A stretch of DNA of 64,000 nucleotides, from assembly GCA_038063715.1 (NCBI GenBank), contig JBBTUO010000007.1, forward strand, positions 1,540 through 65,539, written 5' to 3'. Below the pieces are notes generated by a model that had not been told where the DNA came from, searched no databases, and saw only the letters and a program-made list of their open reading frames with translations. The position numbers were made by a program, and so were the translations under genes. How positions within the stretch are numbered: the first letter of the stretch is position 1; every line of letters starts with the position of its first letter. Below are positions 1 through 64,000 of the stretch, piece after piece. This DNA comes from Patescibacteria group bacterium. GTDB taxonomy: Bacteria; Patescibacteriota; Minisyncoccia; Phycocordibacterales; SIBU01.

Positions 1-1
1 C

Positions 2-667
2 GAGATTGTTACCGGAACTGTTCAGCGAATGGAACGTGGCAATATTTTTGTCGATATGGGTCGCACCACCGGTATTCTTCCTTTTGAGGAGCAGATTCCG
101 GGCGAACGCTACAAACAAGGCGAGCGTGTTCGTGCATATCTCTATAGAGTGGAAGAAACCCCTCGCGGGATTTTCTTGAAACTTTCCCGTTCACACCCAA
201 AATTCATGGAGGAGCTTTTCAAAATTGAGGCCCCAGAAATTGCCAACAAGACCGTTGAAATCAAAGCTGTGGCTCGCGAAGCCGGCTCTCGCACCAAAGT
301 GGCGGCGGTTTCCCACGATTCTCACATTGATCCTGTCGGTTCTCTTGTCGGTCAGCGAGGTGTTCGTGTTTCAACTGTCATGAGTGAGCTCGGTGGAGAA
401 AAAATCGATATTATTGAATGGTCAGCCGATCAGAAAAAATTTGTTGAGGATGCACTCTCCCCAGCCAAAGTAATTTCTGTTGTTTTGAGAGAAGATGAAC
501 ACAAGGCCGAGGTAACCGTAGCCGAGGACCAGCAATCGCTTGCTATTGGCAAGGGTGGCCAGAATGTCCGACTCGCAGCCAAGCTTACCGGTTGGAAAAT
601 TGATATTAAAAGCGGTGGTGGCGAAATAGTTGCGGAAGTGGCACCAGAAGAAACAGCAAAAAATTAG
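2..667 (+). CDS. nusA: Transcription termination/antitermination factor NusA, C-terminal part (5' end lies outside the window)
   Basis: Frame is open from position 2 (EIVTGTVQRMERGNIFVDMG...). S1-like segment followed by two KH-like segments (IGKGGQNVRLAAKLTGWKIDIKS), typical of NusA. A terminator follows. Confidence 0.8.
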   Translation, partial: EIVTGTVQRMERGNIFVDMGRTTGILPFEEQIPGERYKQGERVRAYLYRVEETPRGIFLKLSRSHPKFMEELFKIEAPEIANKTVEIKAVAREAGSRTKVAAVSHDSHIDPVGSLVGQRGVRVSTVMSELGGEKIDIIEWSADQKKFVEDALSPAKVISVVLREDEHKAEVTVAEDQQSLAIGKGGQNVRLAAKLTGWKIDIKSGGGEIVAEVAPEETAKN

Positions 668-674
668 GCTAAAT

Positions 675-707
675 GCCGGCGGGGCCTGGCCCCGCCGGCA
701 TTTGTTG
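675..707 (+). terminator. Rho-independent terminator after nusA
   Basis: GCCGGCGGGG-cctgg-CCCCGCCGGC hairpin followed by ATTTGTTG. Confidence 0.6.
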
Positions 708-761
708 AAAAATAAGAAGTGCTATATTATCATTTTGTCTATTAGAAATAATAATTAACAT

Positions 762-2756
762 ATGAGTACAGGAATCACTTTCTCTCTAATCTCAGCCTTC
801 GTAGCAATCGTATACGGACTTATTCTAACCAAAATAATTCTTAAAAAAGGCAAGGGTGGAATTCGAATGCAAGAAATCTCTCAAGCAATCGAGATTGGTG
901 CCAAAACATACCTCAATCGCCAGTACAAAACCATAGCACCGATAGCGATTCTATTGTTTATAGTACTTTGGTATCTATTAAATCTAACGACTGCAGTTGG
1001 TTTCCTTGTGGGGGCATTGCTTTCTGCTCTTGCAGGATATGTTGGTATGAATGTTTCTGTACGAGCAAATGTTCGCACCGCTGAGGCCGCCAAAACAAGT
1101 CTAGCCGAAGCTTTGTCTGTCGCGTTTAAGGGTGGATCTGTTACCGGCCTTTTAGTTGTTGGCCTCGCACTCCTAGGTGTTGCCGGTTTTTATGCGGTCA
1201 CTCACGATGTCAAAGCGCTCATCGGCCTTTCCTTCGGTGCCAGCCTTATTTCCGTTTTTGCCAGATTGGGTGGAGGAATATTTACAAAAGCGGCTGATGT
1301 TGGAGCCGACCTTGTCGGTAAAGTTGAAGCCGGTATTCCCGAGGACGACCCAAGAAACCCAGCCGTGATCGCAGACAATGTTGGAGACAATGTTGGTGAC
1401 TGTGCTGGTATGGCCGCCGACCTTTTTGAAACTTATGCTGTCACGACAGTCGCAGCGATGCTTCTTGGCCACTTACTTTTCCCAGATTTTGATGGTGCCC
1501 TTGTTTACCCACTAGTACTCGGTGGTGTTGCAATTGTCGCCTCAATCGTCGGCACATGGTTTGTCCGCCTTGGAAAATCAGGAAACATTATGTCTGCACT
1601 ATATAAAGGACTTGTTGCATCGGGAATTTTGGCCGCAGCAGCATTTTACCCTATCACCACACAGTTAATGGCTGGTAACGGACTCTACACTCCTTTCGCA
1701 ATATTCATTTGTAGTATTGTCGGACTTGTTGTTACCGGACTTCTAGTAATGATTACCGAATATTACACATCAACGGAATATGCTCCTGTAAAATCAATCG
1801 CTAAAGCATCAGAATCCGGACACGGCACAAACGTGATTCAAGGTTTAGCAATTTCGCTCAAATCAACAGCACTCCCTCTTCTTGTGATTGTTGCTTCAAT
1901 TATTGTTTCCTATCACTACGCCGGTCTTTACGGTATTGCAATTGCGGCAGTTTCAATGCTTTCAATGTCCGGTATTATTGTCGCCATTGATGCATACGGT
2001 CCTATTACCGACAACGCTGGAGGTATTGCCGAAATGTCCAATCTTCCTGAAGAGGTTCGCGTAATTACTGATGCTCTTGATGCCGTAGGTAACACCACTA
2101 AAGCAGTGACTAAAGGCTACGCTATCGGATCGGCCGGTTTAGCAGCATTGGTCCTTTTTGCATCGTACACTCAAGAGTTTGCAGAGCTCGGAAAAACTTT
2201 GGTGTTCACACTTGAGGATCCAAGGGTAATTGTTGGACTATTCCTCGGAGGATTACTACCTTATTACTTTGCAGCCCTTTCAATGGAATCGGTTGGCAAG
2301 GCTGCCGGCGCGGTTGTTGAAGAAGTTCGCCGACAGTTCCGAGAAATCAAAGGCATCATGGAAGGTACGGGGAAACCGGATTACGCGCGCTGTGTTGATA
2401 TCGTTACTCAAGCCGCGATCAAGGAGATGATTTTGCCAGCGTTGATTCCGGTTGTTGCACCGATTCTCGTTGGATTTATTTTAGGACCGGAAGCACTCGG
2501 AGGACTTCTTGTGGGAAGTATTGTCACCGGGCTCTTCGTCGCTATTTCAATGACCTCGGGCGGTGGAGCATGGGACAATGCAAAAAAGTATATTGAAAAG
2601 GGTAATCATGGTGGCAAGGGTGGAGCTGCACACAAAGCGGCGGTCACAGGAGATACTGTTGGCGACCCTTACAAAGATACAGCTGGTCCTGCCATAAACC
2701 CAATGATTAAAATATTAAACATTGTGGCGTTACTTATGGTGAGTCTGCTAGTTTAA
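762..2756 (+). CDS. hppA: Membrane-bound H+/Na+-translocating pyrophosphatase
   Basis: 664-aa polytopic protein with the characteristic motifs [41 protein letters not shown] and a [18 protein letters not shown] tail. Confidence 0.9.
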
Positions 2757-2772
2757 AATACCGATACGAAAA

Positions 2773-2801
2773 CCCCCACGCCGTAGGCGTGGGGGTTTTC
2801 C
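2773..2801 (+). terminator. Rho-independent terminator after hppA
   Basis: CCCCCACGC-cgtag-GCGTGGGGG followed by TTTTCC. Confidence 0.65.
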
Positions 2802-2851
2802 TTTACTAAAACTTCCTCTAGAGTATAATTAAAATTATAATAATCTCTATC

Positions 2852-3226
2852 ATGAATCCTAACGAAGAAAAATTAATCACCGGAACAGAATCGGAAACAC
2901 TGCTTCCTCCCAATAACTCCTCCACAAAAAGCGCAAAAGAATTTATGGCTACCACACCAGCCCACGAACTAGGAAATGTTTTTGGAGCGACTCCAGGCTC
3001 TCAGGTCTGGAAGCCAGAGGCAGCGACCGTAGCCCCGAAAACATGGTCAGCTCCGGAAAAAGAGACTACAAAATTTGTGCCTGTAAAACCTTTAACCGTT
3101 ATGCCGGCATCCGAACCTGCCAATAAGCCAAAAAGGTCAATTCTCAAAATAATCCGAAACATTTTCTTTACTGTACTCATCATTCTTGTCGGTCTATATA
3201 TTTGGGGAGCAATACTTGCGCGCTAG
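2852..3226 (+). CDS. Hypothetical small protein with C-terminal transmembrane anchor
   Basis: 124-aa ORF. Hydrophilic N-terminal part, then a hydrophobic tail (IFFTVLIILVGLYIWGAILA). TATAAT-like box upstream. No recognisable family. Confidence 0.35.
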   Translation: MNPNEEKLITGTESETLLPPNNSSTKSAKEFMATTPAHELGNVFGATPGSQVWKPEAATVAPKTWSAPEKETTKFVPVKPLTVMPASEPANKPKRSILKIIRNIFFTVLIILVGLYIWGAILAR

Positions 3227-3275
3227 CGTAATATCACTATACTAGTGCATGCATTAGTATAATTTTTATATTGGT

Positions 3276-4322
3276 ATGTCTAACCACAAAATAATAAGTG
3301 AGAAAAATTTGCCCGAATCGGAAGTTCAGTTTGATATTGAGATAGACCACCAGACTCTCGCAAAACACCGCACGTCTGGATTAAAAAGGCTTGCTTCAAC
3401 TGTATCGGTGCCAGGCTTTCGTGTTGGCCATGTACCAGAAAATATCGTAGTTCAAAAAGTTGGCGAGCAGGCAATTCTAAAAGAGGCAGCGTACGATGCT
3501 ATTGAAGAAGTGTTACCAGAAATAATAAAAGAGAAAAAAATTTCATCTGTAGGCGAACCCCAGATCTCGATCACTAAACTTGCAACTGGAAATCCTCTCG
3601 TCTTTACATTAGTGCTGTCACTATTTCCAGAAATTAATCTACCTGATTACAAAAAAATCGCGGGCACAGAAAACGCTAAAAAATTAGATGTAGGTGAAGT
3701 CTCTGAAAAAGAAGTAAACGATTTCATTGAAACAGTGCGTAAAAGCTTTGCACACAGCGTAGCGCCGAAGCATGAAGAAACGAAAGAACCTCATGAACAC
3801 CCTCTACCAGAACTGAACGACGAGTTTGTGAAGAAACTTGGTAACTTTAAGGATGTAGCCGATTTTAAAACAAAAATAAAAGAAAACCTCGGGCACGAAA
3901 AAACCCAAAAGGCCAAGGACAAGAAACGCCTCACCCTAGTCGAGGGCATCTTGGATAAAACCAAAATTACTGTACCAAAAGCGCTGATTGAAAATGAGCT
4001 AGTAAAAATGTTGGCACGGTTTCATGATGATGTAACGCGCATGGGAATGACCATGCCGGATTACTTGAAACAGATCAAAAAAACTGAGGATGACTTGAGG
4101 AAGGACTGGCGCAAAGATGCCGAGAAGCATGCCAAGCTTCAGCTCGTTCTAAGCTCAATCGCCGATAAAGAAAAAATTGAGGCTCCGGAAAACGAGGTAG
4201 GGCAGGAGGTGAAACACCTTACCGACGAACACAAAAATGTTGATCCTGTCCGTGCACGCGCCTACGTCACAATGATGCTCATCAACGAAAAAGTATTCGC
4301 ATTTCTGGAAGACCAGAAATAA
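3276..4322 (+). CDS. tig: Trigger factor-like chaperone (short form)
   Basis: The N-terminal ribosome-binding region (VPGFRVGHVPENIVVQKVGEQAILKEAAYDAIEEVL) resembles the tig signature GFRxGxxP. At 348 aa it is shorter than canonical trigger factor, so the PPIase domain is probably absent. Confidence 0.6.
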   Translation: MSNHKIISEKNLPESEVQFDIEIDHQTLAKHRTSGLKRLASTVSVPGFRVGHVPENIVVQKVGEQAILKEAAYDAIEEVLPEIIKEKKISSVGEPQISITKLATGNPLVFTLVLSLFPEINLPDYKKIAGTENAKKLDVGEVSEKEVNDFIETVRKSFAHSVAPKHEETKEPHEHPLPELNDEFVKKLGNFKDVADFKTKIKENLGHEKTQKAKDKKRLTLVEGILDKTKITVPKALIENELVKMLARFHDDVTRMGMTMPDYLKQIKKTEDDLRKDWRKDAEKHAKLQLVLSSIADKEKIEAPENEVGQEVKHLTDEHKNVDPVRARAYVTMMLINEKVFAFLEDQK

Positions 4323-4427
4323 ATAACTAATACCTAATTTCTAATTACCAAATGATGGGTTACCGAGAATCTAATTTGTGGCTTTAAGAATTATTTTAGA
4401 AATTGGAACTTAGAAATTAGAAATTAA

Positions 4428-4465
4428 GGGCGCCGGCAGAGACAATACTGCCGGCGCCCTTCTCG
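4428..4465 (+). terminator. Rho-independent terminator after tig
   Basis: GGGCGCCGGCAG-agacaatact-GCCGGCGCCC followed by TTCTCGCTT. Confidence 0.65.
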
Positions 4466-4980
4466 CTTGCCTAAACCAGGAAGCGGGTGTAGTGTTGTTT
4501 TCAGATCAAATCTTGGTGCGTTTGCCAAGGTTTAAACGCAACCAAACGTTGCACTGTATATGACAAGACTACTAATCTTCCTCATTGACGGACAAACTGG
4601 CGGAGTTGAAGTGGAGTTTGGGCCAGTAAAGGAGATGCGGAAAATGCTCCGAGCCCATCGAACCACAAAGGGCAACAATGCAATCGTGCACGAAGTCCGA
4701 GGCCCAGATATAAATATCAAAGCCCTAGATGTCCTTTGGACACTCCAACATGACCACCTGGAAGGGCGAGGCGAAAAGCCCGGAGGCCTGCAAAATCTGA
4801 TTCTGGACGTCTTCCTTCTTGGCGCCGAAAAAGGCGGAGAAATGCGGGCCGCCCTAAAAACTTCCACACTTCGTGTCGCAGGTGCCAGGATCCCGGGCTG
4901 GCGACGCAGGATTCCACGCTAACCAATAGTTCCTACACTCGCCCCGCTCACCCGAGCCGGGGCTTTTCTTTTGTCCTCAT
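4466..4980 (+). ncRNA. Candidate structured non-coding RNA region (identity unresolved)
   Basis: GC-elevated ~500-nt block. Overlapping ORFs on both strands (4560..4922 +, 4532..4867 -) with non-protein-like composition. Several local hairpins (GGTGCGTTT...AAACGCAACC, GCAAC-caaac-GTTGC). Ends in the hairpin GCCCCG...CGGGGC followed by TTTTCTTTT. A P4-like complementarity exists (GAAAAGCCCGG at ~4778 vs CCCGGGCTGG at ~4896), but the spacing is too short for RNase P. Confidence 0.25.
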
Positions 4981-4998
4981 AACCCTATTTTCTCTGTC

Positions 4999-5034
4999 TA
5001 CATAAATATTACGCTATAGCGTAATATTTATGTA
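4999..5034. repeat. Perfect 36-bp palindrome TACATAAATATTACGCTA|TAGCGTAATATTTATGTA (family core TACGCTATAGCGTA)
   Basis: Read directly from the sequence. Same core as the palindromes at 6964-7001 and 7589-7626. Confidence 0.85.
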
Positions 5035-5122
5035 TCTCCCTTTTTAAAAGGGCTGAATTGCAAGAAAATAAAATTAACATTCCGTCCATCAATCACATTG
5101 GTTAGTCTTTTCTTTCAAAACT

Positions 5123-5878
5123 CTAAGATTTCGGACACATGTCCCACATGTAATGAAACCATGTACGAAACGAGTCGGCCAAATTTTTATTTACAATAAC
5201 CGTAAATGTAATCTCTTCATCCGTTCCGATTTTTCCAATATATAAATGATGCAAAATATTTACGTGATCACCAAATATATCAACGCCTGAAGTGGTGGCA
5301 TATTTCTTCGGCAGAAATTTATAATGCTTTCCCACAGACCCGATAATCGGGTGTTTACTTTCTTTCACATCGTAATCAAACAAGTGGTGCATCTCAATTT
5401 TCCTACGCTTCATTTGTTCAAGAAACCCAGGGACAAATGATTTTACCCGATCATCTAGCCATGCTCCTTGTGCGGCAATAGAATAAAAAGGTTCACCGGT
5501 TTTTATAATATCTCTCATGTACTGCTTCCAACCCTCCTTCCCTTTGTATGTGCGCACTTGGTATTCCTCCGGCCGAGAAAAGTGTAATTTTTGCAATTCA
5601 GGCATCGCTGTGTCGAGCGCTTCAAATTTTTCCGCCAGCACCTCCGAGAGTTTTGTTGGCTCAACCGCCTGATACTTGTTTTCAAAAGACTCGACTATTT
5701 CAATGGCCAAGCCTTTTTCCATCAAGCGCTGTAAAGAATCGTACACATTCCTTCTGTGTACACCGGATTTTTTAGAAATGATCCCAACCCCCTGTTCCCC
5801 CATTTCAAGTAGGGTTTCGTATATTTTGGCCTCATTTTTAGCCAATCCTAGGCTCTGAAACAACTCTGTGTATTTCAT
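5123..5878 (-). CDS. TrmB-family transcriptional regulator (paralog 1)
   Basis: N-terminal wHTH LGLAKNEAKIYETLLEMGEQGVGIISKKSGVHRRNVYDSLQRLMEKGL, typical of TrmB. The C-terminal part is similar to paralogs at 13625-14362 and 24827-25642. Confidence 0.7.
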   Translation of the reverse strand: MKYTELFQSLGLAKNEAKIYETLLEMGEQGVGIISKKSGVHRRNVYDSLQRLMEKGLAIEIVESFENKYQAVEPTKLSEVLAEKFEALDTAMPELQKLHFSRPEEYQVRTYKGKEGWKQYMRDIIKTGEPFYSIAAQGAWLDDRVKSFVPGFLEQMKRRKIEMHHLFDYDVKESKHPIIGSVGKHYKFLPKKYATTSGVDIFGDHVNILHHLYIGKIGTDEEITFTVIVNKNLADSFRTWFHYMWDMCPKS

Positions 5879-6009
5879 ATATACCCACTATATACCGTCC
5901 TTTTGTTTTTGTAAAGGTGGTAACTCCCACTCGTGAGTGATATTTGCCACTCTTAAATAAAGGTATAGAGTGCCTTTCAGACAGAAACAATAAAAGAGAA
6001 AGTAGTCCT

Positions 6010-6543
6010 ATGAAACGAAATGATAATGAATTCAGCTTGTTCCTTGATAACGCGATATTCGCCAAGTATACCCGGAATAACACCTTTGCTAGAAAAATAG
6101 AGTGTGATCAGGCCAATGTGAGCCGCTGGCGGAGAGGTCTTCTTTTTCCACCAATTGTAAAACTCCCTATCATCGCAAAGGTGCTCAAAATTAGCCTCAA
6201 AGAACTCACACGCTTGTGGAAAACGCAAAAATATCCTGGATCAGCCACTGCTCATGAAAAAGTATCTGGATCATGTAAAGTGAAAGCTCGCTTGCTTCTT
6301 CACTTCTACGATGGGGAAAAGTTTCTGGGCCAAACGTTTCCAGAAGTCGAGGTGGCAAGTTGGGACGACCTGCAACAAGTGGTGATTGAAACCTACCCAG
6401 GCACAAAACGGAACCTTGATGGTATTCCGACCAAATTCTCGGGTGTTCCGATCTTGCTTCAACTACCCTCGTTGCGTGAAGGCTACGGCCCCAACACGAC
6501 CGTTCGAGTAATGCAGGTAATTCCAATGTCAAACCAAAACTGA
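6010..6543 (+). CDS. XRE-like helix-turn-helix domain protein
   Basis: HTH-like segment FAKYTRNNTFARKIECDQANVSRWRRG. The ATG at 6010 is the likely start; the ORF track begins at 5944. Confidence 0.5.
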   Translation: MKRNDNEFSLFLDNAIFAKYTRNNTFARKIECDQANVSRWRRGLLFPPIVKLPIIAKVLKISLKELTRLWKTQKYPGSATAHEKVSGSCKVKARLLLHFYDGEKFLGQTFPEVEVASWDDLQQVVIETYPGTKRNLDGIPTKFSGVPILLQLPSLREGYGPNTTVRVMQVIPMSNQN

Positions 6544-6551
6544 AAAACCGT

Positions 6552-6827
6552 ATGAAATTTATAAAAGAATACGCTTGCTTTGTTCTCATGGTGTTTCTAG
6601 CGGGTCGGTCATTGTATAAAGCGTTGTTACCTTCTGCTTTGATAAATCAGGAAGGTTTAGGTAGTCAGGCACTCTGGTTTGCAACCGCTCTCGCATGCTC
6701 CCTCACCGCGATATTCTGCGCCTTCACAAGTGCGCTATACAAAGTTATCGATGATGAAAAGAAAGAGCGCGCGCAAAATGCAGGAAACAATGCACCCTCG
6801 CGTCAGAAATCGAACATGCGCGAATAA
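6552..6827 (+). CDS. Hypothetical small membrane protein
   Basis: 91-aa ORF with two hydrophobic segments, immediately after the HTH gene. A terminator-like hairpin follows (~6843-6875). Confidence 0.3.
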   Translation: MKFIKEYACFVLMVFLAGRSLYKALLPSALINQEGLGSQALWFATALACSLTAIFCAFTSALYKVIDDEKKERAQNAGNNAPSRQKSNMRE

Positions 6828-6963
6828 GGTAAAAGTAAAACTAACAATAGGCGACCAGCAATGGCCGCCTTTTCTTTTATGCCGACAGAATGTACATCCC
6901 CCACTACACTCTATCTCCTGTTCCCTGTTCCTACCCCCTATCCACAGACCTCTATTTTCCTAC

Positions 6964-7001
6964 ATACATAAATCTTACGCTATAGCGTATAATTTATGTA
7001 T
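6964..7001. repeat. Imperfect ~38-bp palindrome ACATAAATCTTACGCTA|TAGCGTATAATTTATGT, overlapping the start codon of the downstream gene
   Basis: Core TACGCTATAGCGTATAATTT is identical to the downstream copy at 7601-7620. The ATG at 7000 lies in the right arm. Confidence 0.8.
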
Positions 7002-7566
7002 GGGAAAAATTGAAGAAGAATATCGCAAAAGACGCCGTAATGCCGAGATTCAGAAAGTTGTTCTTGGAACAATTGCGGTAGCGGGTGGTTTGAGCGTTTC
7101 CCTGCTGGCGCCGAATGCTCTGCAAGCATTAAAGATGCTTGGATTCAAAACAACTCGGCGAATTGAGTCAATAAAAGAAGCAAAAACGCGTCTGATCAGA
7201 GCTGGATTAATTTCTTACAACGGCAATGTTCTTTCACTGACGGCGAAAGGTGAAACAAAATTGTCCCTGCTGGAGCTAAATGAATATAAAATAAAAAAAC
7301 CGAAACGGTGGGACAAAAAATGGCGAGTTTTAATTTTTGATATCAGTGAGAGCAGAAAAACTTTGCGGGATAAGGTCAGAAGGACATTAATCGCCGTAGG
7401 TTTTATTCGACTTCAAGATAGCGTCTGGGTTTATCCCTATGACTGCGAAGATTTAATTGCTCTACTAAAGACTGATTTCAAAATCGGCAAGGAGTTGTTG
7501 TATATGATTGTCGACAGCATAGAAAACGACGAAATAATCAAAGAACAATTCGGCAGTATAAGTTAA
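7000..7566 (+). CDS. wHTH-like + Cas2/VapD-like domain protein (paralog 1), not in a CRISPR context
   Basis: 188 aa. The C-terminal half (KKWRVLIFDISESRKTLRDKVRRTLIAVGFIRLQDSVWVYPYDCEDLIALLK...LLYMIVD) resembles the Cas2 motif pattern (vLvvYDvs..krR.kv.k.L...G.RvQ.SVf.c.l). The N-terminal ~100 aa is basic and helix-rich (LLAPNAL...). The 295-aa ORF-track version, with its N-terminal extension through a terminator and palindrome, is rejected. Confidence 0.55.
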   Translation: MGKIEEEYRKRRRNAEIQKVVLGTIAVAGGLSVSLLAPNALQALKMLGFKTTRRIESIKEAKTRLIRAGLISYNGNVLSLTAKGETKLSLLELNEYKIKKPKRWDKKWRVLIFDISESRKTLRDKVRRTLIAVGFIRLQDSVWVYPYDCEDLIALLKTDFKIGKELLYMIVDSIENDEIIKEQFGSIS

Positions 7567-7588
7567 TATGAAAGCATCAAAAACCAAT

Positions 7589-7626
7589 ATACAGAAATTA
7601 TACGCTATAGCGTATAATTTCTGTAT
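7589..7626. repeat. Perfect 38-bp palindrome ATACAGAAATTATACGCTA|TAGCGTATAATTTCTGTAT
   Basis: Read directly. Third member of the TACGCTATAGCGTA family, 23 bp downstream of the wHTH-Cas2-like gene. Confidence 0.85.
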
Positions 7627-7687
7627 ATAATGTGTGGATGGATGCGGGCCTAAATTAAGCAGAACGCCTCCAATACAGTTTGAACTT

Positions 7688-8383
7688 TTACAATAAGAGG
7701 AGTGAGGCGACGGCGACTGCGGCGGTTTCGGCGCGGAGGATTTGAGTGCCGAGTGATAGGATTGGAATATTTTTTTCGCGAAACATTGCGAGCTCTTGGT
7801 CGGTGAAACCACCTTCTGGGCCGATGAATATGACGAGAGATTCATGATTTAGGATTTTAGATTCATGAAAGGAGGTGCCAGAGGGATCGAATGCAACTGC
7901 TGGAGCGGGTAGATCCGATAACGCTTTTTCTAGTGAAACCGGCTCAGAAAGTGTCGGTGCGATTCCCCTACCCGACTGTTCAGAAGATTCACGGACAATT
8001 TTTCCGGCACGAATAACATTAAACTTTTTCAAAATAGTTCTTTGAGTGGTCATCGGGCAAAAATGTGAAACGCCCAGCTCAGTCCCCTTTTCCAGAATCC
8101 ACTCAAATTTATCTGGCTTGATCAGCGACTGAAACAAAAAGATTTCTGACTTCGGTGCAAACATATTCTTTCTTTTTTCGAGAATCACTAGCTCCGCTTT
8201 TAAATAAGTAAGCTCGGTAAATTGCGCGGTGTATTCAAAACCGGAATTATCAAAAAGAATAACCGAACTTCCGGTGTTAAGCCGAAGGACATGTCGCCAC
8301 TGACTGAGCAAATCCGACCCCTCGATTGTGATGTGGTGCTGATCACCAATTGTCTGTTCTATAAAAAAATTGTGAAGTCGCAT
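7688..8383 (-). CDS. rsmE: 16S rRNA (uracil1498-N3)-methyltransferase RsmE
   Basis: C-terminal motif FIGPEGGFTDQELAMFREKNIPILSLGTQILRAETAAVAVASL, typical of RsmE. The start is probably MRLHNFF at 8383 rather than the ORF-track 8446. Confidence 0.75.
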   Translation of the reverse strand: MRLHNFFIEQTIGDQHHITIEGSDLLSQWRHVLRLNTGSSVILFDNSGFEYTAQFTELTYLKAELVILEKRKNMFAPKSEIFLFQSLIKPDKFEWILEKGTELGVSHFCPMTTQRTILKKFNVIRAGKIVRESSEQSGRGIAPTLSEPVSLEKALSDLPAPAVAFDPSGTSFHESKILNHESLVIFIGPEGGFTDQELAMFREKNIPILSLGTQILRAETAAVAVASLLLL

Positions 8384-8476
8384 AATCAAGAGTATATAGT
8401 ATTTTGTATATAGTATGAAGTATTGATAAAAAGAAAAGCCCGACACAGAAGTGCGGGCCTACTAGAAAACTAAACA

Positions 8477-8944
8477 TTAGGACTCCCAACGAAGAACGGC
8501 TTGAATCCGGACACCTCGCTCATCTTCAGCCGCTTGGTCAGTTATTCCCCTCAATTCCAAGGGCATCCAGTTCTCGTCAAACTTTGGTTGCCCGTCATTG
8601 ATGAGTGTGTTGATAGTGAAGAGCAAGGTGGCCACAGCAACTTTTTGCAAAAGAGTCTTACCGGAATCTGCTGAACTCAAGAAGATTGCTGACCACGCGT
8701 TGGTGCCGTGGGTAACAATTGTGGCATCCCGATATTCCCACGCATCAAAATTCTTCCCAAACACACAAATGCGACCGAGAGTCTCGGGGGACATTAAAGC
8801 AACCGCTTGCTTCACATCCAGCATAAAGATCTGCCGAACCACATCTGATGTAATACCCTTGGATTTTCTCTTCTCGAGATAATGTTGGAGACGACGCTTG
8901 CCAACAATATTCGTAGCAAGGTCAACAATATACGATTTTTTCAT
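8477..8944 (-). CDS. Hypothetical protein
   Basis: 155-aa ORF with normal composition and no recognisable motif. Confidence 0.4.
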   Translation of the reverse strand: MKKSYIVDLATNIVGKRRLQHYLEKRKSKGITSDVVRQIFMLDVKQAVALMSPETLGRICVFGKNFDAWEYRDATIVTHGTNAWSAIFLSSADSGKTLLQKVAVATLLFTINTLINDGQPKFDENWMPLELRGITDQAAEDERGVRIQAVLRWES

Positions 8945-9185
8945 TTTTATATCCTTTCAGATATTTCCCGCCACCTTTAGTGGATCGTGCAACCGAGTAA
9001 ATTCGGAAGCGTATCGATGTGAACCCGAAACAGGCTCACTGACGGCCCGGCAAGCTTTCGCAATGACGATAATGACATTGTACATAAAAAACCATGTTTG
9101 TCAAGTATAATAACTGTTACGCTCTCTGTTATACTGATTTATATCCCATTCATAATTCATTATTTCTAATTCATAATTCAACCCC

Positions 9186-9767
9186 ATGTTAATTCCCACC
9201 GTTATCGAAAAGTCACAATTTGGCGAACGCGCGTATGATATTTACTCGCGATTGTTGCGTGAAAATATTATTTTCCTCGGCGGGCCAATTGATGATCATG
9301 CCGCAAACCTTATCATTGCCCAACTTCTCTTCTTGCAATCTGAAGACCCGAAAAAAGATATTTCACTCTATGTAAACTCTCCTGGTGGATCGGTCACGGC
9401 CACGCTCGCAATTGTGGACACCATGAACTATGTTAAAAATGATGTTTCAACTGTCTGTGTTGGAATCGCCGCTTCCGGCGGGGCAATAATTCTTTCATCG
9501 GGGCAAAAAGGTAAGCGCTATGCCCTACCCAACGCCGAAGTTATGATTCACCAACCACTAGGAGGTGTTGAAGGTCAGGCCACCGACATCGCCATCACCG
9601 CCAAGCAAATTTTGAAAACCCGGGAAAACTTAAACAAAATGCTCGCTAAGAACAGCGGAAAATCAATAACGCAGATTGAAAAGGACGTAGAGCGTGATTT
9701 CTACATGGATGCGGAACAGGCAAAGAAGTACGGAATAATAGACGAAATCCTAAAAGAGCCTGCGTAA
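9186..9767 (+). CDS. clpP: ATP-dependent Clp protease proteolytic subunit
   Basis: [21 protein letters not shown]..., the active-site region NSPGGSVTA and HQPLGG. Typical length of 193 aa. Confidence 0.92.
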
Positions 9768-9781
9768 AAGGCTGATTTAAA

Positions 9782-9820
9782 GCCCCCGCTCCGCCCTTAG
9801 CGGAGCGGGGCTTTACTTTT
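9782..9820 (+). terminator. Rho-independent terminator after clpP
   Basis: GCCCCCGCTCCGC-cctta-GCGGAGCGGGGC followed by TTTACTTTT. Confidence 0.7.
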
Positions 9821-9994
9821 GATTGATTTACCCGTAACATGAGAACATTAACAATTGTTTAATATGATCTTGCTTTTCACTTTTACAGCTAGTGTTTTCT
9901 TCTTTCAAATCCTTCAGGGAAATCTTATGTTGCTCCAAAAACTAGAAATCGTTAGTCTTAGAGTAAAAGTATAAAAACAAGGTCTTTAAAGACC

Positions 9995-11524
9995 ATGTCA
10001 TTAAAAGTAGTCATACTTCTCGCGAGCGTCGCAGGCGCTCTCGGAATTGCCTTGGGCTACTATCTCCGATTGATTATTTCATTGGGCAAACGAGGCTCGA
10101 TGGAACTAGAGATCAAGGAGATGATGCTCAAGGCAAAAGAGGAAGCAAAAAAAATTGAAGGAAGTGCACAAAGTAAAGCTGATGAAGCTCTCTCTGCCGC
10201 GCGTGCAGAAGCTAAAGAAAGAGAGGAGAAGTTAAAAAAGAGCGAAGAGCGCATTATCAAAAAAGAGGACACACTGGACCAACGCCAAGCCGATATTGAT
10301 AAGGAAGTTGAAAATATCAAGGTAAAAATTGCCGAGGTCAAGAAAATAAAAGAAAAGGTCGATGCTTTGGAGATTGAAAAAACAACCGAACTTTCAAAGA
10401 TCGCTCGCCTCTCCGAAGCGGAAGCAAGGGAGGAAATAATGAAAAGCGTCGAGAAAAAGTCAGAAGAGGATATTTTGTCTCGGATGCAGAAACTGGAGAA
10501 ATTTGGTGAGGAAAAACTTGAGAAAAAAGCTCAAGATATTTTGGCTACATCGATTCAGCGTTTGGGCAATTCAGTCTCAGCAGACATGCTCACCACCCAG
10601 GTTGCAATCCCAAATGATGAGATAAAGGGTAAGATCATCGGCAAGGAGGGGCGAAATATCAAAGCCTTTGAGCGGGCAACTGGAGTTGAAGTGATTGTAG
10701 ACGATACTCCGGGAGCAATTACCATATCTTCATTTGATCCTGTACGACGCCAGGTGGCTCGAGTAGCGCTCGAAAATCTCATTCTCGATGGCCGTATTCA
10801 ACCTGCCAAAATCGAGCAAGTTGTTGAAAAAGCCCAGGAAGAAATCAACAAAATCATCAAGGAAAAGGGTAACCAAGCAGTCTACGAAACCGGGGTACTC
10901 AATCTTGATCCACGAATTATCGCTATCTTAGGAAGACTCCACTTCCGCACAAGTTACGGCCAGAATGTTTTGCAACACTCAATTGAAATGACACACATTG
11001 CCGGTATGATCGCCGAAGAATTGAGGGCAAATGTCGCAGTTACAAAGGCCGGAGCGCTTCTACATGACATTGGCAAGGCTGTAGACCACGAGGTTCAGGG
11101 TACCCATGTAGAAATCGGCCGAAGAATCTTGCAAAAATTCGGCGCGGATGAAGCGATTGTCAAAGCCATGCAGGCCCACCATGGAGAGTATCCATATGAA
11201 ACTGTCGAGTCGATCATTGTACAGACCGCTGACGCCATTTCAGGATCACGACCGGGCGCTCGCCGAGACAGTGTTGAAAATTACCTAAAACGATTGGGTG
11301 ATCTTGAGGCAATTGCAAAATCATTACCGGGAGTTGAAAAATCATTTGCCTTGCAAGCTGGGCGTGAAATTCGAGTATTCGTGAACCCTGGTGAGATTAC
11401 TGATCTAGACGCCAAGAAAATGGCCCAAGATATTGCACAGAAGATTGAAAAGGAACTGAAATATCCAGGAGAAATAAAGGTGACAGTCATCAGAGAGTTG
11501 AGGACAATAGAATACGCTAGGTAA
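9995..11524 (+). CDS. rny: Ribonuclease Y
   Basis: N-terminal TM, a long coiled-coil, a KH domain (GKIIGKEGRNIKAFE) and an HD domain (LLHDIGKAVDHE...HH). Confidence 0.9.
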   Translation: MSLKVVILLASVAGALGIALGYYLRLIISLGKRGSMELEIKEMMLKAKEEAKKIEGSAQSKADEALSAARAEAKEREEKLKKSEERIIKKEDTLDQRQADIDKEVENIKVKIAEVKKIKEKVDALEIEKTTELSKIARLSEAEAREEIMKSVEKKSEEDILSRMQKLEKFGEEKLEKKAQDILATSIQRLGNSVSADMLTTQVAIPNDEIKGKIIGKEGRNIKAFERATGVEVIVDDTPGAITISSFDPVRRQVARVALENLILDGRIQPAKIEQVVEKAQEEINKIIKEKGNQAVYETGVLNLDPRIIAILGRLHFRTSYGQNVLQHSIEMTHIAGMIAEELRANVAVTKAGALLHDIGKAVDHEVQGTHVEIGRRILQKFGADEAIVKAMQAHHGEYPYETVESIIVQTADAISGSRPGARRDSVENYLKRLGDLEAIAKSLPGVEKSFALQAGREIRVFVNPGEITDLDAKKMAQDIAQKIEKELKYPGEIKVTVIRELRTIEYAR

Positions 11525-11560
11525 AAGCTCGCTCGCCGAGGTGAAGAGAAAAAATCCGAA

Positions 11561-11604
11561 AGCCCCCGTTCCGCTGTGAAGCGGAACGGGGGCTTTCTCT
11601 TTTC
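11561..11604 (+). terminator. Rho-independent terminator after rny
   Basis: AGCCCCCGTTCCGC-tgtga-AGCGGAACGGGGGCT followed by TTCTCTTTTC. Confidence 0.7.
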
Positions 11605-11652
11605 ACAATAAAAAAATCGCGAGGGCCTGCCCCCGCGATGATAACAAAACAA

Positions 11653-12402
11653 TTAGGTGACCAACGAACCGAGACTGCGACGAAGCATGGTTTTAGCAGT
11701 TCCCAAGCGCATATACACAGCAGTCTCGCCTCTCCCAACTCTCCGAGCAATATCCTGAACAGACAGCTCAGCCCAATAACGCCAGTAAACCACTTGCGAC
11801 AATGGCGCGGGGAGTTGCTCTACCGCTTCACGCACGAGCTCTGCAAACTCCGACCGAGACAGCTCCTCTAAGGGTGTGGGTGTTTCAGAATCCGGGCACT
11901 CTTTTCTGAACTGTCCAGAGTCGGGAGTAGTTATCGCATCATAACTAAGAGGATGATACACTCCGCCCAACAACTTCCACCGGGTCAGTGGGTCACAACC
12001 ATGCCGATCCACCACTTCTTCTAGCTTCACCTCCCGACCGTGCACCTCTGAAAGAACCCACCTTTCGTCCTCAAAACTCTGAAGCCTGGCGCAAAGCTCC
12101 TTAGGCATCGAGAAATTTGATCGAAGTTCTTCGATCAGAGCTCGGTGAATCACAACCGACGCCCACCCAGAAACATTATCGTTCAAGGCTGGCTTGTAAG
12201 ACGGAAGTGTTTTGTGCAACGCAATAGCGCCCGCAACCCACAAATCCTCAGCAGAGAGACCTCCGGGCAATTTGTCTGACCAGTGGCTCCGGAGAGCACT
12301 CACCTGAACATCTACCAGTGGTAGAAGTCTATAGAACAATTCGCCGTGAGCGAATGTCGCTTTGTCAAAAGAGAAAAAATCTGAAAACAGTCCTCCACGC
12401 AT
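11653..12402 (-). CDS. RNA polymerase sigma factor, sigma-70 family (FliA/SigF-like or ECF-like)
   Basis: Region-2-like segment (VSGWASVVIHRALIEELR) and a region-4 HTH (LSVQDIARRVGRGETAVYMRLGTAKTMLRRSL). The gene is markedly more GC-rich than its neighbours. A terminator on the minus strand lies at ~11610-11640. Confidence 0.7.
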   Translation of the reverse strand: MRGGLFSDFFSFDKATFAHGELFYRLLPLVDVQVSALRSHWSDKLPGGLSAEDLWVAGAIALHKTLPSYKPALNDNVSGWASVVIHRALIEELRSNFSMPKELCARLQSFEDERWVLSEVHGREVKLEEVVDRHGCDPLTRWKLLGGVYHPLSYDAITTPDSGQFRKECPDSETPTPLEELSRSEFAELVREAVEQLPAPLSQVVYWRYWAELSVQDIARRVGRGETAVYMRLGTAKTMLRRSLGSLVT

Positions 12403-12895
12403 ATGTCATGTCCTCCGGTTGTTAGTTGTTTAAGAACGAAGGGCCTAAAAGGTCCTGATAAGCTTTAAACCGCTAGATACAGTAGCACTAGCGTGTCGGA
12501 GGGTCAAAGTTTCAATAATCTGAATGACCCAACAGTACTGTTGAGCTGTTTATATTGGCTCTACAGAGCCGTTTTAACATTTGCACAATTTTAGGCCTAA
12601 AATGCTGAATTTTAAAACTTTTTTGCTGTCCACAAGCTATGCACAAGCCAAAAAATGGCTTACTTGCGTCGAAATACCTCTGTTATATAATAAACATAGA
12701 TATTAATCAGATAAATAAGGTCGATTTAAATAAATTAAAGTTTAAAAAATAATTTAATACAATTGGAGCTTCAAAATTGGATGCAGTTCGAGGCGCGAGC
12801 GAGGCTTGTGACCAAAATGTATGTTTATTACATTGCGGGAGCAAACGAGCGAAGCAACAAAGAAATGCGCCAATTGTGAAGTTCCAAACAATACT

Positions 12896-13168
12896 ATGAA
12901 TAAACAAGCTATAGCAGAAGCAGTCCATGCCGTTCTCGGCGGGACTAAAGTTCAAGCAGAGCAGGTAGTAGATGTAGTAGTTGACTCGATCGTCAACACT
13001 TTGAAAAAAGGAGAGGAGGTTTCAATCGCAGGTCTTGGCATCTTTTCAGTAAAGGCCCGCGCCGCCCGCCAGGCTCGCAATCCTCGCACCGGTGAGTCTA
13101 TCCAGGTTGCAGCAATGAAAGTACCTAAGTTCCGCGCCGCTAAGGCGTTGAAGGATGCAGTCAAATAG
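12896..13168 (+). CDS. hup: DNA-binding protein HU
   Basis: MNKQAIAEAVHAV...GLGIFSVKARAARQARNPRTGESIQVAAMKVPKFRAAKALKDAV is the canonical HU fold signature. The real start is at 12896. Confidence 0.88.
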   Translation: MNKQAIAEAVHAVLGGTKVQAEQVVDVVVDSIVNTLKKGEEVSIAGLGIFSVKARAARQARNPRTGESIQVAAMKVPKFRAAKALKDAVK

Positions 13169-13196
13169 TAGATTCAGGATTTTAGATTAAAGATTC

Positions 13197-13229
13197 AAGA
13201 AAAAACCGCCCAAGGGCGGTTTTTTTGTT
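13197..13229. terminator. Bidirectional terminator (A-run, hairpin, T-run)
   Basis: AAAAAA-CCGCCC-aag-GGCGG-TTTTTTT. Confidence 0.7.
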
Positions 13230-13624
13230 TCTTGTACCAGCAGGAAGTAGAGAAAAGTTGACACGCAAGCATCATCGGCACATACTGAAATACGGATACA
13301 GGAACAGCTTGATATTCCACCCAGACACCCTATGAATACTGTCAAAGACGATTTGCGTCGAATGAACAGAAGTTTCGCGCGCGTTCTCATCGCACGAGGA
13401 AGAAACATGCTACCCAGGCCACTGCGTGGCAAACGCCTTTCGGTCACGGCAAAGATTTGGCACAGATGGACAGTTGAAGCTGGTGAGCGTTGGATTGCTC
13501 GCGGCAACGCGATTCTCGCAGAAAATCAATAGATCATTTCGACCAGCGCAAGTCCCCTCTCGGGACTTTTTTGTTACCACACTTTTAAATATATTGATGG
13601 CCTGGAGGCGATTCGCTACAGCAT

Positions 13625-14362
13625 TTATTTCGGCATAAATGGTTTTGCACTTCGCCATGCCATTTCAAAAATAGTTTTTAATGTTTCAGCGATAGTTACA
13701 TCTTCAATCCTAACCACAAAAAGATTCTGCTCCTGCAGTCGGAAAAATGCCACTACATTGCCGTAAATTACATTGTCATTAAAAATCGGGCCGGACGCTA
13801 AACGTGACATATACATCTCCCCCGCTGTTGTGGCCCATCGTTTAGAACTTTGGCGCGCTTCTGGCGTATCCGCAATAATTTCTCTAGTAAAAATTCGATT
13901 ATCGATCGTCGCTTGATTAATTTTACGAAAAATTTCTGGAAACCTTTTCTCTACCGAAGAAAGATCAGACCAAAAAATCAATTCTTTCGTATTTTTTATT
14001 TCCTCGTACATCTGGAGCAAACCTTCTTCTCCTTCAAAAACAGATACGCTCGGTTTACCCTGATTTTCTTGTTGCAACAATTCAAGTTCTCGAATTTGCT
14101 GCTTCCACTCAGACAAACCGTCTTCCAGTTTTTTCTGTAAAACCTTAGGATCAACGGCTCGGTAATACTCCCGCTTACCAATACATACCCGCTGGATAAA
14201 GCTTTTTTTAAGTAATTCATCCAGATACAGATAGACCGTTGGCCGCTTCAAACCAGCCTTTTGTGCGATTTTACCTACTGATGAAGTACCTAAAGCCAAG
14301 GCCGCCATATATACCTTGGCGGCTTTTTCATTTAAACCAAGGTTTTGCAGAACATAGATCAT
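13625..14362 (-). CDS. TrmB-family transcriptional regulator (paralog 2)
   Basis: N-terminal wHTH LGLNEKAAKVYMAALALGTSSVGKIAQKAGLKRPTVYLYLDELLKK. C-terminal half is similar to the other two paralogs. Confidence 0.7.
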   Translation of the reverse strand: MIYVLQNLGLNEKAAKVYMAALALGTSSVGKIAQKAGLKRPTVYLYLDELLKKSFIQRVCIGKREYYRAVDPKVLQKKLEDGLSEWKQQIRELELLQQENQGKPSVSVFEGEEGLLQMYEEIKNTKELIFWSDLSSVEKRFPEIFRKINQATIDNRIFTREIIADTPEARQSSKRWATTAGEMYMSRLASGPIFNDNVIYGNVVAFFRLQEQNLFVVRIEDVTIAETLKTIFEMAWRSAKPFMPK

Positions 14363-14533
14363 TACAATATTAGTATATAAAAATAAACATAAATGTCAAT
14401 AAAATTGACATTTATTAGTAAAATGACTCCTTATTTTAAGCCATTTTATCATAATTTTTCTATTGTTTTTATAATAAAGTGGACTAATCACAAAATTAAA
14501 ATACAATTTGTCAATTATTCGTAAAAGAAAATT

Positions 14534-15670
14534 ATGAAAAAATACTTAATAATTGCTGTTGCTATCGTAATCGTCGGCTCCCTACTTTACCGTGCGGGTC
14601 ACAATGTCGACACAAAACCTATTAAAATGGGTGGCTTGTTTGACCTGACAGGGGTTACAGCCGATATCGGTGAAAGCTTAAAAAGAGGTTCCGAAATAGC
14701 GATCGAGAAAATCAATGCTAACGGTGGTATCAATGGTCGTATGATTGAAATAGTGTACGAAGATGCAACCGACGGAGCCGCGAAACCAGCAATTAATGGT
14801 GCGCAGAAGCTCATGAATATCGACAAAGTCGATATTATTCTCGATTATCCCTACTCAGGACTTTCGTCAATCGCAAAAACAGCGGAACAACTAAAAATCC
14901 CTGTTCTTGATGTCATTGATTCTTCCGATCAGATTGCTTCATTCGGAGACTGGGTATTCGGGGTCGGTATGTATGATGATGGTGTTGGAAAGTTTGTAGC
15001 GGAATTTGCCAAAAATGAGTTAGGGGCAAAAAATGTGGCAATGTTGGTCGGAAAAGATGAGTATCTCTATGCTGTGGCAGGTGGATTTGAAGAGGGCTTT
15101 CAATCGCTCGGTGGAAATATTACTCGCCGAGAAGAATTTTTGATCGGAGAGAATGATTTCCGGACACAACTGCTCAAATTGTTCGCCAAGGAGAAGCCAG
15201 AAGCGATTTTTGTCAGTCATTTTGGCGAAGGTGGAAAAATTATTAAACAGGCCAGCGAACTGGGTTTTTCAGGGGCATTTCTTGGTAGCGATACCTTCTC
15301 TCTTGCAGATGTTCCGAGAGTGGCCGGAAAGTTACTCGACCACCGAACGTACTTTGGTTTGTGGAGAAATTTTGATTCACAAACCAAGGAGCAGCTCGAA
15401 TTTGTCGAATTGTATAAACAGAAATACGGCGAAGAGCCGGGTGACTATCTCTTCTACAATGTACTAGGTTATGATGGAGTGATGGTCGCCGCCGAGGCAT
15501 TAAAAAAGACTGGTGGTGATGGAGGAGAAAAACTCAAAAACGCTCTGTACCAAACACAAAATCATCAGGGTTTAAGCGGGCCAATCTCAATTGATCAATC
15601 CGGCATCAATCGCGACACAAAAACAATGATGGTGATGTACAAAGACGGTAAAATTGTGCGGTATAAATAA
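14534..15670 (+). CDS. ABC transporter substrate-binding protein, branched-chain amino acid (LivJ/LivK-like, type 1 PBP)
   Basis: Signal/anchor peptide, then the family pattern GGLFDLTG...IAIEKINANGGINGRMIEIVYEDATDGAAKPAINGAQKLM, typical of Leu/Ile/Val-binding proteins. Confidence 0.75.
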   Translation: MKKYLIIAVAIVIVGSLLYRAGHNVDTKPIKMGGLFDLTGVTADIGESLKRGSEIAIEKINANGGINGRMIEIVYEDATDGAAKPAINGAQKLMNIDKVDIILDYPYSGLSSIAKTAEQLKIPVLDVIDSSDQIASFGDWVFGVGMYDDGVGKFVAEFAKNELGAKNVAMLVGKDEYLYAVAGGFEEGFQSLGGNITRREEFLIGENDFRTQLLKLFAKEKPEAIFVSHFGEGGKIIKQASELGFSGAFLGSDTFSLADVPRVAGKLLDHRTYFGLWRNFDSQTKEQLEFVELYKQKYGEEPGDYLFYNVLGYDGVMVAAEALKKTGGDGGEKLKNALYQTQNHQGLSGPISIDQSGINRDTKTMMVMYKDGKIVRYK

Positions 15671-15689
15671 TTTCTATTGACGGAACAGC

Positions 15690-15722
15690 AAAAACTCCCC
15701 GATGGCCATCGGGGAGTTTTTG
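15690..15722 (+). terminator. Rho-independent terminator after the LivJ-like gene
   Basis: ACTCCCCGATGG-ccat-CGGGGAGT followed by TTTTTG. Confidence 0.7.
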
Positions 15723-15877
15723 CGTTTGTGCGAGATGGGAGACGCTACGCTATCGAACTCCTGGGAAACCCTCGGTTTTCCCAATCCTTCCTCCACGGGG
15801 AACTCCCGTTCCCCGACCCCTTCCCAGTTCAATTCTCCCGTTCGCACAAAGAACCCCTTGCGGGGCTCTTTTGTTGT

Positions 15878-15947
15878 GCGGGACGGGAGAATCGAACTCC
15901 CGCCAAGTGTTTGGAAAACACCTATTCTACCATTAAACTAGTCCCGC
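15878..15947 (-). tRNA. tRNA-Trp (anticodon CCA)
   Basis: The reverse complement gives a 7-bp acceptor stem GCGGGAC/GUCCCGC, a T-arm GGGAG-UUCGAUU-CUCCC and an anticodon loop UUCCAAA, 70 nt in all. A hairpin plus T-run terminator follows on the minus strand (~15843-15868). Confidence 0.85.
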
Positions 15948-15950
15948 TTG

Positions 15951-16616
15951 TTATTTAAGAACCTCGTCAATCCACCCATTTATCCTTCGGGCAAGAAAAA
16001 CACCAAACTCTTTCCTACCGTGACTCCTAATACTAAGATGAGCCGTCCCAAAAGGCAACTTTCTTCTATTAAAACTTTTTTTATCTTTCCGAATATCTAC
16101 ATATGTTTTTTGAAAATAAATTGGTGCAATTGAGGTAGACTTGGACCAAAAAGCAACAGATTTAGCCTCATCAGAATCTGGATACAAGTGGAGCCTAAGT
16201 CTAAAGTTAACCTGTTTTAGATCGCAAACGTCCCTAAACCATTTAACAGCAAAACGTATAACCTTTGGGTCAGAATTTATTACCCTTATAATATCGTGAG
16301 TTTTCGCACCCTCTCCAATGTATAACCCTACTCCGAGCATAAACACATCTCGTGAGGAAAGGGCTCCTATATCTTTCCTTGCTTGTGTAACGGCCTCAGC
16401 AAACGACCTGAGTTTTTGTTTATTTTTTGCTAGACCAGACGCAGTACGAGCCTTACCCATCTTTAAAAGCATTTCATTATTCGGAGTGTAAGGCACAGAA
16501 GATAGCCAAGCACTCAATGTTCCTTTAGAAATCGCTGTCTTTTCTCCAATGTAAGTATACGAATAACCCTGTTTTCTCAAAGCAAAAGCCTGTTCACGAA
16601 TAGTACTATCCTTCAT
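15951..16616 (-). CDS. HTH + LAGLIDADG-like domain protein (homing-endonuclease-like), paralog A
   Basis: N-terminal HTH (ALRKQGYSYTYIGEKTAISKGTLSAWL). Single LAGLIDADG-like motif FMLGVGLYIGEGAK. A paralog lies at 21969-22634. The stop abuts tRNA-Trp. Confidence 0.5.
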   Translation of the reverse strand: MKDSTIREQAFALRKQGYSYTYIGEKTAISKGTLSAWLSSVPYTPNNEMLLKMGKARTASGLAKNKQKLRSFAEAVTQARKDIGALSSRDVFMLGVGLYIGEGAKTHDIIRVINSDPKVIRFAVKWFRDVCDLKQVNFRLRLHLYPDSDEAKSVAFWSKSTSIAPIYFQKTYVDIRKDKKSFNRRKLPFGTAHLSIRSHGRKEFGVFLARRINGWIDEVLK

Positions 16617-16706
16617 ATCCACATCATAGCAGATATAGTAGAAATGTTCAATTAATTGAAACCACATTAATAAGGTTGAAAAAACTCTTTGTGCTAAAAT
16701 GAAACA

Positions 16707-17849
16707 ATGCTAGAAAAATTTCTTTCACTAATACTCGGACTGCTTGGGATAGTAGCCACAACTGTGTCCTCCCCTGTTCAACCTGTACCAATCACACCAA
16801 AAATTACAGTAGCAACAACTACTCCTGCGAAAATCGCTACAACCTCGCCGGCAAAAGTCGAAACAAAAGTAACTAAAACGGTCAGGCCGGCGCCGAAGGC
16901 TCCCGAGGCGCCGGCCGAAATCATACCCGCAATAAAAACCTCAACGGTTATTCCTGTAGTGCCCGTTGTCGCCACAACTACCATTGTCAATTTCGAACCT
17001 CTAAACCAAAAAGCTCGCGAAGCGACTGTCAACATACTGTGTACCTCGTCGTCGGGAGGAAGTTTCGACCCCTTGAGCGGTAGCGGTGTTATCATCGACC
17101 CTCGCGGCATTATTCTCACTAACGCGCACATAGGACAATTTATGCTCCTAGAAAATCGCGACGGTAACCCTTTTATTCGCTGTGTAGCACGCACCGGCAG
17201 TCCAGCAACACCAAAATACACCCTAAAACTGCTTTACATTTCACGACAATGGGTAAAGGATAATTATCAACAAATAACGAGCAGTAACGCTACAGGCACC
17301 GGTGAGAATGATTATGCCCTGCTTCAAATAGTTGGAAGAACTGACCAGGTTCTTAAACTCGAAACCGACTTCCCACATCTTAATCTTGAGGGAAATACCC
17401 GAACATTCAAAACCGGCGATCCCGCGCTCGCCCTCGGCTACCCTGCAGGATTTTTAGGTGGGATTTCTATACAGCGAGAACTCTATGCCGTCTCAAGTAT
17501 TATAAAAATTGGGGAACGCTTCACATTTAGAGACGGAACAGTTGACGTATTTAGTCTTGGGGGCAGTCCCGTCGCTCAAAAAGGGGCGTCCGGCGGAGGC
17601 GTTGTAAACTCTGAAGGTAAGCTTATCGGTATTATAGTCACTTCAACCACAGCACCCTCAACAGATGGGCGCGATCTTGATGCAATATCGATTGAACACG
17701 TAAACAGAAGTCTTTTTGTCGAAACACGGCTAACGCTAGATTCATTTATACAATCGGACAACACGGCATTTTCAAAAGCGTTCGATGAAGAAATTCTGCC
17801 GGGCCTCAAAAAGCTCCTGGCGGACGAGCTCAGCGCAAAAAACCGCTAG
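16707..17849 (+). CDS. Trypsin-like serine peptidase (S1 family), membrane-anchored with Pro/Thr-rich linker
   Basis: N-terminal TM and a PT-rich low-complexity region. Catalytic-triad contexts: GSGVIIDPRGIILTNAHI (His), DYALLQI (Asp), GGSPVAQKGASGGGVVNSEGKLIGI (Ser). Confidence 0.65.
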   Translation: MLEKFLSLILGLLGIVATTVSSPVQPVPITPKITVATTTPAKIATTSPAKVETKVTKTVRPAPKAPEAPAEIIPAIKTSTVIPVVPVVATTTIVNFEPLNQKAREATVNILCTSSSGGSFDPLSGSGVIIDPRGIILTNAHIGQFMLLENRDGNPFIRCVARTGSPATPKYTLKLLYISRQWVKDNYQQITSSNATGTGENDYALLQIVGRTDQVLKLETDFPHLNLEGNTRTFKTGDPALALGYPAGFLGGISIQRELYAVSSIIKIGERFTFRDGTVDVFSLGGSPVAQKGASGGGVVNSEGKLIGIIVTSTTAPSTDGRDLDAISIEHVNRSLFVETRLTLDSFIQSDNTAFSKAFDEEILPGLKKLLADELSAKNR

Positions 17850-17865
17850 CATCTGCGTAGCTCCC

Positions 17866-17906
17866 TGTATACGTTTATAATACACGACCGTGTATTATAA
17901 ACGTAT
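17866..17906. repeat. Perfect inverted repeat TATACGTTTATAATACACG-ac-CGTGTATTATAAACGTATA (19-bp arms)
   Basis: Read directly. Lies between two convergent genes. Confidence 0.8.
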
Positions 17907-17931
17907 ACCGAAAAATAAAGCGGATTATGAA

Positions 17932-18231
17932 TTATTGATTTTGAGCGAGCGCGAGCAGGGCATCGAAATTATCCGTGGGCAAAACTTTATTTTTTCGCTC
18001 AAATCCGCAACGCACGCACTGCTGAATCACTGAATACTGCTCGCCTTTTTTAATCGCTGAAACAGGCTTCATTAGTCCCCCGCAAATTTCATCTCTATCC
18101 CCTGGATTTACATCCACATGCTTGCTCCACAAGCATTTCGGACAATGATTGGTAAACCCGTCCCCTACTACTGAATTACCGCAGTGTTCGCAGGTAAAAT
18201 CTTCAACCTTTTTTTGAAATAATTTTTTCAT
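17932..18231 (-). CDS. Zinc-ribbon protein with RNHCP-like motif
   Basis: CEHCGN...FTNHCPKCLWSKH...CVRCGF, i.e. CxxC pairs and the N-H-C-P signature. Confidence 0.55.
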   Translation of the reverse strand: MKKLFQKKVEDFTCEHCGNSVVGDGFTNHCPKCLWSKHVDVNPGDRDEICGGLMKPVSAIKKGEQYSVIQQCVRCGFERKNKVLPTDNFDALLALAQNQ

Positions 18232-18354
18232 TTAATTAATATACATTACATCATATATAGCAAAACATACCTTGCTGCCTATAAACTTTAGTTCAGTAAA
18301 GTAACCAAGATTATATTTTTTCTGTTTAAATTTTGAAATGCATGTATAAAAAAC

Positions 18355-19413
18355 TTATTCCTTCTTTGATTTTTCTATGCGCTCCTTTCGCTTGTACCAG
18401 CCAGCTTGTAATTTAACCTTATTTTCGTTTGCATAGGCTTCTGCTTTTCTAAACATCTCAAGTGCTTCGCCATTGCGTCCTCCATCTGAAAGTTCCGCAA
18501 AATCCTGAAAAAGCATCTCGAGATAATTCATAAACTTTCTATCGCGGCGTGCTTCAAAACCACCCGGGTGATCTGTGCCCTTGCCTGAATAGACTGTGGC
18601 GCTTGGAAATGTCTCTCCTATCGAATATAGTGCGGTAATCACAGTACCACCTCTATCCATCATGTCATCTGCAACAATAACTGTCGTTGTCGTTCCACCG
18701 GATTCACCTGCCTCAGAAACAGCTTTCTGATTTTCCTTATCAACCGCAATAACAAACGAATCTACGGAAAAAGAATTGTCCCCGTATCTCTCAACAATTT
18801 TTTTGACCAACTCTACATAAACACTTCCTCCGCTCAAAATGCCTCCAACTTTTGTGCCTTTTTGAAAAAACTTGTTTACGGCATTTATAGTCAGATCATT
18901 CGTGCCCCGTAAAAACTCGTCGAGCACATAACGCATTTCCTCTTGTGTGAGCTTGTGATTAGGTGTCTCTACCGACTTAGCTTTTTCGGCAACCCGAGCA
19001 AGCATATCATCTGTGGCGCGCAAAAGATTTTGTATCGAAAATTGCGGAGGGAGACCGTGTCCAGAACCAGCATCCTGCTCAGAATACTGACTAGATAGAC
19101 GTTTTGTACCCTCTACAAAAGAGGGGTCGACCGGAGACGGGGTATCCTCCAAAGACTGGGCCATAATTACGTTGGCCATTTGGGTAGACAATAGATGAGC
19201 CTCCTTCAAAACATTTTGACAAACAGCATAATCCTGCTCCGTCAGCGCCTCAGTTCTCAGCTTTCTTAAAACTCTAATCCCTTCTTGTAATTTTCTTTCG
19301 TTTTCCAACTTTAATTCGCGCTCTGCCTCAGAAAGCGCTGGTCGTTCCATTTTTTTAAAGCTTGTATGGCTACCGCCAAGCAACGCTTCGAAACCTCCTG
19401 AATTAAAAGACAT
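18355..19413 (-). CDS. Protein with C-terminal type I phosphoribosyltransferase-like domain
   Basis: A PRTase-type PRPP-binding motif (TTVIVADDMMDRGGTVITAL) in the C-terminal third. The N-terminal ~230 aa is unrecognised. Confidence 0.45.
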   Translation of the reverse strand: MSFNSGGFEALLGGSHTSFKKMERPALSEAERELKLENERKLQEGIRVLRKLRTEALTEQDYAVCQNVLKEAHLLSTQMANVIMAQSLEDTPSPVDPSFVEGTKRLSSQYSEQDAGSGHGLPPQFSIQNLLRATDDMLARVAEKAKSVETPNHKLTQEEMRYVLDEFLRGTNDLTINAVNKFFQKGTKVGGILSGGSVYVELVKKIVERYGDNSFSVDSFVIAVDKENQKAVSEAGESGGTTTTVIVADDMMDRGGTVITALYSIGETFPSATVYSGKGTDHPGGFEARRDRKFMNYLEMLFQDFAELSDGGRNGEALEMFRKAEAYANENKVKLQAGWYKRKERIEKSKKE

Positions 19414-19478
19414 AAAATTATATGCTTATATTAACAATTAGCGCATTTATGAACAAGGTTTCGCAGGTTTAGCAAATT

Positions 19479-19496
19479 ACTTTAGTTAACTAAAGT
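19479..19496. repeat. Perfect palindrome ACTTTAGTTAACTAAAGT (copy 1 of 3)
   Basis: Read directly. Lies in the purD / PRT-domain gene intergenic region. Confidence 0.8.
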
Positions 19497-19506
19497 GGAA
19501 AAATTT

Positions 19507-20775
19507 CTATCGAATAGATTTTTTACCGATATCTTTTCGGTATTGCATTCCCAAAAAAGAAATTTTTTCTAAACTTTTGTAAGCTGAAGAAAGCGCCGAT
19601 TCCAGCGTAGTGCCAGTCGCAGTTACTCCTAAAACGCGTCCCCCCGCGGTAACAATTTTTTTGCCCAAAGCTTTCGTGCCTGCATGAAAAACCACAGTAT
19701 CGCTATTCTTTTCCGCATCTCGAATACCCGTGATTTCATCGCCCTTTCTAGTTTCTTCGGGGTAGTTTTCGGCGGCCGCAACAACGCAACAGGCATAGCC
19801 TGATTTCCATTGTATATTCGTTTTACTCAATTTTCCATCAATACAGGACTCAATAACATTGATAATATCGCTATCCAAAAGTCTCATAAATGATTGGGTT
19901 TCCGGATCGCCAAATCGGGCATTGAATTCAAGTACTCGTATTCCATCCCCTGTGACCATAATTCCTGGGAAAAGAACTCCTCGAAACTCTCGGCCTCCTT
20001 TTGCCAAACCGCGAATCGTCGGGATCACAACCTTGTCTTTTATTTCCACCATTAAAGATTCGGTTACCCAAGGCACTGGCACGATGGTGCCCATGCCACC
20101 CGTGTTTGGTCCTTGATCATTTTCATGAATACGTTTGTGATCCTGGGCCGGCGGAAACAAAATAATTGATTCGCCATCAGAAAAAGCGTGTATAGAAATT
20201 TCTTGACCGTCTAAAAATTCTTCGATAACAATCTCGTTTCCAGCATCACCGAAAATCTTTTCATTCATACATGAATCGAGAACCTCAAGCGCCTCTTTTT
20301 CATTCTGTACTATACTCACACCTTTGCCGAAAGCCAGACCGCTTGCCTTTATCACTAGCGGGAATTTTTGCGTCTGAATATATGACTTGGCTTTTTCATA
20401 TTTAGTAAATATCTGACACGCAGCGGTAGGAATCCCCTCTTCAGCCATAAATTGCTTAGCAAAGCTTTTTGACCATTCAATTTGAGACGCTCGTTTTGTG
20501 GGACCAAAAACTCTGATATTTTTCGATTGTAAATAATCGACTATACCGTCAGCCAGCAAATTGTCCGGACCAACAATCACTAGATCTATTTTTTGTTGTA
20601 CACAAAAATCGGCAACCGAAGCATGGTTGCCTAAGTCGAGATCAATATTTTCTACGCCTTGCGCTGTACCCGGATTACCTGGCGCGACAAAAAGTTTCTC
20701 GACCCTCGGAGATTGTTTACACTTCCACGCGAGTGCGTGTTCTCGTCCACCGCTTCCTAAGATGAGGATGTTCAT
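19507..20775 (-). CDS. purD: Phosphoribosylamine--glycine ligase
   Basis: MNILILGSGGREHALAWK... is the ATP-grasp PurD signature. The 422-aa length is canonical. Confidence 0.92.
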   Translation of the reverse strand: MNILILGSGGREHALAWKCKQSPRVEKLFVAPGNPGTAQGVENIDLDLGNHASVADFCVQQKIDLVIVGPDNLLADGIVDYLQSKNIRVFGPTKRASQIEWSKSFAKQFMAEEGIPTAACQIFTKYEKAKSYIQTQKFPLVIKASGLAFGKGVSIVQNEKEALEVLDSCMNEKIFGDAGNEIVIEEFLDGQEISIHAFSDGESIILFPPAQDHKRIHENDQGPNTGGMGTIVPVPWVTESLMVEIKDKVVIPTIRGLAKGGREFRGVLFPGIMVTGDGIRVLEFNARFGDPETQSFMRLLDSDIINVIESCIDGKLSKTNIQWKSGYACCVVAAAENYPEETRKGDEITGIRDAEKNSDTVVFHAGTKALGKKIVTAGGRVLGVTATGTTLESALSSAYKSLEKISFLGMQYRKDIGKKSIR

Positions 20776-20779
20776 GGGA

Positions 20780-21107
20780 TTTTGATCTACTGAAAGCGCC
20801 GGGAAGTTCGACCCTTACAGGGTCAGTACCCCGATTGGTTTTTCTGGCACGCTTCGCTTCCAGAAAAAGCTCAATCGGGCTTCGATTCCCGGACGACTGT
20901 GCTCCCAGCACATTCTCGCCCTCGCTTCACTTGCTTAAAGCATCGAGGAATCTGTCACAACTCTTCTGCTTCGCTAAAGCTCCGCCACGAAGGTCGCGAC
21001 CCCGCCTCGCCGTCGCAAAGCGACATGCTCCGGCCTTCGATTCCCGGACGCGAGCAAAGCAGTTTGCTCGCTCTCCCCTCACTTCACTACGCCTAGCTCC
21101 GTTTCGT
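20780..21107. repeat. Two diverged tandem repeat units (~150 nt each) containing tRNA T-arm-like TTCGATTCCCGGACG and internal hairpins, adjacent to tRNA-Pro
   Basis: GGGCTTCGATTCCCGGACG at ~20877 and GGCCTTCGATTCCCGGACG at ~21033. Each is followed by a hairpin (TGTGCTCCCAGCACA and GAGCAAAGCAGTTTGCTCG) and CTC-rich tails. Overlapping ORFs on both strands have non-protein-like composition. Confidence 0.5.
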
Positions 21108-21178
21108 TCGGGGCGCCGGGAATCGAACCCGGGCCGCATGATCCCAAATCATGAATACTACCGCTATAATACGCCCCG
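21108..21178 (-). tRNA. tRNA-Pro (anticodon TGG)
   Basis: The reverse complement gives a 7-bp acceptor stem CGGGGCG/CGCCCCG, an anticodon stem-loop CAUGA-UUUGGGA-UCAUG and a T-arm CCCGG-GUUCGAUU-CCCGG. Confidence 0.85.
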
Positions 21179-21230
21179 TAGAAACCACAGCTTATCATAA
21201 AAACTAAAAAACAGCCAAGAGGCCTTTTTT

Positions 21231-21638
21231 CTATAAAATTAGATCTTCCAAAATTTTTAATCTTGCAATTTTGTTTTTCGAATCAAGCAAAACGGTAACA
21301 ACATCAAATTGCCACTCGGTCTCCTCCCCCACCCTTTTTTCTAATAAATAAACTTGTATGGCTCGCGAGAGGCGTTTCAGCTTCCAAGGATGGACATTGT
21401 CCTCAGGCCTAGAACTGTCCGCTGTTTCAGGTGTAACATTCAAAAGATCCTCGCGGGACACGGTTTTTACTTCAACAAAGTGGATCCTCCCAGCCTTTTT
21501 AACAATTACGTCTATTTCTCCAAATTTCCTTCTATAGTTCCTGTCGATGACATCATAGCCCTTATTCACAAGGAATTTAGAGGCTATTTCCTCTCCCAAA
21601 GCCCCTATTTTCTGCTTTTCAGTAGGCTCTCGTTTCAT
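21231..21638 (-). CDS. YraN-family (UPF0102) endonuclease
   Basis: ALGEEIASKFLVNKGYDVIDRNYRRKFGEIDVIVKKAGRIHFVEVKT is the classic UPF0102 pattern. Confidence 0.7.
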   Translation of the reverse strand: MKREPTEKQKIGALGEEIASKFLVNKGYDVIDRNYRRKFGEIDVIVKKAGRIHFVEVKTVSREDLLNVTPETADSSRPEDNVHPWKLKRLSRAIQVYLLEKRVGEETEWQFDVVTVLLDSKNKIARLKILEDLIL

Positions 21639-21893
21639 AAGAAACCTTAATTAATGTTTTCACGTGAAACATTCGCTGTTTTTTATGAATAAAAGCATGT
21701 CTTTTTTAAAATACCTATATTTTAAAGCGTTTAATGGTATTTTGATGTGAAAATTCTGCTAACTCTGCAAGTGTCCTTTATACACACATCCCCACAGTTA
21801 TCCCCAGTTTTACTGTTTTTTCCTTAAAATAAGCCGTTTTGGGTAGGGGATAAGAAGTGGGTAAATCGTGTCCTTTTAGAATTATTTGAATTG

Positions 21894-21964
21894 TGCGGGT
21901 GCCGGGAATCGAACCCGGGACTAAATCTTGGCAAGATCTCGTTTTACCACTAAACCACACCCGC
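21894..21964 (-). tRNA. tRNA-Gly (anticodon GCC)
   Basis: The reverse complement is GCGGGUGUGGUUUAGUGGUAAAACGAGAUCUUGCCAAGAUUUAGUCCCGGGUUCGAUUCCCGGCACCCGCA. Anticodon loop UUGCCAA. Confidence 0.85.
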
Positions 21965-21968
21965 AATT

Positions 21969-22634
21969 TTATTTTGAAACAGAAAGATCCTCGGAGGCCA
22001 GTTGCAACCATGCTAACATCTTTTCTTTAAAATATCTATTGTGGAAAGCGACATTACAAACTCCATAGCTTAATCGACGAACTGAACTCTTGCCTTTAAT
22101 TGTAATACTATTACGAAAATTACTTTCACCTAAAGTAATTTTTTCCTTCCAAAAATTCCTACAAACATCGTCTTTTAAATCCGGGTAAAGCAACAACCAC
22201 ACAGTAATTTTTTCAACTTCAATTTTGCAAATTTCTCTTAAAAACCTAATGAAAACCTTGATCATTAGGGGTTCGGTATTCGCAATACCACAGCGATATT
22301 TTGACCTCTTATCTCCTTCGCCCCAATAAATCATTAAACCGGCTATAAATAGGGGATTTGTGCGAAATTTTTTGTACTCATCTTTGGCTTCACGCCTTGC
22401 GTCATCATACGAATCAGTCAGCTTTTTCATCCTTGCCGTGTGCATAAGTTTTAATTTGTAAGAATTTTTTGTTGACGCTTTGGAAGCCAGCCGAGATTTT
22501 ATTTCACTCGACCAAGCCTCATTCTTAAACCAATCTGACAAAATCGCCATGGACATGCCCAATATTTTCCTGATCTCCTGATAACTCCTGCCTTGCTTCC
22601 TCAATTCAAATGCTTTTTGTTTATCGAATCGCAT
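21969..22634 (-). CDS. HTH + LAGLIDADG-like domain protein, paralog B
   Basis: N-terminal HTH (ELRKQGRSYQEIRKILGMSMAILSDWF). LAGLIDADG-like motif NPLFIAGLMIYWGEGDKR. The stop abuts tRNA-Gly on the same strand. Confidence 0.5.
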   Translation of the reverse strand: MRFDKQKAFELRKQGRSYQEIRKILGMSMAILSDWFKNEAWSSEIKSRLASKASTKNSYKLKLMHTARMKKLTDSYDDARREAKDEYKKFRTNPLFIAGLMIYWGEGDKRSKYRCGIANTEPLMIKVFIRFLREICKIEVEKITVWLLLYPDLKDDVCRNFWKEKITLGESNFRNSITIKGKSSVRRLSYGVCNVAFHNRYFKEKMLAWLQLASEDLSVSK

Positions 22635-22719
22635 AAACAGTATTATATAACATCTAATAGATAGTTCAATATCAATTATTTCGGATTTTGTGTATAATAA
22701 TTAAATTAACAAATAAACT

Positions 22720-22791
22720 GCGCCTATAGTGAAATGGATATCATACCTGCCTTCGAAGCAGATGTTCCAGGTTCGAATCCTGGTGGGCGCA
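22720..22791 (+). tRNA. tRNA-Arg (anticodon TCG)
   Basis: GCGCCUAUAGUGAAAUGGAUAUCAUACCUGCCUUCGAAGCAGAUGUUCCAGGUUCGAAUCCUGGUGGGCGCA. Anticodon loop CUUCGAA and T-loop GGUUCGAAUCC. Confidence 0.85.
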
Positions 22792-22798
22792 CAAAATT

Positions 22799-24295
22799 AT
22801 GAAGAAAAGTGAGCATTTCGATCTCCCCGAAGAAGTAGTGACGATTGCAAAAACCCTTAAAACGGCTAATTTTCAGGCCTATTTGATCGGAGGCTGTGTT
22901 CGAGACATTCTACTCGATCGTAAACCGAAAGATTGGGATTTCACAACAAATGCTACACCGGAAGAAATAATAAAGCTGTTTCCAAAAACTTTTTATGAAA
23001 ACGCCTATGGAACTGTCGGGGTTGTGAATGAAACTGCTACCGATGAAACACTTAAGGTTGTGGAGATAACTCCATACCGCCTAGAAGCAACCTACAAAGA
23101 TTTTCGTCGCCCAAGCGAAGTAAAGTGGAGCGATAAATTGGAAGACGATCTACAGCGGCGAGATTTTACAATTAACGCTATCGCGCTTGAGATCGGTGAA
23201 AAAGTAGGGGATTCGTATAAGAGACAATTGACTGACCTATATAAAGGACAAGAGGATTTGGCTCGTAAAACTGTAAAGACCGTGGGCGACCCTCATGACC
23301 GTTTCAGCGAGGACGCCCTGAGAATGCTCAGGGCGATCCGAATCGCCACCGAACTTGGTTTCACCATTGATACTGAAACGGCTTCAGCTATAGCTAAATA
23401 CGCTCATTTACTTAAGGAAATAGCCCAGGAACGCATTCGGGATGAGTTTGTAAGGATAATAATGTCTGACAACCCTATGGTTGGCGTTATTTTGTGTCAA
23501 AAGCTCGGTATTTTGCAATATGTTGCACATGAAACAGAGAAGGCCATCGGAATAGAGCAAAACCAGGCCCACGCTTTTGATGTTTGGGAGCACCTCCTAC
23601 GATCGCTCCAACACGCTGCTGACAAGAAATGGCCCCTAGAAATAAGGCTTGCAGCCCTGTTTCATGATATTTCCAAGCCTGAAACACGAAGATCGTCTCC
23701 GAAAACAAAGTGGACATTCTACGGCCACGAAGTGGTTGGTTCACGTGTAACCAAGAAAATTCTTGAAAGACTCAAGTTCCCATCAAAAACCATTGAGACG
23801 GTCACGAAACTGGTTCGCTGGCACATGTTTTTCTCTGATACGGAGCAAATCACACCATCTGCCGTGAGACGCCTAATTGCCAAGGTGGGTAAGGACAATG
23901 TCTGGGATCTGATGAATCTACGCATCTGTGACCGAATAGGCACTGGCAGACCTAAAGAAAACCCTTACCGACTACGCAAATATAAGGCAATGATTGAAGA
24001 GGTAATGAGGGATCCGGTATCAGTGGGGATGCTTAAAATTGATGGAAACAAGTTAACTGATGTTACACATGTAACACCTGGACCTAAAATAGGGCAAATA
24101 TTGAACGCTTTGCTTGAGGAGGTGCTTGAAAATCCGAAACTCAATACCGAGGAATACCTAGAGAATAGGGCGGTGGAACTATCAAAGGTTTCAGATGAAA
24201 CACTAAAAACGCTCGCTGATAAGGGAAAAGAGGCCAAAAATGAGCTCGAGGAGGAGAGTATTAAGGAAATTAGAGACAAATATAAGGTGGAGTAG
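22799..24295 (+). CDS. cca: CCA-adding tRNA nucleotidyltransferase / poly(A) polymerase family with HD domain
   Basis: N-terminal Pol-beta-like motif GGCVRDILLDRKPKDWDFTT. HD motif LFHDISKP. Lies directly downstream of tRNA-Arg. Confidence 0.85.
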   Translation: MKKSEHFDLPEEVVTIAKTLKTANFQAYLIGGCVRDILLDRKPKDWDFTTNATPEEIIKLFPKTFYENAYGTVGVVNETATDETLKVVEITPYRLEATYKDFRRPSEVKWSDKLEDDLQRRDFTINAIALEIGEKVGDSYKRQLTDLYKGQEDLARKTVKTVGDPHDRFSEDALRMLRAIRIATELGFTIDTETASAIAKYAHLLKEIAQERIRDEFVRIIMSDNPMVGVILCQKLGILQYVAHETEKAIGIEQNQAHAFDVWEHLLRSLQHAADKKWPLEIRLAALFHDISKPETRRSSPKTKWTFYGHEVVGSRVTKKILERLKFPSKTIETVTKLVRWHMFFSDTEQITPSAVRRLIAKVGKDNVWDLMNLRICDRIGTGRPKENPYRLRKYKAMIEEVMRDPVSVGMLKIDGNKLTDVTHVTPGPKIGQILNALLEEVLENPKLNTEEYLENRAVELSKVSDETLKTLADKGKEAKNELEEESIKEIRDKYKVE

Positions 24296-24826
24296 TAGCA
24301 AAATGTCGGGGAGGATTTCAATTTCGAGTACAGTTCGAGGCGGGAGTTCAATTTGTGACTAAGCTGTACAGTAGTACTGCGAAGGAGCAAATTGGGCTCC
24401 CAACGATGAAATGTGCCGAAATTGGAATCCGACAAAGAGAAAACCGCCTATGGGCGGTCTTTGTCGTTAGAACATGTTTACAAAATTCATCCGGTGATAA
24501 ATCCTGGGAACATGCTCTAAATTCAAATTGGCACAAAAGCGGTTTTAAGATAGGAGATCCTGTCTTGTTTACTTGATTTAGGTTTGAAAAATATAATCCG
24601 AAAGTGAGAAAAAATGAGAAAATATTTTCAAACGAAAAGCGAAACTGTCAGGGATCTCAAAATAGAGAGTAGATTCTCAAAGAACATTTATTGGGGAAGC
24701 ACATCTTCACACCAACGACTACTTCTCTATGAAATAGTATACACCCTATCAAGGACATGTAAAAGACATACCTGTGGATAACTCTATTTCTTTTTGTCCT
24801 TTATAAAAGACAGCCGTTTTGGGCCT

Positions 24827-25642
24827 CTATATAAGGCCATTGTCCGGTCGCGTTGAAATTTCTTTTTTAGTTTCTGAGTCTAATCTTTTCGCTTCCGCCC
24901 ACGCAAGCTCATAAATTTTTTTCATTGCGTCGGCAATTTCTTCGCTTTCAATAATAATCCCGAGCTTCTCTCGCCACGACGCGATCATCACTTTGTTATC
25001 GTAGATATTTATTTCTGGAGAAAAATAATATTTCTCCGATGACACAAGTGCGGTTTCTCGTTTCTCATCTTTGTCCTGTTTTTTTCGTTCTCGCCCAATA
25101 GTTGTTTCCGGAACAATTGCACGAATTGAGATATTTTTCTCCGCTCTCTGTTTGTAATACTTCGGGAAATAGTTGGGGAGTGCTTTATGCATGTCATCTA
25201 CATTTGCATAGGCCCGAATAGGCTCGGAGCTCGTCAAAGTATCTTCATATACGTATTCAAGACCATCTGTTCCCTCGTAAAATCGGATCTTTGGGCGATT
25301 TTCAAGAGAGTAGAGAACATTCAGCTCCGGCAATATTTTTTCTGACTGTTTAATAAAGCCTTCGGTCTGTGAAATTTGCCGTTTCAAATATTCTGTAACG
25401 GCCGTTGGTGGTTCAGGTGCATATTCCTGCTTTGGCTCCTTCCCAGACACGCTGGCCAACTTTTTACTAACTAAAGAGCCGAGAATATCGTAGCCGGTAG
25501 TGCGATTTATCCCTGCCTTGAGTGAAATCTTGGAAACCGTCGCCCTTCCAAGTTCGAGTAGGGCAATATAGACATCAACTTCTTTTTCGCTAAAACCAAA
25601 TGACTGAAGGTTGATTTTTAGTTGGGTGTATTTCTGTTCCAT
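24827..25642 (-). CDS. TrmB-family transcriptional regulator (paralog 3)
   Basis: N-terminal wHTH FGFSEKEVDVYIALLELGRATVSKISLKAGINRTTGYDILGSLVSKKL. The C-terminus (EEIADAMKKIYELAWAEAKRL) is shared with the remnant at 28093-28190. Confidence 0.7.
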   Translation of the reverse strand: MEQKYTQLKINLQSFGFSEKEVDVYIALLELGRATVSKISLKAGINRTTGYDILGSLVSKKLASVSGKEPKQEYAPEPPTAVTEYLKRQISQTEGFIKQSEKILPELNVLYSLENRPKIRFYEGTDGLEYVYEDTLTSSEPIRAYANVDDMHKALPNYFPKYYKQRAEKNISIRAIVPETTIGRERKKQDKDEKRETALVSSEKYYFSPEINIYDNKVMIASWREKLGIIIESEEIADAMKKIYELAWAEAKRLDSETKKEISTRPDNGLI

Positions 25643-25978
25643 GCGGTAAGCATATCAAAAATGCCTGATTGTGTCAATTATTTTCCACAAAAATACGCCT
25701 TATTGCCTAAATAGATTGATAAATATGGCTATTTCTATATTTAAAATGACGATTATATTTGACAATAAATAGAATATTGGGTATAGTTATGCAAGATAAG
25801 TTTCGGTAGCTCATTGAAATGCGCACTCAATAATTCATAGTGAAAGCACCGTTTCGATAGATGGAAGGTGGGTGTACTCTAGAGCCCACCACCCATCTAT
25901 CGAGTGAGGCAAAAAGCCGATTCTGCCAACGCAGGATTAGAAAAATCACAATTACGATGATTTTTCTTCATAGAATAG

Positions 25979-27232
25979 GTGCTCTCCGCTATGAAAAACA
26001 TCTTCCCGAACGTCCCCGCCTCCCTTCCAAGAAAAAGTGAATTGCCTCCGAACGGCACATGTCGCATGATCTGGAAGTGGAGCTACCCCGCCACAAGAAT
26101 GAGGGAAACGGTTGTAATCAAGGGAGAGGTTGTAAAAAAACTTCTTACCCTCGACCTCAACATTCCCGAATCCGGGTTTGCAACAAAAGTGAACAATGCA
26201 TCGCTCGCTGATGCAAAGAACATTTTTGTCGCAAACTACCCGTGCCCACACAAGTGTCCGGGCTGTTTCAACAACGCTGAGCTCCACAATCCAATCCTTA
26301 CCTTGGAAGAGATTTGGGGTATTGTGGACCAGGCGCTGGAACTCGGTCTCGAATCGGTAAAGTTTCTTGGGCCAGGCGAACTTCTCGCCAACCCTGAGAT
26401 CTTCACGGTTCTTGACGGGTTCCGCAGACGGAACATCGTGGTCGGCATCTTCACCAAGGGAGCAATAATGGGAAATGATGTGCTTGCATATCATTACCAT
26501 GGGATGAGTTCGGAAGAATTCACTCGCAAGCTCGTGTCATACCCGAATATGACATTCCTTGTTGGGGGCCGGTCATTCGACCCCCACTTCGAGAACCTCT
26601 TCATTCCGAGGAATGAAAGGCAGATCGATGTGAAGTTCGACTACCACGCTGCGCGCGGACTCGCTATTGAGCGACTTTGCAAATCTGGAATGAATGCTGA
26701 CCTTGAGAAACCTAGGCTGGCAATCATCTGTAGTCCAGTGACTTCCCAAAACATTGGTTGCGTGGGTGAGATATACAAATGGGGTGCCGAAAGGAACATC
26801 CCTGTGTATCTTCCACCAACGATGGTATCTGGGAAAGGCCATAAACTGGTGAAAAGTGCTTCGGACAAAAAATTCGAGGATGACTACATCAAATTGGCCG
26901 CCGATGTTTACACTTGGGCGATTGAGCGGGGAGTTATGACCCTCGAACAATTCGAACAAGAGGGGCCACATCCCTACATCGGAGTTGCACCCTGCAACCA
27001 GCTCACTCACGGCCTCTACGTTCACTACGACGGAGCGGTGTGGCGTTGCCCCGGTAACGACACACCCGACTTCGTGGTAAATGAGAACATCCGCAACACA
27101 CCTCTCGTTGAAATCTGGCGTGGTAGCAAAAACTACCGCATCAACAAATTCAACAACGGATGTGTGAAGGATGACATCTCGCTACCTCGCCGGTTTTATC
27201 GCGAGGTGAAGGACAAGGTTCAACGGCAGTAG
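25979..27232 (+). CDS. Radical SAM protein with Cys-rich C-terminal (SPASM/twitch-like) region
   Basis: Canonical CxxxCxxC (NYPCPHKCPGC). Six further Cys in the C-terminal half (CSPVTSQNIGC, APCNQ, WRCPGN, NGCVKDD). GC content is higher than flanking DNA. The start may be at 25991 (MKNIF). Confidence 0.7.
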   Translation: MLSAMKNIFPNVPASLPRKSELPPNGTCRMIWKWSYPATRMRETVVIKGEVVKKLLTLDLNIPESGFATKVNNASLADAKNIFVANYPCPHKCPGCFNNAELHNPILTLEEIWGIVDQALELGLESVKFLGPGELLANPEIFTVLDGFRRRNIVVGIFTKGAIMGNDVLAYHYHGMSSEEFTRKLVSYPNMTFLVGGRSFDPHFENLFIPRNERQIDVKFDYHAARGLAIERLCKSGMNADLEKPRLAIICSPVTSQNIGCVGEIYKWGAERNIPVYLPPTMVSGKGHKLVKSASDKKFEDDYIKLAADVYTWAIERGVMTLEQFEQEGPHPYIGVAPCNQLTHGLYVHYDGAVWRCPGNDTPDFVVNENIRNTPLVEIWRGSKNYRINKFNNGCVKDDISLPRRFYREVKDKVQRQ

Positions 27233-27270
27233 TTCTGCCACACGCTCTGGAGAATAGCGTCCAACTCCAA

Positions 27271-27300
27271 CCTCGCAAGCAATTGCGAGGTTTTTCTTTT
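27271..27300 (+). terminator. Rho-independent terminator after the radical SAM gene
   Basis: CCTCGCAA-gcaa-TTGCGAGG followed by TTTTTCTTTT. Confidence 0.7.
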
Positions 27301-27303
27301 GCC

Positions 27304-27388
27304 CAGTTTTGCCCGCGCTACTCCGTGGTCGCAACAACTGAGGCCGTCGCACATACCTCTTTATCCATGGTTCGACGCAACTTGATCA
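27304..27388 (+). repeat. ~85-bp double-hairpin repeat, copy A (diverged)
   Basis: TTTTGCCCGCGCTACTCCGTGGTCGCAACAACTGAGGCCGTCGCAC...CGACGCAACTTGA. Aligns with copies at 29215-29300, 29366-29410, 34950-35010 and 42725-42815 (reverse orientation). Confidence 0.7.
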
Positions 27389-27396
27389 GAACCATT

Positions 27397-27416
27397 TACT
27401 TTAGTTAACTAAAGTA
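27397..27416. repeat. Perfect palindrome TACTTTAGTTAACTAAAGTA (copy 2 of 3)
   Basis: Read directly. Confidence 0.8.
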
Positions 27417-27564
27417 TCCGTAAAGAAGTTTTATTCAACATTAAAAACTAAAAGTATTCTTGTTACGAACTTGATAATTTTTTTAAAAAATTAATTTTCA
27501 AAATCAAAATAGAAAAAGAAGAGCCCGTCGCTTGTGTGCGACGGGCTTTGTGAAAGTTCACGGA

Positions 27565-28017
27565 TCAACTTGCCGGAGGGGAGACCGGAACAACGAGCGG
27601 AACCGGGAGACAAGCGCCCAGGAAATTGTCACTGGGATTAAGCAGGCGGCGAAGAACGAAACCGTGAGAGATAATTGCGCCATCGGCACAGGGCACTGTG
27701 CCCGCCTGGCCATTGGGACACAAACTTTCGATGATATCCATGGCGCCACCCTCGTTCAGCGCCTTGGCCGAGGCTAACCAAACTACACCGTTGGTGGTGA
27801 CCACGACCAAAAGGCCAGCGTCTACGTTCCAGCAGCCGAGGGCGCTGGAAGAGATTTGGCCACCATCGGTAAGGCGAGCGCCAGCCATTTTCATGACGGG
27901 CAAGCCGGTGACGTTGACAAAACCGAGAGGTGCCAAAAGGTCCTCTCCTAACAAGGTGCTGTGTGTGCTCATAAGTGCGTGGGGGGGGGTAACAGGTTTA
28001 TCTGATTGTCCGAGCAA
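27565..28017 (-). CDS. Hypothetical Gly/Ala/Val-rich protein with several Cys, in a GC-rich insert (coding strand uncertain)
   Basis: 150-aa ORF, probably starting at the internal MSTHS. Convergent with the radical SAM gene. A competing 113-aa ORF on the plus strand (27698..28039). Composition is unlike the surrounding genome. Confidence 0.3.
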   Translation of the reverse strand: MLGQSDKPVTPPHALMSTHSTLLGEDLLAPLGFVNVTGLPVMKMAGARLTDGGQISSSALGCWNVDAGLLVVVTTNGVVWLASAKALNEGGAMDIIESLCPNGQAGTVPCADGAIISHGFVLRRLLNPSDNFLGACLPVPLVVPVSPPAS

Positions 28018-28092
28018 TTCGAACTATTTTCGAGTCTAACATATTTTAAACTCACTGTCAAGTAAAACTATGGAATAGGGCTTTCCTAGATA

Positions 28093-28190
28093 GAATTTAT
28101 CTTGAGCCCTTGTCCAACCTTTTCGCCTCCGTCCACGCCAATTCGTAAATTTTTTTCATCGCGTCAGCGATCCACTAGCTCTCAATTTGG
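28093..28190 (-). pseudogene. 3' remnant of a TrmB-family regulator gene
   Basis: The minus strand encodes ...IADAMKKIYELAWTEAKRLDKGSR*, preceded by an in-frame stop. It is nearly identical at the DNA level to the 3' end of the gene at 24827-25642 (TTTTCGCCTCCGTCCACGCCAATTCGTAAATTTTTTTCATCGCGTC). Confidence 0.55.
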
Positions 28191-28257
28191 AAAAATGTCG
28201 CAATCTATTGGAAATTTTGTAGCGTGTCATTCCACACACATTTGATATACTTTTTTA

Positions 28258-29130
28258 ATGAATACAAAAAACTATTTCGTAGCTCCGACAATTGCATTGC
28301 TTATATCCCTCTCTTTCTGGTTCACCGCCAATACCGCCAACGCCACCGTCGGTGGACCAACTTTCGTCCACTCTTTTTCCTACAATCCTGCCGATGAATC
28401 TGTGTACTACATTATGAACTCGCAGAACGGACGGGGTTGCCCACCCGAATTACTCAAACTCTCTTTGGCTTCAAATACTTCTCAAGTAGTGTACTCGTGC
28501 GACGAGGGCGAGAGTTTGATCCAAAACACCAACTACGATTTTGCACCCGTGAACGCCAAAATCAGCGACATCACGGAGGGATACAAACGTCTCATCCCAA
28601 TACATTTAAAAAATAATAATATTTCTGTCAGCGTTGATTTCCATGGGCTCGAGAATATTTCTCCGGAGGTCAGCGAGATAAAGAATGCGAAGTTTACCGT
28701 AAATATCTCTCAAGACAACAAAAAGCTCGCACCCATCCCCATCGTAGGCTGTAACAACGACCAACCCTTCACCCTTGCCGGCTATGCCATACCTGGATTT
28801 GAGAAAAAAATAATTATCCTCCTATCTACAAAAGGTGATTGCTGGGAAGGTGGCTATATTCGCGAAAGTCTCCATGTTGTCGGAGGAATAAGCGACTTGG
28901 ATAAAAATTACACCACCAACTACTACAAAGAAGCGTCCGCGCTGGTACCGAACGAAGGCACCTTAGTGGTCTCAGCCTCGGATGAATCTTCACCAAATCC
29001 TATTGCAACGAACACTCATGATACAGAGACGCCTCGTGAAAACGCCTCCGGTAACAGTATTTTATTTACTCTTGCGATTATTGTCTCTTTGATAATTGGC
29101 GGTGTGATCGGAAAGCGATACCTAAAATAA
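28258..29130 (+). CDS. Hypothetical secreted protein with N-terminal signal peptide and C-terminal TM anchor
   Basis: 290 aa. Hydrophobic N-terminus (VAPTIALLISLSFWFTANTANA). C-terminal ILFTLAIIVSLIIGGVIGKRYLK. Asn/Ser-rich. Confidence 0.5.
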   Translation: MNTKNYFVAPTIALLISLSFWFTANTANATVGGPTFVHSFSYNPADESVYYIMNSQNGRGCPPELLKLSLASNTSQVVYSCDEGESLIQNTNYDFAPVNAKISDITEGYKRLIPIHLKNNNISVSVDFHGLENISPEVSEIKNAKFTVNISQDNKKLAPIPIVGCNNDQPFTLAGYAIPGFEKKIIILLSTKGDCWEGGYIRESLHVVGGISDLDKNYTTNYYKEASALVPNEGTLVVSASDESSPNPIATNTHDTETPRENASGNSILFTLAIIVSLIIGGVIGKRYLK

Positions 29131-29152
29131 ATTTCACTGGTATTTTAACCCA

Positions 29153-29182
29153 CCAGCTACTTTAGTTAACTAAAGTAGCTGG
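29153..29182. repeat. Perfect 30-bp palindrome CCAGCTACTTTAGTTAACTAAAGTAGCTGG (copy 3 of 3)
   Basis: Read directly. Begins 23 bp after the stop of the upstream gene. Confidence 0.85.
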
Positions 29183-29214
29183 GGAATGAGTTTGTATTTA
29201 TTTTTTCCCGACTT

Positions 29215-29300
29215 TCCCAATTTTGCCCACGGTACTCCGTGGTTGCAACAATTGCGGACGTCGCACCCCTCTGTTTCCGCAGCGCGACGCAAACTTGAGA
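29215..29300 (+). repeat. ~85-bp double-hairpin repeat, copy B (best-preserved)
   Basis: CCCAATTTTGCCCACGGTACTCCGTGGTTGCAACAATTGCGGACGTCGCACCCCTCTGTTTCCGCAGCGCGACGCAAACTTGAGAG. Hairpin 1 is CCACGG-tact-CCGTGG. Hairpin 2 is GACGTCGC...GCGCGACG. Confidence 0.8.
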
Positions 29301-29365
29301 GAGCCCTGAGCAACTTAGGAAACAAGAAGCACCCCTTCGAGTATCACGAAGCGTGTACCCTTGTG

Positions 29366-29410
29366 GTGCAATTTTGCCCACGGTACCCCGTGGTTGCCAC
29401 AATTGATCCC
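29366..29410 (+). repeat. Partial copy (hairpin-1 half) of the ~85-bp repeat, copy B'
   Basis: GCAATTTTGCCCACGGTACCCCGTGGTTGCCACAATTGATCCC. Confidence 0.7.
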
Positions 29411-29530
29411 AGTTTTGTTTGCGAGCTTTGCCGTCATGCGACGACAGCTCGCCGATAGGAATCGGGCGGTTGTGAGTATCTACAAAACCTGAGGAGGCGA
29501 GTAATCTCGACGTGAACTAATTCGCACTAA

Positions 29531-30325
29531 CTACTTAATGTCTATTAGGACGGGGCAATGATCCGAACCCATGACTTCGGGGAGGATTTCAGCGGATTTG
29601 AGGCGGGGAAGGAGAGCGGGAGAAATCAGGACGTAGTCGATACGCCAGCCAACGTTGCGAGCGCGGGCGTTGGCAAAATGCGACCACCAGGTGTAGTGGC
29701 CATTGCCTTTTTTGAATTGACGAAAGGTGTCGATAAATCCGGCGTCAATAAATGCCTGAAAACCGGCCCGTTCTTCTTTGGTAAACCCCTTCAAACCTTC
29801 GTTTTCCTTTGGCCGAGCCAAATCATCCGGCGTGTGAGCGACATTTAAGTCGCCGCAGAAAATGACAGGCTTTTTCTTTTCCAAAAATTTACAATAGGCC
29901 AAAAATACCGGGTCCCATTGCTTGTGGCGAAGGGGGATTCGGCTTAAATCATCTTTCGCGTTCGGAGTATAAACCGTAACAACATAAAAATCTTTATACT
30001 CGGCGGCGATCACTCGGCCTTCGGTCAGTGGATCACCGTATTTGTCCGCGCCAAGTTTACATTTTTTGATAATCGCCTCAGGAAAACCATTTATAACTGA
30101 AAGCGGTTTTTCTTTGGTAAAAATCGCCGTTCCGGAATAACCTTTTTTCTCGGCGGAGTTCCAGTATTCAGTATATTCGGCCAAATCCACCTCCGACTGG
30201 TGCTCCTGCGCCTTTGTTTCCTGCAAACACAAAATATCCGGCTGATATTTTTCGATAAACGGCACAAAAAGCCCTTTTTTGTGCACCGCGCGAATGCCGT
30301 TGACGTTCCATGAGATGAGTTTCAT
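29531..30325 (-). CDS. xth: Exodeoxyribonuclease III (AP endonuclease, Xth family)
   Basis: MKLISWNVNGIRA...LCLQETK...DLNVAHT...WWSHFANARARNVGWRIDYVL...GSDHCPV are the EEP-family catalytic motifs. Confidence 0.9.
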   Translation of the reverse strand: MKLISWNVNGIRAVHKKGLFVPFIEKYQPDILCLQETKAQEHQSEVDLAEYTEYWNSAEKKGYSGTAIFTKEKPLSVINGFPEAIIKKCKLGADKYGDPLTEGRVIAAEYKDFYVVTVYTPNAKDDLSRIPLRHKQWDPVFLAYCKFLEKKKPVIFCGDLNVAHTPDDLARPKENEGLKGFTKEERAGFQAFIDAGFIDTFRQFKKGNGHYTWWSHFANARARNVGWRIDYVLISPALLPRLKSAEILPEVMGSDHCPVLIDIK

Positions 30326-30428
30326 GGGGAAAGTATAACAGAAGACATTGGACAGTAGTAGTTAGACATTAAAAAGAAGAAATGAAAAACCCGAGGCGAA
30401 CCTCGGGTCTGGAGAGAGATAGAGTCGA

Positions 30429-30731
30429 TTAGTGATCCGCGTAAGACGGCTGCGGCCGGCGCAATCTCTTAACGGGTTTCCAAGACTGACGCGAAACACA
30501 AAAACCAGCGCTCTTAATCAACTCCTCGATCAAGGGCCCATCCGTCTGGTGCCTGTAAAGCACAGTGAACGCGCCCGTCGAAGACACTTCGAAATCGCCA
30601 CCGGAAAACCGCTTTACCGAACCCGAAACGTGACCCAGAGCTACATCGAGAAGCTTGATATCTGGCGTGGCAGGTGGATTAAGGATGTCGCGATCGGTTG
30701 CCTTTCTGGGAAGAACCTGAAACTCGTTCAT
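30429..30731 (-). CDS. Hypothetical small protein (GC-rich segment; strand choice uncertain)
   Basis: 100-aa ORF, followed on the minus strand by a hairpin plus T-run terminator (plus coordinates ~30380-30410). A competing plus-strand ORF sits at 30432..30758. Confidence 0.25.
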   Translation of the reverse strand: MNEFQVLPRKATDRDILNPPATPDIKLLDVALGHVSGSVKRFSGGDFEVSSTGAFTVLYRHQTDGPLIEELIKSAGFCVSRQSWKPVKRLRRPQPSYADH

Positions 30732-30911
30732 AGTGTTGATGGATTGATTTTTTGCTGAAGATTGTTCTGGGCAGAAAACGTCGTGTCCTCTGCTTTCCGA
30801 ACATAACTATACAGGATTTAAGAGATTTAGCAAGTCTAAAAGGTAAGAAGCCCCCGAAAAGCCTTAAAATAAGGCTTTTCGGGGGCTTAGCGTGTATATC
30901 GTATAATATGC

Positions 30912-30940
30912 TTGACAAATAGCGTGATATATGATAAGAT
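30912..30940 (+). promoter_or_regulatory. Sigma-70-like promoter (TTGACA, 17-nt spacer, TAAGAT)
   Basis: TTGACA at 30912-30917 and TAAGAT at 30935-30940, 39 bp upstream of the ATG at 30979. Confidence 0.5.
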
Positions 30941-30978
30941 AGAAGAGTAAAGATTAGAAGACCTAAACATCCAAATTT

Positions 30979-31296
30979 ATGACACAATTACTTTCAACAT
31001 TAATAGCCGCGGCCCTCGGTTCAGTCCTCGTGGTCAACGGCGTGATGATCAACACTGACGACATCATCGCTCAAGCAAAAGCTTCAGTGAACGGCGTCAA
31101 TGTCCACCAGCTCGCAACGGTTATTGAATTGTATTATTTGGACCATGATTCTTATCCGACTGTTTCCGGCGGAGAGGCGCTCGTCAACGAGCTCGCGACC
31201 GAAGGATACATTCAGAGTCGTCCGCTTGATGCAAACTCATTCAACTACGAATCAAAACTTAGTGGCCAAGATTATTCTTTGACACTAGCGCAGTAA
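30979..31296 (+). CDS. Pilin/pseudopilin-like small protein (GspG-like motif), atypical N-terminus
   Basis: Hydrophobic N-terminal helix, then ELYYLDHDSYPTVSGGEALVNEL, which resembles the GspG/PulG-type motif (YxLDNGRYPTTEQGLxAL). The canonical G|FTLIE prepilin cleavage motif is missing. Confidence 0.4.
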   Translation: MTQLLSTLIAAALGSVLVVNGVMINTDDIIAQAKASVNGVNVHQLATVIELYYLDHDSYPTVSGGEALVNELATEGYIQSRPLDANSFNYESKLSGQDYSLTLAQ

Positions 31297-31302
31297 ACAA
31301 AA

Positions 31303-31346
31303 CAAAAAAGCCCCGGCCGACTTTCGTCGGCCGGGGCTTTTTTTTG
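31303..31346. terminator. Bidirectional terminator
   Basis: AAAAAAG-CCCCGGCCGAC-tttc-GTCGGCCGGGGC-TTTTTTTT. Confidence 0.75.
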
Positions 31347-31461
31347 AATTCGTGAAAAGAAAATGCCCCGTTCCGATGTTTGCCCGTGCCGGCCCCAGGT
31401 CATCGGGGCGGTACGGGGCATCAGAACGGGGCAGAGTGCTTTTCAAAACGAAGAGACGAGG

Positions 31462-32217
31462 TCAGACCGTCGCGAGCGGCACAGTCTCGGCTGGAACCGA
31501 CGCTTGTGGCACTTCTTGTGGGTGATCTTTGACATACTTCATGTTCGCTCGGTCGAAATACGGATTCCAGACCCCCTCATGCACCTGAAGTTTCTCGCAG
31601 AGATTGATGATCGAGCGAAAGCGATCATCCAACTCGTCGATTCCCGACTTGTCATCGGGACAATCGCGCTGTTTGCAAACCAGCAGGAAGGTATTGAAGT
31701 CCAGAAACTTCCTGCAGGCGTCGCAAAACTGCTCATCGGTGACCCTGGCGATCATGAAGATGCCGTCGGGCAAGGTCGAGATGTCCACCCCTGGAAACAG
31801 GAGTCTCTTGAAGAATACGCTGTTCTTAATCAGCAAGGCGTCGAGCTCTTGCAGAGTTTTGACGAACGGCTGGGTGCTGGTCTCGTAACCGTAGATAGCG
31901 GCAAGAGCCACGGCGCTCAAACCCAAACCCACGACGATGCCCGTCCAGACAGAGGAGAAACCAATGCTCGCCAGCAGGAAAAAAAGAGCGAGCAGGGACA
32001 ACACGAGCATCAACAGCGCCTGCTGTGATCTATAGTAGTCTGACCGCAGATATTCGGCTGGGTCCCACACGGCACCGTTATACTGCGATCGCCAACCCCT
32101 CATCAAGATAGAGTTTGGGAGGAGGCAGTTGATGATGATTGCTCTCAAATGAACCTCCGAGAGGAAGTTCCTGGTTTGAACGAGTTGCATATACTGTCGA
32201 TGTGCTTTCTCCGTCAA
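31462..32217 (-). CDS. Hypothetical membrane protein (GC-rich gene)
   Basis: 251 aa with several hydrophobic segments (LLMLVLSLLALFFLLASIGF, WTGIVVGLGLSAVALAAIYGY). About 50% or more GC against an AT-rich background. Confidence 0.45.
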   Translation of the reverse strand: MTEKAHRQYMQLVQTRNFLSEVHLRAIIINCLLPNSILMRGWRSQYNGAVWDPAEYLRSDYYRSQQALLMLVLSLLALFFLLASIGFSSVWTGIVVGLGLSAVALAAIYGYETSTQPFVKTLQELDALLIKNSVFFKRLLFPGVDISTLPDGIFMIARVTDEQFCDACRKFLDFNTFLLVCKQRDCPDDKSGIDELDDRFRSIINLCEKLQVHEGVWNPYFDRANMKYVKDHPQEVPQASVPAETVPLATV

Positions 32218-32393
32218 TGTGTTTCTTGGACTGAATGGGGGTTTGGGCCCATCGAACCGTTTTTGGGACGGCCGACGTTTTCATGGTTCCAAGTCAGAAA
32301 TAATGACGGATTATTTCTGATGTAGACACTATAACAAATTCCGGCTTATGTCAATTAAGCGTACGTGTTTTTGCAATAAACTCTCCAAGCTAT

Positions 32394-32439
32394 CCATATA
32401 CAGATATTACATGCGGTCGTGTATAATAGCTGTATATGG
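32394..32439. repeat. Palindromic element CCATATACAG...CATGCGGTCG...CTGTATATGG overlapping the start codon of the downstream gene
   Basis: Perfect 10-bp outer arms (CCATATACAG / CTGTATATGG). The inner core shares CATGCGGTCG with the downstream element at 33089-33126. The ATG at 32436 lies inside the right arm. Confidence 0.75.
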
Positions 32440-33002
32440 GAAATCTTGAAAAAGATTCGCGAAGACGAACGCGCAAAGGAAATATTGAGCGGGCCGTTCT
32501 CAACACCGTTGCGGCGGCGGGAGTGTTGAGTGTTGCACTGCTTGCCCCCAACGCACTCAAAATGCTTGGGGTAAAAAACTGGGCCGGATGGAGCCGACAA
32601 AAAGAGGGGGTGGCGGAAGCGAGAAAGCGACTGATAAAAAATGGTTTGCTGGAATATAAAAATAATTCCCTGATGGTAACCGTAAAAGGGGAAGCGAAGT
32701 TGCGACATCTTGAACTGCTGAATTTCAGATATCCAAAACCGAAGCGATGGGACAAAAAGTGGCGCCTGCTAATTTTTGATATTGCTGAGAGTAAACGAAT
32801 ATTGAGAGATAAAGTCAGATTAACTTTGCAAGCAATTGGTTTTGTAAAACTGCAACACAGTGTTTGGGCATATCCCTATAATTGCGAAGACCTGATTGCG
32901 CTTTTGAAAACCGATTTTCGTGTCGGCACTGATCTCTTGTACATCATTGCCGACAACGTTGAAAACGACGCGGTGTTGAAAAAATATTTTGGGTTGCAGT
33001 AA
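32436..33002 (+). CDS. wHTH-like + Cas2/VapD-like domain protein (paralog 2)
   Basis: Clear paralog of 7000-7566 (LLAPNAL, KRWDKKWRLLIFDIAESKRILRDKVRLTLQAIGFVKLQHSVWAYPYNCEDLIALLKTDF). Confidence 0.55.
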   Translation: MGNLEKDSRRRTRKGNIERAVLNTVAAAGVLSVALLAPNALKMLGVKNWAGWSRQKEGVAEARKRLIKNGLLEYKNNSLMVTVKGEAKLRHLELLNFRYPKPKRWDKKWRLLIFDIAESKRILRDKVRLTLQAIGFVKLQHSVWAYPYNCEDLIALLKTDFRVGTDLLYIIADNVENDAVLKKYFGLQ

Positions 33003-33088
33003 AAGGCACGTTCCAAGGTGTCGCGCGAACGGACAGGTAGAAACCGAGTAGAAGCTTGGATCTCTCTAAAAAACACAGAACTCCCCGT

Positions 33089-33126
33089 CTACAGACATTG
33101 CATGCGGTCGCATGTAATGTCTGTAG
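33089..33126. repeat. 38-bp palindrome CTACAGACATTGCATGCG-gt-CGCATGTAATGTCTGTAG (1 mismatch)
   Basis: Read directly. Followed by ATGGG as in the upstream copy. Lies 87 bp downstream of paralog 2. Confidence 0.8.
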
Positions 33127-33256
33127 ATGGGTGGGGGGGGTTGTAGCAGGGATAAGAGGTGTAGTAGGGACACTAGGCGTAACAAGGTAGAACGATTGTA
33201 GACAACTAGCGGGTAACAAAGACGGGGCGTTTTATTTTTTATTGTGGAAATCTCTT

Positions 33257-34174
33257 TTACCGTTTGCGATTATGGAAATTCTTATGAATCTCCCGCAGGC
33301 GGCTATCGGTAATATGCGTGTAAATCTGAGTGGTATTGATACTGGCGTGGCCGAGTAGCATTTGGACCGAGCGGATATCGGCGCCGTTAGAAAGAAGATC
33401 GGTGGCAAAGCAGTGGCGAATTACGTGTGGCGTCACTTTTTTGGAAATACCGGCCACAATCGCATAGTGCTTCACAAGCCTTTCTACTGATCGGCGAGTC
33501 AATCGCAAATCTTTTTTCGATGCCGGATCAACGCTTACCTGCACAAAAAGAGCGTCATCGACATCAGTGCGCTTGGCAACATACTGCTTGAGCGCCTGAC
33601 GAGCCGAGTCCGAAAGAAAGACCACCCGCACTTTTTCGCCCTTGCCTCGCACCGAAAATTCATCAGAACGCAGATCGAGGTCACGCGATAGGGAACAGAG
33701 CTCGGATACGCGGAGACCGGTTGAAAACAAAAGCTCCATGATAGCCCGATCACGAAGTGATTTTATGTCATCACCTTTCGGTGCATCCATCAATCTTCGC
33801 AGTTCATTTCCCGAAATGAGATCGAGTGCACGCTCAGAAGTTTTTGCCAGCTCAATATGTTCTGGCGAAATGGTTTTCACATCACGCTTAGCCAAATATT
33901 TCAAAAAAGCTCGCAAGGCGATTAGATAATAATTTTGGGTTTTCTTCTTGAGCGTGTCGCCGGTCGGCTTGTTGTTGCCGGTCGATTGGCGGTTGAGCCA
34001 GAGGCGATATTCGCGCAAAAGTTCATCCGTAATCTTGGCCGGATCGGTAATTTTGGCAAAAACTAGAAACCGCTTCAAGTAGTGGTCGTAATTTTCCACC
34101 GTTTTTACGCTTCGACCACGTTCGATTTCAATATATTCCAAAAATTCTTGTTTGAGAATCTTGAGGTCTTTCAT
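33257..34174 (-). CDS. Tyrosine recombinase, XerC/XerD / phage-integrase family
   Basis: N-terminal SAM-like domain (EFLEYIEIERGRSVKTVENYDHYLKRF). C-terminal catalytic residues in context (HVIRHCFATDLL, LLGHASINTTQIYTH). Confidence 0.85.
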   Translation of the reverse strand: MKDLKILKQEFLEYIEIERGRSVKTVENYDHYLKRFLVFAKITDPAKITDELLREYRLWLNRQSTGNNKPTGDTLKKKTQNYYLIALRAFLKYLAKRDVKTISPEHIELAKTSERALDLISGNELRRLMDAPKGDDIKSLRDRAIMELLFSTGLRVSELCSLSRDLDLRSDEFSVRGKGEKVRVVFLSDSARQALKQYVAKRTDVDDALFVQVSVDPASKKDLRLTRRSVERLVKHYAIVAGISKKVTPHVIRHCFATDLLSNGADIRSVQMLLGHASINTTQIYTHITDSRLREIHKNFHNRKR

Positions 34175-34341
34175 TCATTCTATTATATCAAATGTCGCAC
34201 AATATTTTATCCAAAATGAGCATGGCGAGGCAGGAAGAGAAGGAGTATTGACATAAAACTACTTATATGCTAAGCTTCTTTTCGGCAATAAACAGAATGG
34301 CTCTTCGAAATAAGTAGGTTGCGTCGCCTCATAAGCGAGCA

Positions 34342-34890
34342 ATGATCCTGCCTTTTCAGGAACCCGCCACTACAGACAACACCGCCATGAGCACACAAAC
34401 CGCCGCAAAAACAGCCTCCCAGACCAAAAACCAGACGAAAGCCGCGCTCCTCGAGCAGATCGCGAGGCTGACCGCCGACCTCGGGACCGCGCAGAAAACC
34501 GTCACGGACACCAACACGCGGGTCCGCGAACTCGAGGCCTCGAATCGGGAACAGTATGCCGAGAATCGCCGGCTGACGGATGATCTCAAGCTCCAGACCA
34601 AAAAGTTCGAGGATCAGGCGAAACGCCACGCTGCCTGTCACGAACGGACGGCCATTCAACTCGCCGCGGGCCGCGCCGAGCAAGAGGGCGCCGCGAACGC
34701 GTTCAGTCGCTCGCTCGAAGTCGTCATCGCGAACCTGGGCAAGAAGGCGTCGTCGCCCAAGAGTAGCCTGTTCGGCGAGATGCCGGCGGGACTCGCACTC
34801 CTGATGAGCATGGCGGAAAGCGGCCCTTCGGCTGAAGACGCCTTCGCCGACCTGCGCCGGCATCTCGAGACCGCCGGTGGCGGCCACTAA
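34342..34890 (+). CDS. Hypothetical coiled-coil protein (GC-rich gene)
   Basis: 182-aa ORF with K/E/Q/A-rich heptad-like composition. Followed by a strong terminator. The antisense ORF 34270..34887 has R-rich nonsense composition and is rejected. The start may be the internal Met at ~34387. Confidence 0.4.
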   Translation: MILPFQEPATTDNTAMSTQTAAKTASQTKNQTKAALLEQIARLTADLGTAQKTVTDTNTRVRELEASNREQYAENRRLTDDLKLQTKKFEDQAKRHAACHERTAIQLAAGRAEQEGAANAFSRSLEVVIANLGKKASSPKSSLFGEMPAGLALLMSMAESGPSAEDAFADLRRHLETAGGGH

Positions 34891-34916
34891 GCCGACGACA
34901 ACCTACAAACCTCACA

Positions 34917-34950
34917 GCCGCTCGACGCACGTCGAGCGGCTTTTTCTTCT
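34917..34950 (+). terminator. Rho-independent terminator
   Basis: GCCGCTCGACG-cac-GTCGAGCGGC followed by TTTTTCTTCT. Confidence 0.7.
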
Positions 34951-35010
34951 CAATTTTTCTCACGGTACCCCGTGACTGAAAAATTGAGGACATCGCGCTT
35001 ACCGACTTCA
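34950..35010 (+). repeat. ~85-bp double-hairpin repeat, copy C (diverged)
   Basis: CAATTTTTCTCACGGTACCCCGTGACTGAAAAATTGAGGACATCGCGC...GCGATGCAAACT. Confidence 0.6.
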
Positions 35011-35115
35011 TACCTGGTGCGATGCAAACTAATTAGCTTTTAATCCTTTTAATTTTGTCGAAAGAAAAATGCCAGTTCCGGATTGCTCCGCGCTGGCATT
35101 TGAGAAGGAAATAGG

Positions 35116-35481
35116 TTACAGATCAAACAAAAGCTCGATCTCGGCTACCACACCTCTCTTTGGACATTTATAGCTACATCCTGCCTCCACAAGCTTTAGC
35201 GAAATTTCAGCACTGGTAGAAGAAGCGAGCATAGGACCAGTAAAACCAGCTGCCCGAAACTCATGGACCAGAGGAATCGTTGATACATCACCTGGCATAA
35301 ATCCGTCCATCACGATCAGCGCAAGGCCCGAGTTAGCGTGGAACATTATTCTTGCCTGTTCAATGGAAAACGCGTGAAGAAGGGCCACACGATCATCCAA
35401 AGCCCGACAATAGCCACTCTGAACAACCCGGTCATCCTCCACAATCAAAACTTTTTTCTTGTTCATAAGCTTGTGTTTCAA
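35116..35481 (-). CDS. Response regulator receiver-domain protein (stand-alone CheY-like)
   Basis: KKVLIVEDDRVVQ...LIVMDGFMPG is the REC-domain pattern. No output domain. A terminator on the minus strand lies at ~35060-35099. Confidence 0.65.
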   Translation of the reverse strand: MKHKLMNKKKVLIVEDDRVVQSGYCRALDDRVALLHAFSIEQARIMFHANSGLALIVMDGFMPGDVSTIPLVHEFRAAGFTGPMLASSTSAEISLKLVEAGCSYKCPKRGVVAEIELLFDL

Positions 35482-35608
35482 TGATTTGCTGGCCCTATTA
35501 AGCCAAAAAACCCTAATTTATGCAAGTTTCAGGCCAAGATAGGCGAAAACCCAATTTATATAGAAAAGGCTTGCAAAATAGAGTGAGGTGTGATATCATT
35601 AACCCACA

Positions 35609-35878
35609 ATGCTTACAAAAACCAAGAAACAGCGAGCTATCAAGGTAGTTGCCATTCATGACAAAGATACAGGCTCATCAGAGGTTCAAATTGCTTTATT
35701 GACCAAGAAAATCGAAGCTCTAGCATCCCATCTCAAGAAAAACGCCAAGGACAAGCACTCACGCCGAGGTCTTCTCTCAATGGTTGCTGATCGCCAAACG
35801 CACATGAAGTATTTGGAGAACAAAAGCTCAAAGCGATACAATTCGGTTGTGAAAAAGCTTGAACTCAAGAAAGTTTAG
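35609..35878 (+). CDS. rpsO: 30S ribosomal protein S15
   Basis: 89 aa, GSSEVQIALLTKKIEALASHLKKNAKDKHSRRGLLSMVADRQTHMKYL, the canonical S15. Confidence 0.9.
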   Translation: MLTKTKKQRAIKVVAIHDKDTGSSEVQIALLTKKIEALASHLKKNAKDKHSRRGLLSMVADRQTHMKYLENKSSKRYNSVVKKLELKKV

Positions 35879-36069
35879 AGTGGATTCAAGATTTTAAAAC
35901 TTTTCCCAGCACCTATTTTGCGGGAAATGACTTGTGATACAATAAAACCAGTGTAAGGTTTAATTTTTTATAATAAATACTATTTCATTTAGGTGAAATA
36001 GGTGCTGGATGATGATTTTGTAAAATTTCATCCTCGCAAAGCTCGATTTCAATTAACAAAATCAATCAT

Positions 36070-36639
36070 ATGGGAGTAATTAAACACAAAGAACAGAGAG
36101 TCGGGATTTTTATAGACACGCAAAATCTTTATCACACAGCACGCAATCTATACAATGCGCGAGTTAATTTCGGCCAAGTAGTCAAAGATGCTCTAGCGGG
36201 GCGCGCACTCATTCGAGCCGTCGCGTATGTAATCACGACAGAATCAGGAGATGAAAAAGGCTTTTTCGACGCACTTGAGAAAGTAGGGATCGAAGCAAAA
36301 ACCAAAGATTTACAGATTTTTGCCGGCGGTGCTAAAAAAGCCGACTGGGATGTAGGGCTTGCGGTGGATGCTATCAAACTCGCGCCAAAACTCGACGCGG
36401 TTATTTTAATATCAGGAGACGGCGACTTCGTACCGCTCGTTGAATACTTACAAGTACATGAAGGATGTCAGGTGGAGGTGGTCACATTCGGTAAATCAGC
36501 GTCGGGCCGCCTGAAAGAAGCGGCCGATGAATTTATTGACTTGGACGAAAATCCTCGCAAATATTTGATGGGCGGAGTAAACCAGAGAAGGGAACGCTCG
36601 ACACCTCGTCCAGCATCACGCCCAATCGCAAACGAATAA
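36070..36639 (+). CDS. NYN-domain (LabA/YacP-like) protein
   Basis: VGIFIDTQNL...ILISGDGDFVPLVEYLQ is the NYN/LabA signature. Confidence 0.75.
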   Translation: MGVIKHKEQRVGIFIDTQNLYHTARNLYNARVNFGQVVKDALAGRALIRAVAYVITTESGDEKGFFDALEKVGIEAKTKDLQIFAGGAKKADWDVGLAVDAIKLAPKLDAVILISGDGDFVPLVEYLQVHEGCQVEVVTFGKSASGRLKEAADEFIDLDENPRKYLMGGVNQRRERSTPRPASRPIANE

Positions 36640-36673
36640 AACTCGCTCGCAACACTTCCCAAGAACACGGATA

Positions 36674-36697
36674 ACCCCCGCCAGCGCGGGGTTTTCC
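36674..36697 (+). terminator. Rho-independent terminator after the NYN gene
   Basis: CCCCGC-cagc-GCGGGG followed by TTTT. Confidence 0.6.
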
Positions 36698-36917
36698 TAT
36701 GCTCGTTTCGCCACAGTCAAGAGCCTTTCGCGAATACACTCAAGGTCATTGACTGACCAGCTGGCTCAACTCCGCAATGTTCATGGGAAGTGTTGCTCGC
36801 TCGACGATGAAAGAGGGAAAACGAGCGCAAGCCTTTTCCAAAACAACGCTCGCTCGTTAAGGAAAGAAAAAAGCCCCGACAAACTCGGGGCTTTAGACAT
36901 TGTGCGATCTATTTTTG

Positions 36918-37271
36918 TCAATACAGAGAATCTCTTTGATAGGCCGTCACAACATCCGGGTGCAGAGCGATCGAAAAAAGGTTCAAGCAAGGGGGGTTTT
37001 GACAATTAATCACACCGACACCCGCCACATTAGGATCGCCTCGGCGGATTGTGCTGTCAAAACCAACCAGCGCGCCTCGCCAGATGGTAGCCGCAGGTCG
37101 CTTAGTGTCACCGAAACAGAAAAAAGAAAAGTTTTTGCAATGTGGACACAAAAACCCGTGTTCATCGGCGCAGGGCATTTCTGGAGTCGGATGTATGCCC
37201 CAACTAGACCAATGGATCGGCTCTGATCTGACAGGGCTGAGGATTAACGATGAAGATGCTGCGTTTCGCAT
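36918..37271 (-). CDS. Possible Cys-rich small protein (very uncertain)
   Basis: 117-aa ORF with 7 Cys, in a GC-rich unassigned region. A hairpin plus T-run on the minus strand lies immediately downstream (plus coordinates 36862-36892). A competing plus-strand ORF sits at 36900..37226. Confidence 0.2.
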   Translation of the reverse strand: MRNAASSSLILSPVRSEPIHWSSWGIHPTPEMPCADEHGFLCPHCKNFSFFCFGDTKRPAATIWRGALVGFDSTIRRGDPNVAGVGVINCQNPPCLNLFSIALHPDVVTAYQRDSLY

Positions 37272-37516
37272 AATTGAAAAGTTTTGAAGTGAACAAATTT
37301 AAAACCAAAACCACAATCAGTATGTTCATAAAGCCGATTTTTGTCAAAGTGGCCGATGTTTGGAATTTTTGCTACACTGGGCAACATTACAAGCCTGTAG
37401 CTTTGGATAGGTAGGCCTGAACAATCGTTCAAGTCTAAAATCTGAAGCTACTTTAAAATTGGATGGACGAGTATTCGTAGCAATTCGTATATTCGTACAC
37501 ATTCGTATATTTGTAT

Positions 37517-39634
37517 ATGCGCAAGCAAGAATACTCGATTGAACTTGGCGGGAAAACTTTAACAGCAACCTTTAGCGACCTAGCCGAGCAAGCCAACGGC
37601 TCAGTGCTTATTCGCTATGGCAACACTGTTTTCCTTGCCACGGCAGTGATGTCGAAAGGGCAAAAGGACGGAGACTGGTTTCCACTCACTGTGGACTACG
37701 AAGAGCGTTTTTACGCAAGCGGAAAAATTCTTGGTAGCAGATTTGTGCGACGCGAAGGACGACCGAGCGAAGAGGCGATTTTGTCCGGTAGAATTGTGGA
37801 CCGAACCATTCGTCCACTTTTCGATCAACACATCAGATACGAAGTACAGGTGGTAATCACGGTGCTTGCCGTAGACGAGGACGACCCAGATGTTTTGGGC
37901 GTCATCGGCGCCTCTCTTGCACTTGGAACCTCAAATATTCCTTGGAATGGCCCTGTTTCAGCGGTACGAATTGGAATGGAAAAAGGTAAAGATGGTTTCA
38001 TAATTAATCCGACCTACAAGGTGCGTGATGGCGCCGATTACTGCGCGGATATTCTTGCTTGTGGAAAAGATGGGCACATCAATATGATTGAGGTTGGTGG
38101 AAAAGAAGTTCCAGAAAAAACCCTCATGGCTGGACTTAAAAAAGCCTCGGAGGAAATAGAAAAATTGCAGGAATTCCAGAAAAAAATTATTGCTGAAATT
38201 GGTGTCACCAAAAAAGAGGTGCCTGTGCCTGAAATGCCTAAAGAACTTGTATCCCTTTTCAACGAGCACATTGAGAAAAAATTACCTGAATCAGTGATGT
38301 CGGGCAAACCGGGACATGACGCGATTTACGAAATAAAAGGGGAGTGGATGGAGTTGTTCAAGGCTACTTTTCCTGAAATAAAAGCAGCTTTTGCCGACTC
38401 ATATTTTGAAGAAAAGGTGAATGAAATAATTCACAGAGAAGCTGTGGAAAATGGAAAAAGACCAGACAGTAGAGGGATGGATCAGTTACGACCGCTATTT
38501 GCACAGGCAGGTGGCATTTCACCTATACTTCACGGCTCTGGAATTTTCTATCGTGGAGGAACACATATTTTTTCCGCGCTGACTTTGGGAGGCCCTGGAG
38601 AATCACAGGTGGTGGAAGGGATGGAATTTCAAACAAAAAAGCGATTCATGCATCACTACAATTTTCCTCCGTTCTCGTCTGGAGAAACAGGGAGAATTGG
38701 TTCGACCAACAGACGAATGATCGGCCACGGCGCACTTGCGGAAAAAGCATTATCGGCTGTTTTGCCACCAAAAGAAACTTTCCCATACACTATTCGTCTA
38801 GTGTCAGAAGCGTTCGCGTCCAACGGCTCGACCTCGATGGGTTCGGTCTGCGGTTCTACTATCGCAATGATGGATGGAGGAATTCCAATTACCGCGCCAG
38901 TTGCCGGTATCGCGTCCGGACTCATGATGAAGAATGAAAAAGAATACAAGGTGCTCACTGACATTCAGGGGCCAGAGGACCATCATGGTGACATGGATTT
39001 TAAAGTTGCTGGTACGACAGCGGGGGTTACTGCAGTGCAAATGGATGTGAAAGTTGGAGGTATTCCACTGCATATTCTTGAGGAAGCATTTGAAAAGGCG
39101 AAACAAGCCCGGCTTCAAATTCTCGAGGTGATTACAAAAGAAATTGCACAACCTCGCGCTGACATTTCACCAAACGCACCGAAAATTTTGGTTATAAAAA
39201 TCAACCCAGACCAAATTGGTCTTGTTATCGGAAGCGGCGGCAAAACCATAAATGAAATCCGAGATACAACGGGGGTTACCGGAATTGATATCGAGGAGGA
39301 TGGTACCGTCTTCATCACTGGTAAAGACGGAAGCGCGGAAGCGGCGAAGAAAATTATTGAGGACATGACTCGAGAATACAAACCTGGTGAAAAATTTATT
39401 GGTACTGTTGTAAAAATTGCCGAGTTCGGAGCATTTGTTTCAATCAGTCCAAACGCTGACGGACTCGTTCATGTTTCAGAAATGGCAAACTTTAGAATTG
39501 ATCGAGTAGAAATGTACCTTAAGGTGGGCGACAAAGTGCCAGTGGTAGTAAAAGAAATAGATAAAGAGAAGGGGCGGATTAAATTGTCAATAAAGGACGC
39601 TGATCCTGATTTCATTAAGCGCAAAGCCGCTTAA
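37517..39634 (+). CDS. pnp: Polyribonucleotide nucleotidyltransferase (PNPase)
   Basis: Two RNase PH domains, KH (GSGGKTINEIRD) and S1 (GTVVKIAEFGAFVSI). The ORF track starts at a TTG (37511); the ATG at 37517 is more likely. Confidence 0.92.
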   Translation: MRKQEYSIELGGKTLTATFSDLAEQANGSVLIRYGNTVFLATAVMSKGQKDGDWFPLTVDYEERFYASGKILGSRFVRREGRPSEEAILSGRIVDRTIRPLFDQHIRYEVQVVITVLAVDEDDPDVLGVIGASLALGTSNIPWNGPVSAVRIGMEKGKDGFIINPTYKVRDGADYCADILACGKDGHINMIEVGGKEVPEKTLMAGLKKASEEIEKLQEFQKKIIAEIGVTKKEVPVPEMPKELVSLFNEHIEKKLPESVMSGKPGHDAIYEIKGEWMELFKATFPEIKAAFADSYFEEKVNEIIHREAVENGKRPDSRGMDQLRPLFAQAGGISPILHGSGIFYRGGTHIFSALTLGGPGESQVVEGMEFQTKKRFMHHYNFPPFSSGETGRIGSTNRRMIGHGALAEKALSAVLPPKETFPYTIRLVSEAFASNGSTSMGSVCGSTIAMMDGGIPITAPVAGIASGLMMKNEKEYKVLTDIQGPEDHHGDMDFKVAGTTAGVTAVQMDVKVGGIPLHILEEAFEKAKQARLQILEVITKEIAQPRADISPNAPKILVIKINPDQIGLVIGSGGKTINEIRDTTGVTGIDIEEDGTVFITGKDGSAEAAKKIIEDMTREYKPGEKFIGTVVKIAEFGAFVSISPNADGLVHVSEMANFRIDRVEMYLKVGDKVPVVVKEIDKEKGRIKLSIKDADPDFIKRKAA

Positions 39635-39639
39635 TGAAA

Positions 39640-39725
39640 TAATTTCTAAATTATAATTTCTAATTTCTAAAAACCCTAGGATCATTTGGAAATTTCATTA
39701 GATATTAGGACTTAGAAAGTAGAAA
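39640..39725. repeat. AT-rich intergenic element with inverted termini (AATTTCTAAATTATAATTTCTAATTTCTAAA ... TTAGAAAGTAGAAATTTAT)
   Basis: The left 30 nt is identical to the copy at 41072-41105. Right halves are similar. Related copies at ~4335-4420, ~46370-46410, ~57215-57300 and ~9140-9180. Confidence 0.7.
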
Positions 39726-39773
39726 TTTATTTTGAAACTTGGCTCAAGCGAATTTATTTGCGACAATGTAACT

Positions 39774-40670
39774 ATGCCAGACAGCCAAGAAACACAAGAC
39801 TCGGCGCCCAAGCCTCTTCGCACATATCAAAGCGACGTTGAAGCGATCCTAAAAGAAGGTGACGGATCATTTGCAAAAATCGCAATCGCTGAAAGCGAAC
39901 GCCAAGCTCGTGGTGGTTTTGCCCCGGAGGAAGTGGCGACGCCAAACCATAATCGCCTCATCGTTGGGATAAGTGTTACGCTTATTGTTATAAGTATTGG
40001 AGTACTGTCGGGGCTATATTTTTTTAGGGACGCTTCAAAAAATCCTGTAGAAATCTCTGGACCAAAACCATTGATCGTAACTGATGCACAAAAAAATTTA
40101 AATATCGCTTTCCTTACTCGTGACCAAATTATTAATACACTTATACGAGAGCGGGATAGCAACAGTGCAACTCTATCATCAATAGTTGGTATTCAATTAA
40201 ATGAGGGGGCGGGGGAAACTGCCAAGGCTGTGACCACTAAACAATTTTTAGAAGCGCTAAACATTGAGGCACCAGAGGAACTCGCTAGAACACTGAATGA
40301 TAATTTTATGCTCGGAATCTACGCGCTAAACAGGAATCAACCTTTTCTAATATTGAAAACCAGTTATTACCAAAACGCCTTCGCGGGAATGCTCGAATGG
40401 GAAAAAACCTTGCGGGCTGACATCGGCTCTATTTTTATAGTCCCTGAACCGGCAGCCTTCGCGTCCACCAGTGATCAAATCACCAGCAGAAGTAATTTAT
40501 TTGAGGATGTCGTAGTAAAAAACAGGGATTCCAGAGCTATTCGCGGGGAAAGCGGAAAAATAATTTTCCTATATTCTTTTGCTGACAAAGAGACGATAAT
40601 TTTTACCACAAACGCAGACGCCCTAGAAAAAGTGGCGGCACAGCTCTTAGCGGGTAAACTAGTACAATAA
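39774..40670 (+). CDS. Hypothetical single-pass membrane protein
   Basis: One TM (LIVGISVTLIVISIGVLSGLYFF) after a hydrophilic N-terminus. The ATG at 39774 is the likely start; the ORF track begins at a TTG at 39732. Confidence 0.4.
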   Translation: MPDSQETQDSAPKPLRTYQSDVEAILKEGDGSFAKIAIAESERQARGGFAPEEVATPNHNRLIVGISVTLIVISIGVLSGLYFFRDASKNPVEISGPKPLIVTDAQKNLNIAFLTRDQIINTLIRERDSNSATLSSIVGIQLNEGAGETAKAVTTKQFLEALNIEAPEELARTLNDNFMLGIYALNRNQPFLILKTSYYQNAFAGMLEWEKTLRADIGSIFIVPEPAAFASTSDQITSRSNLFEDVVVKNRDSRAIRGESGKIIFLYSFADKETIIFTTNADALEKVAAQLLAGKLVQ

Positions 40671-40694
40671 AAAGAAAGTTGATATGATGTAATT

Positions 40695-41057
40695 ATGGAA
40701 AATACACATATAAAACATTTCGAAGGGCTCCTAAAAAATGAACTGTCGATCTTGGAGCAAGAACTAAAGAGCATTGGCCAAAGGAACCCCAGGAACCCAG
40801 CTGATTGGGAGGCGAAACCAGATCTAATGGACACCATGCCTGCCGATTCAAATGAAGTAGCAGACAGCATTGAATCATACGAAGAAAATACTGGCATACT
40901 AAAGCAACTTGAAATTCGTTTTAACGAAGTAAAAAAAGCACTCGAAAGAACAAAAAATGGAACGTACGGTCTCTGCGAAGTGGACCGGGAGCCAATTGAA
41001 ACAAAAAGACTCGAGGCTAATCCTGCGGCTACTACATGTACTAAGCATATGAAATAA
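40695..41057 (+). CDS. DksA/TraR-family C4 zinc-finger protein
   Basis: A coiled-coil N-terminal part, then C-terminal Cys pairs (GLCEVDREPI...TTCTKH). 120 aa. Confidence 0.55.
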   Translation: MENTHIKHFEGLLKNELSILEQELKSIGQRNPRNPADWEAKPDLMDTMPADSNEVADSIESYEENTGILKQLEIRFNEVKKALERTKNGTYGLCEVDREPIETKRLEANPAATTCTKHMK

Positions 41058-41069
41058 AGTTTTCAAAAA

Positions 41070-41155
41070 CTTTATTAATTTCTAAATTATAATTTCTAAT
41101 TTCTAAACCGGAGTCAAATTCGAATTTTATTAGACATTAGTAATTAGAAATTTAT
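41070..41155. repeat. AT-rich intergenic element, copy near-identical to 39640-39725
   Basis: ATTAATTTCTAAATTATAATTTCTAATTTCTAAA...TATTAGACATTAGTAATTAGAAATTTAT. Confidence 0.7.
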
Positions 41156-41158
41156 CCC

Positions 41159-42709
41159 ATGTCTTTTTCAAAAGTCTACAGCGCCCAAACCACACTCTTA
41201 TCGGCGCAAATTATTACCGTTGAAGTAGATCTATCAAAAGGTCTACATTCTTTTTCGATAGTTGGGCTTCCAGACAAGGGGGTGGAAGAATCGCGTGATC
41301 GGGTGTCGGCCGCTATCAAAAACTCCGGGCTACAGTCTCCGAAACAAAAGAATCAGAAAATAACTGTTTCACTAGCTCCCGCTGACGTCAAAAAGGAGGG
41401 GCCGATTTTTGATTTAGCAATTGCGCTCGCCTACATACATGCCACTGAAGAGAATCGTTTTGAGGCTGAGGGGAAAATTTTTCTCGGAGAGCTCTCACTT
41501 GATGGAAAATTACGAAGAATAAATGGTGTGCTTCCTCTAGCCCGTCGTGCACGAGATGCCGGTTTCACAGAAATATACGTTCCGGAGGAAAATGCTCGTG
41601 AGGCCGCCCTGATAGAGGGAATAAAAGTTTTTGGTGTTAAAAGTCTTGAACAAGTATTGAACCATCTCGAAACACAAGCGCAACCTGACCATGTCGGTAA
41701 AATGATAGCGCATCAAGAAAAAACAGCTCCAAGCAAAAAATCAGAATCATACGAAGTAGATTTTTCAGATATAAAAGGTCAGGAGACGGCAAAAAGAGGG
41801 TTGGAAATTGCTGCGGCTGGTGGGCACAATATCGCAATGTTCGGACCACCGGGCACCGGCAAGACAATGCTTGCCAAAGCCTTCCGTCACATTATGCCGC
41901 CACTTTCTTTTGAAAAAATTCTTGATGTGACGGCAATACATTCCGTTGCCGGGATTCTAAAAGGGGATATGCTCGCTGAACCACCACTTCGATCACCTCA
42001 CCACACAGCGTCCTATGTTTCACTTGTTGGAGGAGGAACTATACCGAAACCAGGAGAGGTTACTTTGGCTCACCATGGCATATTATTTTTAGATGAATTC
42101 GCAGAATTCGAGCGACGAGCGATTGATGCTTTGCGCGAACCACTTGAGGAGCGAGTGATGAGTGTGTCTCGAGCACGCGGGACAGTACAATTTCCAGCAC
42201 GATTTACTTTGATTGCCGCCATGAATCCGTGTCCTTGTGGTAACCACGGCTCAACTGAAAAACACTGCGTGTGCAGTCCGATAATACTGAAACGATACAA
42301 AGATAAAATTTCTGGACCAATTATCGATCGAATCGACATCTGGCTTGAAGTGCCAAGAATTTCGCATCAAACTTTGTCGGCCAAATCTGGAATTGAAACC
42401 ACAGATGAGGTACGAAAACGAGTCATCAAAGCCAGAGAGATTCAAGAAAAAAGATTTAAAAATCATAAGCGCGCAATTGATACCAACAGCGACATGAATG
42501 CGCGTGACATCAGCAACTTGATCGGGCTCGATGAAAAAGTTACAAAAACTTTAAATACATCGGCCGAACGCCTCGGACTGTCCGGCCGAGCCTATCACCG
42601 TGTCATCAAGCTCGCCCGCACCATCGCCGACCTCGACGGCGCGGAAAATATAAATGAGTCTCATGTACTAGAAGCGATTCAATATCGTCCAAGGCAGTTG
42701 ACACAGTAG
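41159..42709 (+). CDS. comM: YifB/ComM-family Mg-chelatase-like AAA+ ATPase
   Basis: N-terminal Lon-protease-like/ChlI architecture. Walker A GPPGTGKTM. Downstream C4 zinc motif (CPCGNHGSTEKHCVC). 516 aa. Confidence 0.85.
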   Translation: MSFSKVYSAQTTLLSAQIITVEVDLSKGLHSFSIVGLPDKGVEESRDRVSAAIKNSGLQSPKQKNQKITVSLAPADVKKEGPIFDLAIALAYIHATEENRFEAEGKIFLGELSLDGKLRRINGVLPLARRARDAGFTEIYVPEENAREAALIEGIKVFGVKSLEQVLNHLETQAQPDHVGKMIAHQEKTAPSKKSESYEVDFSDIKGQETAKRGLEIAAAGGHNIAMFGPPGTGKTMLAKAFRHIMPPLSFEKILDVTAIHSVAGILKGDMLAEPPLRSPHHTASYVSLVGGGTIPKPGEVTLAHHGILFLDEFAEFERRAIDALREPLEERVMSVSRARGTVQFPARFTLIAAMNPCPCGNHGSTEKHCVCSPIILKRYKDKISGPIIDRIDIWLEVPRISHQTLSAKSGIETTDEVRKRVIKAREIQEKRFKNHKRAIDTNSDMNARDISNLIGLDEKVTKTLNTSAERLGLSGRAYHRVIKLARTIADLDGAENINESHVLEAIQYRPRQLTQ

Positions 42710-42724
42710 TGCAGGTTGCTGAAT

Positions 42725-42815
42725 CAAAATGGGTTTACGTCGCGCTGCGGCAACAGAGGAGGCGCGACGTCCTCAATTGTTGCAACCGCGGAGTACCGTG
42801 GGCAAAATTGGGAAC
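42725..42815 (-). repeat. ~85-bp double-hairpin repeat, copy D (reverse orientation)
   Basis: The reverse complement is GTTCCCAATTTTGCCCACGGTACTCCGCGGTTGCAACAATTGAGGACGTCGCGCCTCCTCTGTTGCCGCAGCGCGACGTAAACCC, about 90% identical to copy B. Confidence 0.8.
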
Positions 42816-42903
42816 AAAAACCGCCCGGCTTTCGGGGGTTTTATTCTTAAATCCTAAATCTAAAATCTTGAATCCGAATCCGTTTTAGTACACCCTTGGC
42901 GTA

Positions 42904-43896
42904 CTAAAACGGATTCTTGGCTCCTCGAACCTCAAAGTGTAAGTGCGCCCCCGTCGACTTACCCGTAGAACCAACGTAACCGATTACCTGACCTTGGAAA
43001 ACATCCTGACCCTGATTCGCAATATTTGCGCTCATATGAGAATAAAGAGTTTGAGTTCCATTTGGATGCGCAATAACGACATACTCTCCGTAACCACCGT
43101 TCCAGCCATAATTTTTACTTACAATGACAGTACCCGCGGCAGCGGCCATAATCGGAGTACCATTTGGCGCGCCGAGGTCAATTCCGTTGTAACCATGTAG
43201 ACCCTGTGTTCTAACATAAGCCGCGAGAGGCGCTCGATAATAACCTGAATAATTTGGACCTCCCGCTCCTCGAAGCTTGCTCGTCGGCTGAGAAACTTTC
43301 GGAGTAGCAATTTCTCCATCGGGAATAATGAGGGTGCTACCGACAGCCAAAGGTGAATCGGCTTTCAAAGCATTGAACTGAATGATTTCATTTGCATCAG
43401 CCTTGTACTTGATGGCAATAGTCTTAATAGTATCCCCAGTCTTAACTGTGTACTGTAAACCCGAAATAGGGAGGATAACGAGCTGATCACCTGGTCGCAA
43501 AGTGCTTGCGCTCACGTCATTGGCCCACATCACCGTACTAACCGAAACACCGAACATCTTGGCAATCTGAGAAAGAGTGTCGCCTTTGCGTACTACATAG
43601 ATACTAATCTGATCTGAGTGGCTTTCTTCAATATCAACCATAGTACCGGAAGGTCCTGATTCAGGAAGAAGGGCACTGTCAGCAACAACAGTAATATCAC
43701 CCCCACCTTTGGCCAAAATTTTGTTAGGGTTTAGAGTTGCCTGGGGTAGAACAATATTTTGAGATGTAACTACAGAAGCCACCTGTGCAGCCTCAACCTT
43801 GCCCAAAAACAAGCCAGACATCACCGATAAAATGCTAGCCTGAGCAAGGGAAGGCATGGTAAGTGTAACCACAGCAATTAGGAGCCTTGTATACAA
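42904..43896 (-). CDS. M23-family metallopeptidase with two LysM domains
   Basis: LysM repeats (YVVRKGDTLSQIAKMFGVSVSTVMWAN, YTVKTGDTIKTIAIKYKADANEII). M23 motifs (HGYNGIDLGAP..., GSTGKSTGAHLHFEV). Confidence 0.8.
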   Translation of the reverse strand: MYTRLLIAVVTLTMPSLAQASILSVMSGLFLGKVEAAQVASVVTSQNIVLPQATLNPNKILAKGGGDITVVADSALLPESGPSGTMVDIEESHSDQISIYVVRKGDTLSQIAKMFGVSVSTVMWANDVSASTLRPGDQLVILPISGLQYTVKTGDTIKTIAIKYKADANEIIQFNALKADSPLAVGSTLIIPDGEIATPKVSQPTSKLRGAGGPNYSGYYRAPLAAYVRTQGLHGYNGIDLGAPNGTPIMAAAAGTVIVSKNYGWNGGYGEYVVIAHPNGTQTLYSHMSANIANQGQDVFQGQVIGYVGSTGKSTGAHLHFEVRGAKNPF

Positions 43897-44397
43897 AAGG
43901 CTCCTAATTGAGGATTTTATGGCCTTGTTGAGCCTTTTTTTGGATTTAGGCCAACAAGATATGAGAATGTCTTTTAAAATAAGCCTATATTCTTAGCTAT
44001 TCTGCCGGTCATTCGGTAAAGTGGCTCTGTGAAGCCATATAAGGAAAATCACTCTTGCCTCTCTATACCTTTTATTATAGTCTTTCCTACCCTGAAGTCA
44101 ACCTTTTAAATTACTCCTGTGGATAAGAATTGCTCGGTTAATTTCCTTCGCTGAAGCGCTTCGCAAGCTTGAAAATTGTGTCGGTTCGCTTGCGGTAAAT
44201 TAAAAACTCCTCAAAGATTCGTCAAACAGTTTAATTTACTGGCTCACCTCGTAATTTTCTAAACTTGCTACGCTAACCTGCTCAGTAAATCAACCTCGCT
44301 TACGACAACTCCCTAAAATTCAGAAATTTTATGGAGTTGTAGGTCATGAGACCTTTAATAGTTTCGTTTAATTCGTATTTTCGTATATTATTCCTGC

Positions 44398-46365
44398 ATG
44401 GAACATCTCACCGGGCTCAACGATCGACAAAAGGAAGCTGTCTTACAGACAACCGGACCACTTCTCATCATCGCGGGGGCGGGGGCGGGCAAAACGAAGA
44501 CCATAACTCACCGGATTCTAAACTTAATCAAAACCGGCGTTGCCCCTAAAAGTATCCTTGCCGTAACATTTACCAACAAAGCTGCGAAAGAAATGCGAGA
44601 CCGAGTGATGAAGCTCCTCGCCGAAGATAAAAGTCTCAATTTTCCCGTACCAAACTTTGAAACCTACAATTTCAACTCCAACATTCCTATAGTGAGTACT
44701 TTTCACTCGCTTGGCGTTCGCATCTTGCGAGAAAATTGTAAAACTCTAGGCATTCCGCTCCATTTTTCAATTTTAGACAAAGGAGACTCGATAAAATTCA
44801 TCAAAGATGCGATGGACGAGGCTGGAGTGGACAGAAAAAGTTTTGATCCAGGCCTTATTCAAAATTTAATCAGCAGAGAGAAGGGAAATGGCATATCGTG
44901 TGCCCAATTTGAAGCAAAAGCTGGTTCTGAATACATTCCAAGTACCGTGGCATCGGTCTGGAAACGTTACGAGGCCATGCTCTCAAAAGAAAAAGCCTTG
45001 GACTTTGATGATCTTCTCCTAAAAACGGCAACCTTGCTTCGGGACAATTCCGTCGTGCGAGAACACTACCAAAACACTTGGCAATATATTCACATTGATG
45101 AATATCAAGATACCAACCGGGTGCAATATCTGATTGCGAAATATTTGGCCGAGAAAAACAAAAATATCTGTGTAGTGGGGGATATCGATCAGACAATATA
45201 TTCTTGGCGAGGAGCAGACATAAAAAATATTTTGGGTTTCGAAAAAGATTATCCTGAGGCAAAAATGGTCATGCTCGAAGAAAATTATCGTTCCACCCAA
45301 ACAATTTTGACCGCGGCCAACCGAGTAATAGCCAAAAATAAAGTCAGACGGGACAAAAATTTGTTTACAAAAAACGGAGAAGGGGAGCTAGTGGGCCTTC
45401 TCGAAGCTTATGACGAAAATGACGAAGCTCGTTTTGTCGCCTTGAAATCTAAACAACTAATTGAGGAGAAGGGCGTGAAAGCTTCTGAAATCGCAGTGCT
45501 TTACCGTGCCAACTTCCAGGGTCGGGCACTAGAAGAAGCGATGCTGGGAAATGATGTGCCATACCAAGTCCTCGGAATCCGTTTTTTTGAGCGCAAGGAA
45601 GTAAAAGATGTGATTTCTTATCTAAAAGCATCATTAAACGAGGAGGGTCTGTCAGATTTGAAACGAATTATAAATGTTCCCGCTCGAGGTCTAGGTAAAG
45701 TGACCATTTTGAAAATTTTCTCGGGGCAAGAAGAAAGTTTGCCCGAAACAACTCGAAAAAAAGTGGCGAGCTTTAGGGCCATACTCGCGGGCATTAAGGA
45801 AAAAGCCCTTACAGAAAAGCCGTCACAAACTATCCGGCATATCATAAAAGAAAGTGGAATCGAGGCCGAACTACGCGCAGGAGGTAACGACGAAGCTGAA
45901 CGATTGGAAAATATTAGAGAGTTAGTAACATACGCCAGCAAATATGATGTATTTGAAAAACCAGAAGAGGGGATACTGCGCTTTATTGAAGAAGCGGCGC
46001 TCGCTTCCGATCAGGACGAACTGATGAAAGGGCACGAAGCGGTGAAACTAATGACGGTGCACGCGGCAAAAGGGCTCGAGTTTGAATATGTTTTCATCAC
46101 GGGTCTTGAGGCAGACTTGTTCCCTCACAAAAGGCATGACGGCGGCAAAATTGACGAGAGACAGGCGGAGGAAGAACGGAGACTTTTCTATGTGGCCTTG
46201 ACGCGGGCCAAGAAAAAATTGTACCTTTCATATGCAAGTATTCGGACCATTTATGGTTCAAAGCAGATCAATGTACCGTCAGAATTTGTGTTTGATATAG
46301 ATGATGAGCTCATTCAGAAAGAAGAAGCGTTTGAGGGAGGAGGTAAGATAATTTATTTAGATTAA
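44398..46365 (+). CDS. pcrA: ATP-dependent DNA helicase, UvrD/PcrA/Rep family
   Basis: LNDRQKEAVLQTTGPLLIIAGAGAGKTKTITHRI (motif I), HIDEYQDTNRVQY (motif II), and motifs III-VI including VALTRAKKKLYLSY. Confidence 0.9.
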   Translation: MEHLTGLNDRQKEAVLQTTGPLLIIAGAGAGKTKTITHRILNLIKTGVAPKSILAVTFTNKAAKEMRDRVMKLLAEDKSLNFPVPNFETYNFNSNIPIVSTFHSLGVRILRENCKTLGIPLHFSILDKGDSIKFIKDAMDEAGVDRKSFDPGLIQNLISREKGNGISCAQFEAKAGSEYIPSTVASVWKRYEAMLSKEKALDFDDLLLKTATLLRDNSVVREHYQNTWQYIHIDEYQDTNRVQYLIAKYLAEKNKNICVVGDIDQTIYSWRGADIKNILGFEKDYPEAKMVMLEENYRSTQTILTAANRVIAKNKVRRDKNLFTKNGEGELVGLLEAYDENDEARFVALKSKQLIEEKGVKASEIAVLYRANFQGRALEEAMLGNDVPYQVLGIRFFERKEVKDVISYLKASLNEEGLSDLKRIINVPARGLGKVTILKIFSGQEESLPETTRKKVASFRAILAGIKEKALTEKPSQTIRHIIKESGIEAELRAGGNDEAERLENIRELVTYASKYDVFEKPEEGILRFIEEAALASDQDELMKGHEAVKLMTVHAAKGLEFEYVFITGLEADLFPHKRHDGGKIDERQAEEERRLFYVALTRAKKKLYLSYASIRTIYGSKQINVPSEFVFDIDDELIQKEEAFEGGGKIIYLD

Positions 46366-46415
46366 GAAATCCAAATAAATAATTCCTAATGTCTAAGTAC
46401 TAATTTCCAAAATCA

Positions 46416-47189
46416 ATGTTTCAAAAGAAATCATTAGGACAAAATTTTCTTAAATCAAAAAAGGTTCTCTCGGATATTGTTCAGGCTGGAAAAATACAGC
46501 CAGGGGAAACTGTTTTGGAAATTGGTCCAGGGGAGGGGTCACTTACGGAAGTATTACTATCGGCCGGTGCAAAAGTTGTAGCTGTGGAAAAAGATCGTCG
46601 ACTCATTCCAGTACTTAAACAAAAATTTGCGAAGGAAATTGCTAATGGCTCACTCACATTAAACGAGGCCGACATTCTTGACTTTAACCCCTCTTCTTCC
46701 CTAAAAGCTAGCAGCTACAAGCTAATAGCTAATATACCCTACTACATTACCGGCATGATTTTAGAAAAATTCTTATCTGGGGAAAATCCGCCAACACTCA
46801 TGGTGCTTATGGTACAGAAAGAAGTTGCGGAAAGAATTATGGCTCGAGATGGGAAAGAAAGTATTCTTTCAATGAGCGTTAAAGTTTATGGGACGCCGCG
46901 ATATGTCGGGACAGTAAAAGCAGGCAATTTTGTCCCGGCGCCAAATGTCGATTCCGCAATTCTTGCCATCGAAAATATTTCTAAGAAATTCTTCGCTGAT
47001 GTCTCGGAAGAAAAATTCTTTGCCGTCATGAAGGCGGGCTTTGCGCACAAACGCAAACAACTCCTCGGAAATTTAAAAACAAATTGGCCAAACATTACAA
47101 CGGAAACCCTGATCAAAATCGGCCTCAACCCAAAAATCCGCGCCGAAGATTTAACGCTCGAAAATTGGCTCGTACTGGCTAGAAACTAA
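46416..47189 (+). CDS. rsmA: 16S rRNA (adenine1518/1519-N6)-dimethyltransferase
   Basis: SLGQNFLKSKKVL...VLEIGPGEGSLTEVL...NIPYYIT, the canonical KsgA/RsmA. Confidence 0.9.
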   Translation: MFQKKSLGQNFLKSKKVLSDIVQAGKIQPGETVLEIGPGEGSLTEVLLSAGAKVVAVEKDRRLIPVLKQKFAKEIANGSLTLNEADILDFNPSSSLKASSYKLIANIPYYITGMILEKFLSGENPPTLMVLMVQKEVAERIMARDGKESILSMSVKVYGTPRYVGTVKAGNFVPAPNVDSAILAIENISKKFFADVSEEKFFAVMKAGFAHKRKQLLGNLKTNWPNITTETLIKIGLNPKIRAEDLTLENWLVLARN

Positions 47190-47216
47190 TGCTTTGGGTT
47201 ACATTGTGAGCAGGCT

Positions 47217-48179
47217 CTAGATTGCCGAACTTCCGGTACCTGATCCAATCTGACCCTCAGACGGAAGACTGATACAGCTGTAACCAATGTACATCTGACA
47301 CTGAGAACCTGAGGTGTACTCGCCCACAGCATTTAATGTAAAAGGAAGATTGTATCCCATATACATTTGCGTACCGGTGTAATAAGTAAGAAGCACTACG
47401 TATGTAGGAGGAAGTGGGGTGAGCGTAACCAACCAGTTACCACTACAAGTGCAATAAAAGGGAAACAAGATTCTGCCGCCAAAAGGAGTGCCTCCCAAAG
47501 CGTAAACCTTTTTACCCGCAAAAAACTCAGATAGTGTGTTGAGAAATTTTAAAAAACTTTGACCATCGTTAAACGAACTTTGGAGTCCGTACACAGGAAC
47601 ACCAGCTTTCTGCACAGCATCTACAAACTTTTCTTCAGGTTTTTGCACAAGGATATCTTTTTCAGCACCGTCTTTTATGGTCAACAACTGATCCCTGCTA
47701 TATCCCTGTTTTACACCCACCTTATCGAGTGCCTGCAAAAAACTTGCCTGATCAAACTGTACCTTGTTAGTCACAGAAGCGGGTGCAACCAGTGGTGCCT
47801 TAGGGGTCTGAACAGTCGTCACAGGCAACACTGCAGTCGAAGCCGATGACTGTAGAGAGTTCATTTTTACCCTGGTCAACATCCCGACAAAACCAGTTCC
47901 CTGATAAAGGCCGGCAGGAATAAGCACCTCTGTTCTATATTTTTCCTGAAATCTTATAACCGCAAGCTTTGTTAATACTCCAAATCGCTCAGTCTCTTGT
48001 CCGGTTGAACCTGGGCCACTCATTGCAACAGCAGTATAAGAATCTTGATTCAAAAAGCGCTGCAACTCTAGTACCGCCTGACCGGTACTGCCAATCGACA
48101 AATTTTCGGTAAATGTATAGGCAAAAACAACAGAAGGGAAGAGTGTTGAAAGCAGAAAAAATCCTGAGAATAGTTTCAT
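47217..48179 (-). CDS. Secreted protein with peptidoglycan-binding-like domain
   Basis: Signal peptide, then GSTGQAVLELQRFLN...GPGSTGQETERFGVLTKLAVIRFQEKY (PG_binding_1-like). Cys-containing C-terminal region. Confidence 0.45.
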   Translation of the reverse strand: MKLFSGFFLLSTLFPSVVFAYTFTENLSIGSTGQAVLELQRFLNQDSYTAVAMSGPGSTGQETERFGVLTKLAVIRFQEKYRTEVLIPAGLYQGTGFVGMLTRVKMNSLQSSASTAVLPVTTVQTPKAPLVAPASVTNKVQFDQASFLQALDKVGVKQGYSRDQLLTIKDGAEKDILVQKPEEKFVDAVQKAGVPVYGLQSSFNDGQSFLKFLNTLSEFFAGKKVYALGGTPFGGRILFPFYCTCSGNWLVTLTPLPPTYVVLLTYYTGTQMYMGYNLPFTLNAVGEYTSGSQCQMYIGYSCISLPSEGQIGSGTGSSAI

Positions 48180-48315
48180 AGTAAAATAAGTATACTACAA
48201 ATGCCTACTGTTATGCATTTTGAGGTAACTGTGGAGATGTTTTGGTATTTTATCTGATATAATTAAAGGCAAAGAGCGAGCGCTTCTTGTTGCTTCTCTG
48301 TATTTGTGTAATCAA

Positions 48316-49284
48316 ATGACAACTCCCAGTAAAAAAATACTTCTCACTGCATCAGTCGCGATTGTTGTGATTGCAGGCCTGGTATTTTTTACCCAATTTC
48401 AATCAGAAATCACCTACACAGCTCCCGTAGCGAGCACCGCCACATCAACAGGCACTCTTGAAATAGACACCGATCAAGACGGCCTTAGAGATTGGGAAGA
48501 AGGATTGTGGAAAACAGACCCGATCAACCCTGACACTGACAGTGACGGTACAGAAGACAGCGCAGAAATTAAGCTAAACCGCGATCCGCTTTTGGCAGGC
48601 CCAAACGACAAACTCGACACTGACACGGTAGACAACAAAATCAACCCGGAAACAGAGGCCGACCTCACCGATACGGACAAGTTCTCACGCGAGCTCTTTG
48701 TGAAAATTATCGCCGCCGGTCAAGCCGAAAACCCGCCCACCGAAACGGACTTCCAAAACTTCTTAAATTCCACTATTCAAAACCAGGTCGTCACGCAAAA
48801 GGCGAGATCCTACACCTCAGCAGATTTTTCTGTGGACAACGAAGAAACGCCAGCAAAAATAAAGGCCTATGGCAATGCACTGGCTACAATTCTAAAAACT
48901 CCCCCTACTAAAAAATTTGAATACGAAATCAACATCGTAGAGAGAGCGCAAGAAAAAAAAGACCCAGAAATCTTGAAGCAACTAGAGCCGAACATAAGCG
49001 CTTACGCTAATCTTGAGAATACTCTGCTTAAAATGACAGTGCCTAAAAGCGCTCTGCCAGTTCATATAGCACTTACCAACGGCGCAGCTGGTATGGCATG
49101 GAGCATTACCGGGCTTTCCTATATTTTAACCGATCCAATAAAAGCATTACCCGGTGTTGCAGGGTATGGAGAAAATTTTCAGGCTTTTATCAAGAGTCTA
49201 GGTGGCTTCAATAAATATTTTATAAGCTCAAAAGTAATTTTTCAACAAAACGATGCTGGCTACCACTTCTTTGATGCGATATAA
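48316..49284 (+). CDS. Hypothetical membrane-anchored protein with Asp-rich calcium-binding-like repeats
   Basis: N-terminal TM (ILLTASVAIVVIAGLVFF). DTDQDGLRDWEE...NPDTDSDGTEDSAE...DTDTVDNKINPETEADLTDTD, thrombospondin-type-3-like. The ORF track starts at a TTG at 48304. Confidence 0.4.
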   Translation: MTTPSKKILLTASVAIVVIAGLVFFTQFQSEITYTAPVASTATSTGTLEIDTDQDGLRDWEEGLWKTDPINPDTDSDGTEDSAEIKLNRDPLLAGPNDKLDTDTVDNKINPETEADLTDTDKFSRELFVKIIAAGQAENPPTETDFQNFLNSTIQNQVVTQKARSYTSADFSVDNEETPAKIKAYGNALATILKTPPTKKFEYEINIVERAQEKKDPEILKQLEPNISAYANLENTLLKMTVPKSALPVHIALTNGAAGMAWSITGLSYILTDPIKALPGVAGYGENFQAFIKSLGGFNKYFISSKVIFQQNDAGYHFFDAI

Positions 49285-49304
49285 TTAAGCAAAGGCAATC
49301 GACA

Positions 49305-51764
49305 ATGGTCGAGGTGCCACAATTTCTCATGAACAAAAGTTGGAAACATCATATTCTAGTAACAATAATATCCTTACTCGTTGCTCTGCCGACTTTAGTT
49401 GGTTTTAGTGAAAAAGCAAACGCTGAAGCCACAGCGTGTTTGGCAGGAATCATCAGTGGTATTACCTCAGCAATGAGTGGTGGAATTGGCAATGTCGCTA
49501 CTGTCCCCGTAGGCGACTCCGCGACTCTAAACTCGACCGCGCAGACCTCTGGACAAACAACAGGATCTACAATCCAACGCTGTGTAGTCGAACCGCTCGT
49601 TACCGTGATGGCTCGCTCACTTCTTGAAAACTTTACCGCCCAGACAGTGCGTTGGATAAACTCAGGATTTCAGGGGAGCCCTATGTATGTCACCAACATT
49701 CAAGGGTTCTTTGGCGATGTCGCCGACCAGGCAGCTGGACAATTCATTGCTGGTCTTGGACCAATTGGCCAAATGCTCTGTAGTCCATTCGATCTTCAAC
49801 TTCGCCTATCACTCGGCCTACAATATTCCTCAAATTACCGGCAGCTTATTGGCTGTCGACTCTCTGACATCCAAAACAACGTCCAAAGAGCCTTCACCGG
49901 AGGTCAATTCGGAAGAAACGGCTGGGACAACTGGATTAATCTTACCGCTACACCACAAAACAACATTTACGGTTCTTACTTGAAAGCCACAGAGGCAATC
50001 GACCTGAAAATCGGTAATACTCAGATTAGCCTTGGCAAACAACTTGATTTCGGCAAAGGCTTTCTATCATCAAAAGACGCAAACGGAAACATCACAACAC
50101 CAGGATCAATCATCGAGGGCCAGCTCGACAAGACCTTGTACCAACCTCTACAAAACATCGGCCTGGCAAAGGATATTGATGCAATCTTGAATGCGTTGGT
50201 AGGACAAATGATAAACCAAGTTATGGGTGGTATTGGTGGTCTCATGGGGGCAAGCAACTCGTCCGCTGGTGGGGGACAGTCTGCTGTAGACCGGGGTATC
50301 AATCAGACAGTGACCGCTCTAATGCAACAAAACAGCCAATCACAAATTTTACCGTCTGGTTTTATTATGAATACAGGTACGGGAACACTAAATCCTACAG
50401 GAAGCGCTACTGGACCGACCCCAATATCATTCTGCTATCAGTTCAGTCAAAACATTTACGGCACCAACGCCGACCCACAAAGACCTGGTGATGTCTACGT
50501 AAAAGTAAACGGAGTGACAAATCCAAGCGCCCTTCAAACAATTACCTCTAAAATTGTCAACGCAACAACTGTTCCTTGGACCGTTTCTGACTACAACAGT
50601 ATTTATACATACTGCCAAAACGTGAACCGAACATCTGTATTAAGTGCCGGAACTAACGCCTTTACGGGCCAGGTAGAAGATATCATTGGTAACCAAGCGT
50701 CTTCCACCCCAGCAAATCCAACACTGACAAATCAAAACTTAACCAGACTCCCCGGAGTGACAGCTAAACAATCCAGTACATACCTAGGCTGGAATTATTA
50801 CCCAGAAGCCAGAATCGCAATTGATGGTCAGACCTACGGTAGCTCAAACTATGGCTTAGCTATGACGCAAGCTCGAGCGGATCAATGGTGGCAGGTGGAT
50901 TTGGGTAACACTAAACAAATCGGTACGATTAAAATATATCGCGAGCCAAACGGTAATTACTTGAGCTATCCGTTCCATGTATTTGTGTTAAACAGCGACC
51001 CAGATGATGTGCCGCTCGACGCGTTTTTGGTTGGCAGCGCCCAAAATACAGTTGTATCTCACACTTTTGTTCCCGACCCGACTGCCATGACTGCTTTCGG
51101 CACAAACGGTAGCAACTTCATGACCCTAAACTTGGGTAATGTTTCTGGGAGATTTGTTCGCGTTACACAATCTGTTGGAAGCTATGTCGGTCTGGCGGAA
51201 GTAGAGATATTTTCGCCGACAACTGGAACTAGTGCGGGAGGCCCAGCTCAACCACCTATATACTTTTCGTCTCCAGAAATTGACCGGACAGCAACACCTT
51301 TGAGCCGAATGGGTACATTTGAAAACTCGGTATTCCTAGTAGCAAACGAGGATCTGTCCGACCTAAGGGCTAAAATGACAATTGCCAAAATTGGTTATAG
51401 CTATAACCAAGGGGTGCCGGGATTCCCTACAATCTTTAGAACCTTAAATGTCACCTCAACTCGAGTGCAGACCTCAGAACAAATTGAAAACACAGACATA
51501 GTAGTACTAAATACCATCGGGTGCGGTGGGTGGCAGCAAACCTGTAACGGGAAAATAAACCCAATATTTGGACTCAACAACCTGCTCAACCCTGTCACTT
51601 ATGACCAAGCCTTATCAGTAGTTGCGGGACAACAAATTCAAATGGTGCAAAGCGGTATTATTTCTAGCCTTGCCACTTCAGGCACTTACAGAATTACACT
51701 AGACATTACGACTGCTGGCGGGAGTCTTCTGGCCAGTCAAAAAATAACGTTCAGTATTCAATAA
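49305..51764 (+). CDS. Large secreted protein with F5/8 type C (discoidin) domain
   Basis: 819 aa. Signal/anchor. C-terminal-half segment WWQVDLGNTKQIGTIKIYREPNGNYLSYPFHVFVLN...RFVRVTQSVGSYVGLAEVEIF matches the discoidin-domain pattern. Confidence 0.5.
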   Translation: MVEVPQFLMNKSWKHHILVTIISLLVALPTLVGFSEKANAEATACLAGIISGITSAMSGGIGNVATVPVGDSATLNSTAQTSGQTTGSTIQRCVVEPLVTVMARSLLENFTAQTVRWINSGFQGSPMYVTNIQGFFGDVADQAAGQFIAGLGPIGQMLCSPFDLQLRLSLGLQYSSNYRQLIGCRLSDIQNNVQRAFTGGQFGRNGWDNWINLTATPQNNIYGSYLKATEAIDLKIGNTQISLGKQLDFGKGFLSSKDANGNITTPGSIIEGQLDKTLYQPLQNIGLAKDIDAILNALVGQMINQVMGGIGGLMGASNSSAGGGQSAVDRGINQTVTALMQQNSQSQILPSGFIMNTGTGTLNPTGSATGPTPISFCYQFSQNIYGTNADPQRPGDVYVKVNGVTNPSALQTITSKIVNATTVPWTVSDYNSIYTYCQNVNRTSVLSAGTNAFTGQVEDIIGNQASSTPANPTLTNQNLTRLPGVTAKQSSTYLGWNYYPEARIAIDGQTYGSSNYGLAMTQARADQWWQVDLGNTKQIGTIKIYREPNGNYLSYPFHVFVLNSDPDDVPLDAFLVGSAQNTVVSHTFVPDPTAMTAFGTNGSNFMTLNLGNVSGRFVRVTQSVGSYVGLAEVEIFSPTTGTSAGGPAQPPIYFSSPEIDRTATPLSRMGTFENSVFLVANEDLSDLRAKMTIAKIGYSYNQGVPGFPTIFRTLNVTSTRVQTSEQIENTDIVVLNTIGCGGWQQTCNGKINPIFGLNNLLNPVTYDQALSVVAGQQIQMVQSGIISSLATSGTYRITLDITTAGGSLLASQKITFSIQ

Positions 51765-51767
51765 CAA

Positions 51768-54700
51768 ATGAGCAATAAGCAGTTTATTAAGAAAATATTC
51801 CTAGGAATTCTGTTTAGTATTATTTTACTCGCGCCCCTAGGTAATGGGGCGGCGGTTTTTGCCCAAACAACTGGTTTTAACCCTCTCGAAGGAGGGGTAG
51901 CCGACCCTGTAGATCCTGATTTTCAAGATGGGGGGCAGTACGACCCTAACACCGTCCCATCAACACCTAACCAGGGTGGTCAAGCTGGTGCAAGCGATAA
52001 CAAGACCAACCCAAAACCTGGCCCACAAACGCAGGGTTGTATAAGAACCACTCTGGGAGTGATGAGCGGAATCAATATTAATGCCTGTGTCGGACAGCTT
52101 CTAAACCTCTGGATGTGGCTCGTCGCGTGGTCACTATTTCTCGCGGGCCTAATTCTAGACACGTCGCTCTATTTCACCATCCACCTAAAAGAACTCATGG
52201 CTAGTGTGCCGACTGTCAGAATAGGCTGGACAATTTTTCGAGATCTCTCAAACATCTTCTTCATCTTTATTCTCCTGTGGGTGTCAATTGGTACAATCTT
52301 GGGTATCGTTGGTGGCAAAACCAAAGAAATTATCGTCAATTTAATTGTGGTTGCGCTTTTAATAAACTTTAGCCTTTTCATAACCCAGGCTGTAGTAGAC
52401 GCTTCAAACATTGTGGCTATTCACTTTTACAATCTAATCGTACCGGCACCCAATGGATCAAATTTAAATCCATTCGGTAGTGGTAGCTTCTCTGGAGCAT
52501 TCATGCAGGGTCTAAAAATCCAGACAATATATGACCCATCAGGGACCGGAGCTGGGGCAGTGGGCACAGGTGTTGGTGGGGCCTTTGATGTATTGCTTAA
52601 AGGTGCGAGTGGTACGGCACTAGACATACTGAAAATTATCTTTATGGGTGTTTTCGGCAGTATTCTCATGCTTACCGCGGCTTATGTTTTCGTTGTGGCT
52701 GCAGTTCTGTTTATCATCCGTATTGTCGTGCTTATGTTCTTAATGATGCTCTCACCTTTAGCGTTTTTATGCTTCGTTTTACCAGCAACCGAAAAATATG
52801 CTGAGGAGTGGAAAGAAAAACTTATTAGCCAATCGTTATTTGCGCCAATCTATCTCGCACTATCCTTTGTTGTGGTGAAAACAATACAAACCCCTGAATT
52901 TCAGGCGATTCTAGCATTAAACACGGGTGTTGGACCTGGTGGGATCTTCACATCAGCCGGAGGAATACTTATAAACTTCCTTCTTTTAATTGGTTTAATG
53001 GTTGGTTGTATTTTTGTCGCCAAGAAAATGGAGGCTGTCGGAGAGGAACTTGCGCTGGGTGCGGGGTCAAAGTTTATTACAAGCGCCTTGCAAGGCAAGC
53101 ATCTTTCGGCACCCTTCAGTGGAGCAGCTTACGGCGGTAAATGGCTCGGTGAGAAACTTCAAAAGAATAGTTTTACAAAAAGTTTTGGTGAAAAACTATA
53201 TACCGGATCAATGGCTCTAGATAAAACGACAGAGTCAATGAGAAAAAAGATTGACATGAATGAGCTTGATAAGAAATTTGGGGAAAGTGGCTTTGGAAAT
53301 ACATCTCTCGGTAGTTTACTTCGCGAACAAACAACAGGCAGAATAACCCATGCCAAATTCGGCGGAGAGGAATCTCTGCATGAAAAACATGAAGAAGATA
53401 TAAAACGACAAGAAAGGCAGGATGAGATTGGAAAAAAGAACTATGCGCTGCAGCTTTCCGAAGAAGCAAAAAAGGCCCTGAAAGACTTTGAGGAATCGAA
53501 AATAGTAAAAAAGCCTTCGATTGCTGATTTTACTGATGCCAATAACATGTTTGACCCGGTAGGTTATGATAGGGCAGCACAAAAGATGGAGGACGAGCGA
53601 AAAATAAAAGAGGCGGAGTTGAAAAAGATATCCGATGAAGCCGAGGCGAGTTATGCTACAGCAACTGGCTTTATATCACCACAGGGTTTTGCAGAAATGG
53701 GTGAACATGACATACATTCCTTGGCAAAACATGCCAGCCTTGGCCAAATTGACGCGGTAATGAAATCAACAGAGTGGACACTTGATGAGAAGAGAGAGAT
53801 GCTTGGGCCTAAGTTCGATTCGTATGTTTCTGAATTTAAGGAACTCGATAAAAAAACCGATGCGTACGAAGCAGATCAAAAAGAATTGGAACGACTTATC
53901 GTTGCAGGAGAGATCAGAATTGATGGTGAAGACGGAAGTGTCATTGAGGACGCAACTCAAAAAATTGTTGGCGGCAATATAGAGGTAAACGGCGTTATTA
54001 AATGCAAAAAACCGGTTGCGCCAGGTCTGCCTTCCCACCTAAAGGGTTGGGCCAGAAACGACATGACAGTTCATGGATATGAACTTTTGTACCAATTAGT
54101 GCCCGGGGCTTTAAAAAGTCGCTCACTGATTGGAGCGACTCGACACGGCTTTACACACAAGGAATTAAGATTCAATAACAACTTAAGTTACGCCGACAGA
54201 AACGAACTTTCACTTATAAAAGATGTGAAAATTAGAAGGTTTACTGACAAAAAAGATCCTAATTTCTTCGCGTCAAATACTGATGACGAACGACAGATAG
54301 CTTTCAATGAAGCGAAGGCTGAGGCTCAAACGCTTTTGGCAGCTATACCAGGAGCTACAGATGAGCAAAAATCTGCAATTTGGGATAAAGAGTGGGCAAA
54401 GGCAAGATCAAAACACCTTCAAAGAGATGTTATTATTGAAAAGGGTATGAAGGAGTGGGCGTCGGGACGCAGTGCAGATGAGATTGCGGCGGCAAGAGGT
54501 ATATTCAGAAACTCGGCGGCACTACACACCCTTGTTGACAAAGGAATCGCAGGAAAGTGGGAGGGTAAAGACTCAGAAGATATCGTCTTTTTGCTACGAG
54601 ATCTTGTTAGGTCATACAAAGCAGAAAAGGAGGGTAAGGGTGTAATGACATTGGAAAATCGTAAGGCCCTTGAATCAATCCTATATGATCCTCGCAACAA

Positions 54701-54869
54701 AATGCAGATACCCACACTCACCGAATCAGAGATCAGAAAAGGGGTGGACGATGTTGGGGGGGCTTCGGGTAATGGTGACGTAGCCGAACTTGAAACTTTA
54801 CTCAAGCAGCTGCGAAAGAACCCGCCAAGACCAAATTTAAAGCTAGACTCAGCAATAGACCAACTATAA
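51768..54869 (+). CDS. VirB6/TrbL-like polytopic membrane protein with long hydrophilic C-terminal extension (T4SS-like component)
   Basis: 1033 aa. Signal peptide. At least five hydrophobic helices between residues ~110 and 440 (e.g. IFFIFILLWVSIGTILGIVGG, VFVVAAVLFIIRIVVLMFLMMLSPLAFLCFVLPA). Then ~600 aa of charged coiled-coil-like sequence. Confidence 0.5.
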   Translation: MSNKQFIKKIFLGILFSIILLAPLGNGAAVFAQTTGFNPLEGGVADPVDPDFQDGGQYDPNTVPSTPNQGGQAGASDNKTNPKPGPQTQGCIRTTLGVMSGININACVGQLLNLWMWLVAWSLFLAGLILDTSLYFTIHLKELMASVPTVRIGWTIFRDLSNIFFIFILLWVSIGTILGIVGGKTKEIIVNLIVVALLINFSLFITQAVVDASNIVAIHFYNLIVPAPNGSNLNPFGSGSFSGAFMQGLKIQTIYDPSGTGAGAVGTGVGGAFDVLLKGASGTALDILKIIFMGVFGSILMLTAAYVFVVAAVLFIIRIVVLMFLMMLSPLAFLCFVLPATEKYAEEWKEKLISQSLFAPIYLALSFVVVKTIQTPEFQAILALNTGVGPGGIFTSAGGILINFLLLIGLMVGCIFVAKKMEAVGEELALGAGSKFITSALQGKHLSAPFSGAAYGGKWLGEKLQKNSFTKSFGEKLYTGSMALDKTTESMRKKIDMNELDKKFGESGFGNTSLGSLLREQTTGRITHAKFGGEESLHEKHEEDIKRQERQDEIGKKNYALQLSEEAKKALKDFEESKIVKKPSIADFTDANNMFDPVGYDRAAQKMEDERKIKEAELKKISDEAEASYATATGFISPQGFAEMGEHDIHSLAKHASLGQIDAVMKSTEWTLDEKREMLGPKFDSYVSEFKELDKKTDAYEADQKELERLIVAGEIRIDGEDGSVIEDATQKIVGGNIEVNGVIKCKKPVAPGLPSHLKGWARNDMTVHGYELLYQLVPGALKSRSLIGATRHGFTHKELRFNNNLSYADRNELSLIKDVKIRRFTDKKDPNFFASNTDDERQIAFNEAKAEAQTLLAAIPGATDEQKSAIWDKEWAKARSKHLQRDVIIEKGMKEWASGRSADEIAAARGIFRNSAALHTLVDKGIAGKWEGKDSEDIVFLLRDLVRSYKAEKEGKGVMTLENRKALESILYDPRNKMQIPTLTESEIRKGVDDVGGASGNGDVAELETLLKQLRKNPPRPNLKLDSAIDQL

Positions 54870-54911
54870 TTGCTTTGGGAATGTAGAAACGAAAATAGTA
54901 AAGCATAGAAA

Positions 54912-56654
54912 ATGCCCATGTCATACACAGATCAAAAAGAAAATCTTAATAAAACCGTCTGGCGATTAGTACCGAACGCACCGTCGGTTTTATCTGATGA
55001 CCCCGATTTCCTGATAGAAGAGGTCAGTGAGGTTTTCAACCTAACTATGGGAGAAATCGGTGAACTTTGCGAACTTGTCAGACAAGTTATCACAAAGGAA
55101 TTGCCGGTTGAAAAATTTGGTGAGGGCTTGAAAGAAAAACTGGACGAAGAGAACCGATCAAGAGTAGGGGAGATCGTGTGGGAAGTGAATGACAAAGTAT
55201 TCGTAAAGCTTTTGCCAGTACTCGGGATGAAGGCGTTACCAATCGTAGCAAGACCAGCCGCACCAGTAGCACCTGTTACCGAGCCAGCAACAACCCCAGA
55301 AGTAACAAAAACCCGTCCATCTGATGGGCCGACCTCTTCATCTCAAACCGCACCAGTTTTCCAAACAACTAAAAGCTCACAACTAAAAACCGCTCTGCCT
55401 GTCCCTCCCCGCACCGTCCCGCTATCAACTAACAACTATCAACTAAAGACTGTCTCTAACCCTTACCGCCTACCGACAGCTCCTCCCACCTTTGCCGCCC
55501 CAGTTTCTCAGCTCTCCTCCCCGCTCCCGACCCCTAAACCATCAACTGTCGACTATCAACCACCAACTAATACTGTCACCCCGACCCCAATCATCCCGAA
55601 GCCTCGCCCTCAATTTATCGCTCCAAAACTATCCTCCCCAGTCTCTACCCGGGCCAATTTTTCTCCCTCCAAGCCTGCTTCTCCAGTTCCCATCAGAATT
55701 CAAACCCCTTCAAACTCAACTCCAAACCCTCGACCATCTCTCGTTGAGCCTTCCCACAAAAGTCTTTCAGAAAATCCTACTGACTCGTTCCTAAAAATGC
55801 TCTCAGGAAAACTGAGCGAGAAAGAATTACAAACTCGTTTTGATAAATTACCCTATGCACTGAAAACTGCCCTCCGCAGTGTGGATTCGGCGCGAGTAGT
55901 AGTAGACATTGGAAGAAAGTATGCTTTGCACGTAGACAAACTCGGCGAGCTTGGAGAAGAGACCGGTCTTGTGATACTTGGAATCACTCATCCAGGAGAA
56001 TTTCTTGGTCGTCTAAGCAGAAAACTAGGTGTTAGTGAAGACAAAACCCGACTTATCGCACAGGAAATCAATACTGAAATCCTCCTAAAAATCCGTGACG
56101 CTCTAAAACAGGTCAACGGTGAACCGATACTCGCAAGACAGCCATCAACTGAATCATCAACAAAAAGAGAAATGCAACAACAAAATCCAAGCACAAACAA
56201 AGGTTCGACCTTTGTAAAAAAGGAAAGGGAGGAGATTCCAAGTCGCGAATCTCTCCTGAAAGACATTGAGGACCCCGCCTTACCGCAGGAATATGAGAGT
56301 ATGCCAAATCGTGACTCACTATTAAGGGATATTGAAAACCCAACACCGACAAACTACACGCCGATGCGCTCTCAAAGCATGTCCTACGCCCCTGAGCCCC
56401 CTCGTGATATTCCACCGCCCGTTCCACAAATAGCCGAGGAAGCTCCTGAACCAGTGGCCCAAGCCCAAACAGTGGTAACTCCCGTACAGGTTACGCCAAT
56501 TAAGACCCGCCCAACCGAGGTGGCGCCTGAGCCAACTAGCACTACTCCTGACACCCCTAAAAACATTGTGGATCAGAAACTTTCCAATACGGTTGTGTCG
56601 CCGAAATCGCAAAGTAGTTATTCGAGTGATCCGTATCGTGAACCGCTTAGTTAA
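54912..56654 (+). CDS. Proline-rich hypothetical protein
   Basis: 580 aa. Structured N-terminal ~110 aa, then a long P/T/S/A-rich low-complexity region, then a C-terminal ~150 aa with periodic acidic motifs. Confidence 0.4.
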   Translation: MPMSYTDQKENLNKTVWRLVPNAPSVLSDDPDFLIEEVSEVFNLTMGEIGELCELVRQVITKELPVEKFGEGLKEKLDEENRSRVGEIVWEVNDKVFVKLLPVLGMKALPIVARPAAPVAPVTEPATTPEVTKTRPSDGPTSSSQTAPVFQTTKSSQLKTALPVPPRTVPLSTNNYQLKTVSNPYRLPTAPPTFAAPVSQLSSPLPTPKPSTVDYQPPTNTVTPTPIIPKPRPQFIAPKLSSPVSTRANFSPSKPASPVPIRIQTPSNSTPNPRPSLVEPSHKSLSENPTDSFLKMLSGKLSEKELQTRFDKLPYALKTALRSVDSARVVVDIGRKYALHVDKLGELGEETGLVILGITHPGEFLGRLSRKLGVSEDKTRLIAQEINTEILLKIRDALKQVNGEPILARQPSTESSTKREMQQQNPSTNKGSTFVKKEREEIPSRESLLKDIEDPALPQEYESMPNRDSLLRDIENPTPTNYTPMRSQSMSYAPEPPRDIPPPVPQIAEEAPEPVAQAQTVVTPVQVTPIKTRPTEVAPEPTSTTPDTPKNIVDQKLSNTVVSPKSQSSYSSDPYREPLS

Positions 56655-56775
56655 ATTATACGAAAATACGAATGAAGACGAATATACGAACATATACGAA
56701 AGGGGAAGGGGTGCGAGATTCATTTTTCGTGACCATTTCGTATATTCGTACAATTCGTATTTTCGTATATTAATT
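56655..56775. promoter_or_regulatory. Large inverted repeat of TACGAA / TTCGTA repeats around a G-rich centre (AGGGGAAGGGGTGCG)
   Basis: Left arm ATTATACGAAAATACGAATGAAGACGAATATACGAACATATACGAA. Right arm TTTTTCGTGACCATTTCGTATATTCGTACAATTCGTATTTTCGTATATTAAT. Related elements lie upstream of 58094 and 61119. Confidence 0.6.
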
Positions 56776-56776
56776 T

Positions 56777-57208
56777 ATGAGATTTCAAGTCCCCCAATTC
56801 ATCGAGGTTGAAGATAAAATCTTCGGCCCGCTCACATTAAAACAGTTCATCTACCTAGCCGGTGGGGGAGGGTTGTCATTTGTGATATATACCTATCTAA
56901 ACTTTTTTATTGCCATATTTTTAATTGTTCCTATAGTAATTCTTGCTGTTGCCCTCGCGTTTTACAAAGTAAATAACCGCGGATTTATAAACGTACTGGA
57001 GTCTGGTTTTCAATATATTCTTTCCAACAAACTCTACATCTGGAAAAAAATGCCCAAAAAACCTGACGCCAAAACTCAAGAGCAAGCCTCTGCAACACCC
57101 GTGTATGTTCCAAAACTTTCTGATAGTAAACTCAAGGATTTAACGTGGAGTTTGGATATCAATGACAGTACTAACCCAGGAGCGTCGGAAACCATGCATA
57201 GCCGCTAG
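56777..57208 (+). CDS. Small two-TM membrane protein (possible VirB3/TcpE-like T4SS component)
   Basis: 143 aa. Two adjacent hydrophobic helices (LAGGGGLSFVIYTYLNFFIAIFLIVPIVILAVALAFY) and a hydrophilic tail. The assignment rests on architecture only. Confidence 0.35.
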   Translation: MRFQVPQFIEVEDKIFGPLTLKQFIYLAGGGGLSFVIYTYLNFFIAIFLIVPIVILAVALAFYKVNNRGFINVLESGFQYILSNKLYIWKKMPKKPDAKTQEQASATPVYVPKLSDSKLKDLTWSLDINDSTNPGASETMHSR

Positions 57209-57341
57209 ACACAAAGGTGCATGCGTCAATTTCTAAGTCCTAATATCTAATTTCTAATCAAAGATCTGGGTTAGATATTAGAAATTATAATTTAGAAATT
57301 TTGCACAATTCACCAGTAGATATATCTGATATAATAAATCA

Positions 57342-57995
57342 ATGGCAACCAGTGCAAACAGCAAGGCCACGCAGGAATTCGTCCCCATCAAAGAAGTCCG
57401 GGATGGGATTGTCGTTCTGAAGGACGGCTCTTTTCGTGCCGTGCTCATGACCTCATCCTTAAACTTCGCGCTGAAATCGGAAGAGAACCAAAATGCAATT
57501 ATTTCACAATTTCAAAATTTTCTAAACTCTCTTGATTTCTCTATACAACTTTTCATTCAATCGAGAAGGCTCGATATCAGACCCTACATCGGACTACTAG
57601 AAGGGCGTTACAAAGAGCAAGCTACCGACCTAATGAAAATTCAAACTCGGGAATACATAGAATTCATAAAGAATTTTACTGAAAACTCGAGCATAATGAC
57701 GAAAACCTTTTTTGTCGTCGTGCCGTATGCATCTGCACCAATCCAAGCGCAGGGGGGCGTGGTGGAAATGGCAGGTAAGTTTATGACGCGGAAAACCGCA
57801 GAAGAGAAGGTTCAGAAAAAACAAGATACATTTGAAGAAAACCGTAGCCAGCTCTTACAGAGAATGTCTGTTGTTGAACAAGGTTTAATGCGGTGCGGTA
57901 TACGAGGGGTTCAGCTCGGCACCGAGGAAGTGGTAGAATTGTTTTATAAGATTTTCAACCCGGGCGATACCGAGAAGCCGATACAGATAAACTAG
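57342..57995 (+). CDS. Hypothetical protein, resembles N-terminal region of VirB4/TraC-type proteins
   Basis: EFVPIKEVRDGIVVLKDGSFRAVLMTSSLNFALKSEENQNAIISQFQNFLNSLDFSIQLFIQSRRLD parallels the N-terminus of the adjacent VirB4-like protein. Confidence 0.4.
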   Translation: MATSANSKATQEFVPIKEVRDGIVVLKDGSFRAVLMTSSLNFALKSEENQNAIISQFQNFLNSLDFSIQLFIQSRRLDIRPYIGLLEGRYKEQATDLMKIQTREYIEFIKNFTENSSIMTKTFFVVVPYASAPIQAQGGVVEMAGKFMTRKTAEEKVQKKQDTFEENRSQLLQRMSVVEQGLMRCGIRGVQLGTEEVVELFYKIFNPGDTEKPIQIN

Positions 57996-58093
57996 TATCA
58001 ATGCTAATATACTAATGATACGAATGGGGAAGTTGCATTTGATTGGTATAATTAGTATGAATTCGTATATTGGTATCGCTACATAAAATAATC

Positions 58094-59914
58094 ATGAGCT
58101 TTTTAAGCAATTTATTCGGTAAAAAGGAAAAGACTCCTGATATAGCATCAATTCTTCCGCAGGAAATCTACGAGGCTGGTGTTTTGGAATTGAAAGATGT
58201 TATTGCTCCTTCGGCACTACAAATTAGTCCGAGATCCATCAACTTGGGGGATAAAATTGTCCGTACTTTTTTTGTCATTTCCTATCCTCGTTTTCTTTCG
58301 GCAGGTTGGTTTTCGCCGATTATCAATCTGGACAAGGTGTTCGACATCTCGATTTTCGTGCACCCGATTGATACAGTCACAGTGCTTCGTCAATTCCAGA
58401 AAAAAGTGGCCGAGGTGCAAAGCCAAATCGGCCAACGCCAGAAAAAGGGTCTGGTCCGAGATCCTATGCTCGACACCGCATACCAAGACCTTGAGCGTCT
58501 TCGTGACAACCTGATGCAGGCTCAAGAAAAGCTTTTTGATGTTGGTTTATATATTTCAATTTATGCAGACAACCAGGAAGAGCTCGACAAAATCGAGTCT
58601 GAAATAAAATCGCTTTTGGAATCAAAATTAATTTATCTAAAACCGGCCTTATTCCAGCAAGAACAAGGGTTCAAAAGTGTCATGCCGACCGCAACTGATC
58701 AGCTTTTGATCCACTCAAAACTCAACTCCGCGCCGCTTTCGTCCCTTTTCCCATTTACTTCTTTCGACCTCACATCAGATAAAGGTATTTTGTATGGGAT
58801 CAACAGACACAACTCGTCCTTGGTACTTTTCGACAGATTTAGTCTAGAAAACTACAACTCCATCACATTTGCTAAGTCTGGTTCAGGAAAAAGTTACAAT
58901 ACCAAACTCGAAATATTACGAACACTGATGTTCGATACTGAGGTTATCGTTATTGATCCTGAGAGGGAATATGAATACATGGCCGAGGCGACTGGCGGAA
59001 AATATTTTACCATTTCTCTCAACTCAAGCCACCACATCAACCCTTTTGATTTGCCGATGCCAACCGAAACTGAATCTTCGGCAGATGTCTTGCGATCAAA
59101 CATCATCAACCTGGTCGGACTGTTTAGAATTATGCTCGGAGGCCTTAACCCCGAAGAAGACGCCTTGATTGACCGTGCAATTAGTGAAACCTACGCACTA
59201 AAAGACATCACTCCTGATTCGGACTTTAGAAATGTGGAACCACCACTTCTTTCAGATTTTGAATTGGTGCTCGCCGGCATGGAAGGGGCAGATTCCCTTG
59301 TTCAGCGTTTGAGTAAATACACTCGAGGCACATGGGCTGGATTTATCAACAAACCTTCAAATATCGACATCGACAGTAAATTCATCGTATTTTCACTCCG
59401 TGACATGGAGGACGAGCTTAAGCCTGTCGCCATGTATATCGTAACTCACTATATCTGGAACGCGATCAGGAAAAATTTGAAAAAACGCCTTTTGGTCATT
59501 GATGAGGCGTGGTGGATGATGAAATCAGAAGACACAGCATCCTTCTTGCTCGGACTTGCAAAAAGAGGGCGAAAATATTTCTTGGGACTTTCTACAATTA
59601 CTCAGGACGTCGACGACTTCCTAAAATCTCCCTACGGTCTACCGATAATCACCAACTCATCTATCCAAATGCTCCTAAAGCAGTCGCCATCCTCGATTGA
59701 TCGGGTGCAAAAAGTGTTTAATCTTACCGACGAAGAAAAATATCTACTGCTTGAATGTGACGTGGGCGAAGGAATATTCTTTGTCGGACTAAAACACGTA
59801 GCCCTAAAGGTTATCGCTTCGTACACAGAGGACCAAATTATTACATCTGATCCATCTCAACTCTTAGCCATTAAACAGGCCAAGAAAGAACTGGAAGCGG
59901 CTCAGGGCGCATAA
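58094..59914 (+). CDS. VirB4/TrbE/TraC-type conjugal-transfer (type IV secretion) ATPase
   Basis: Walker A KSGSGKSYN...EVIVIDPEREY. Walker B-like LLVIDEAWWMM. Overall VirB4 layout. The ORF track starts at a TTG at 58070; the ATG at 58094 is more likely. Confidence 0.8.
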   Translation: MSFLSNLFGKKEKTPDIASILPQEIYEAGVLELKDVIAPSALQISPRSINLGDKIVRTFFVISYPRFLSAGWFSPIINLDKVFDISIFVHPIDTVTVLRQFQKKVAEVQSQIGQRQKKGLVRDPMLDTAYQDLERLRDNLMQAQEKLFDVGLYISIYADNQEELDKIESEIKSLLESKLIYLKPALFQQEQGFKSVMPTATDQLLIHSKLNSAPLSSLFPFTSFDLTSDKGILYGINRHNSSLVLFDRFSLENYNSITFAKSGSGKSYNTKLEILRTLMFDTEVIVIDPEREYEYMAEATGGKYFTISLNSSHHINPFDLPMPTETESSADVLRSNIINLVGLFRIMLGGLNPEEDALIDRAISETYALKDITPDSDFRNVEPPLLSDFELVLAGMEGADSLVQRLSKYTRGTWAGFINKPSNIDIDSKFIVFSLRDMEDELKPVAMYIVTHYIWNAIRKNLKKRLLVIDEAWWMMKSEDTASFLLGLAKRGRKYFLGLSTITQDVDDFLKSPYGLPIITNSSIQMLLKQSPSSIDRVQKVFNLTDEEKYLLLECDVGEGIFFVGLKHVALKVIASYTEDQIITSDPSQLLAIKQAKKELEAAQGA

Positions 59915-60003
59915 CACACAACATGGAGCATGTAACACAGGAAACCGAATTTTTGCTTTCTTTAGTGGTACGTGTTGTGTGCTCCATGTTCCATGTCTAA
60001 CCT

Positions 60004-60996
60004 ATGGCGGAAGAAAAAGAAAAAAAAGTTGGCGGAGAAAATATCAGCAACACCGAGTGGGGGATGGTAATTTTTGTTCTCCTCATCATCGATGGGATAC
60101 AAATCGGTCTTAATTTTGCTTTTTTGTCGGGGGTGATTATAAACCGCTTCCTTGATATGGGTATAGGTCTCGCGTGGAGCACCTATTTAAAATTACGTGG
60201 AGTAAAACTAGATGCAAAAAAAATCGTGAGTATAGGAGCGACCTTCGGACTTGAGATGTTACCCGGAATAGATATGCTCCCGCTGTGGACCCTAGACGGA
60301 ATCTTAATATTTGCTTTAGTAAAAGCGGAAAAGGAGCTCAAAAAGGTGGCAAAGGTGGCTATAGCTGTGGCGGCAGTGGCACTTGCACCTGAGACCGGTG
60401 GAGCTTCGGTTGCAGCTGCTGGAGCCGCCGAAGGCGCTGTTGCAGCCGGAGCTGAAGGAGCTGCTGCTGGAGCAGAGGGCGTTGCGGCAGAAGGGGCTGG
60501 TGGTGAGGTGGGTGGAGAAGGCGGCCCGTCTGACGAGTATGCCGACTCTATGGGTCAAGAAAGTGCTGACCCAGAAGCCGGTGACGGTTCTGAAAACCTA
60601 GGAGAAGAAGGGGGGCAGGGTGATGAGAATAATGACATATCGGATGAAGAGGCGGACGATCTTGGAGAAGATTCTGATAATACATTAGAGGAAAGGGAAA
60701 ACGAAACTCCCGCGGACAAAGCAAAAAGGGAAGAAGGGGAAGGAAAAAATAAAAGGCGTAATAGGCAGAAAAAATCACAGCAAGGGCAAGGAGGATCATT
60801 GTTCGGTGGTGGACAAAGAGAAGGAGAGGGTGGGGGTACAGGGGCTGACCCTCTAAATTTGCGCGACAATTCCGGTAGAAATGCAAACAATAGGGATAAC
60901 CTAAAAACCAGAAGTAACCTATTAGACCTCTCTCTGTCCTACGGCGCCAGAAAGAAACAAAAGGACGACGCGGACGAACAAAGCTTTTCAGCGTAG
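60004..60996 (+). CDS. Hypothetical membrane protein with acidic Gly/Ala/Glu-rich low-complexity tail
   Basis: Two hydrophobic helices in the first 100 aa, then AAGAAEGAVAAGAEG repeats and a D/E-rich tail. Confidence 0.4.
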   Translation: MAEEKEKKVGGENISNTEWGMVIFVLLIIDGIQIGLNFAFLSGVIINRFLDMGIGLAWSTYLKLRGVKLDAKKIVSIGATFGLEMLPGIDMLPLWTLDGILIFALVKAEKELKKVAKVAIAVAAVALAPETGGASVAAAGAAEGAVAAGAEGAAAGAEGVAAEGAGGEVGGEGGPSDEYADSMGQESADPEAGDGSENLGEEGGQGDENNDISDEEADDLGEDSDNTLEERENETPADKAKREEGEGKNKRRNRQKKSQQGQGGSLFGGGQREGEGGGTGADPLNLRDNSGRNANNRDNLKTRSNLLDLSLSYGARKKQKDDADEQSFSA

Positions 60997-61118
60997 TTAC
61001 ACTAGTAGCGATGCCGATATACGAATGAATGCTAATTATACAAATGGAGAAGGGCGGGATTCGTATCATTAGAACAATTAGTATATTAGTATCGATACTT
61101 TGTGGTAAAATAATAACC

Positions 61119-62153
61119 ATGAATAGCCTCGTTACAACACTCCTAATGTCGCTGGTTTTTACACCACTAATCACAAGTGCTCAAAACTTCCAAAACCTTG
61201 GCGGGGGACAGACCAGCAGCAACATCACTGCCCAAGTCACACCAGAAAAACCGCTACCAAACCAATTTGTAACCGTCACTGTCGAAAATTACTCGACTGA
61301 CATAAATCGAGCAAACATATCTTGGTTCCTCAACGGCAAAATGGAAAAAGAAGGTGTTGGCGAAAAAAGCTTTCTTTTTAAGACTGGTGCGCCAGGTAGC
61401 GTATCGAACATTTTGATTGTAATCAAAACAACGGAAGGTGAGACCTTGCAACACGTGCTCAACATCAGACCAGGAGCGCTCGACCTTGTGTGGGAAGCGC
61501 AATCCTATACACCACCGTTCTACAAAGGGAAGGCTCTATATCCATATCAAGGCACAGTGAAAGTAGTAGCGCTACCAAACATAGTGAACGAAAACGGGGA
61601 GATTATAAATAGTAAAAATCTTGTATATACATGGAGTGTGAACGGTGGTACGGTAGCAAGCGTATCAGGATATGGAAAAAATTTTATATACTACAACGGT
61701 ACAATACCTATCAACTCCACCGCAATATCCGTAGAGGCGTCGTCTTTAGACAAAAAGTACAGCGCGGGTGGATCTATATCACTCGAACCACAAGCCCCCC
61801 TTGCCCTTTTCTACGAGGACAGTCCAATTTATGGTTTGTTGTATAATAAAGTCTTGGGAACAAGCGAGACCCTAAAAAATGAGGAGATTAAAATCGTGGC
61901 TATCCCATATTTTGTCGGGGTAAAAGAAAGAGAGGGGAGCGGATTACTCTACGAGTGGCGATTGAATAGTAATTTGGTAAATTCCGTTAAAGGTCTCAGC
62001 AGTTTAACCTTTAAACAAGAAAATGATGCCAAGGGCACCGCTTCGGTTTCACTCCAAGTTTCCAACCCCGCAAGAATGTTCCAGTTTGCAAACAATGATC
62101 TCTCGATTACATTTGGACAAATTTCAGGTATAAACCTCTTTCCAACACAATAA
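61119..62153 (+). CDS. Hypothetical secreted protein
   Basis: Signal peptide MNSLVTTLLMSLVFTPLITSAQ. Beta-rich composition. The ORF track begins at 61029, upstream, but the signal peptide favours 61119. The stop overlaps the next start (TAATG). Confidence 0.4.
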   Translation: MNSLVTTLLMSLVFTPLITSAQNFQNLGGGQTSSNITAQVTPEKPLPNQFVTVTVENYSTDINRANISWFLNGKMEKEGVGEKSFLFKTGAPGSVSNILIVIKTTEGETLQHVLNIRPGALDLVWEAQSYTPPFYKGKALYPYQGTVKVVALPNIVNENGEIINSKNLVYTWSVNGGTVASVSGYGKNFIYYNGTIPINSTAISVEASSLDKKYSAGGSISLEPQAPLALFYEDSPIYGLLYNKVLGTSETLKNEEIKIVAIPYFVGVKEREGSGLLYEWRLNSNLVNSVKGLSSLTFKQENDAKGTASVSLQVSNPARMFQFANNDLSITFGQISGINLFPTQ

Positions 62154-63061
62154 TGTTAAAAAAAAATAAAATCTATCTTAGTATTTTCACCCTAACTTCT
62201 TTTTTCGTATTGCTTTTAGTAACCTTGTCATTCCCAGTTCTTTCGGTCAATGCCCAGGGATATATACCCCTAGCGCCGATTCCGGGAACAACAAACGCTG
62301 GAGACACAGGTACACAGGTTTTAGCCACCTACCTCACCGGAATATTTAAAATAGGAATCGCGGTTGCCGGCGCTCTAGCCTTTCTTATGATTGTCCTAGG
62401 TGGATTCCAATACCTCTCTACCGATGCCCTGACAGGCAAAGAGGAGGGGAAAGAGAGAGTAACTCATGCTGTGGGTGGATTAATCTTAGCTCTAGTCTCT
62501 TTTATTATTTTAAACACAATTAATCCAAAGTTGGTGGCGCTAAATCTTGATTTTGGACCTGGTGCCAACCCAGCAACAGGTCTTTCCACACCAGCAAATC
62601 TTGTTTCCCCCAATACAGACCCCACGGAACTTGAAGCTTTGAGGGCCCAAGCTAGAGGAGTCATTTCAGCAAATGTAAACGGTCGTATTCAGGCCTTAGC
62701 GGACAAGGAAAGAACCGGCACCTTAACCCCCGAAGAGGAACAAGAAAAGGTGGAGCTTGAGATAATAAGAGAGGGCACCGTGACAATGAATAGAATTAAT
62801 ATAGAACAAACCAACATACTCACGGCATTAAATAGAAATGGTCTGCCTTCAACTAGAGCTAGAGAGGCTAGAGAGGCTGTAGAAATATTGAGAGGCGAGG
62901 TTAACAATCGTATAGCAGCAATGGCGGCAGATGGTGCGACCGTAGCACAAATGGCCACTGTCCGGCGGTACTTTGATCGAGCTGTACAGTTAATAGAAAG
63001 ATGTATCGGATTTAGACAGAATGGCCCAGATAGTCCAAATTTCAACTCAAGCTGCAGATAA
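62153..63061 (+). CDS. Pilin-like (VirB2/TrbC-like architecture) membrane protein with C-terminal coiled-coil extension
   Basis: Signal peptide, then two hydrophobic helices separated by a short loop (IFKIGIAVAGALAFLMIVLGGFQYL ... AVGGLILALVSFIILNTINP). Architecture-based only. Confidence 0.35.
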   Translation: MLKKNKIYLSIFTLTSFFVLLLVTLSFPVLSVNAQGYIPLAPIPGTTNAGDTGTQVLATYLTGIFKIGIAVAGALAFLMIVLGGFQYLSTDALTGKEEGKERVTHAVGGLILALVSFIILNTINPKLVALNLDFGPGANPATGLSTPANLVSPNTDPTELEALRAQARGVISANVNGRIQALADKERTGTLTPEEEQEKVELEIIREGTVTMNRINIEQTNILTALNRNGLPSTRAREAREAVEILRGEVNNRIAAMAADGATVAQMATVRRYFDRAVQLIERCIGFRQNGPDSPNFNSSCR

Positions 63062-63064
63062 TAT

Positions 63065-64000
63065 ATGTCCCAAAAAACCGCCACAATCATCATAATCATT
63101 TTTGTCCTAATGCTTGCCCTAGGGTTTTTGGCATTTTATTTTTATACAAATCAAGGACAAGGGGTCGGTATTGGAACCACGGATCCTCGTGGAAACATTT
63201 TTCCTGGAGGAGGAACGGGTGGTGGGGGCACAGAAGTTCCAGGTGGCAACACAACACCGGAAGGAGGAACGGGTGGTGGACAGGGGGGTACACCGCAAAT
63301 AGTTCCTGTACTAAAAGAGCTTTCGACTCGCCCGAGTGCTGGAGCAGTATCTATTGCCACATCAACATCCGTACTAGTACGCTTTATAGAAAGGGGGAGT
63401 GGTAATGTATACGAGGTAAGTCCGCAGGACAATTCAGAAAAGCGCCTCTCAAACACCACTATTCCAAAAATTGAGGAGGCTTTATGGGACAAAACCGGTA
63501 CACAGGTGATCGCTCGTTACACAGGAGATACTGGCGATTTAATAAAAACATATAGCGCCACACTCACAGAAAACTCAGCGACAGAAATCGAAGGTAAACT
63601 CCAAGGCTCTTTTATGACCGACAACATTGATGTTGTTGCAAAAAGTCCAGATCAAACAAAAATATTTTACTTACTACAAAATTCTGCCGGTACCACGGGA
63701 ATTGTTTCTGATTTCAATGGAGGCAAAAAAACTCAGGTATTTGACTCTCCCTTGCAGGAATGGCTTGTAGAATGGCCTACCGCAACACAGGTAGCCCTTA
63801 ACACAAAACCTTCGGCGGGGGCACCCGGATTTCTATTTCTACTAAATACCGCGACTGGGGCGCTCACCAGAGCAATTTCCTCAATCAACGGTCTTACAAC
63901 TCTCGTTAATCCTAGGGGAACCATGGCTTTGTACTCAGAAAGTATTTTTCCCAACCTGTCCTTCAAAATATATTCTTTCACCGACGGATCCACAAAAGAA
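63065..64000 (+). CDS. Hypothetical membrane-anchored protein (3' end lies outside the window)
   Basis: ATG at 63065. Frame open to the window end. N-terminal TM (TATIIIIIFVLMLALGFLAFYFY), then a Gly-rich linker. Absent from the ORF track because no stop lies inside the window. Confidence 0.4.
   Translation, partial: MSQKTATIIIIIFVLMLALGFLAFYFYTNQGQGVGIGTTDPRGNIFPGGGTGGGGTEVPGGNTTPEGGTGGGQGGTPQIVPVLKELSTRPSAGAVSIATSTSVLVRFIERGSGNVYEVSPQDNSEKRLSNTTIPKIEEALWDKTGTQVIARYTGDTGDLIKTYSATLTENSATEIEGKLQGSFMTDNIDVVAKSPDQTKIFYLLQNSAGTTGIVSDFNGGKKTQVFDSPLQEWLVEWPTATQVALNTKPSAGAPGFLFLLNTATGALTRAISSINGLTTLVNPRGTMALYSESIFPNLSFKIYSFTDGSTKE

Follow-up and report, generated by a model that had tools for sequence, protein, structure and literature searches.

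Among described systems, the repressor PaaX of Escherichia coli comes closest to the locus analysed here: its operator, TGATTC-N27-GAATCA, spans 39 bp, and PaaX shuts its own promoter by steric hindrance (PMC9493321). A second point of comparison is given by RAYT genes, which are flanked by cognate REPINs and show several gene-palindrome pairs per genome, vertical inheritance and dispersed palindrome copies (PMC3337134). In the window, by which we mean the whole analysed stretch of 64 kb on contig JBBTUO010000007.1 (GCA_038063715.1) of a Patescibacteria group bacterium, a gene for a protein of 188 aa is placed between two palindromes of one type. Its product is probably an autoregulating, two-domain PaaX-like transcription factor, here named mini-PaaX, a repressor with its own operators at both gene ends and further dispersed sites.

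Like PaaX, mini-PaaX consists of an N-terminal winged-helix (wHTH) domain followed by a central Cas2-like domain (PF20803), and the inverted half-sites of both are about 27–28 bp apart, the mini-PaaX site reading ATACA-N28-TGTAT (38 bp, with TGTAT at positions 15-19). The geometry at the gene start implies that steric self-repression would apply here too. Unlike PaaX, however, mini-PaaX lacks the C-terminal helical effector domain that binds phenylacetyl-CoA, has a second cognate site past its stop codon and occurs as several paralogues per genome, each with its own operator type. Furthermore, no paa catabolic genes were found near this or other family loci, where the neighbours are housekeeping genes. 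The full 38 bp of its site is palindromic, including the "spacer", and the centre covaries with the Cas2-like domain.

With CRISPR Cas2, mini-PaaX shares the ferredoxin-like fold, a dimer-forming domain, the hallmark motifs (F/Y)DI in beta1 and RxQxSV(W/F) in beta2-beta3, and a marginal pass of the TIGR01573 model. In contrast to Cas2, it is fused to a wHTH domain, stands beside an array or cas1 in none of the examined loci, and its domain appears to add sequence-specific contacts at the operator dyad. REP/REPIN-RAYT systems are similar in that a short gene lies between palindromes of its own, is inherited vertically and coexists with other cognate types in one genome, and in that intergenic copies are dispersed. 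Here, however, an HUH-Y1 (IS200-like) transposase is lacking, the sites are perfect single palindromes instead of REP doublets, the window has few copies per type where REP elements number tens to hundreds per genome as near-identical dispersed copies, and one copy probably serves as the promoter of the gene as well. A further parallel is offered by autoregulated wHTH repressors with auxiliary operators, e.g., of the MarR type, and by the lac, gal and deo looping systems. As predicted for mini-PaaX, these place a dimer on a palindrome over their own -10 region and transcription start, with an extra operator downstream, but the mini-PaaX operator is about twice as long, its putative auxiliary site lies past the stop codon, not inside or before the gene, and no helical phasing was detected.

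Domains and family of the 188-residue protein

The gene and the parts of its product discussed below are as follows.

7000-7566, plus strand: mini-PaaX gene, 188 aa, winged-helix domain and Cas2-like domain
7150-7200, plus strand: predicted recognition helix (codons 51-67; AF2 secondary structure), holding R53, E56 and E60
7300-7563, plus strand: Cas2-like ferredoxin-fold domain (codons 101-188)

A preliminary description of this DNA had placed the 188-aa gene at 7000-7566 with its palindromes close by, and had seen a Cas2-like pattern in the C-terminal half of the product. The gene and the palindromes were all found there, and the Cas2-like assignment agrees with Pfam PF20803 PaaX_M ("central Cas2-like domain", E 2.7e-19), with TIGR01573 (cas2; 26.5 bits at a cut-off of 24.5), with Foldseek and with an AF2 model featuring a wHTH and a beta-alpha-beta-beta-alpha-beta topology across residues 108-171. 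The top PDB matches in Foldseek were E. coli PaaX (8a39) and Rv0674 (3kfw), with Cas2 chains next (probability 0.99–1.00); the fold comparison proposed at that time thus bears out the fold, with PaaX as the nearest match. Entries 8a39 and 3l09 are PaaX, which in E. coli and Pseudomonas is a repressor responding to phenylacetyl-CoA, and 3kfw is the PaaX-like Rv0674. The view that this is not a standard annotated system has to be revised, as the domain is already covered by Pfam PaaX_M, the best structural match is a known repressor and the operator geometry is alike (PMC9493321).

TIGR02277, whose cut-off is 264.55 bits, scores 31 bits and aligns over residues 62-156; a profile alignment with the PDB entry 3kfw extends over residues 58-149. 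The Pfam N-terminal PaaX model gave no match at E<=1. The PaaX effector domain is absent, the protein stopping at residue 188 directly past the Cas2-like domain, and Pfam and NCBIfam returned PaaX_M and Cas2 alone, with no HUH or other transposase domain. D114 (7339-7341) corresponds to the Cas2 beta1 Asp, which is absent from Rv0674, and is invariant in 81/81 sequences; D140 (7417-7419) is located in the LQ-x-SVW hairpin (beta2-beta3). Since D114 is invariant, we keep a nuclease activity of this domain in mind as a possibility. Besides the catalytic Asp of Cas2, many charged and polar residues of the domain are invariant across the family, more than a simple dimerisation module would need, an observation that counts against a plain operator model.

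Mini-PaaX is a member of a large paralogue family of ~190-aa proteins in Patescibacteria (Paceibacteria), tiny groundwater bacteria, and the best 150 representatives are all ~180–215 aa long. In organisms with very few known regulators, this may be a main expanded transcription-factor family. Named members in public sources mostly appear as "CRISPR-associated endonuclease Cas2" (PGAP, IMG), an annotation error that is corrected here, as none of the 82 loci examined has a link to CRISPR. With its PaaX architecture and retained Cas2 motifs, the family stands between PaaX and Cas2 and bears on the origin of the latter.

Palindromes in the window and in other genomes

Features of the window are listed by position, the palindromes without strand.

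4999-5034: P1, 36-bp palindrome without mismatched pairs, type of locus 1, promoter-less orphan site
6964-7001: P2, predicted upstream operator (U site), 38-bp palindrome with two mismatched pairs
6988-6993, plus strand: TATAAT -10 hexamer, as read from the sequence, in the right-hand arm of P2; the ATG follows after 6 nt
7587-7628: P3, predicted downstream operator (D site), perfect 42-bp palindrome 20 bp past the stop
7688-8446, minus strand: RsmE-type methyltransferase gene (Pfam Methyltrans_RNA)
17865-17910: P4, orphan of the same architecture and a third type, centre CGACCG
32396-32437: P5, U site of paralogue 2, imperfect palindrome, centre CGGTCG, TATAAT at 32422-32427, ATG at 32436
32436-33002, plus strand: paralogue 2 of mini-PaaX, 188 aa, 58% identical, H at position 140 (PF20803, E 3.9e-18)
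33084-33131: P6, D site of paralogue 2, 81 bp past the stop
33257-34174, convergent: tyrosine-recombinase gene after P6, neighbour of paralogue 2

The core 14-mer TACGCTATAGCGTA occurs three times in the 64 kb, in P1, P2 and P3, compared to a mean of 0.07 in shuffled sequence, with 0/100 shuffles reaching three. A scan of all CTATAG/CGRYCG centres gave exactly six sites with 12–16 of 16 symmetric pairs, and the remaining 53 centres have eight at most. All six sites fold as strong single-strand hairpins, and P1, P3, P4 and P6 are located between convergent 3' ends. P3, which encloses the palindrome first noted at 7589-7626, 23 bp past the stop, separates mini-PaaX from the RsmE-type gene, and P4 separates a trypsin-like peptidase gene from an RNHCP gene, its cognate gene being absent from the window. 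The sites of paralogue 2 form a pair of their own, with a CGRYCG centre and a core unlike that of locus 1.

P1 lies 88 bp beyond the stop of a TrmB-like gene and directly past the terminator at which the plus-strand unit upstream of it ends. It had initially been placed upstream of this TrmB regulator; however, because the gene is on the minus strand, P1 is at its 3' side and not transcriptionally upstream. P1 has the 14-bp core in common with P2 and P3, but not the full 20-mer, and the XRE HTH assignment of the neighbouring gene at 6010-6543 is weak (no Pfam match; NCBIfam RstR E 0.011; phrog_8 E 0.0013). A palindrome is present at the position orthologous to P1 in the related locus L091, and the identical 38-mer occurs in a different context in L098 and L105.

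The arrangement recurs in other genomes. Among 81 loci analysed for palindromes, drawn from 80 loci of other genomes and the two of the window, a long palindrome (at least 13 pairs) follows the stop at a distance of 0–120 bp in 47, and one is located at or ahead of the start codon in 38; in 22 of these 38 it ends no more than 8 nt from the ATG. About a third lack a clear palindrome at the thresholds used, and the question of whether homologues are always flanked is hence answered by commonly, not always. U and D sites of the same locus have 8.8/11 variable positions in common, those of different loci 4.4/11, and the own D site was the best match to the U site in 20/28 cases. Several paralogues occur per genome (one MAG contributes three contigs to the top 80 loci; two genes in the window), in conserved synteny beside thyA/folA/glyA, recJ/rnhA, topA, infB, rnc, glyS and an M16 peptidase gene. 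The earlier idea of a selfish or addiction-like cassette is not supported, given this housekeeping synteny in many lineages, and a recently mobile cassette was rejected, as no relatives were found in viral contigs and the region is not a compositional island. A type II toxin-antitoxin or addiction module was likewise rejected, mini-PaaX being a single gene in syntenic placement with no conserved partner across the loci.

Nor are the palindromes confined to the gene: of the 92 same-class sites that were decidable in a scan of metagenomes, 60 had no family gene nearby, suggesting roughly 1–3 orphans per gene. Orphans are almost always intergenic and tend towards 3' ends, with a median distance of 42 nt to the upstream stop codon and 87 nt to the next start codon. 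For 17 of the 56 intergenic orphans the flanking genes converge and no promoter is expected; a classical promoter-operator role therefore cannot explain these. Downstream and orphan sites have no -10 box and no orientation to gene starts. One 38-mer is identical in five unrelated contexts, the similarity stopping exactly at the palindrome edge. At least four extra symmetric pairs past the conserved motif were observed in 15 of 101 sites, where chance would give 0.5. Copies of one 38-mer carry different extensions, and wherever cognate copies differ, the change is mirrored between the arms. Different extensions are not what the symmetry of a dimer alone would predict, and neither the over-extended palindromy nor the identical 38-mers, nor the invariant residues mentioned above, are explained by a plain operator model.

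Protein-DNA covariation and a predicted mode of action

P2 spans both the -10 box and the start codon, its final two bases being the AT of the ATG at 7000. There is no Shine-Dalgarno sequence before this ATG, and a leaderless mRNA is therefore predicted; a generic sigma-70 promoter scan did not call P2, because a good -35 element is missing. The family-wide consensus of the U-site half facing the gene is TAGCGTATAATTnnTGTATGGG. On this side, agreement with TATAAT amounts to 4.95 of 6 positions in U sites, compared to 3.1–3.7 for other sites. The hexamer is confined to the gene-facing arm, where it occupies positions 6-11; the ATG comes 6–8 nt later, at positions 18-20, and falls exactly at TGT|ATG in 14 of the 23 start-associated sites of the metagenome scan. 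This geometry fits the autoregulation proposed in the preliminary description, and we infer autorepression of a leaderless promoter.

Covariation was assessed over 57 loci by mutual information and nearest-neighbour contrasts on an NJ tree, rather than by a full phylogenetic model. With operator positions counted from the dyad, residues 53, 56 and 60 covary with positions 14-17, and R53, E56 and E60 of mini-PaaX do so with positions 16, 17 and 14, respectively. Pairings at the recognition helix follow Arg-G, Glu-C, Ser-A and Leu-T, as seen for residue 60 and position 14 (R-G 18/19, E-C 3/3, S-A 6/7, L-T 3/3; z 9.1; nearest-neighbour contrast p 0.007); residues 53 and 56 covary with position 16 at p 2e-4. 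Residue 140 is D in all 34 loci with a CTATAG centre, and N, K or H at this residue is confined to CGRYCG centres, in ~10 separate clades. Mismatched pairs concentrate at positions 5-9 and beyond 19 and are nearly absent at 1-4 and 10-19. Because residues of the helix and residue 140 covary with operator bases, mini-PaaX very probably recognises its own flanking palindromes, as had been supposed from the single locus.

Consistently, a homodimer joined through the Cas2-like domain could lie along the ~38-bp palindrome, with each recognition helix reading approximately positions 14-17 (the conserved TGTAT and the variable base) and the beta2-beta3 hairpin (LQ-x-SVW) reading or constraining the central 6 bp. 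Since P2 contains the -10 box and the start codon of the gene, occupancy of the U site should block RNA polymerase and cause autorepression of the leaderless mRNA, comparable to the action of PaaX on its own promoter, Px. The same protein would bind the second, more perfect cognate site past the stop and a few dispersed sites such as P1. The most likely role of these promoter-less sites is that of auxiliary operators, roadblocks or insulators that set the regulator gene apart from neighbouring housekeeping operons; their position past stop codons hints at a regulatory or insulating device not described so far. In the resulting operator grammar, a centre at the dyad is followed by a variable arm and then by TGTAT as the end, and the putative residue-to-base code (60 to base 14; 53 and 56 to bases 16 and 17; 140 to the centre) would permit prediction of cognate sites from sequence. 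A further suggestion from these data is that domains with a Cas2 fold can contribute to the specific recognition of DNA sequences.

Alternative readings

An unlikely alternative to this PaaX-like repressor is a REP/REPIN-RAYT-like system, in which the Cas2-like domain would be an active nuclease, nicking or cutting the palindromes (which may be extruded as hairpins or cruciforms) and so spreading or homogenising them, each vertically inherited paralogue keeping its own small population of cognate palindromes and autoregulation being secondary. The gene between cognate palindromes, the several gene-palindrome pairs in one genome, the dispersed orphans near 3' ends, the identical 38-mer in unrelated contexts, the mirrored and extended palindromy, the hairpin potential of all six window sites and the invariant beta1 Asp and polar residues are all in line with it. 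However, copies are few (in the 64 kb, six sites when all types are counted and at most three of any one type), a transposase domain is lacking and the residues that covary are the ones with which a wHTH domain would be expected to read the major groove of duplex DNA. Moreover, template-switch mutation at quasipalindromes can create perfect, extended symmetry without any enzyme.

Equally improbable, in our view, is that the Cas2-like domain is a working sequence-guided nuclease, placed by the two winged helices so that its Asp site at the dimer interface comes to lie over the CTATAG/CGRYCG dyad, nicking or resolving the palindrome, possibly as a cruciform. Such an activity would explain the invariant acidic and basic residues, the over-extended palindromy and the identical 38-mers in unrelated intergenic contexts. 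If true, these loci would form a REPIN-RAYT analogue of a new, non-HUH kind, or else a system for maintaining palindromes or for recombination, and would represent a living intermediate between PaaX-type regulators and CRISPR Cas2.

That the palindromes are self-acting hairpins, i.e., terminators or 3'-end mRNA stabilisers placed incidentally or by duplication and unread by the protein, is a distinctly poorer prospect. Convergent placement of P1, P3, P4 and P6, the proximity of orphans to upstream stops, weak flags in a terminator scan (P3 on the minus, P1 on the plus strand) and a T-run after the downstream copy in locus L044 speak for it. Yet T-tracts follow D sites in just 4/47 (plus strand) and 8/47 (minus strand) cases against a background of 6%, and genuine terminators of the window are GC-rich hairpins followed by T-runs, whereas the palindrome stems are AT-rich. 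Ordinary terminators, named as the refuting case in the preliminary description, were rejected on these grounds. In addition, G.T-type mismatches show no strand bias (25 vs 18), and neither the covariation with protein residues nor the fixed TATAAT-ATG geometry of U sites would be accounted for.

A true Cas2 left over from, or standing alone as, a CRISPR adaptation part, or a toxin-like Cas2/VapD addiction module, is highly improbable: despite the names given by PGAP and IMG, the slight excess over the TIGR01573 cut-off and the partial Cas2 matches from PADLOC, these matches span just ~40 residues of Cas2, the wHTH fusion has PaaX as its best structural match, no relatives were found in viral contigs, and neither array-like repeats in the window nor a recurrent cas neighbour, cas1, CRISPR array or conserved defence or partner gene among the 80 other loci were found beside the housekeeping genes. 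Under the preferred reading as an autoregulating repressor with dispersed sites, a further recurrence of the palindrome concerns the M16 peptidase gene, ~90 nt upstream of which it is found as a D site in locus L078 and as an orphan in L120.

The mini-PaaX family and its palindromes

The locus 1 protein, one of a family of ~190-aa winged-helix and Cas2-like proteins named mini-PaaX here, has a sole Pfam match, PF20803 ("PaaX protein central Cas2-like domain", E 2.7e-19). In NCBIfam it gave a partial PaaX match as well as a match to Cas2 TIGR01573 (26.5 bits vs. a cut-off of 24.5 bits), and because the latter narrowly exceeds the cut-off, the family is publicly named "CRISPR-associated endonuclease Cas2". 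An AlphaFold2 model of moderate confidence (pLDDT 72.7) comprises a winged helix-turn-helix (helices 3–28, 38–46, and 51–67, wing 71–80) and, C-terminal to it, a beta-alpha-beta-beta-alpha-beta domain; the top Foldseek matches against the PDB were PaaX of E. coli (8a39) and Rv0674 (3kfw), with numerous Cas2 chains ranking next. The C-terminal effector domain of PaaX is absent from mini-PaaX. Cas2 hallmarks are present (FDI in beta1, RLQxSVW in beta2-beta3), and D114, the counterpart of the catalytic Asp of Cas2, is invariant (81/81 sequences), whereas the aligned beta1 of Rv0674 carries no Asp. The Cas2-like domain is the best-conserved part of the protein and rich in invariant charged residues.

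Searched against cluster representatives, the protein matched 3054 clusters at E ≤ 1e-3, of which 171 reached E ≤ 1e-30, and the best 150 of the 3054 representatives are all ~180–215 aa long; judged by these matches, the family is large and uniform. Named members come from metagenome-assembled Patescibacteria/Paceibacteria genomes. Literature searches on PaaX with Cas2, Cas2-like domains with HTH, and Cas2 in Patescibacteria with palindromes found nothing on the mini-PaaX family.

Re-reading of the sequence bore out the gene and palindrome anatomy which the preliminary description had reported around 7000–7566, and the following features are relevant here:

4999–5034: P1, perfect 36-bp palindrome
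6964–7001: P2, 38-bp palindrome with 2 mismatched pairs; its last bases are the AT of the start codon
7000–7566, + strand: mini-PaaX gene of locus 1, ORF of 188 aa with predicted start
7587–7628: P3, perfect palindrome beginning 20 bp past the stop
17865–17910: P4, orphan palindrome of a third type, GTATACGTTTATAATACACG-AC-CGTGTATTATAAACGTATAC, with the same architecture, between convergent trypsin-like peptidase and RNHCP genes
32396–32437: P5, palindrome over the ATG of paralogue 2, centre CGGTCG
32436–33002, + strand: paralogue 2, 58% identical to locus 1 and bracketed by P5 and P6
33084–33131: P6, palindrome 81 bp past the paralogue 2 stop
33257–34174, convergent: tyrosine recombinase gene directly after the paralogue 2 locus (Phage_integrase, E 1e-44)

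The 14-mer TACGCTATAGCGTA common to P1–P3 occurs three times in the 64 kb, vs. 0.07 expected from shuffles. P5 and P6 likewise have a core in common, which is unlike that of locus 1, and no cognate regulator gene of P4 was found within the window. Symmetry scoring of all CTATAG and CGRYCG centres across the window singled out exactly six sites with 12–16 of 16 symmetric pairs, namely P1–P3, the paralogue 2 pair and the third-type orphan, and the remaining 53 centres had at most 8.

Further loci were fetched from other genomes (80, plus the two of the window), all of the evidence thus being comparative and drawn from metagenome assemblies with predicted gene starts. Of these, 81 were analysed; L001 (CAYGHQ010000085.1) was left out, a contig forming a perfect 3154-bp palindrome or hairpin with two inverted mini-PaaX copies, which is probably an assembly or amplification artefact. 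Homologues elsewhere are commonly flanked by palindromes: one of at least 13 pairs lies ~0–120 bp past the stop in 47/81 loci (D site), and one lies at or upstream of the start in 38/81 (U site), ending within 8 nt of the ATG in 22 of the 38. D-site presence was independent of how the downstream gene is oriented (20/38 vs. 23/38). The centres are of two kinds only, nCTATAGn in 34 loci and CGRYCG in 22. Counted outward from the dyad, the half-site consensus is TAG-CGT-A..ATT..-TGTAT, in which the centre and positions 15–19 are conserved and the intervening stretch is variable. U and D sites of the same locus agree at 8.8 of 11 variable positions, vs. 4.4 of 11 between different loci, and the own D site was the top match of the U site in 20/28 cases. 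Mismatches between arms concentrate at positions 5–9 and beyond 19, positions 1–4 and 10–19 being nearly always symmetric. The arrangement of mini-PaaX and palindromes is real, far above chance, and kept across a large family.

Predicted operator geometry and residue-to-base covariation

A good −10 element was found at U sites only, and there only on the gene-facing side, with TATAAT at positions 6–11 (on average 4.95/6 matches vs. 3.1–3.7 for D sites and orphans, i.e., sites without a mini-PaaX gene nearby). In the window, the ATG follows TATAAT after 6 nt in locus 1 and 8 nt in locus 2, and neither mini-PaaX ATG is preceded by a Shine-Dalgarno sequence. A metagenome scan with the pattern ATACA-N8-ACGCTATAGCGT-N8-TGTAT gave 120 sites on 113 contigs, 23 of them at family-gene starts and 9 just past a stop; in 14 of the 23 start-associated sites, the ATG falls exactly at TGT|ATG. 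We infer a leaderless or near-leaderless mRNA with −10 and start within the operator, and occupancy of the site would therefore be autorepressing.

This layout resembles that of E. coli PaaX, whose 39-bp operator is TGATTC-N27-GAATCA (PMC9493321), the sites of mini-PaaX being ATACA-N28-TGTAT. PaaX blocks its own Px promoter through steric hindrance (PMC9493321), and mini-PaaX bound at the U site could act as autorepressor in a matching way. Apart from this, the M16-peptidase gene 3′ of the mini-PaaX gene on contig L078 (3700–3741) has TTGATA-N18-TATATT with its ATG 6 nt on; because of this ATG close to a −10-like box, leaderless starts may be common in these genomes and not peculiar to mini-PaaX.

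When all protein columns were compared with all half-site positions by mutual information (57 loci), three residues (53, 56, and 60) stood out, which share a face of the predicted recognition helix. Residue 60 covaries with base 14 (Arg with G in 18/19, Glu with C in 3/3, Ser with A in 6/7, Leu with T in 3/3, and Asn with T in 4/6 loci), the Glu trio including both window paralogues. Residues 53/56 covary with bases 16/17, R/E occurring with GT, and N with R or Y with C. These pairings agree with the well-known amino-acid-to-base preferences. In nearest-neighbour contrasts, a partial control for phylogeny, p was 0.007 for residue 60 vs. base 14 and 2e-4 for residues 53 and 56 vs. base 16; control pairs were mostly non-significant, with residue 86, for which no contact is predicted, also reaching p = 0.007 against base 14.

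Within the Cas2-like domain, the LQ-x-SVW hairpin contains a further residue of interest, 140, which is an Asp in each of the 34 CTATAG-centred loci. Asn, Lys and His at this position are confined to loci with a CGRYCG centre, in about ten separate clades of a neighbour-joining tree, and six loci pair Asp140 with CGRYCG (contrast test of residue 140 vs. centre, p = 0.04). In the window, D140 goes with CTATAG for paralogue 1 and H140 with CGGTCG for paralogue 2. There is strong comparative evidence that a dimer would read the arm ends via its winged helices and the dyad via the Cas2-like domain. The best-supported reading of these sequences is that mini-PaaX would be a PaaX-type autorepressor without effector domain, bracketed by its own operators and with a readable recognition code, and that the Cas2-like domain would take part in operator recognition.

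Sites away from the promoter

For sixty sites of the metagenome scan that had at least 750 bp on either side, neither tblastn nor HMM detected a family gene in the vicinity. Of 59 such orphans, 56 are intergenic (31 co-directional, 17 convergent, and 8 divergent); the orphans adjoin varied housekeeping genes and tend to be closer to the preceding stop codon than to the following start. Some of their positions are seen more than once: an M16-peptidase operon is preceded at ~90 nt by a palindrome that is a mini-PaaX D site in L078 and an orphan in L120. The P1 position also holds a palindrome in a 72%-identical relative, L091 (orthologous to window 4060–5035), whose contig, compared for presence or absence of the P1–P2 segment, ends 47 nt later; a closely related population carries the exact P1 38-mer in a different context. 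From these comparisons we take it that every paralogue has a few putative cognate sites besides its own promoter, for which roles as roadblock or insulator, auxiliary operator or decoy are possibilities. U–D distances (604–714 bp) lack the helical phasing of DNA looping, a test that is uninformative at ~650 bp.

Palindromy continues beyond position 19, with at least 4 extra pairs in 15/101 distinct sites vs. 0.5 expected. The 38-bp palindrome ATACACCTATCAYACGCTATAGCGTRTGATAGGTGTAT is identical in five unrelated intergenic contexts (L085, L097, L108, L111, and L139, plus duplicates), similarity ending exactly at the palindrome and each copy having its own palindromic extension of 0–7 bp. Differences between cognate copies are mirrored in both arms (P1 vs. 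P3 at 3 positions per arm, U vs. D of L028 at 2). Template-switch correction of quasipalindromes could explain such arm symmetry. The alternatives to the autorepressor reading, a Cas2-like domain active as nuclease or a maintenance system like that of REPIN-RAYT, the comparison for palindrome maintenance (PMC3337134), appear rather improbable. The role of the promoter-less sites and of the conserved Cas2-like pocket is possibly more novel than autorepression.

Two other roles were rejected. As leaderless promoters of other genes, D sites and orphans have −10 matches that are background-like and unoriented, and only 6/212 half-sites begin an ORF of at least 60 aa, all of which look spurious. 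As ordinary terminators, the palindromes show no T-tract enrichment, and their G.U-type mismatches have no strand bias. Long palindromes number 21 in the window vs. 1–2 in simulated sequence and fall into two classes, GC-rich hairpins followed by a T-run, i.e., the ordinary terminators, and a separate class which is AT-rich, with a 0–2-nt "loop" and arms of 18–22 nt.

Genomic neighbourhood and other repeats

The neighbours of the 80 loci form several conserved synteny groups with housekeeping genes:

glyA / mini-PaaX–thyA–folA
recJ–mini-PaaX–rnhA–comEC
mini-PaaX / topA
mini-PaaX / rbfA–infB
mini-PaaX / rnc–nusB
glyS–mini-PaaX–M16 peptidase

Such synteny marks the paralogues as old and stable in position. 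The suggestion of a mobile or selfish cassette was not borne out: the loci are syntenic, P1–P3 show no compositional anomaly, there were no PHROG matches, and no mini-PaaX relatives were found in viral contigs. As first described for the window, no cas genes or arrays were found there or at the 80 loci, and membership of a defence system was dismissed, PADLOC returning partial Cas2 matches only.

A TrmB-like winged-helix regulator gene (5123–5878, − strand; Pfam TrmB, E 5.8e-16) lies near locus 1. Such a gene adjoins mini-PaaX in 4/82 loci (5 gene copies; window, L036, L059, and L069), which may reflect synteny or functional pairing. Ahead of P1, the segment 4470–4975 is GC-rich (0.52 vs. 0.44 window-wide) and holds an ORF (4560–4922, + strand), whose protein is 70% identical in the orthologous contig L091 and which ends in a clean GC hairpin and T-run terminator right before P1. 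Neither Pfam nor Rfam matched the ORF, and a search for known RNAs at 4300–5100 gave nothing credible in Rfam.

On contig L044 (1000–1260 and 2048–2300), the same T-rich stretch and tRNA-like segment come after both the third and the downstream palindrome copy, a tRNA-Leu lying on the minus strand at 1177–1259. Since this stretch follows both copies, the gene is flanked by a direct repeat of ~250 bp that extends beyond the palindrome alone.

The window also contains other repeats:

27297–27380, 29213–29295, 29369–29406, 34942–35052, 42752–42822: dispersed repeat with CAATTTTGCCCACGGTACTCCGTGGTTGCAACAATTG, ~40–110 bp, at least 5 copies in both orientations
18278–18303, 19472–19497, 27391–27416, 29152–29177: 20-bp palindrome TACTTTAGTTAACTAAAGTA, four intergenic copies
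39640–39671, 41076–41107, 57227–57300 and others: AT-rich TAATTTCTAA-type repeats, direct and inverted, in several intergenic regions

The TACTTTAGTTAACTAAAGTA palindrome probably serves a different regulator as operator. The CAATTTTGCCCACGGTACTCCGTGGTTGCAACAATTG repeat, possibly a MITE- or REP-like element, is also present in several copies of 80–96% identity on related Hainich groundwater contigs (L098 and L105).

Follow-up and report, generated by a model that had tools for sequence, protein, structure and literature searches.

Several non-coding RNAs take a tRNA-like form and arise through tRNA-processing enzymes, among them mascRNA (from MALAT1), the tRNA-like domain of tmRNA and the tRNA-like module of YrlA, a bacterial Y RNA (PMC4201824). 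In the full-text literature searched, elements such as those reported here were not described; the nearest were group I introns in the tRNA anticodon loops of Patescibacteria (PMC13011429), which are a different thing. The window analysed here is a stretch of 64,000 nucleotides of a Patescibacteria contig, to which all coordinates refer, and the region of interest lies in it between a tRNA-Pro gene and purD. It is best explained as two tandem members of a multi-copy, ORF-less, structured family located at tRNA 3' flanks in Patescibacteria and read as tRNA-mimicking RNAs, an explanation given about an even chance and close to the duplicated small RNA suggested in an earlier note on this DNA. 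Two identities come into question for the element, a new tRNA-like RNA and a very small mobile element.

The tRNA-Pro/purD spacer

The gene for tRNA-Pro(tgg) (21108..21178, minus strand), which lacks an encoded CCA, was identified by ARAGORN and by the Rfam tRNA model (58.5 bits). Its T-loop, T-stem 3' strand and acceptor 3' strand read TTCGATTCCCGGCGCCCCGA, the template for the arms of the downstream elements. The approximately 330 bases between this gene and the purD start codon (20775) consist of two diverged units of about 155 nt, as the earlier note had proposed: a 20-mer, CGG[G/C]CTTCGATTCCCGGACG, occurs on the plus strand at 20876-20895 and 21031-21050 (19 of 20 positions identical, 155 nt apart), and a second common block, CCCTC[G/A]CTTCACT, at 20919 and 21076 (157 nt apart). 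With up to three mismatches allowed, the 20-mer matched only these two sites in the 64-kb window, and shuffles expect none. Tandem Repeats Finder returned nothing, MAFFT aligned the units in patches only, and units A and B are two different subtypes, type A adjoining the tRNA gene and type B adjoining purD.

The T-loop and the T-stem 3' strand of tRNA-Pro recur, exactly reverse-complemented, as the core of the 20-mer. A T-arm match in the orientation opposite to tRNA-Pro had already been noticed, and TTCGATTCCCGG is indeed complementary at 12 of 12 positions to the plus-strand reading of tRNA-Pro; the hairpins reported after each core are likewise present (TGTGCTCCCAGCACA and CGAGCAAAGCAGTTTGCTCG, plus strand). 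A third T-arm-derived piece that the note had overlooked, GCGCCGGGAAGTTCGACCC (20796-20814, plus strand), lies in the orientation of tRNA-Pro and forms the right-hand arm of the distal unit, and a direct repeat of the tRNA-Pro 3' end, CCCGGCGC, is found at 20792-20805. The G+C content of the region is 55-59% versus about 40% around it, with a C-rich plus strand, and the informative strand is the minus strand, that of the tRNA.

Downstream of tRNA-Pro, spacer and unit A leader read ACGAAACGGAGCTAGGCGTAGTGAAGT (21081..21107, minus strand); the ACGAA..GTGAAG leader is also present in L166, a locus with the orthologous tRNA-Pro/purD spacer, in L139 and in the Ser and Val loci of L138. Unit A (20947..21080, minus strand), with a minimum free energy of -60.3 kcal/mol on the minus strand versus -45.3 kcal/mol on the plus strand, comprises on the minus strand a G-rich acceptor-like leader (21071-21080), hairpin P1 (21051-21070), the left arm CGTCCGGGAATCGAAG (21035-21050, the 20-mer being 21031-21050), hairpin P2 (21009-21034), and helix P5, in which GGTCGCG (20995-21001) pairs with TGTGAC (20954-20959) and encloses a further hairpin (20960-20994). 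Its right arm AGATTCC (20947-20953) pairs with GGAATC of the left arm.

The leader of unit B, TCGATGCTTTAAGCAAGTGAAGC (20924..20946, minus strand), is homologous to those of unit A and L166. Unit B itself (20792..20923, minus strand) was recognized by the covariance model R1 with 88.9 bits (E = 6e-22). In the order of the minus strand it contains the acceptor-like 5' strand GAGGGCG (20917-20923), hairpin P1 (20898-20912), the left arm CGTCCGGGAATCGAAG (20880-20895, the 20-mer being 20876-20895), the long hairpin P2 (20830-20879), the junction GTACT (20825-20829), hairpin P3 with the sequence GACCC-TGTAA-GGGTC (20810-20824), GAAC (20806-20809), the right arm TTCCCGG (20799-20805), which pairs with CCGGGAA, and the acceptor-like 3' strand CGCTTTC (20792-20798), which pairs with GAGGGCG. 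A link of 16 nt, AGTAGATCAAAATCCC (20776..20791, minus strand), joins the end of unit B to the purD ATG (20775..20773). No terminator was found between tRNA-Pro and unit A, and none was predicted from tRNA-Pro to purD; therefore tRNA-Pro, both units and purD would form one transcription unit.

The ORFs overlapping the region (64-121 aa) had been taken to be of non-protein composition, and the four overlapping ORFs gave no match in Pfam. In the ENA metagenome contig L003, genes of 64 and 70 aa have been called on the region. No Rfam match was obtained within 20780-21107, even at E<=10, so that the scan proposed earlier disclosed no known RNA family covering it; ARAGORN and Rfam found four true tRNAs in the window and neither tRNA nor tRNA pseudogene in 20780-21107.

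Several known RNA classes and elements were considered and rejected. For tmRNA, standard or permuted, ARAGORN gave no hit, and the permuted model scored 14.6 bits against a gathering threshold of 47, overlapping the 3' end of tRNA-Pro. Resemblances to known ribozymes (hammerhead, CUGA..GAAA), to the sarcin-ricin or loop E motif, to SRP and 5S RNA and to the tmRNA tRNA-like domain were dropped, as Rfam lent them no support and the consensus cores of the modules do not fit. As a retroelement primer-binding site the left arm lacks a CCA complement and hairpin P1 interrupts its complementarity; the ORFs scanned beside arrays included no reverse transcriptase. A group I intron in a tRNA is excluded by the lack of an Intron_gpI match and by cores of 50-100 nt lying downstream of intact tRNAs, and a MITE or IS-derived repeat by the lack of fixed terminal inverted repeats, the ends changing with the tRNA.

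A module family behind tRNA genes

The repeats were also present in related genomes, so that neither of the two outcomes named in the earlier note as refuting it, a known RNA family over the region and absence from all relatives, was obtained. In Patescibacteria contigs, modules of the same design follow genes for tRNA-Glu, Gly, Pro, Ser, Val and Arg, often as tandem arrays, and a look-alike was found behind tRNA-Lys in a Clostridia genome assembled from a metagenome, which suggests that the principle is not confined to Patescibacteria. In each module the left arm is the reverse complement of the T-loop and T-stem 3' strand of the neighbouring tRNA, often preceded by an acceptor complement and hairpin P1; the core consists of two to four hairpins with conserved junction bases; and the right arm is a direct copy of the tRNA 3' end. 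Seven T-arm sequences (Pro, Pro of L166, Ser-cga, Val, Ser-gct, Gly-tcc and Lys) are matched by the left arm at 10-12 of 12 positions, and the inverted ends vary with the tRNA (CCGGGAATCGAA, GGAGGATTTGAA, GAGGACTCGAA, GGGATTCGAA). Behind tRNAs that had not been used in locus selection, a small sample, an inverted T-arm copy was found in about half of the cases versus about 0.04 per tRNA by chance.

A third element of this design occurs in the window behind tRNA-Gly(tcc) (15877-15947), at 15688..15876 on the minus strand. From the tRNA outwards, all on the minus strand, it displays a palindromic terminator (15845-15876), a left arm GGGAGAATTGAAC (15827-15839) that is the reverse complement of the tRNA-Gly T-loop and T-stem 3' strand at 11 of 12 positions, a two-hairpin core unlike those of units A and B (15758-15826), a right arm TTCGAT-AGCGTAGCGT-CTCCC (15737-15757), a decayed acceptor copy (15729-15736) and a second, different terminator (15688-15728).

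Model R1, which represents type B, gave 70-114 bits in at least 15 distinct loci, and also 91.5 bits in L166, which was found only through protein synteny and carries a variant arm. In a negative control of 100 unrelated loci with the exact 16-mer, taken among the matches listed, R1 reached at most 26 bits. In one of the chance loci, L114, look-alike units happen to accompany an unrelated tRNA-Lys. When the genome collection was scanned with the bare 16-mer, almost all matches among those listed were chance occurrences inside genes, while at least two Saccharibacteria loci were real; the 16-mer of L097 (Minisyncoccia) was rejected as a chance match, as it lies in an extended G+C-rich stretch of a locus that contains no tRNA. 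In the window and nine homologous loci, Rfam disclosed only tRNAs at both gathering and permissive thresholds. Wherever a tRNA is adjacent, the module is on the strand of that tRNA; G exceeds C in 12 of 12 arrays, and the tRNA strand folds better in nine of them. The array of the window folds with -137 kcal/mol on the tRNA strand versus -106 on the opposite one, although for type B alone the gap in energy between the strands is small.

On the tRNA strand the arms are predicted to pair, giving a minihelix of acceptor/T-stem type that ends in a multi-helix junction. The topology so modelled is tRNA-like: a T-stem-like helix stacks on an acceptor-like stem, P1 forms the single side arm, and a three- or four-way junction is predicted in place of the T-loop. 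In the unconstrained folds a 5' acceptor strand, side arm(s) and the T-stem 5' strand succeed one another, the T-stem 3' strand continues into the acceptor 3' strand, and the helices are coaxial. For unit B the unconstrained minimum free energy structure coincides with the centroid (-59.5 kcal/mol, z = -4.5) and yields exactly the architecture annotated above; the fold of acceptor, S1, P1, P2 and P3 was also returned for six of eight other elements. The acceptor-like stem of unit B, GAGGGCG/CGCUUUC, differs from that of tRNA-Pro, CGGGGCG/CGCCCCG, by two double compensatory changes and by two C-to-U changes that leave G.U pairs, so that every pair is preserved.

In the type B alignment (16 homologues) 96.8% of cells are paired versus 76.6% after shuffling and 25-57% in slid controls; 11 pairs are changed on both sides, and none of 500 shuffles, which ignore phylogeny, matched the observed values. 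Among the exceptions in S1, C.A is as numerous as G.U. The type A alignment (8 loci) has 87.9% of cells paired versus 79.5% after shuffling, which here too ignores phylogeny, and 29-46% in slid controls, and a G.U pair is conserved in seven of the eight loci. Covariation thus supports the helices, as read against shuffling of this kind and in loci that were mostly found by a pattern fixing the arm sequence; because of this pattern, the covariation of S1 rests on few independently found loci. The conserved unpaired bases of the cores are AAUCGAAG, GUACUGA, UGUAA and UACU.

The wider distribution bears on a cis-regulatory purD leader, that is, a tandem riboswitch or attenuator. The position directly upstream of purD in both the window and L166, and the GC-rich, structured sequence with two related domains, would suit such a leader; yet the same modules also stand behind tRNAs that precede unrelated genes (UPF0102, NUDIX, RhuM/Fic and others), or ahead of terminators, the leader is missing from the purD homologues of L162-L165, purD lacks conserved synteny, and riboswitch models for purine, ZTP and PRPP did not match. 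This explanation is largely refuted and is regarded as scarcely credible.

Turnover and possible origins

The orthologous spacer of L166 keeps unit B and is without unit A. Compensatory changes between L166 and the window were found in S1 (CCGGGA/UCCCGG versus CCGAGA/UCUCGG), P3 and P2, and, as far as sequence comparison goes, the retention of unit B at the orthologous site together with the acceptor adapted in place in the window points to selection on the integrated copy. The content of the arrays changes rapidly: besides the missing unit A of L166, module order differs between L125 and L136 behind the same tRNA-Gly, and neither L167 nor L169 has an A or B core behind tRNA-Pro. Cores also recur in other contexts, the B core of the window being about 95% identical over about 105 nt to a tRNA-Glu core in L141 with unalignable flanks, and L126 and L127 sharing modules about 97% identical next to P1 and terminator hairpins that are completely different.

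Perfect direct copies of the tRNA 3' end, 13-21 nt long and running to the discriminator or CCA, were found in other loci; those of L139 (20 nt), L138 Ser (17 nt) and L114 (21 nt including CCA) start inside the T-loop. Duplication of tRNA 3' fragments, one of the earlier suggestions, is therefore retained in part: the cores derive from the tRNA 3' end, and 3' ends are duplicated and rearranged at these loci. Fossil att sites alone would not account for the same cores recurring behind different tRNAs in different genomes, and inert fossils of large integrated elements are contradicted by the covarying cores, by the retention of unit B in a relative and by the window, in which neither an integrase nor a distal att copy was found.

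These direct repeats are also what a mini non-autonomous integrative DNA element without an RNA role would leave. A circle, or a single strand folded into a hairpin, of about 130-240 nt would recombine with the tRNA gene inside the T-loop, using a recombinase supplied in trans, and replace the T-stem 3' strand, acceptor strand, trailer and terminator with new ones while the old tRNA 3' end is pushed downstream; in the free form the inverted and direct tRNA-end copies would pair into a duplex att site, as in integron attC or CTX phage attP. The inserts indeed measure 130-240 nt, a direct tRNA 3' repeat stands at their far end, tandem arrays are formed, presence differs between relatives and cores change from one tRNA context to another. 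In many cases the right-hand copy is decayed, and tRNA end, terminator and left arm make up a perfect palindrome; where the right acceptor copy is decayed and the left arm is perfectly complementary to the tRNA itself (L126, L141 and L138 Val), a displaced dead tRNA end is a better fit than an acceptor stem under selection. Behind tRNA-Gly(tcc) of the window the two terminators are different. L129 shows an alternation of islands and units with TAGGGTCAC at their boundaries; one island, inserted at a tRNA-end copy, encodes a large serine recombinase.

Against this stands the lack of a consistently nearby recombinase: no constant protein partner or integrase was found next to the arrays, integrase and cargo genes do not lie between the repeats, and the sole recombinase belongs to the separate L129 island. 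Viral contigs gave no match to the full pattern and 14 to a shorter core pattern, judged to be chance (R1 at most 21.5 bits, no tRNA in the fetched stretch), and blastn found no match in phage and plasmid records. Moreover, T-loop crossover between different tRNAs would yield chimeric, dead tRNAs, the breakpoints of shared blocks vary in a way that resembles homologous exchange and not a fixed site, no circular or empty-site junction was seen, and both the compensated unit B at an orthologous site and its adapted acceptor in the window speak for selection on the integrated copy. The integrative element is the main rival of the preferred reading and is held to be rather unlikely.

Neutral mutational debris at tRNA genes would also produce such repeats: old integrations would leave tRNA 3'-end copies, and template switches during replication of hairpins, with quasipalindromes corrected and extended at terminators and T-arms, would generate functionless inverted copies and palindromes. 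Template switching between imperfect inverted repeats is an established mechanism (for example PMC7202029, PMC8604942). Long perfect palindromes centred on terminators, nested tRNA-Pro fragments in L167-L169, and a Glu left acceptor copy that is the exact complement of the 3' strand (GACCCTA) and does not reproduce the 5' strand of the tRNA itself (GGCCCTA) are consistent with it. A core of 75-100 nt would not, however, persist as debris, and the same cores, with conserved unpaired bases and covarying stems, stand behind six tRNA species in many genomes, remain about 97% identical where neighbouring hairpins are fully replaced, and are kept at an orthologous site, so that this origin is considered very unlikely.

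A further proposal, taken as a whole to be distinctly unlikely, regards the modules as self-customising tRNA-end mimics. They would be either tiny hairpin-folded integrative elements that rebuild a duplex T-arm copy from the inverted and direct repeat and insert into tRNA T-loops with a recombinase in trans, by analogy a tRNA-targeted counterpart of integron cassettes or CTX-type attP, or antisense RNAs with 12-20 nt complementary to the T-loop, T-stem and acceptor of the upstream tRNA, which, while that tRNA matures, might affect the tRNA itself or compete with it for its enzymes.

On the preferred reading as tRNA-mimicking RNAs, we infer transcription, processing and any function. The module would be transcribed together with the tRNA and fold as RNA. 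In the Ser and Pro loci no terminator precedes the element and a clear one follows it, and none precedes it in the Val locus; in the Glu and Gly loci a terminator-like palindrome lies between tRNA and element, so that co-transcription there would need read-through. As the module presents a tRNA-like minihelix, RNase P and RNase Z could excise it from the precursor and the CCA-adding enzyme, which the window encodes at 22799-24295, could complete it. The module may then act as tRNA-like punctuation and possibly persist as a stable small RNA, while the family would spread and be homogenised by recombination among copies and at tRNA 3' ends, with arms re-templated from the local tRNA.

Comparison with known systems

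Patescibacteria, whose genomes measure about 1 Mb, possess few RNA-processing enzymes, and an inverted T-arm copy behind about half of the non-selected tRNAs, in a small sample, is a notable investment for such genomes. If they are RNAs, the modules represent a new class of tRNA mimic with stems copied from the neighbouring tRNA, which could account for the separation of tRNA-mRNA transcripts, here tRNA-Pro and purD, and could yield abundant small RNAs. If they are DNA elements, no smaller tRNA-targeted integrative units would have been described so far, and they would serve as a model for the copying, inversion and reuse of tRNA 3' ends. On either reading they create pseudo-att sites, L129 having one in use, mislead gene callers and are missing from Rfam.

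With att scars and CIMEs the modules share the location at the tRNA gene 3' end, a direct repeat of the 3' segment beginning in the T-loop, tandem accretion and the character of a recombination hot spot, exemplified by the serine-recombinase island at a tRNA-end copy in L129. They differ in measuring only 130-240 nt without ORF or integrase, in the extra inverted T-loop/T-stem copy, and in cores that covary and are conserved across genomes and tRNA species, with one copy kept at an orthologous site. REP/BIME and MITEs (Correia and Rickettsia palindromic elements) are likewise multi-copy and ORF-less, with hairpins, inverted-repeat ends, arrays and polymorphism between relatives; the module ends, in contrast, vary with the tRNA and show no fixed transposase site, the modules are restricted to tRNA 3' flanks and the tRNA strand, and neither the usual target-site duplication nor a cognate transposase was identified for them. 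Integron attC and CTX attP also have two inverted target-like copies around a variable structured spacer that folds into a duplex mimic of the target, and arrays that adjoin the target site; the modules lack a linked IntI or Xer and coding cassettes, their target would be the tRNA T-arm, and the likeness is one of analogy only.

Group I introns interrupt the anticodon loop, whereas the junction of the modules occupies the T-loop-like position of a tRNA-like scaffold. As in mascRNA, tmRNA and YrlA, an acceptor-like stem stacks on a T-stem-like helix in the strand topology of a tRNA and is encoded beside or within a longer transcript. Unlike these RNAs, the modules have no significant match to the Rfam tRNA, tmRNA or mascRNA models, a multi-helix junction replaces the T-loop, processing is only putative, many copies occur in arrays, and the stems are not fixed but copied from the upstream tRNA.

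Repeated units between tRNA-Pro and purD

The genes on the minus strand were arranged as a CCA-adding enzyme gene (22799-24295, divergent), tRNA-Arg, tRNA-Gly(gcc), UPF0102/YraN, tRNA-Pro(tgg) at 21178..21108, a region of 330 nt and purD, which starts at 20775. The CCA-adding enzyme gene adjoins the tRNA cluster, with the same synteny in the comparison loci L167-L169, and none of the window's four tRNA genes (15876-22792) encodes CCA. In this metagenome-assembled Patescibacteria genome purD (19507-20775) is followed by genes for a 352-aa protein without assigned function and an RNHCP-domain protein (17932-18231). The window sequence was also found in Hainich groundwater metagenomes.

The earlier note had described two repeated units with T-arm-like cores opposed to the tRNA, and both features were recovered. 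Two 20-mers (20876-20895 and 21031-21050, plus strand) differ by one base at a spacing of 155 nt and are unique in the 64 kb at up to three mismatches, where no match was expected; their core TTCGATTCCCGG is perfectly complementary to the plus strand reading of the tRNA-Pro T-arm. An additional piece resembling tRNA-Pro (20796-20814), oriented like the tRNA itself, had been overlooked. The G+C content of the region is 55–59% versus about 40% in its surroundings, and its minus strand is G-rich. The ORFs had been judged non-protein, in agreement with a Pfam search of four overlapping ORFs that gave no match, and a coding region is unsupported. In an ENA metagenome contig (L003, 604-1026), genes of 70 and 64 aa without Pfam match were called over the structured region and are probably false gene calls. 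An Rfam scan of the region gave no match even at E<=10, and a known Rfam family was rejected. Since the units belong to two distinct subtypes, Tandem Repeats Finder reported no array here.

On the tRNA strand, a complete type B module begins with a leader or palindromic terminator, an acceptor-like 5' strand and hairpin P1, continues with CG, the left arm (e.g. CCGGGAAUCGAA then G), long hairpin P2 and the junction GUACU, and ends with hairpin P3 (GAnnn-UGUAA-nnnUC), GAU, an optional small hairpin P4 (GCG-UACU-CGC), the right arm UCCCGG and an acceptor-like 3' strand. Unit B (20792-20923, minus strand) contains every part but P4. In its unconstrained fold an acceptor-like stem of 7 bp stacks on a T-stem-like helix, also of 7 bp, and P1, P2 and P3 form as well, the minimum free energy structure being identical to the centroid (-59.5 kcal/mol, z = -4.5), and six of eight other elements gave the same fold without constraints. 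Unit A (20947-21080, minus strand), of type A, has the left arm and P1 as in unit B and a different P2; its helix P5 (GGUCGC/GUGACC) encloses another hairpin, and its right arm GAUUCC pairs with GGAAUC. The two types are linked by a composite module in L125 (2060-2260), a tRNA-Gly locus, in which the type B junction and P3 (GTACTGA CCATGTAATGG) occur with the type A helix (TCGCGAC..GTTGTGAC AGATTCC), and this sequence suggests that type A derived from a B-like ancestor.

Beyond types A and B there are at least two more core types. One, conserved and common to the tRNA-Glu locus L129 (4172-4294) and the tRNA-Pro locus L168 (about 3205-3345), reads CAGCGGARTCAT, hairpin, AGCTGGTGCCCAGAC, hairpin. 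A third window element, at 15688-15876 on the minus strand, follows tRNA-Gly(tcc) (15877-15947) and has the same design with another core of two hairpins. It lies between two non-identical terminators, and GGGAGAATTGAAC, its left arm, is the tRNA-Gly(tcc) T-arm in reverse complement. No element was found behind tRNA-Gly(gcc) or tRNA-Arg of the window.

Relatives and correspondence with the neighbouring tRNA

Species-representative genomes scanned with the 16-mer CGTCCGGGAATCGAAG gave mostly chance matches inside genes, with at least two Saccharibacteria loci with the same surroundings among the matches listed. A metagenome scan for TCCGGGAATCGAAG, a gap of 35–65 and GTACTGA returned 24 loci, 17 of them real (15 new and two metagenome copies of the window). 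In nearly all of these the unit lies directly downstream of a tRNA on the same strand, namely Glu(ttc/ctc), Gly(gcc) or Pro(ggg). From 16 type B units we built a covariance model, R1, which disclosed extra copies in locus L138, one behind tRNA-Ser(cga) and one behind tRNA-Val(gac), as well as within an island of L129 and inside arrays. Four syntenic loci were obtained via UPF0102 homologues. The repeats noted earlier are indeed present in related genomes, as in one of these loci, L166, where a single type B unit (91.5 bits with R1) lies between tRNA-Pro and the purD orthologue. One hundred unrelated loci with the exact 16-mer scored at most 26 bits with R1, so the family is defined by far more than its T-arm-like core.

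Seven tRNAs were compared, and the left arm reads as the reverse complement of the T-loop and T-stem 3' strand of the tRNA upstream. It matches at 12 of 12 positions for Pro of the window (CCGGGAATCGAA), Pro of L166 (CCGAGAATCGAA, T-stem CCGAG/CTCGG) and Ser-cga of L138 (GGAGGATTTGAA), at 11 for Val of L138 (GAGGACTCGAA), Gly-tcc of the window (GGGAGAATTGAA) and Lys of the Clostridia locus L114 (GGGGATTCGAA), and at 10 for Ser-gct of locus L162 (GGGATTCGAA); the identity ends at T54 in every case. The right arm directly repeats the tRNA 3' end, over 20 nt in locus L139, 17 nt at L138 Ser, 13 nt in L166 and 21 nt (CCA included) in L114. The search pattern that yielded most loci fixes the arm, and those sampled independently are a handful; among tRNAs not used for locus selection, about half have an inverted T-arm copy within 400 nt behind them (chance about 0.04 per tRNA). 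We conclude firmly that the modules form a genuine and widespread family, linked to the 3' flanks of tRNA genes and carrying arms that match the neighbouring tRNA.

L114 (5052-5500), from a rumen Clostridia MAG (JAFZNN010000131.1), has two or three units behind tRNA-Lys(ttt), each ordered as hairpin, GGGGATTCRAAGG (reverse complement of T-loop and T-stem), GC-rich hairpin core and a perfect tRNA 3'-end copy; the design may therefore also occur outside Patescibacteria. The tRNA-Glu of locus L126 (13584-13656) reads TTCGATTACCGG, with A at T-stem position 61, a nearly invariant C, whereas its close relative L129 has the normal CCCGG; the gene may be damaged, or the assembly may be in error.

Maintenance of the helices

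In the type B alignment 96.8% of cells are paired versus 76.6% after shuffling and 25–57% in slid registers, and eleven pairs are altered on both sides; no shuffle reached the observed values, the shuffles ignoring phylogeny. For type A, the paired-arm helix S1 and P5 are 87.9% paired versus 79.5% in shuffles, which likewise ignore phylogeny, and 29–46% when slid. A G.U pair is kept in seven of eight type A units, where the opposite strand would have an A.C mismatch. The tRNA strand is G-rich in all 12 arrays and folds better in 9; for the window region the energies are about -138 versus -107 kcal/mol. Unit B and its orthologue in L166 show compensatory differences in S1, P3 and P2. Between the acceptor-like stem of unit B (GAGGGCG/CGCUUUC) and tRNA-Pro six positions differ with no pair broken, two pairs being altered on both sides (G1-C72, A2-U71) and two C-to-U changes leaving G.U. 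The right arm of the L166 unit has remained an exact copy of the tRNA, and the first two bases of the leader are unpaired there. The helices are firmly judged to be maintained; neutral debris fits poorly and is improbable. A purD riboswitch is a poor fit too and highly improbable; a purD leader was rejected, as purD homologues elsewhere lack modules and modules precede unrelated genes or terminators.

Turnover and origin of the modules

Unit A is missing from L166 and was therefore gained in the lineage of the window. The tRNA-Gly genes of loci L125 and L136 are identical, but the terminators and the order of the modules differ. A module of about 97% identity occurs in both L126 and L127, whose P1 and terminator hairpins are unrelated in sequence. 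The core of unit B has about 95% identity with that behind the tRNA-Glu of L141, with unalignable flanks. In L129 (1390-12335) inserts separate tRNA-Glu from its terminator and element. Four copies of TAGGGTCAC set off, in order, tRNA-Glu, a serine-recombinase island, terminator and element, a second insert, and another terminator and element; because these copies bound the inserts, the right arm of an element has served as attachment site. The first insert encodes a large serine recombinase (513 aa, 10759-12300) reading into the tRNA 3' end, and the element between the inserts has a different core. The distal element is flanked by a tRNA 3'-fragment-like repeat, CGATTCCAATTTGAAC(T)ACA. In the orthologous tRNA-Pro loci L167 (2909-3237), L168 (2909-3390) and L169 (2915-3350), nested 5' halves, which stop in the anticodon loop, and 3' fragments, including a 38-nt copy of the 3' half, surround the intact tRNA. 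The acceptor CGCCCCG of the old 3' ends fits the upstream 5' fragment and not the current tRNA (CACTCCG), so that the tRNA-Pro gene looks, from these sequences, to have been replaced repeatedly by insertion.

The main rival is a mini integrative element acting purely at the DNA level, with crossover in the T-loop. It accounts better than an RNA for decayed right arms, for the perfect palindromes around terminators at Glu and Gly loci and for direct repeats including CCA, and we rate it as possible but rather unlikely. With moderate confidence we prefer a structured RNA mimicking the acceptor/T-stem minihelix of its tRNA: the module would be made from the tRNA transcript and probably handled by tRNA-processing enzymes, and the family would be renewed via recombination at tRNA ends. 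The two readings are compatible, as a selfish insertion with a tRNA-like fold, trimmed away and hence harmless, would satisfy both. A phage- or plasmid-borne element was rejected, none occurring in the collections searched. Compared with the group I introns described for tRNAs of Patescibacteria, the modules are of a different type.

Follow-up and report, generated by a model that had tools for sequence, protein, structure and literature searches.

The analysed DNA, referred to below as the window, is a stretch of 64,000 nucleotides from a Patescibacteria group bacterium. Two divergently transcribed genes stand in its middle part. One (25991..27232, + strand) encodes a radical SAM enzyme of 413 residues whose C-terminal domain is of the twitch type, the other (24827..25642, − strand) a TrmB-family transcription regulator of 271 residues. 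A structured leader RNA motif of ~170 nt, comprising helices P0 to P4 (25836..25993, + strand), was delineated upstream of the enzyme by folding and by a covariance model. The radical SAM transcript is ended by an intrinsic-terminator-like hairpin followed by a U-run (27269..27292, + strand, from a terminator scan), and the segment 27233-27294 is 93.5% identical in L028, the closest relative. Outside this module and convergent to the enzyme gene lies ORF135 (27565..27972, − strand), which encodes a 135-residue globular protein of an uncharacterised family. The distribution of the radical SAM family is largely limited to CPR bacteria and DPANN archaea, both of them ultra-small prokaryotes that depend on a host.

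The open reading frame of the enzyme was called as 25979/25991..27232 (+), and homolog alignment favours the ATG at 25991 as the start. As the initial annotation had stated, the protein carries the radical SAM motif CX3CX2C, found as CPHKCPGC at residues 85-92 (C85, C89 and C92). This motif is invariant across 19 homologs, as are the GGE-like motif FLGPGELL and the pattern CX12GX4C (C335..G348..C353) together with C391. Both the CX3CX2C motif and a partial TIM-barrel core fold with a profile match identify a member of the radical SAM superfamily; Pfam Radical_SAM matches 18 of the 19 family members and Pfam SPASM all 19. At least six C-terminal cysteines had also been claimed, and six are indeed counted beyond residue 200 (C230, C246, C257, C335, C353 and C391), but only C335, C353 and C391 are invariant among the 19 homologs. 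The seven-cysteine SPASM motif is CX9-15GX4C - gap - CX2CX5CX3C - gap - C and holds two auxiliary clusters (PMC6231123). Because its CX2CX5CX3C block is absent from the enzyme and its homologs, both in the sequence and in the 19-homolog alignment, the enzyme is twitch-like and has no full SPASM domain, so that only the twitch half of the earlier SPASM/twitch assignment holds; for the same reason a second auxiliary cluster is not expected. What is present is a truncated SPASM domain, with CX9-15GX4C on a β-hairpin and further ligand(s) for a predicted single auxiliary cluster.

The enzyme has the canonical SAM-cleaving [4Fe-4S] site, and its twitch-type domain with three conserved cysteines would hold one auxiliary cluster with a free iron site. 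MoaA likewise has three Cys ligands, and its free iron binds the substrate (PMC6231123); the enzyme described here also appears to provide three Cys ligands. Three conserved cysteines are also compatible with a fourth ligand that is not Cys, or with coordination of the cluster by a substrate cysteine as in CteB, where the free site of an auxiliary cluster can take up a Cys of the peptide (PMC6231123). The free iron site would serve to position the substrate, most likely a small molecule and not a dedicated peptide from a neighbouring gene.

Twitch enzymes such as SkfB, BtrN, MoaA, BlsE and SpeY have the same partial TIM-barrel core with CX3CX2C and the same C-terminal β-hairpin domain built from CX9-15GX4C with one auxiliary-cluster site. 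However, their sequence identity to the enzyme is ≤18% and no curated cut-off is reached. Unlike them, the enzyme has a conserved N-terminal arm of 50 residues and a two-helix insertion, located between strand 1 and the cluster loop, and its surroundings contain no MoaC, RRE or pathway partners. In the structure model the N-terminus consists of a conserved coil followed by a β-hairpin, and since KLLTLD forms the first barrel strand, the N-terminal extension is only ~50 residues long. From the SPASM maturases (anSME, PqqE, CteB, SuiB, MftC) the enzyme differs in lacking not only the CX2CX5CX3C part but also an RRE domain and an adjacent precursor or target gene. No Pfam model at all matched residues 1-84 at E ≤ 1, and PqqD matched none of the 19 family members. 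The HMM comparison with curated families, of the kind proposed in the initial annotation, returned no housekeeping family. With NCBIfam equivalog cut-offs applied to RlmN/Cfr, QueE, MoaA, NrdG, PqqE and NirJ/AhbD, every match to a curated NCBIfam family stayed at ≤25 bits against cut-offs of 126-650. The best matches reached 24.9 bits (cut-off 380) and 24.3 bits (cut-off 381), with MoaA at 14.9 bits (cut-off 231) and Cfr at 13 bits (cut-off 530), and all of them were limited to the cluster-binding segment. Cfr was also the sole match in a sequence search of the PDB (E = 0.0016).

Residues 12-79 of the regulator match the TrmB winged-helix model PF01978 at 57.4 bits (cut-off 25.6), the same N-terminal domain as in TrmB/TrmBL proteins (archaeal sugar-responsive and bacterial TrmB-like). 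It further resembles that family in the arrangement of the locus, where regulator and target gene diverge from a spacer that contains palindromic motifs. In contrast to archaeal TrmB, its C-terminal half matches no Pfam model, the sugar-binding domain included (residues 80-271, E ≤ 0.1). A TrmB-like regulator was found in 39 of 41 CPR loci, counted as divergent and within 800 nt upstream in CPR-type loci with enough upstream sequence; in 15 of 17 archaeal loci, by contrast, the regulator is a tandem AsnC/Lrp-like protein. The archaeal 327-residue partner contains two copies of an AsnC-type HTH (87 bits). It was also considered as a siroheme decarboxylase (NirDL/AhbAB), an assignment rejected on a NirdL-like_HTH score of 16 bits against a cut-off of 27.

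The intergenic DNA contains two divergent promoter-like sites, both from a promoter scan. That of the TrmB gene, TTGACA-17-TATGCT (25677..25649, − strand), is overlapped by the conserved palindrome TTGTG-N12-CACAA (25669-25690; the two together span 25649..25690), a candidate operator, and the motif TTGTGTCAAT..TTCCACAA is found again in most CPR intergenic regions. Between the two promoters lies the conserved motif GATTGATAAATATGG (25714..25728; consensus TATTGATAAATAWGG), a candidate regulator-binding site; motifs of the TATTGATAAATAWGG type are present in the window (WIN), L003, L005, L006, L007, L008, L011, L014, L016 and other loci. The radical SAM promoter-like site, TTGACA-17-TATAGT with ATGACGA upstream (25746..25787, + strand), agrees with the consensus at 11 of 12 positions, and the arrangement TGACGA-N6-TTGACA-17-TAnAnT is kept across CPR loci. 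Transcription would start at ~25794-25797. A further conserved motif, within the leader, CUCAUUGAAA (25810..25819, + strand; consensus KWUCWUUGAAA), emerged from the upstream regions of ~40 loci and occurs in long and short leaders of CPR orthologs alike. Conservation shows TrmB to be the dedicated candidate regulator of a conserved intergenic region with divergent promoters, as far as sequence can tell.

A long leader hairpin not followed by a U-run had been reported at this site, and it is confirmed as P1 (25853-25904), whose arms (25854-25872 and 25885-25903) are 19 nt long and 89% complementary and whose apex is the palindrome CUCUAGAG (25877-25884). It is one element of a larger structure on the + strand, followed by P2 (25908-25918), P3 (25919-25938), P4 (25939-25967) and a conserved single strand, UCAUAGAAUAGGUG (25968-25981). 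The whole is closed by P0, in which 25836-25850 pairs with 25978-25993, a helix that includes the SD-like AGGUG together with the AUG. For the 216-nt leader the folding energy is −77.8 kcal/mol, compared to −47.8 ± 4.2 kcal/mol for shuffled sequences (z = −7.1), and none of 200 shuffles was as stable. Seventeen distinct orthologous leaders each fold independently into P1-P4, and mostly into P0 as well; these sequences are related, and several of the loci duplicate one another within a single population. When counted on alignments fitted to the model, pair positions are 95.0% paired with both-side changes in 18 of 35 pairs; none of 500 shuffles did as well and slid controls gave ≤7. Covariation is strong in P2-P4 (14 of 16 pairs). 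Scored with the covariance model R1, the + strand reaches 106-152 bits and the − strand 25-43 bits, and three loci left out of training gave 141, 111 and 106 bits. In each match the motif immediately precedes the start of the radical SAM gene, and it is found nowhere else in 845 kb. It is a conserved structure with compensatory changes at a fixed position upstream of one gene family.

The earlier suggestion of a riboswitch-like or attenuator element holds up in part. A conserved multi-stem RNA with covariation accords with the first alternative, whereas an attenuator or terminator mechanism is unlikely because P1 has no U-run, being followed by GAGUGAGGCAAAAAGCC; a terminator scan of 25790-25990 found no terminator-like site, and no intrinsic terminator or attenuator is recognised there. 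The proposed Rfam scan matched no family to the leader at any threshold tried, and known RNA families, including the T-box and SAM riboswitches, were set aside as chance hairpin matches far below gathering scores. Two other candidates were rejected as well. A leader uORF (25861-26040) starting in P1 is not conserved in frame or length, since loop-length differences are not multiples of three and L033 has no ATG. A phage or mobile origin of P1 was suggested by three 19-mer matches in viral contigs, which do not match the model and are consistent with chance.

How the leader might act is indicated by P0, which would bring both the SD-like GRUG and the start codon into pairing with CAYC/CAUAG upstream. 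The CAYC/GRUG pairing covaries, CACC/GGUG alternating with CAUC/GAUG. As an SD, GRUG is weak, at a distance of 9-12 nt from the AUG. Relative to a shuffled 5' flank, the computed accessibility of the RBS region is lower in 7 of 13 leaders; the extra occlusion by P0 is absent in the other 6 of 13, and P0 is not universal. The leader is absent from many orthologs (for example L090, L035 and L008-L011), therefore it is not essential to the module; L007 and L029 carry a different hairpin instead. Translational riboswitches that sequester the SD and other structured 5' leaders, such as multi-stem junction riboswitches, offer a comparison. As in SD-sequestering riboswitches, the ~170-nt leader lies in cis directly upstream of the start codon without a terminator, its covarying stems meet in a multi-helix junction joined by conserved strands, and its closing helix includes an SD-like element and the AUG. 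It differs from known riboswitches in matching no Rfam family and in being confined to one subclade of one gene family. We regard the leader as a candidate for a new cis-regulatory RNA, present in one subclade, which would mask the ribosome-binding region and may gate translation initiation on a ligand, a protein or another signal.

It is possible, if somewhat unlikely, that the leader is not a metabolite sensor at all but a protein-binding site (for example for autoregulation by the enzyme, or for a ribosomal or other RNA-binding protein), an RNA thermometer, a stabilising 5' structure, or, in the case of P1, a DNA operator palindrome. P1 is an inverted repeat, long and almost perfect, whose apex is conserved and self-complementary (CUCUAGAG, CUCAUGAG or CCAUAUGG), and a non-sensory role would agree with the dispensability of the leader, with the inconsistent occlusion by P0 and with the fact that no alternative ligand-dependent fold was identified. 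At the level of DNA, however, G-U pairs and the strand asymmetry of the model scores point to RNA instead, and P1 lies ~60-110 nt downstream of the predicted promoter, which disfavours an operator. The covariation of P2-P4 and the conserved single-stranded joining segments UGAG and UCAYRAA-AUAGRUG, which resemble a junction pocket, also speak against a non-sensory leader. A more specific proposal, which we put forward tentatively and consider unlikely as a whole, is that P0-P4 define a novel class of riboswitch that binds the substrate, product or SAM-derived by-product of an uncharacterised single-enzyme radical SAM reaction, one common to CPR and DPANN through inter-domain transfer. If this is true, the riboswitch ligand would reveal the chemistry of the enzyme and a metabolite important to CPR/DPANN lifestyles.

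The gene family is rare. Invariant peptide patterns recovered 25 loci among 185,579 species genomes, and the family accounts for 207 clusters among 5.8 billion proteins. Across 89 related loci, examined over ±5 kb, the sole conserved neighbour is the divergently transcribed regulator, and no other ORF is conserved. The search of homolog neighbourhoods for a small precursor gave the same outcome, with no small ORF of 18-90 residues conserved within 700 nt downstream of the radical SAM gene. Liv-type binding-protein genes directly adjoin the radical SAM gene in L054, L099, L081, L082 and L079, and one shares an operon with it in L027; a second divergent TrmB/Liv-SBP pair is also present in the window. 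These associations hint at a small-molecule substrate. Taking the loose genomic association together with the absence of peptide evidence, the substrate would most probably be a small molecule. A common cellular target would explain an enzyme without a linked partner gene, as in an anSME-like protein maturase or an enzyme for modification or repair of RNA or DNA. Such a macromolecule-directed role is improbable, since rarity on this scale is unlike a housekeeping modification, the curated family cut-offs are all missed widely, and a TrmB or AsnC/Lrp regulator with a sensor-like leader fits inducible metabolism better than constitutive modification. A defence system was rejected as well, PADLOC returning nothing beyond generic HTH matches and a partial match to pVip at 14 bits. 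A literature search on this radical SAM family or its leader found nothing relevant.

The convergent, GC-rich, Cys-containing ORF that had been reported next to the enzyme is present as ORF135. An alternative start at an upstream TTG (28017) gives a length of 135-150 residues. A promoter-like site (28061..28033) and a terminator (27547..27522) of its own accompany the gene, its product carries the motifs GFVHVTGL, LCPNG and VPCSNGE and two conserved cysteines, and as RNA its transcription unit is not unusually structured (z = −1.84). A k-mer search recovered only ORF135 itself. Because an exhaustive HMMER search found 110 distant relatives, ~130-residue globular proteins, ORF135 belongs to a real gene family and its dismissal as an orphan or non-gene was rejected. 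Structure prediction likewise indicates a confidently folded globular protein. No other radical SAM locus has ORF135, and none of four ORF135-family loci, which lie in unrelated contexts, has a radical SAM gene; a convergent ORF of 135 residues in L100 is unrelated. Beyond ORF135, as seen from the radical SAM gene, a second TrmB paralog has left a relic of its 3' end (28112..28186, − strand), 77% identical to 24878-24952 and matching the 3' ends of TrmB genes in L028, L004, L029, L035 and others. L028, with an enzyme of 93% identity, still has this second TrmB gene intact (6364..7140), convergent to the radical SAM gene. Judging from this comparison, the relic is the far edge of a lineage-specific insertion or rearrangement (~27300-28100) bringing ORF135, which is unrelated to the radical SAM module.

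The GC content is 50.5% for the radical SAM gene and 57.8% for ORF135, but 41.7% for the TrmB gene and 44.3% for the window. Since the TrmB gene is low in GC and the spacer 27300-27520 is AT-rich, the block of raised GC described previously resolves into two GC-rich genes. The evidence on horizontal acquisition is ambiguous; in many CPR loci the GC content of the enzyme gene exceeds that of its flanks by 5-12 points, while that of the linked TrmB gene does not.

The locus had been presented as a peptide-modification locus with the convergent ORF as a possible substrate or partner, and neither proposal is supported, as the neighbouring GC-rich gene is unrelated. A RiPP locus, in which a sacti-, ranthi- or streptide-type maturase acts on the convergent Cys ORF or on a short precursor nearby or elsewhere, is distinctly improbable: SkfB, ChlB, SuiB, CteB and TigE are among the top structural neighbours of the enzyme, ORF135 has two conserved cysteines and a free-site auxiliary cluster can bind a peptide cysteine as in CteB (PMC6231123), but an RRE or PqqD domain is missing with an extension of only ~50 residues, no small ORF is conserved beside the gene, protease, transporter and immunity genes are absent from the locus, and ORF135 is a predicted folded protein that does not travel with radical SAM genes.

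The interpretation that we favour, and consider fairly likely, is a self-contained two-gene module, in which a TrmB regulator diverges from a radical SAM enzyme that stands alone and belongs to an uncharacterised family, with two-level control that includes a leader RNA in one subclade, and to which ORF135 is unrelated. Expression would be controlled at two levels, by the dedicated regulator and, in the subclade that includes the window, by the leader RNA; the module is probably ligand-controlled.

Radical SAM enzymes whose substrates are unassigned form a large gap in current knowledge, and most genes in CPR and DPANN genomes are likewise without assignment. Here a highly conserved enzyme family almost confined to these groups has its own regulator in both domains. 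The leader RNA, covarying, outside Rfam and found in one subclade, is on sequence grounds previously undescribed, and such an orphan cis-regulatory RNA provides an experimental handle, because a ligand screen with a 170-nt RNA needs no culture. A false lead is also removed, in that the locus should not enter RiPP annotation or mining and the adjacent GC-rich gene is no precursor.

The radical SAM ORF (25991-27232, + strand), whose start at ATG 25991 is favoured by the homolog alignment, is separated by a 348-nt spacer from a TrmB-family regulator gene (24827-25642, -), with a CCA-adding enzyme gene (22799-24295, +) on the far side. Its 3' side holds a terminator (27269-27292), an AT-rich spacer with repeats, a convergent GC-rich ORF (27565-27972, -, 135 aa; ORF135), a 290-aa ORF (28258-29130, +) and an exonuclease III gene (29531-30325, -). 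A raised GC content, attributed by the initial annotation to the whole block, was found for the radical SAM gene (50.5%) and ORF135 (57.8%) compared to 44.3% for the window; however, the spacer separating these two genes is AT-rich and the TrmB gene is at 41.7%. The window has a match in contig CAYHIP010000002.1 of the Patescibacteria (CPR) metagenome-assembled genome GCA_964356825.1, and a Hainich groundwater contig carries one of its genes.

The enzyme contains the CX3CX2C motif, CPHKCPGC, at residues 85-92 in the numbering from ATG 25991. Its Pfam scores, 23 bits for SPASM and 21 bits for Radical_SAM, are both under gathering, and across the family SPASM is matched by 19/19 members and Radical_SAM by 18/19. 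In HMM searches, none of the curated NCBIfam families was approached, the best scores being 13-25 bits against cut-offs of 126-650 and covering the cluster-binding segment only. The sole match in a PDB sequence search was Cfr (E = 0.0016). In comparisons with known enzymes, scores were 19.8 for SkfB, 19.2 for ChlB, 19.1 for anSME, 18.3 for SuiB, 17.7 for BlsE, 17.3 for MoaA, and 16.0 for both viperin and PqqE. The count of six Cys in the C-terminal half was correct, though C335, C353 and C391 alone do not vary among 19 homologs (43-91% identity). A SPASM domain has a seven-Cys motif, CX9-15GX4C - gap - CX2CX5CX3C - gap - C, and two auxiliary clusters, while twitch is a shortened form with one (PMC6231123). 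The CX2CX5CX3C block of SPASM is absent from the window enzyme, which has CX12GX4C (C335, G348, C353) followed by the one invariant C391. With this element present and the block missing, we have filed the enzyme by its sequence as twitch-like, with three Cys ligands as in MoaA; the proposed auxiliary-cluster domain holds in its twitch form and not as a full SPASM. In MoaA the substrate is bound by the free iron of the twitch auxiliary cluster (PMC6231123). The cluster in the window enzyme may leave one coordination site free or take a fourth ligand other than Cys. The protein joins the twitch radical SAM group as a new member, as yet uncharacterised.

Residues 1-84 gave no Pfam match, and no family member matches PqqD. 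Remote homologs have a conserved KLLTLD strand 8 residues ahead of the Cys motif; the structure model shows KLLTLD as a strand at residues 53-56, with two inserted helices (61-82) after it. Based on these observations, the N-terminus is not an RRE. The placement of the KLLTLD strand leaves a true N-terminal extension of only ~50 residues, modelled as a conserved extended segment and a beta-hairpin.

The locus had been read as one possibly for peptide modification, with ORF135 as a possible substrate or partner. A fast search with ORF135 matched only itself, while exhaustive HMMER against 1.84 billion representatives found 110 relatives at E<=1e-3, 9 of them at <=1e-10. These are of similar length and 30-44% identical along their full length, and share the motifs GFVHVTGL, LGxWxxNNGxxVxVTxxGEVWL and LCPNGxGAFVPCSNGE as well as two conserved Cys. 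Four relatives on long contigs lie in unrelated contexts (thymidylate and folate genes; pyrimidine genes nearby; a site with rpoC and ftsK on either side; unknown small genes), none of them near a radical SAM gene, and no relative is encoded in the related radical SAM loci. ORF135 has its own promoter-like site and terminator. The segment ~27300-28100 that holds it is missing from L028, the closest related locus, where an intact second TrmB paralog (6364..7140, -) is convergent to the radical SAM gene; in the window, all that is left of that paralog at the equivalent place is 75 nt of its 3' end, at 28112-28186 (77% identical to 24878-24952). It follows that ORF135 is a real but unrelated gene, brought by local rearrangement. 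All ORFs within +/-5 kb were clustered over 89 loci, same-population duplicates included, and no gene was conserved besides the divergent regulator; in particular, the downstream side of the radical SAM gene has no conserved ORF of 18-90 aa, as would be expected for a precursor peptide. The substrate gene of a peptide maturase could sit elsewhere in the genome, but every defining genomic and domain feature of such an enzyme is missing. A peptide-modification locus with ORF135 as partner is not supported. The observations behind the earlier reading are confirmed, and its interpretation is supported in part.

In bacteria and archaea alike, the twitch enzyme comes with an obligatory divergent regulator. 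Among the 41 CPR-type loci whose upstream sequence reaches 1.1 kb or more, 39 have a divergent TrmB-like gene of ~260 aa within 800 nt. In 15/17 archaeal-type loci its place is taken by a divergent protein of ~327 aa that carries the AsnC-type HTH domain twice (PF13404, 87 bits over two stretches). Assignment of this protein as a siroheme-decarboxylase-type HTH was rejected (16 bits against a cut-off of 27). A weaker association was found with a Liv-type periplasmic binding protein (Peripla_BP_6), whose gene adjoins the radical SAM gene in CPR loci L054 and L099 and in remote-homolog loci L081, L082 and L079, shares its operon in Bacteroidetes locus L027, and lies 1-3.5 kb away in L006, L007, L009 and L011. 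A second divergently transcribed pair in the window consists of a TrmB paralog (13625-14362, -), 28% identical to the radical SAM-linked TrmB, and a Liv-type binding protein (14534-15670, +); the palindrome in its spacer, ATGTCAAT-AAA-ATTGACAT, contains TTGACA on each strand. This pair, its palindromic spacer and the Liv neighbours suggest a set of TrmB-type regulators over nutrient uptake and the radical SAM enzyme. It is noted that Bacteroidetes-type remote homologs (33-34% identical) lie within Liv-type ABC operons comprising LivH/M/G/F and the binding protein (L027 2396-13269; L082 102-7074). The L027 operon runs on into a protein of 1410 aa that has a GHKL-ATPase-like motif, and it adjoins AbiEi/AbiEii-like genes, and L082 has an additional AlaX-like tRNA_SAD protein.

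The architecture of the TrmB/radical SAM spacer is conserved. Elements common to the CPR spacers are a TTGTG-N12-CACAA palindrome, TTGTGTCAAT..TTCCACAA (25669-25690), overlapping the -35 box of the minus-strand TrmB promoter; TATTGATAAATAWGG (25714-25728); the radical SAM promoter, TGACGA-N6-TTGACA-17-TAnAnT (25746-25787, 11/12 consensus positions); AGUCAAG by the inferred transcription start in many loci; and UCWUUGAAA (25810-25819) within the leader. These shared elements are candidate regulator-binding sites. L003, with an enzyme 91% identical, has a 725-nt spacer versus 348 nt in the window, and in it an extra GC-rich ORF of ~83 codons (~7430-7680) is inserted after the conserved promoter and ahead of the leader motif.

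A protein search returned 207 clusters at E<=1e-3, nearly all unnamed or annotated just as "SPASM domain-containing" or "MoaA/NifB/PqqE/SkfB family". The sources are Taylorbacteria, Nomurabacteria and Paceibacteria/Patescibacteria for homologs of 50-93% identity, and Woesearchaeota, Pacearchaeota and Micrarchaeota for those of 41-45%, so the family is strongly conserved and common to CPR bacteria and DPANN archaea. Scanning with two invariant peptide patterns found only 25 loci in 185,579 genomes (one genome per species) and 59 more in metagenomes; the family is therefore rare and patchy, and not housekeeping. The gene exceeds its flanks by 5-12 GC points in many CPR loci, and in archaeal loci its GC matches theirs; the excess is compatible with spread among CPR genomes and is no proof of it. 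In L088, from a related genome, the TrmB and radical SAM pair is placed differently among RNHCP, UPF0102, CCA-adding enzyme and exonuclease III than in the window, suggesting that this two-gene module moves as a cassette. A second radical SAM paralog of the same family lies directly downstream of the first in some archaeal and remote loci (L020 9321-10559, L061 and L062; L075 1687-3042).

The structured leader, an orphan RNA on this CPR/DPANN-specific enzyme family, is the most valuable lead. The hairpin noted previously (arms 25854-25872 and 25885-25903) is stem P1 of a larger, covarying RNA set over the translation start, and as described it has no U-run or terminator-like site on its 3' side. 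The 216-nt leader folds at -77.8 kcal/mol, compared to -47.8 +/- 4.2 for shuffled controls (z = -7.1). Fourteen distinct leaders, each folded alone (enzymes 57-93% identical to the window's), have the same stem order: the long P1, a 3-bp P2 (GRC...GYC), and hairpins P3 and P4. Most also have a closing helix, P0, which pairs CAYC, 2-5 nt ahead of P1, with GRUG ~10 nt before AUG, swaps CACC/GGUG for CAUC/GAUG between sequences, and often pairs CAUAG with CUAUG (start codon). RNAalifold on a plain MAFFT alignment recovered P1, P2 and P4 with 10 compensated pairs. A covariance model of the leader, R1, searched against 845 kb of related loci and the window, matched these leaders only (E-values are rough): at 121-152 bits on the + strand, every match ending at the radical SAM start codon, and at 25-43 bits on the - strand through the palindromic P1 only. 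Three further close homologs outside its training scored 141, 111 and 106 bits and folded alone into the same architecture. In a 17-sequence alignment of related sequences, fitted to the model, 95.0% of pair cells hold standard pairs and 18/35 pairs changed on both sides (P3 7/7, P4 5/6, P2 2/3, P1 4/19); 0/500 shuffles were as good, and slid controls gave <=7 pairs and 38-52% pairing. A self-complementary octamer is kept at the P1 apex (CUCUAGAG, CUCAUGAG or CCAUAUGG), and unpaired conserved segments follow P1 (UGAG) and P4 (UCAYRAA-AUAGRUG). Rfam 15 had no match; the leader stands as a candidate for a new cis-regulatory RNA motif. A uORF starting inside P1 was not conserved. Computed accessibility from -14 to +3 was below the shuffled-5'-flank value in 7/13 leaders, so that masking of the ribosome-binding region by P0 is plausible but not universal. 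Since the leader of other orthologs either holds a different hairpin and then an SD-sequestering one (L007, L029, L044) or is merely short (L008-L011, L016, L090 and others), the motif is a lineage-specific addition to the module.

We propose that the regulator (TrmB-type here, AsnC/Lrp-type in archaea) governs the divergent promoters in response to a small molecule that it senses, and that the leader could add a translational layer of control by hiding the RBS and AUG within P0. The enzyme would work by 5'-deoxyadenosyl radical chemistry, its three-Cys auxiliary cluster binding or oxidising the substrate without a dedicated neighbouring gene. That substrate is most likely a small molecule, possibly nutrient-derived in view of the Liv-type transporter links.

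Downstream, the 290-aa ORF has a hydrophobic N-terminus and a hydrophobic C-terminal anchor, with neither a Pfam family nor a relative in the fetched loci, and is probably a lineage-specific surface protein. A repeat, TTTTGCCCRCGSTACTCCGTGGTYGCAACAA, containing the hairpin CCACGG-TACT-CCGTGG, occurs four times (27307-27337, 29221-29251 and 29372-29402, +; 42777-42807, -) versus zero expected by chance. Three copies extend to 54 nt. The repeat is genome-specific, absent from 96 other fetched loci, and may be REP- or MITE-like. A perfect 20-nt palindrome, TACTTTAGTTAACTAAAGTA, is present twice (27397-27416 and 29158-29177), each time adjoining a copy of the repeat. Because these copies bracket the segment with ORF135, the TrmB relic and the 290-aa ORF, they may be insertion or rearrangement boundaries.
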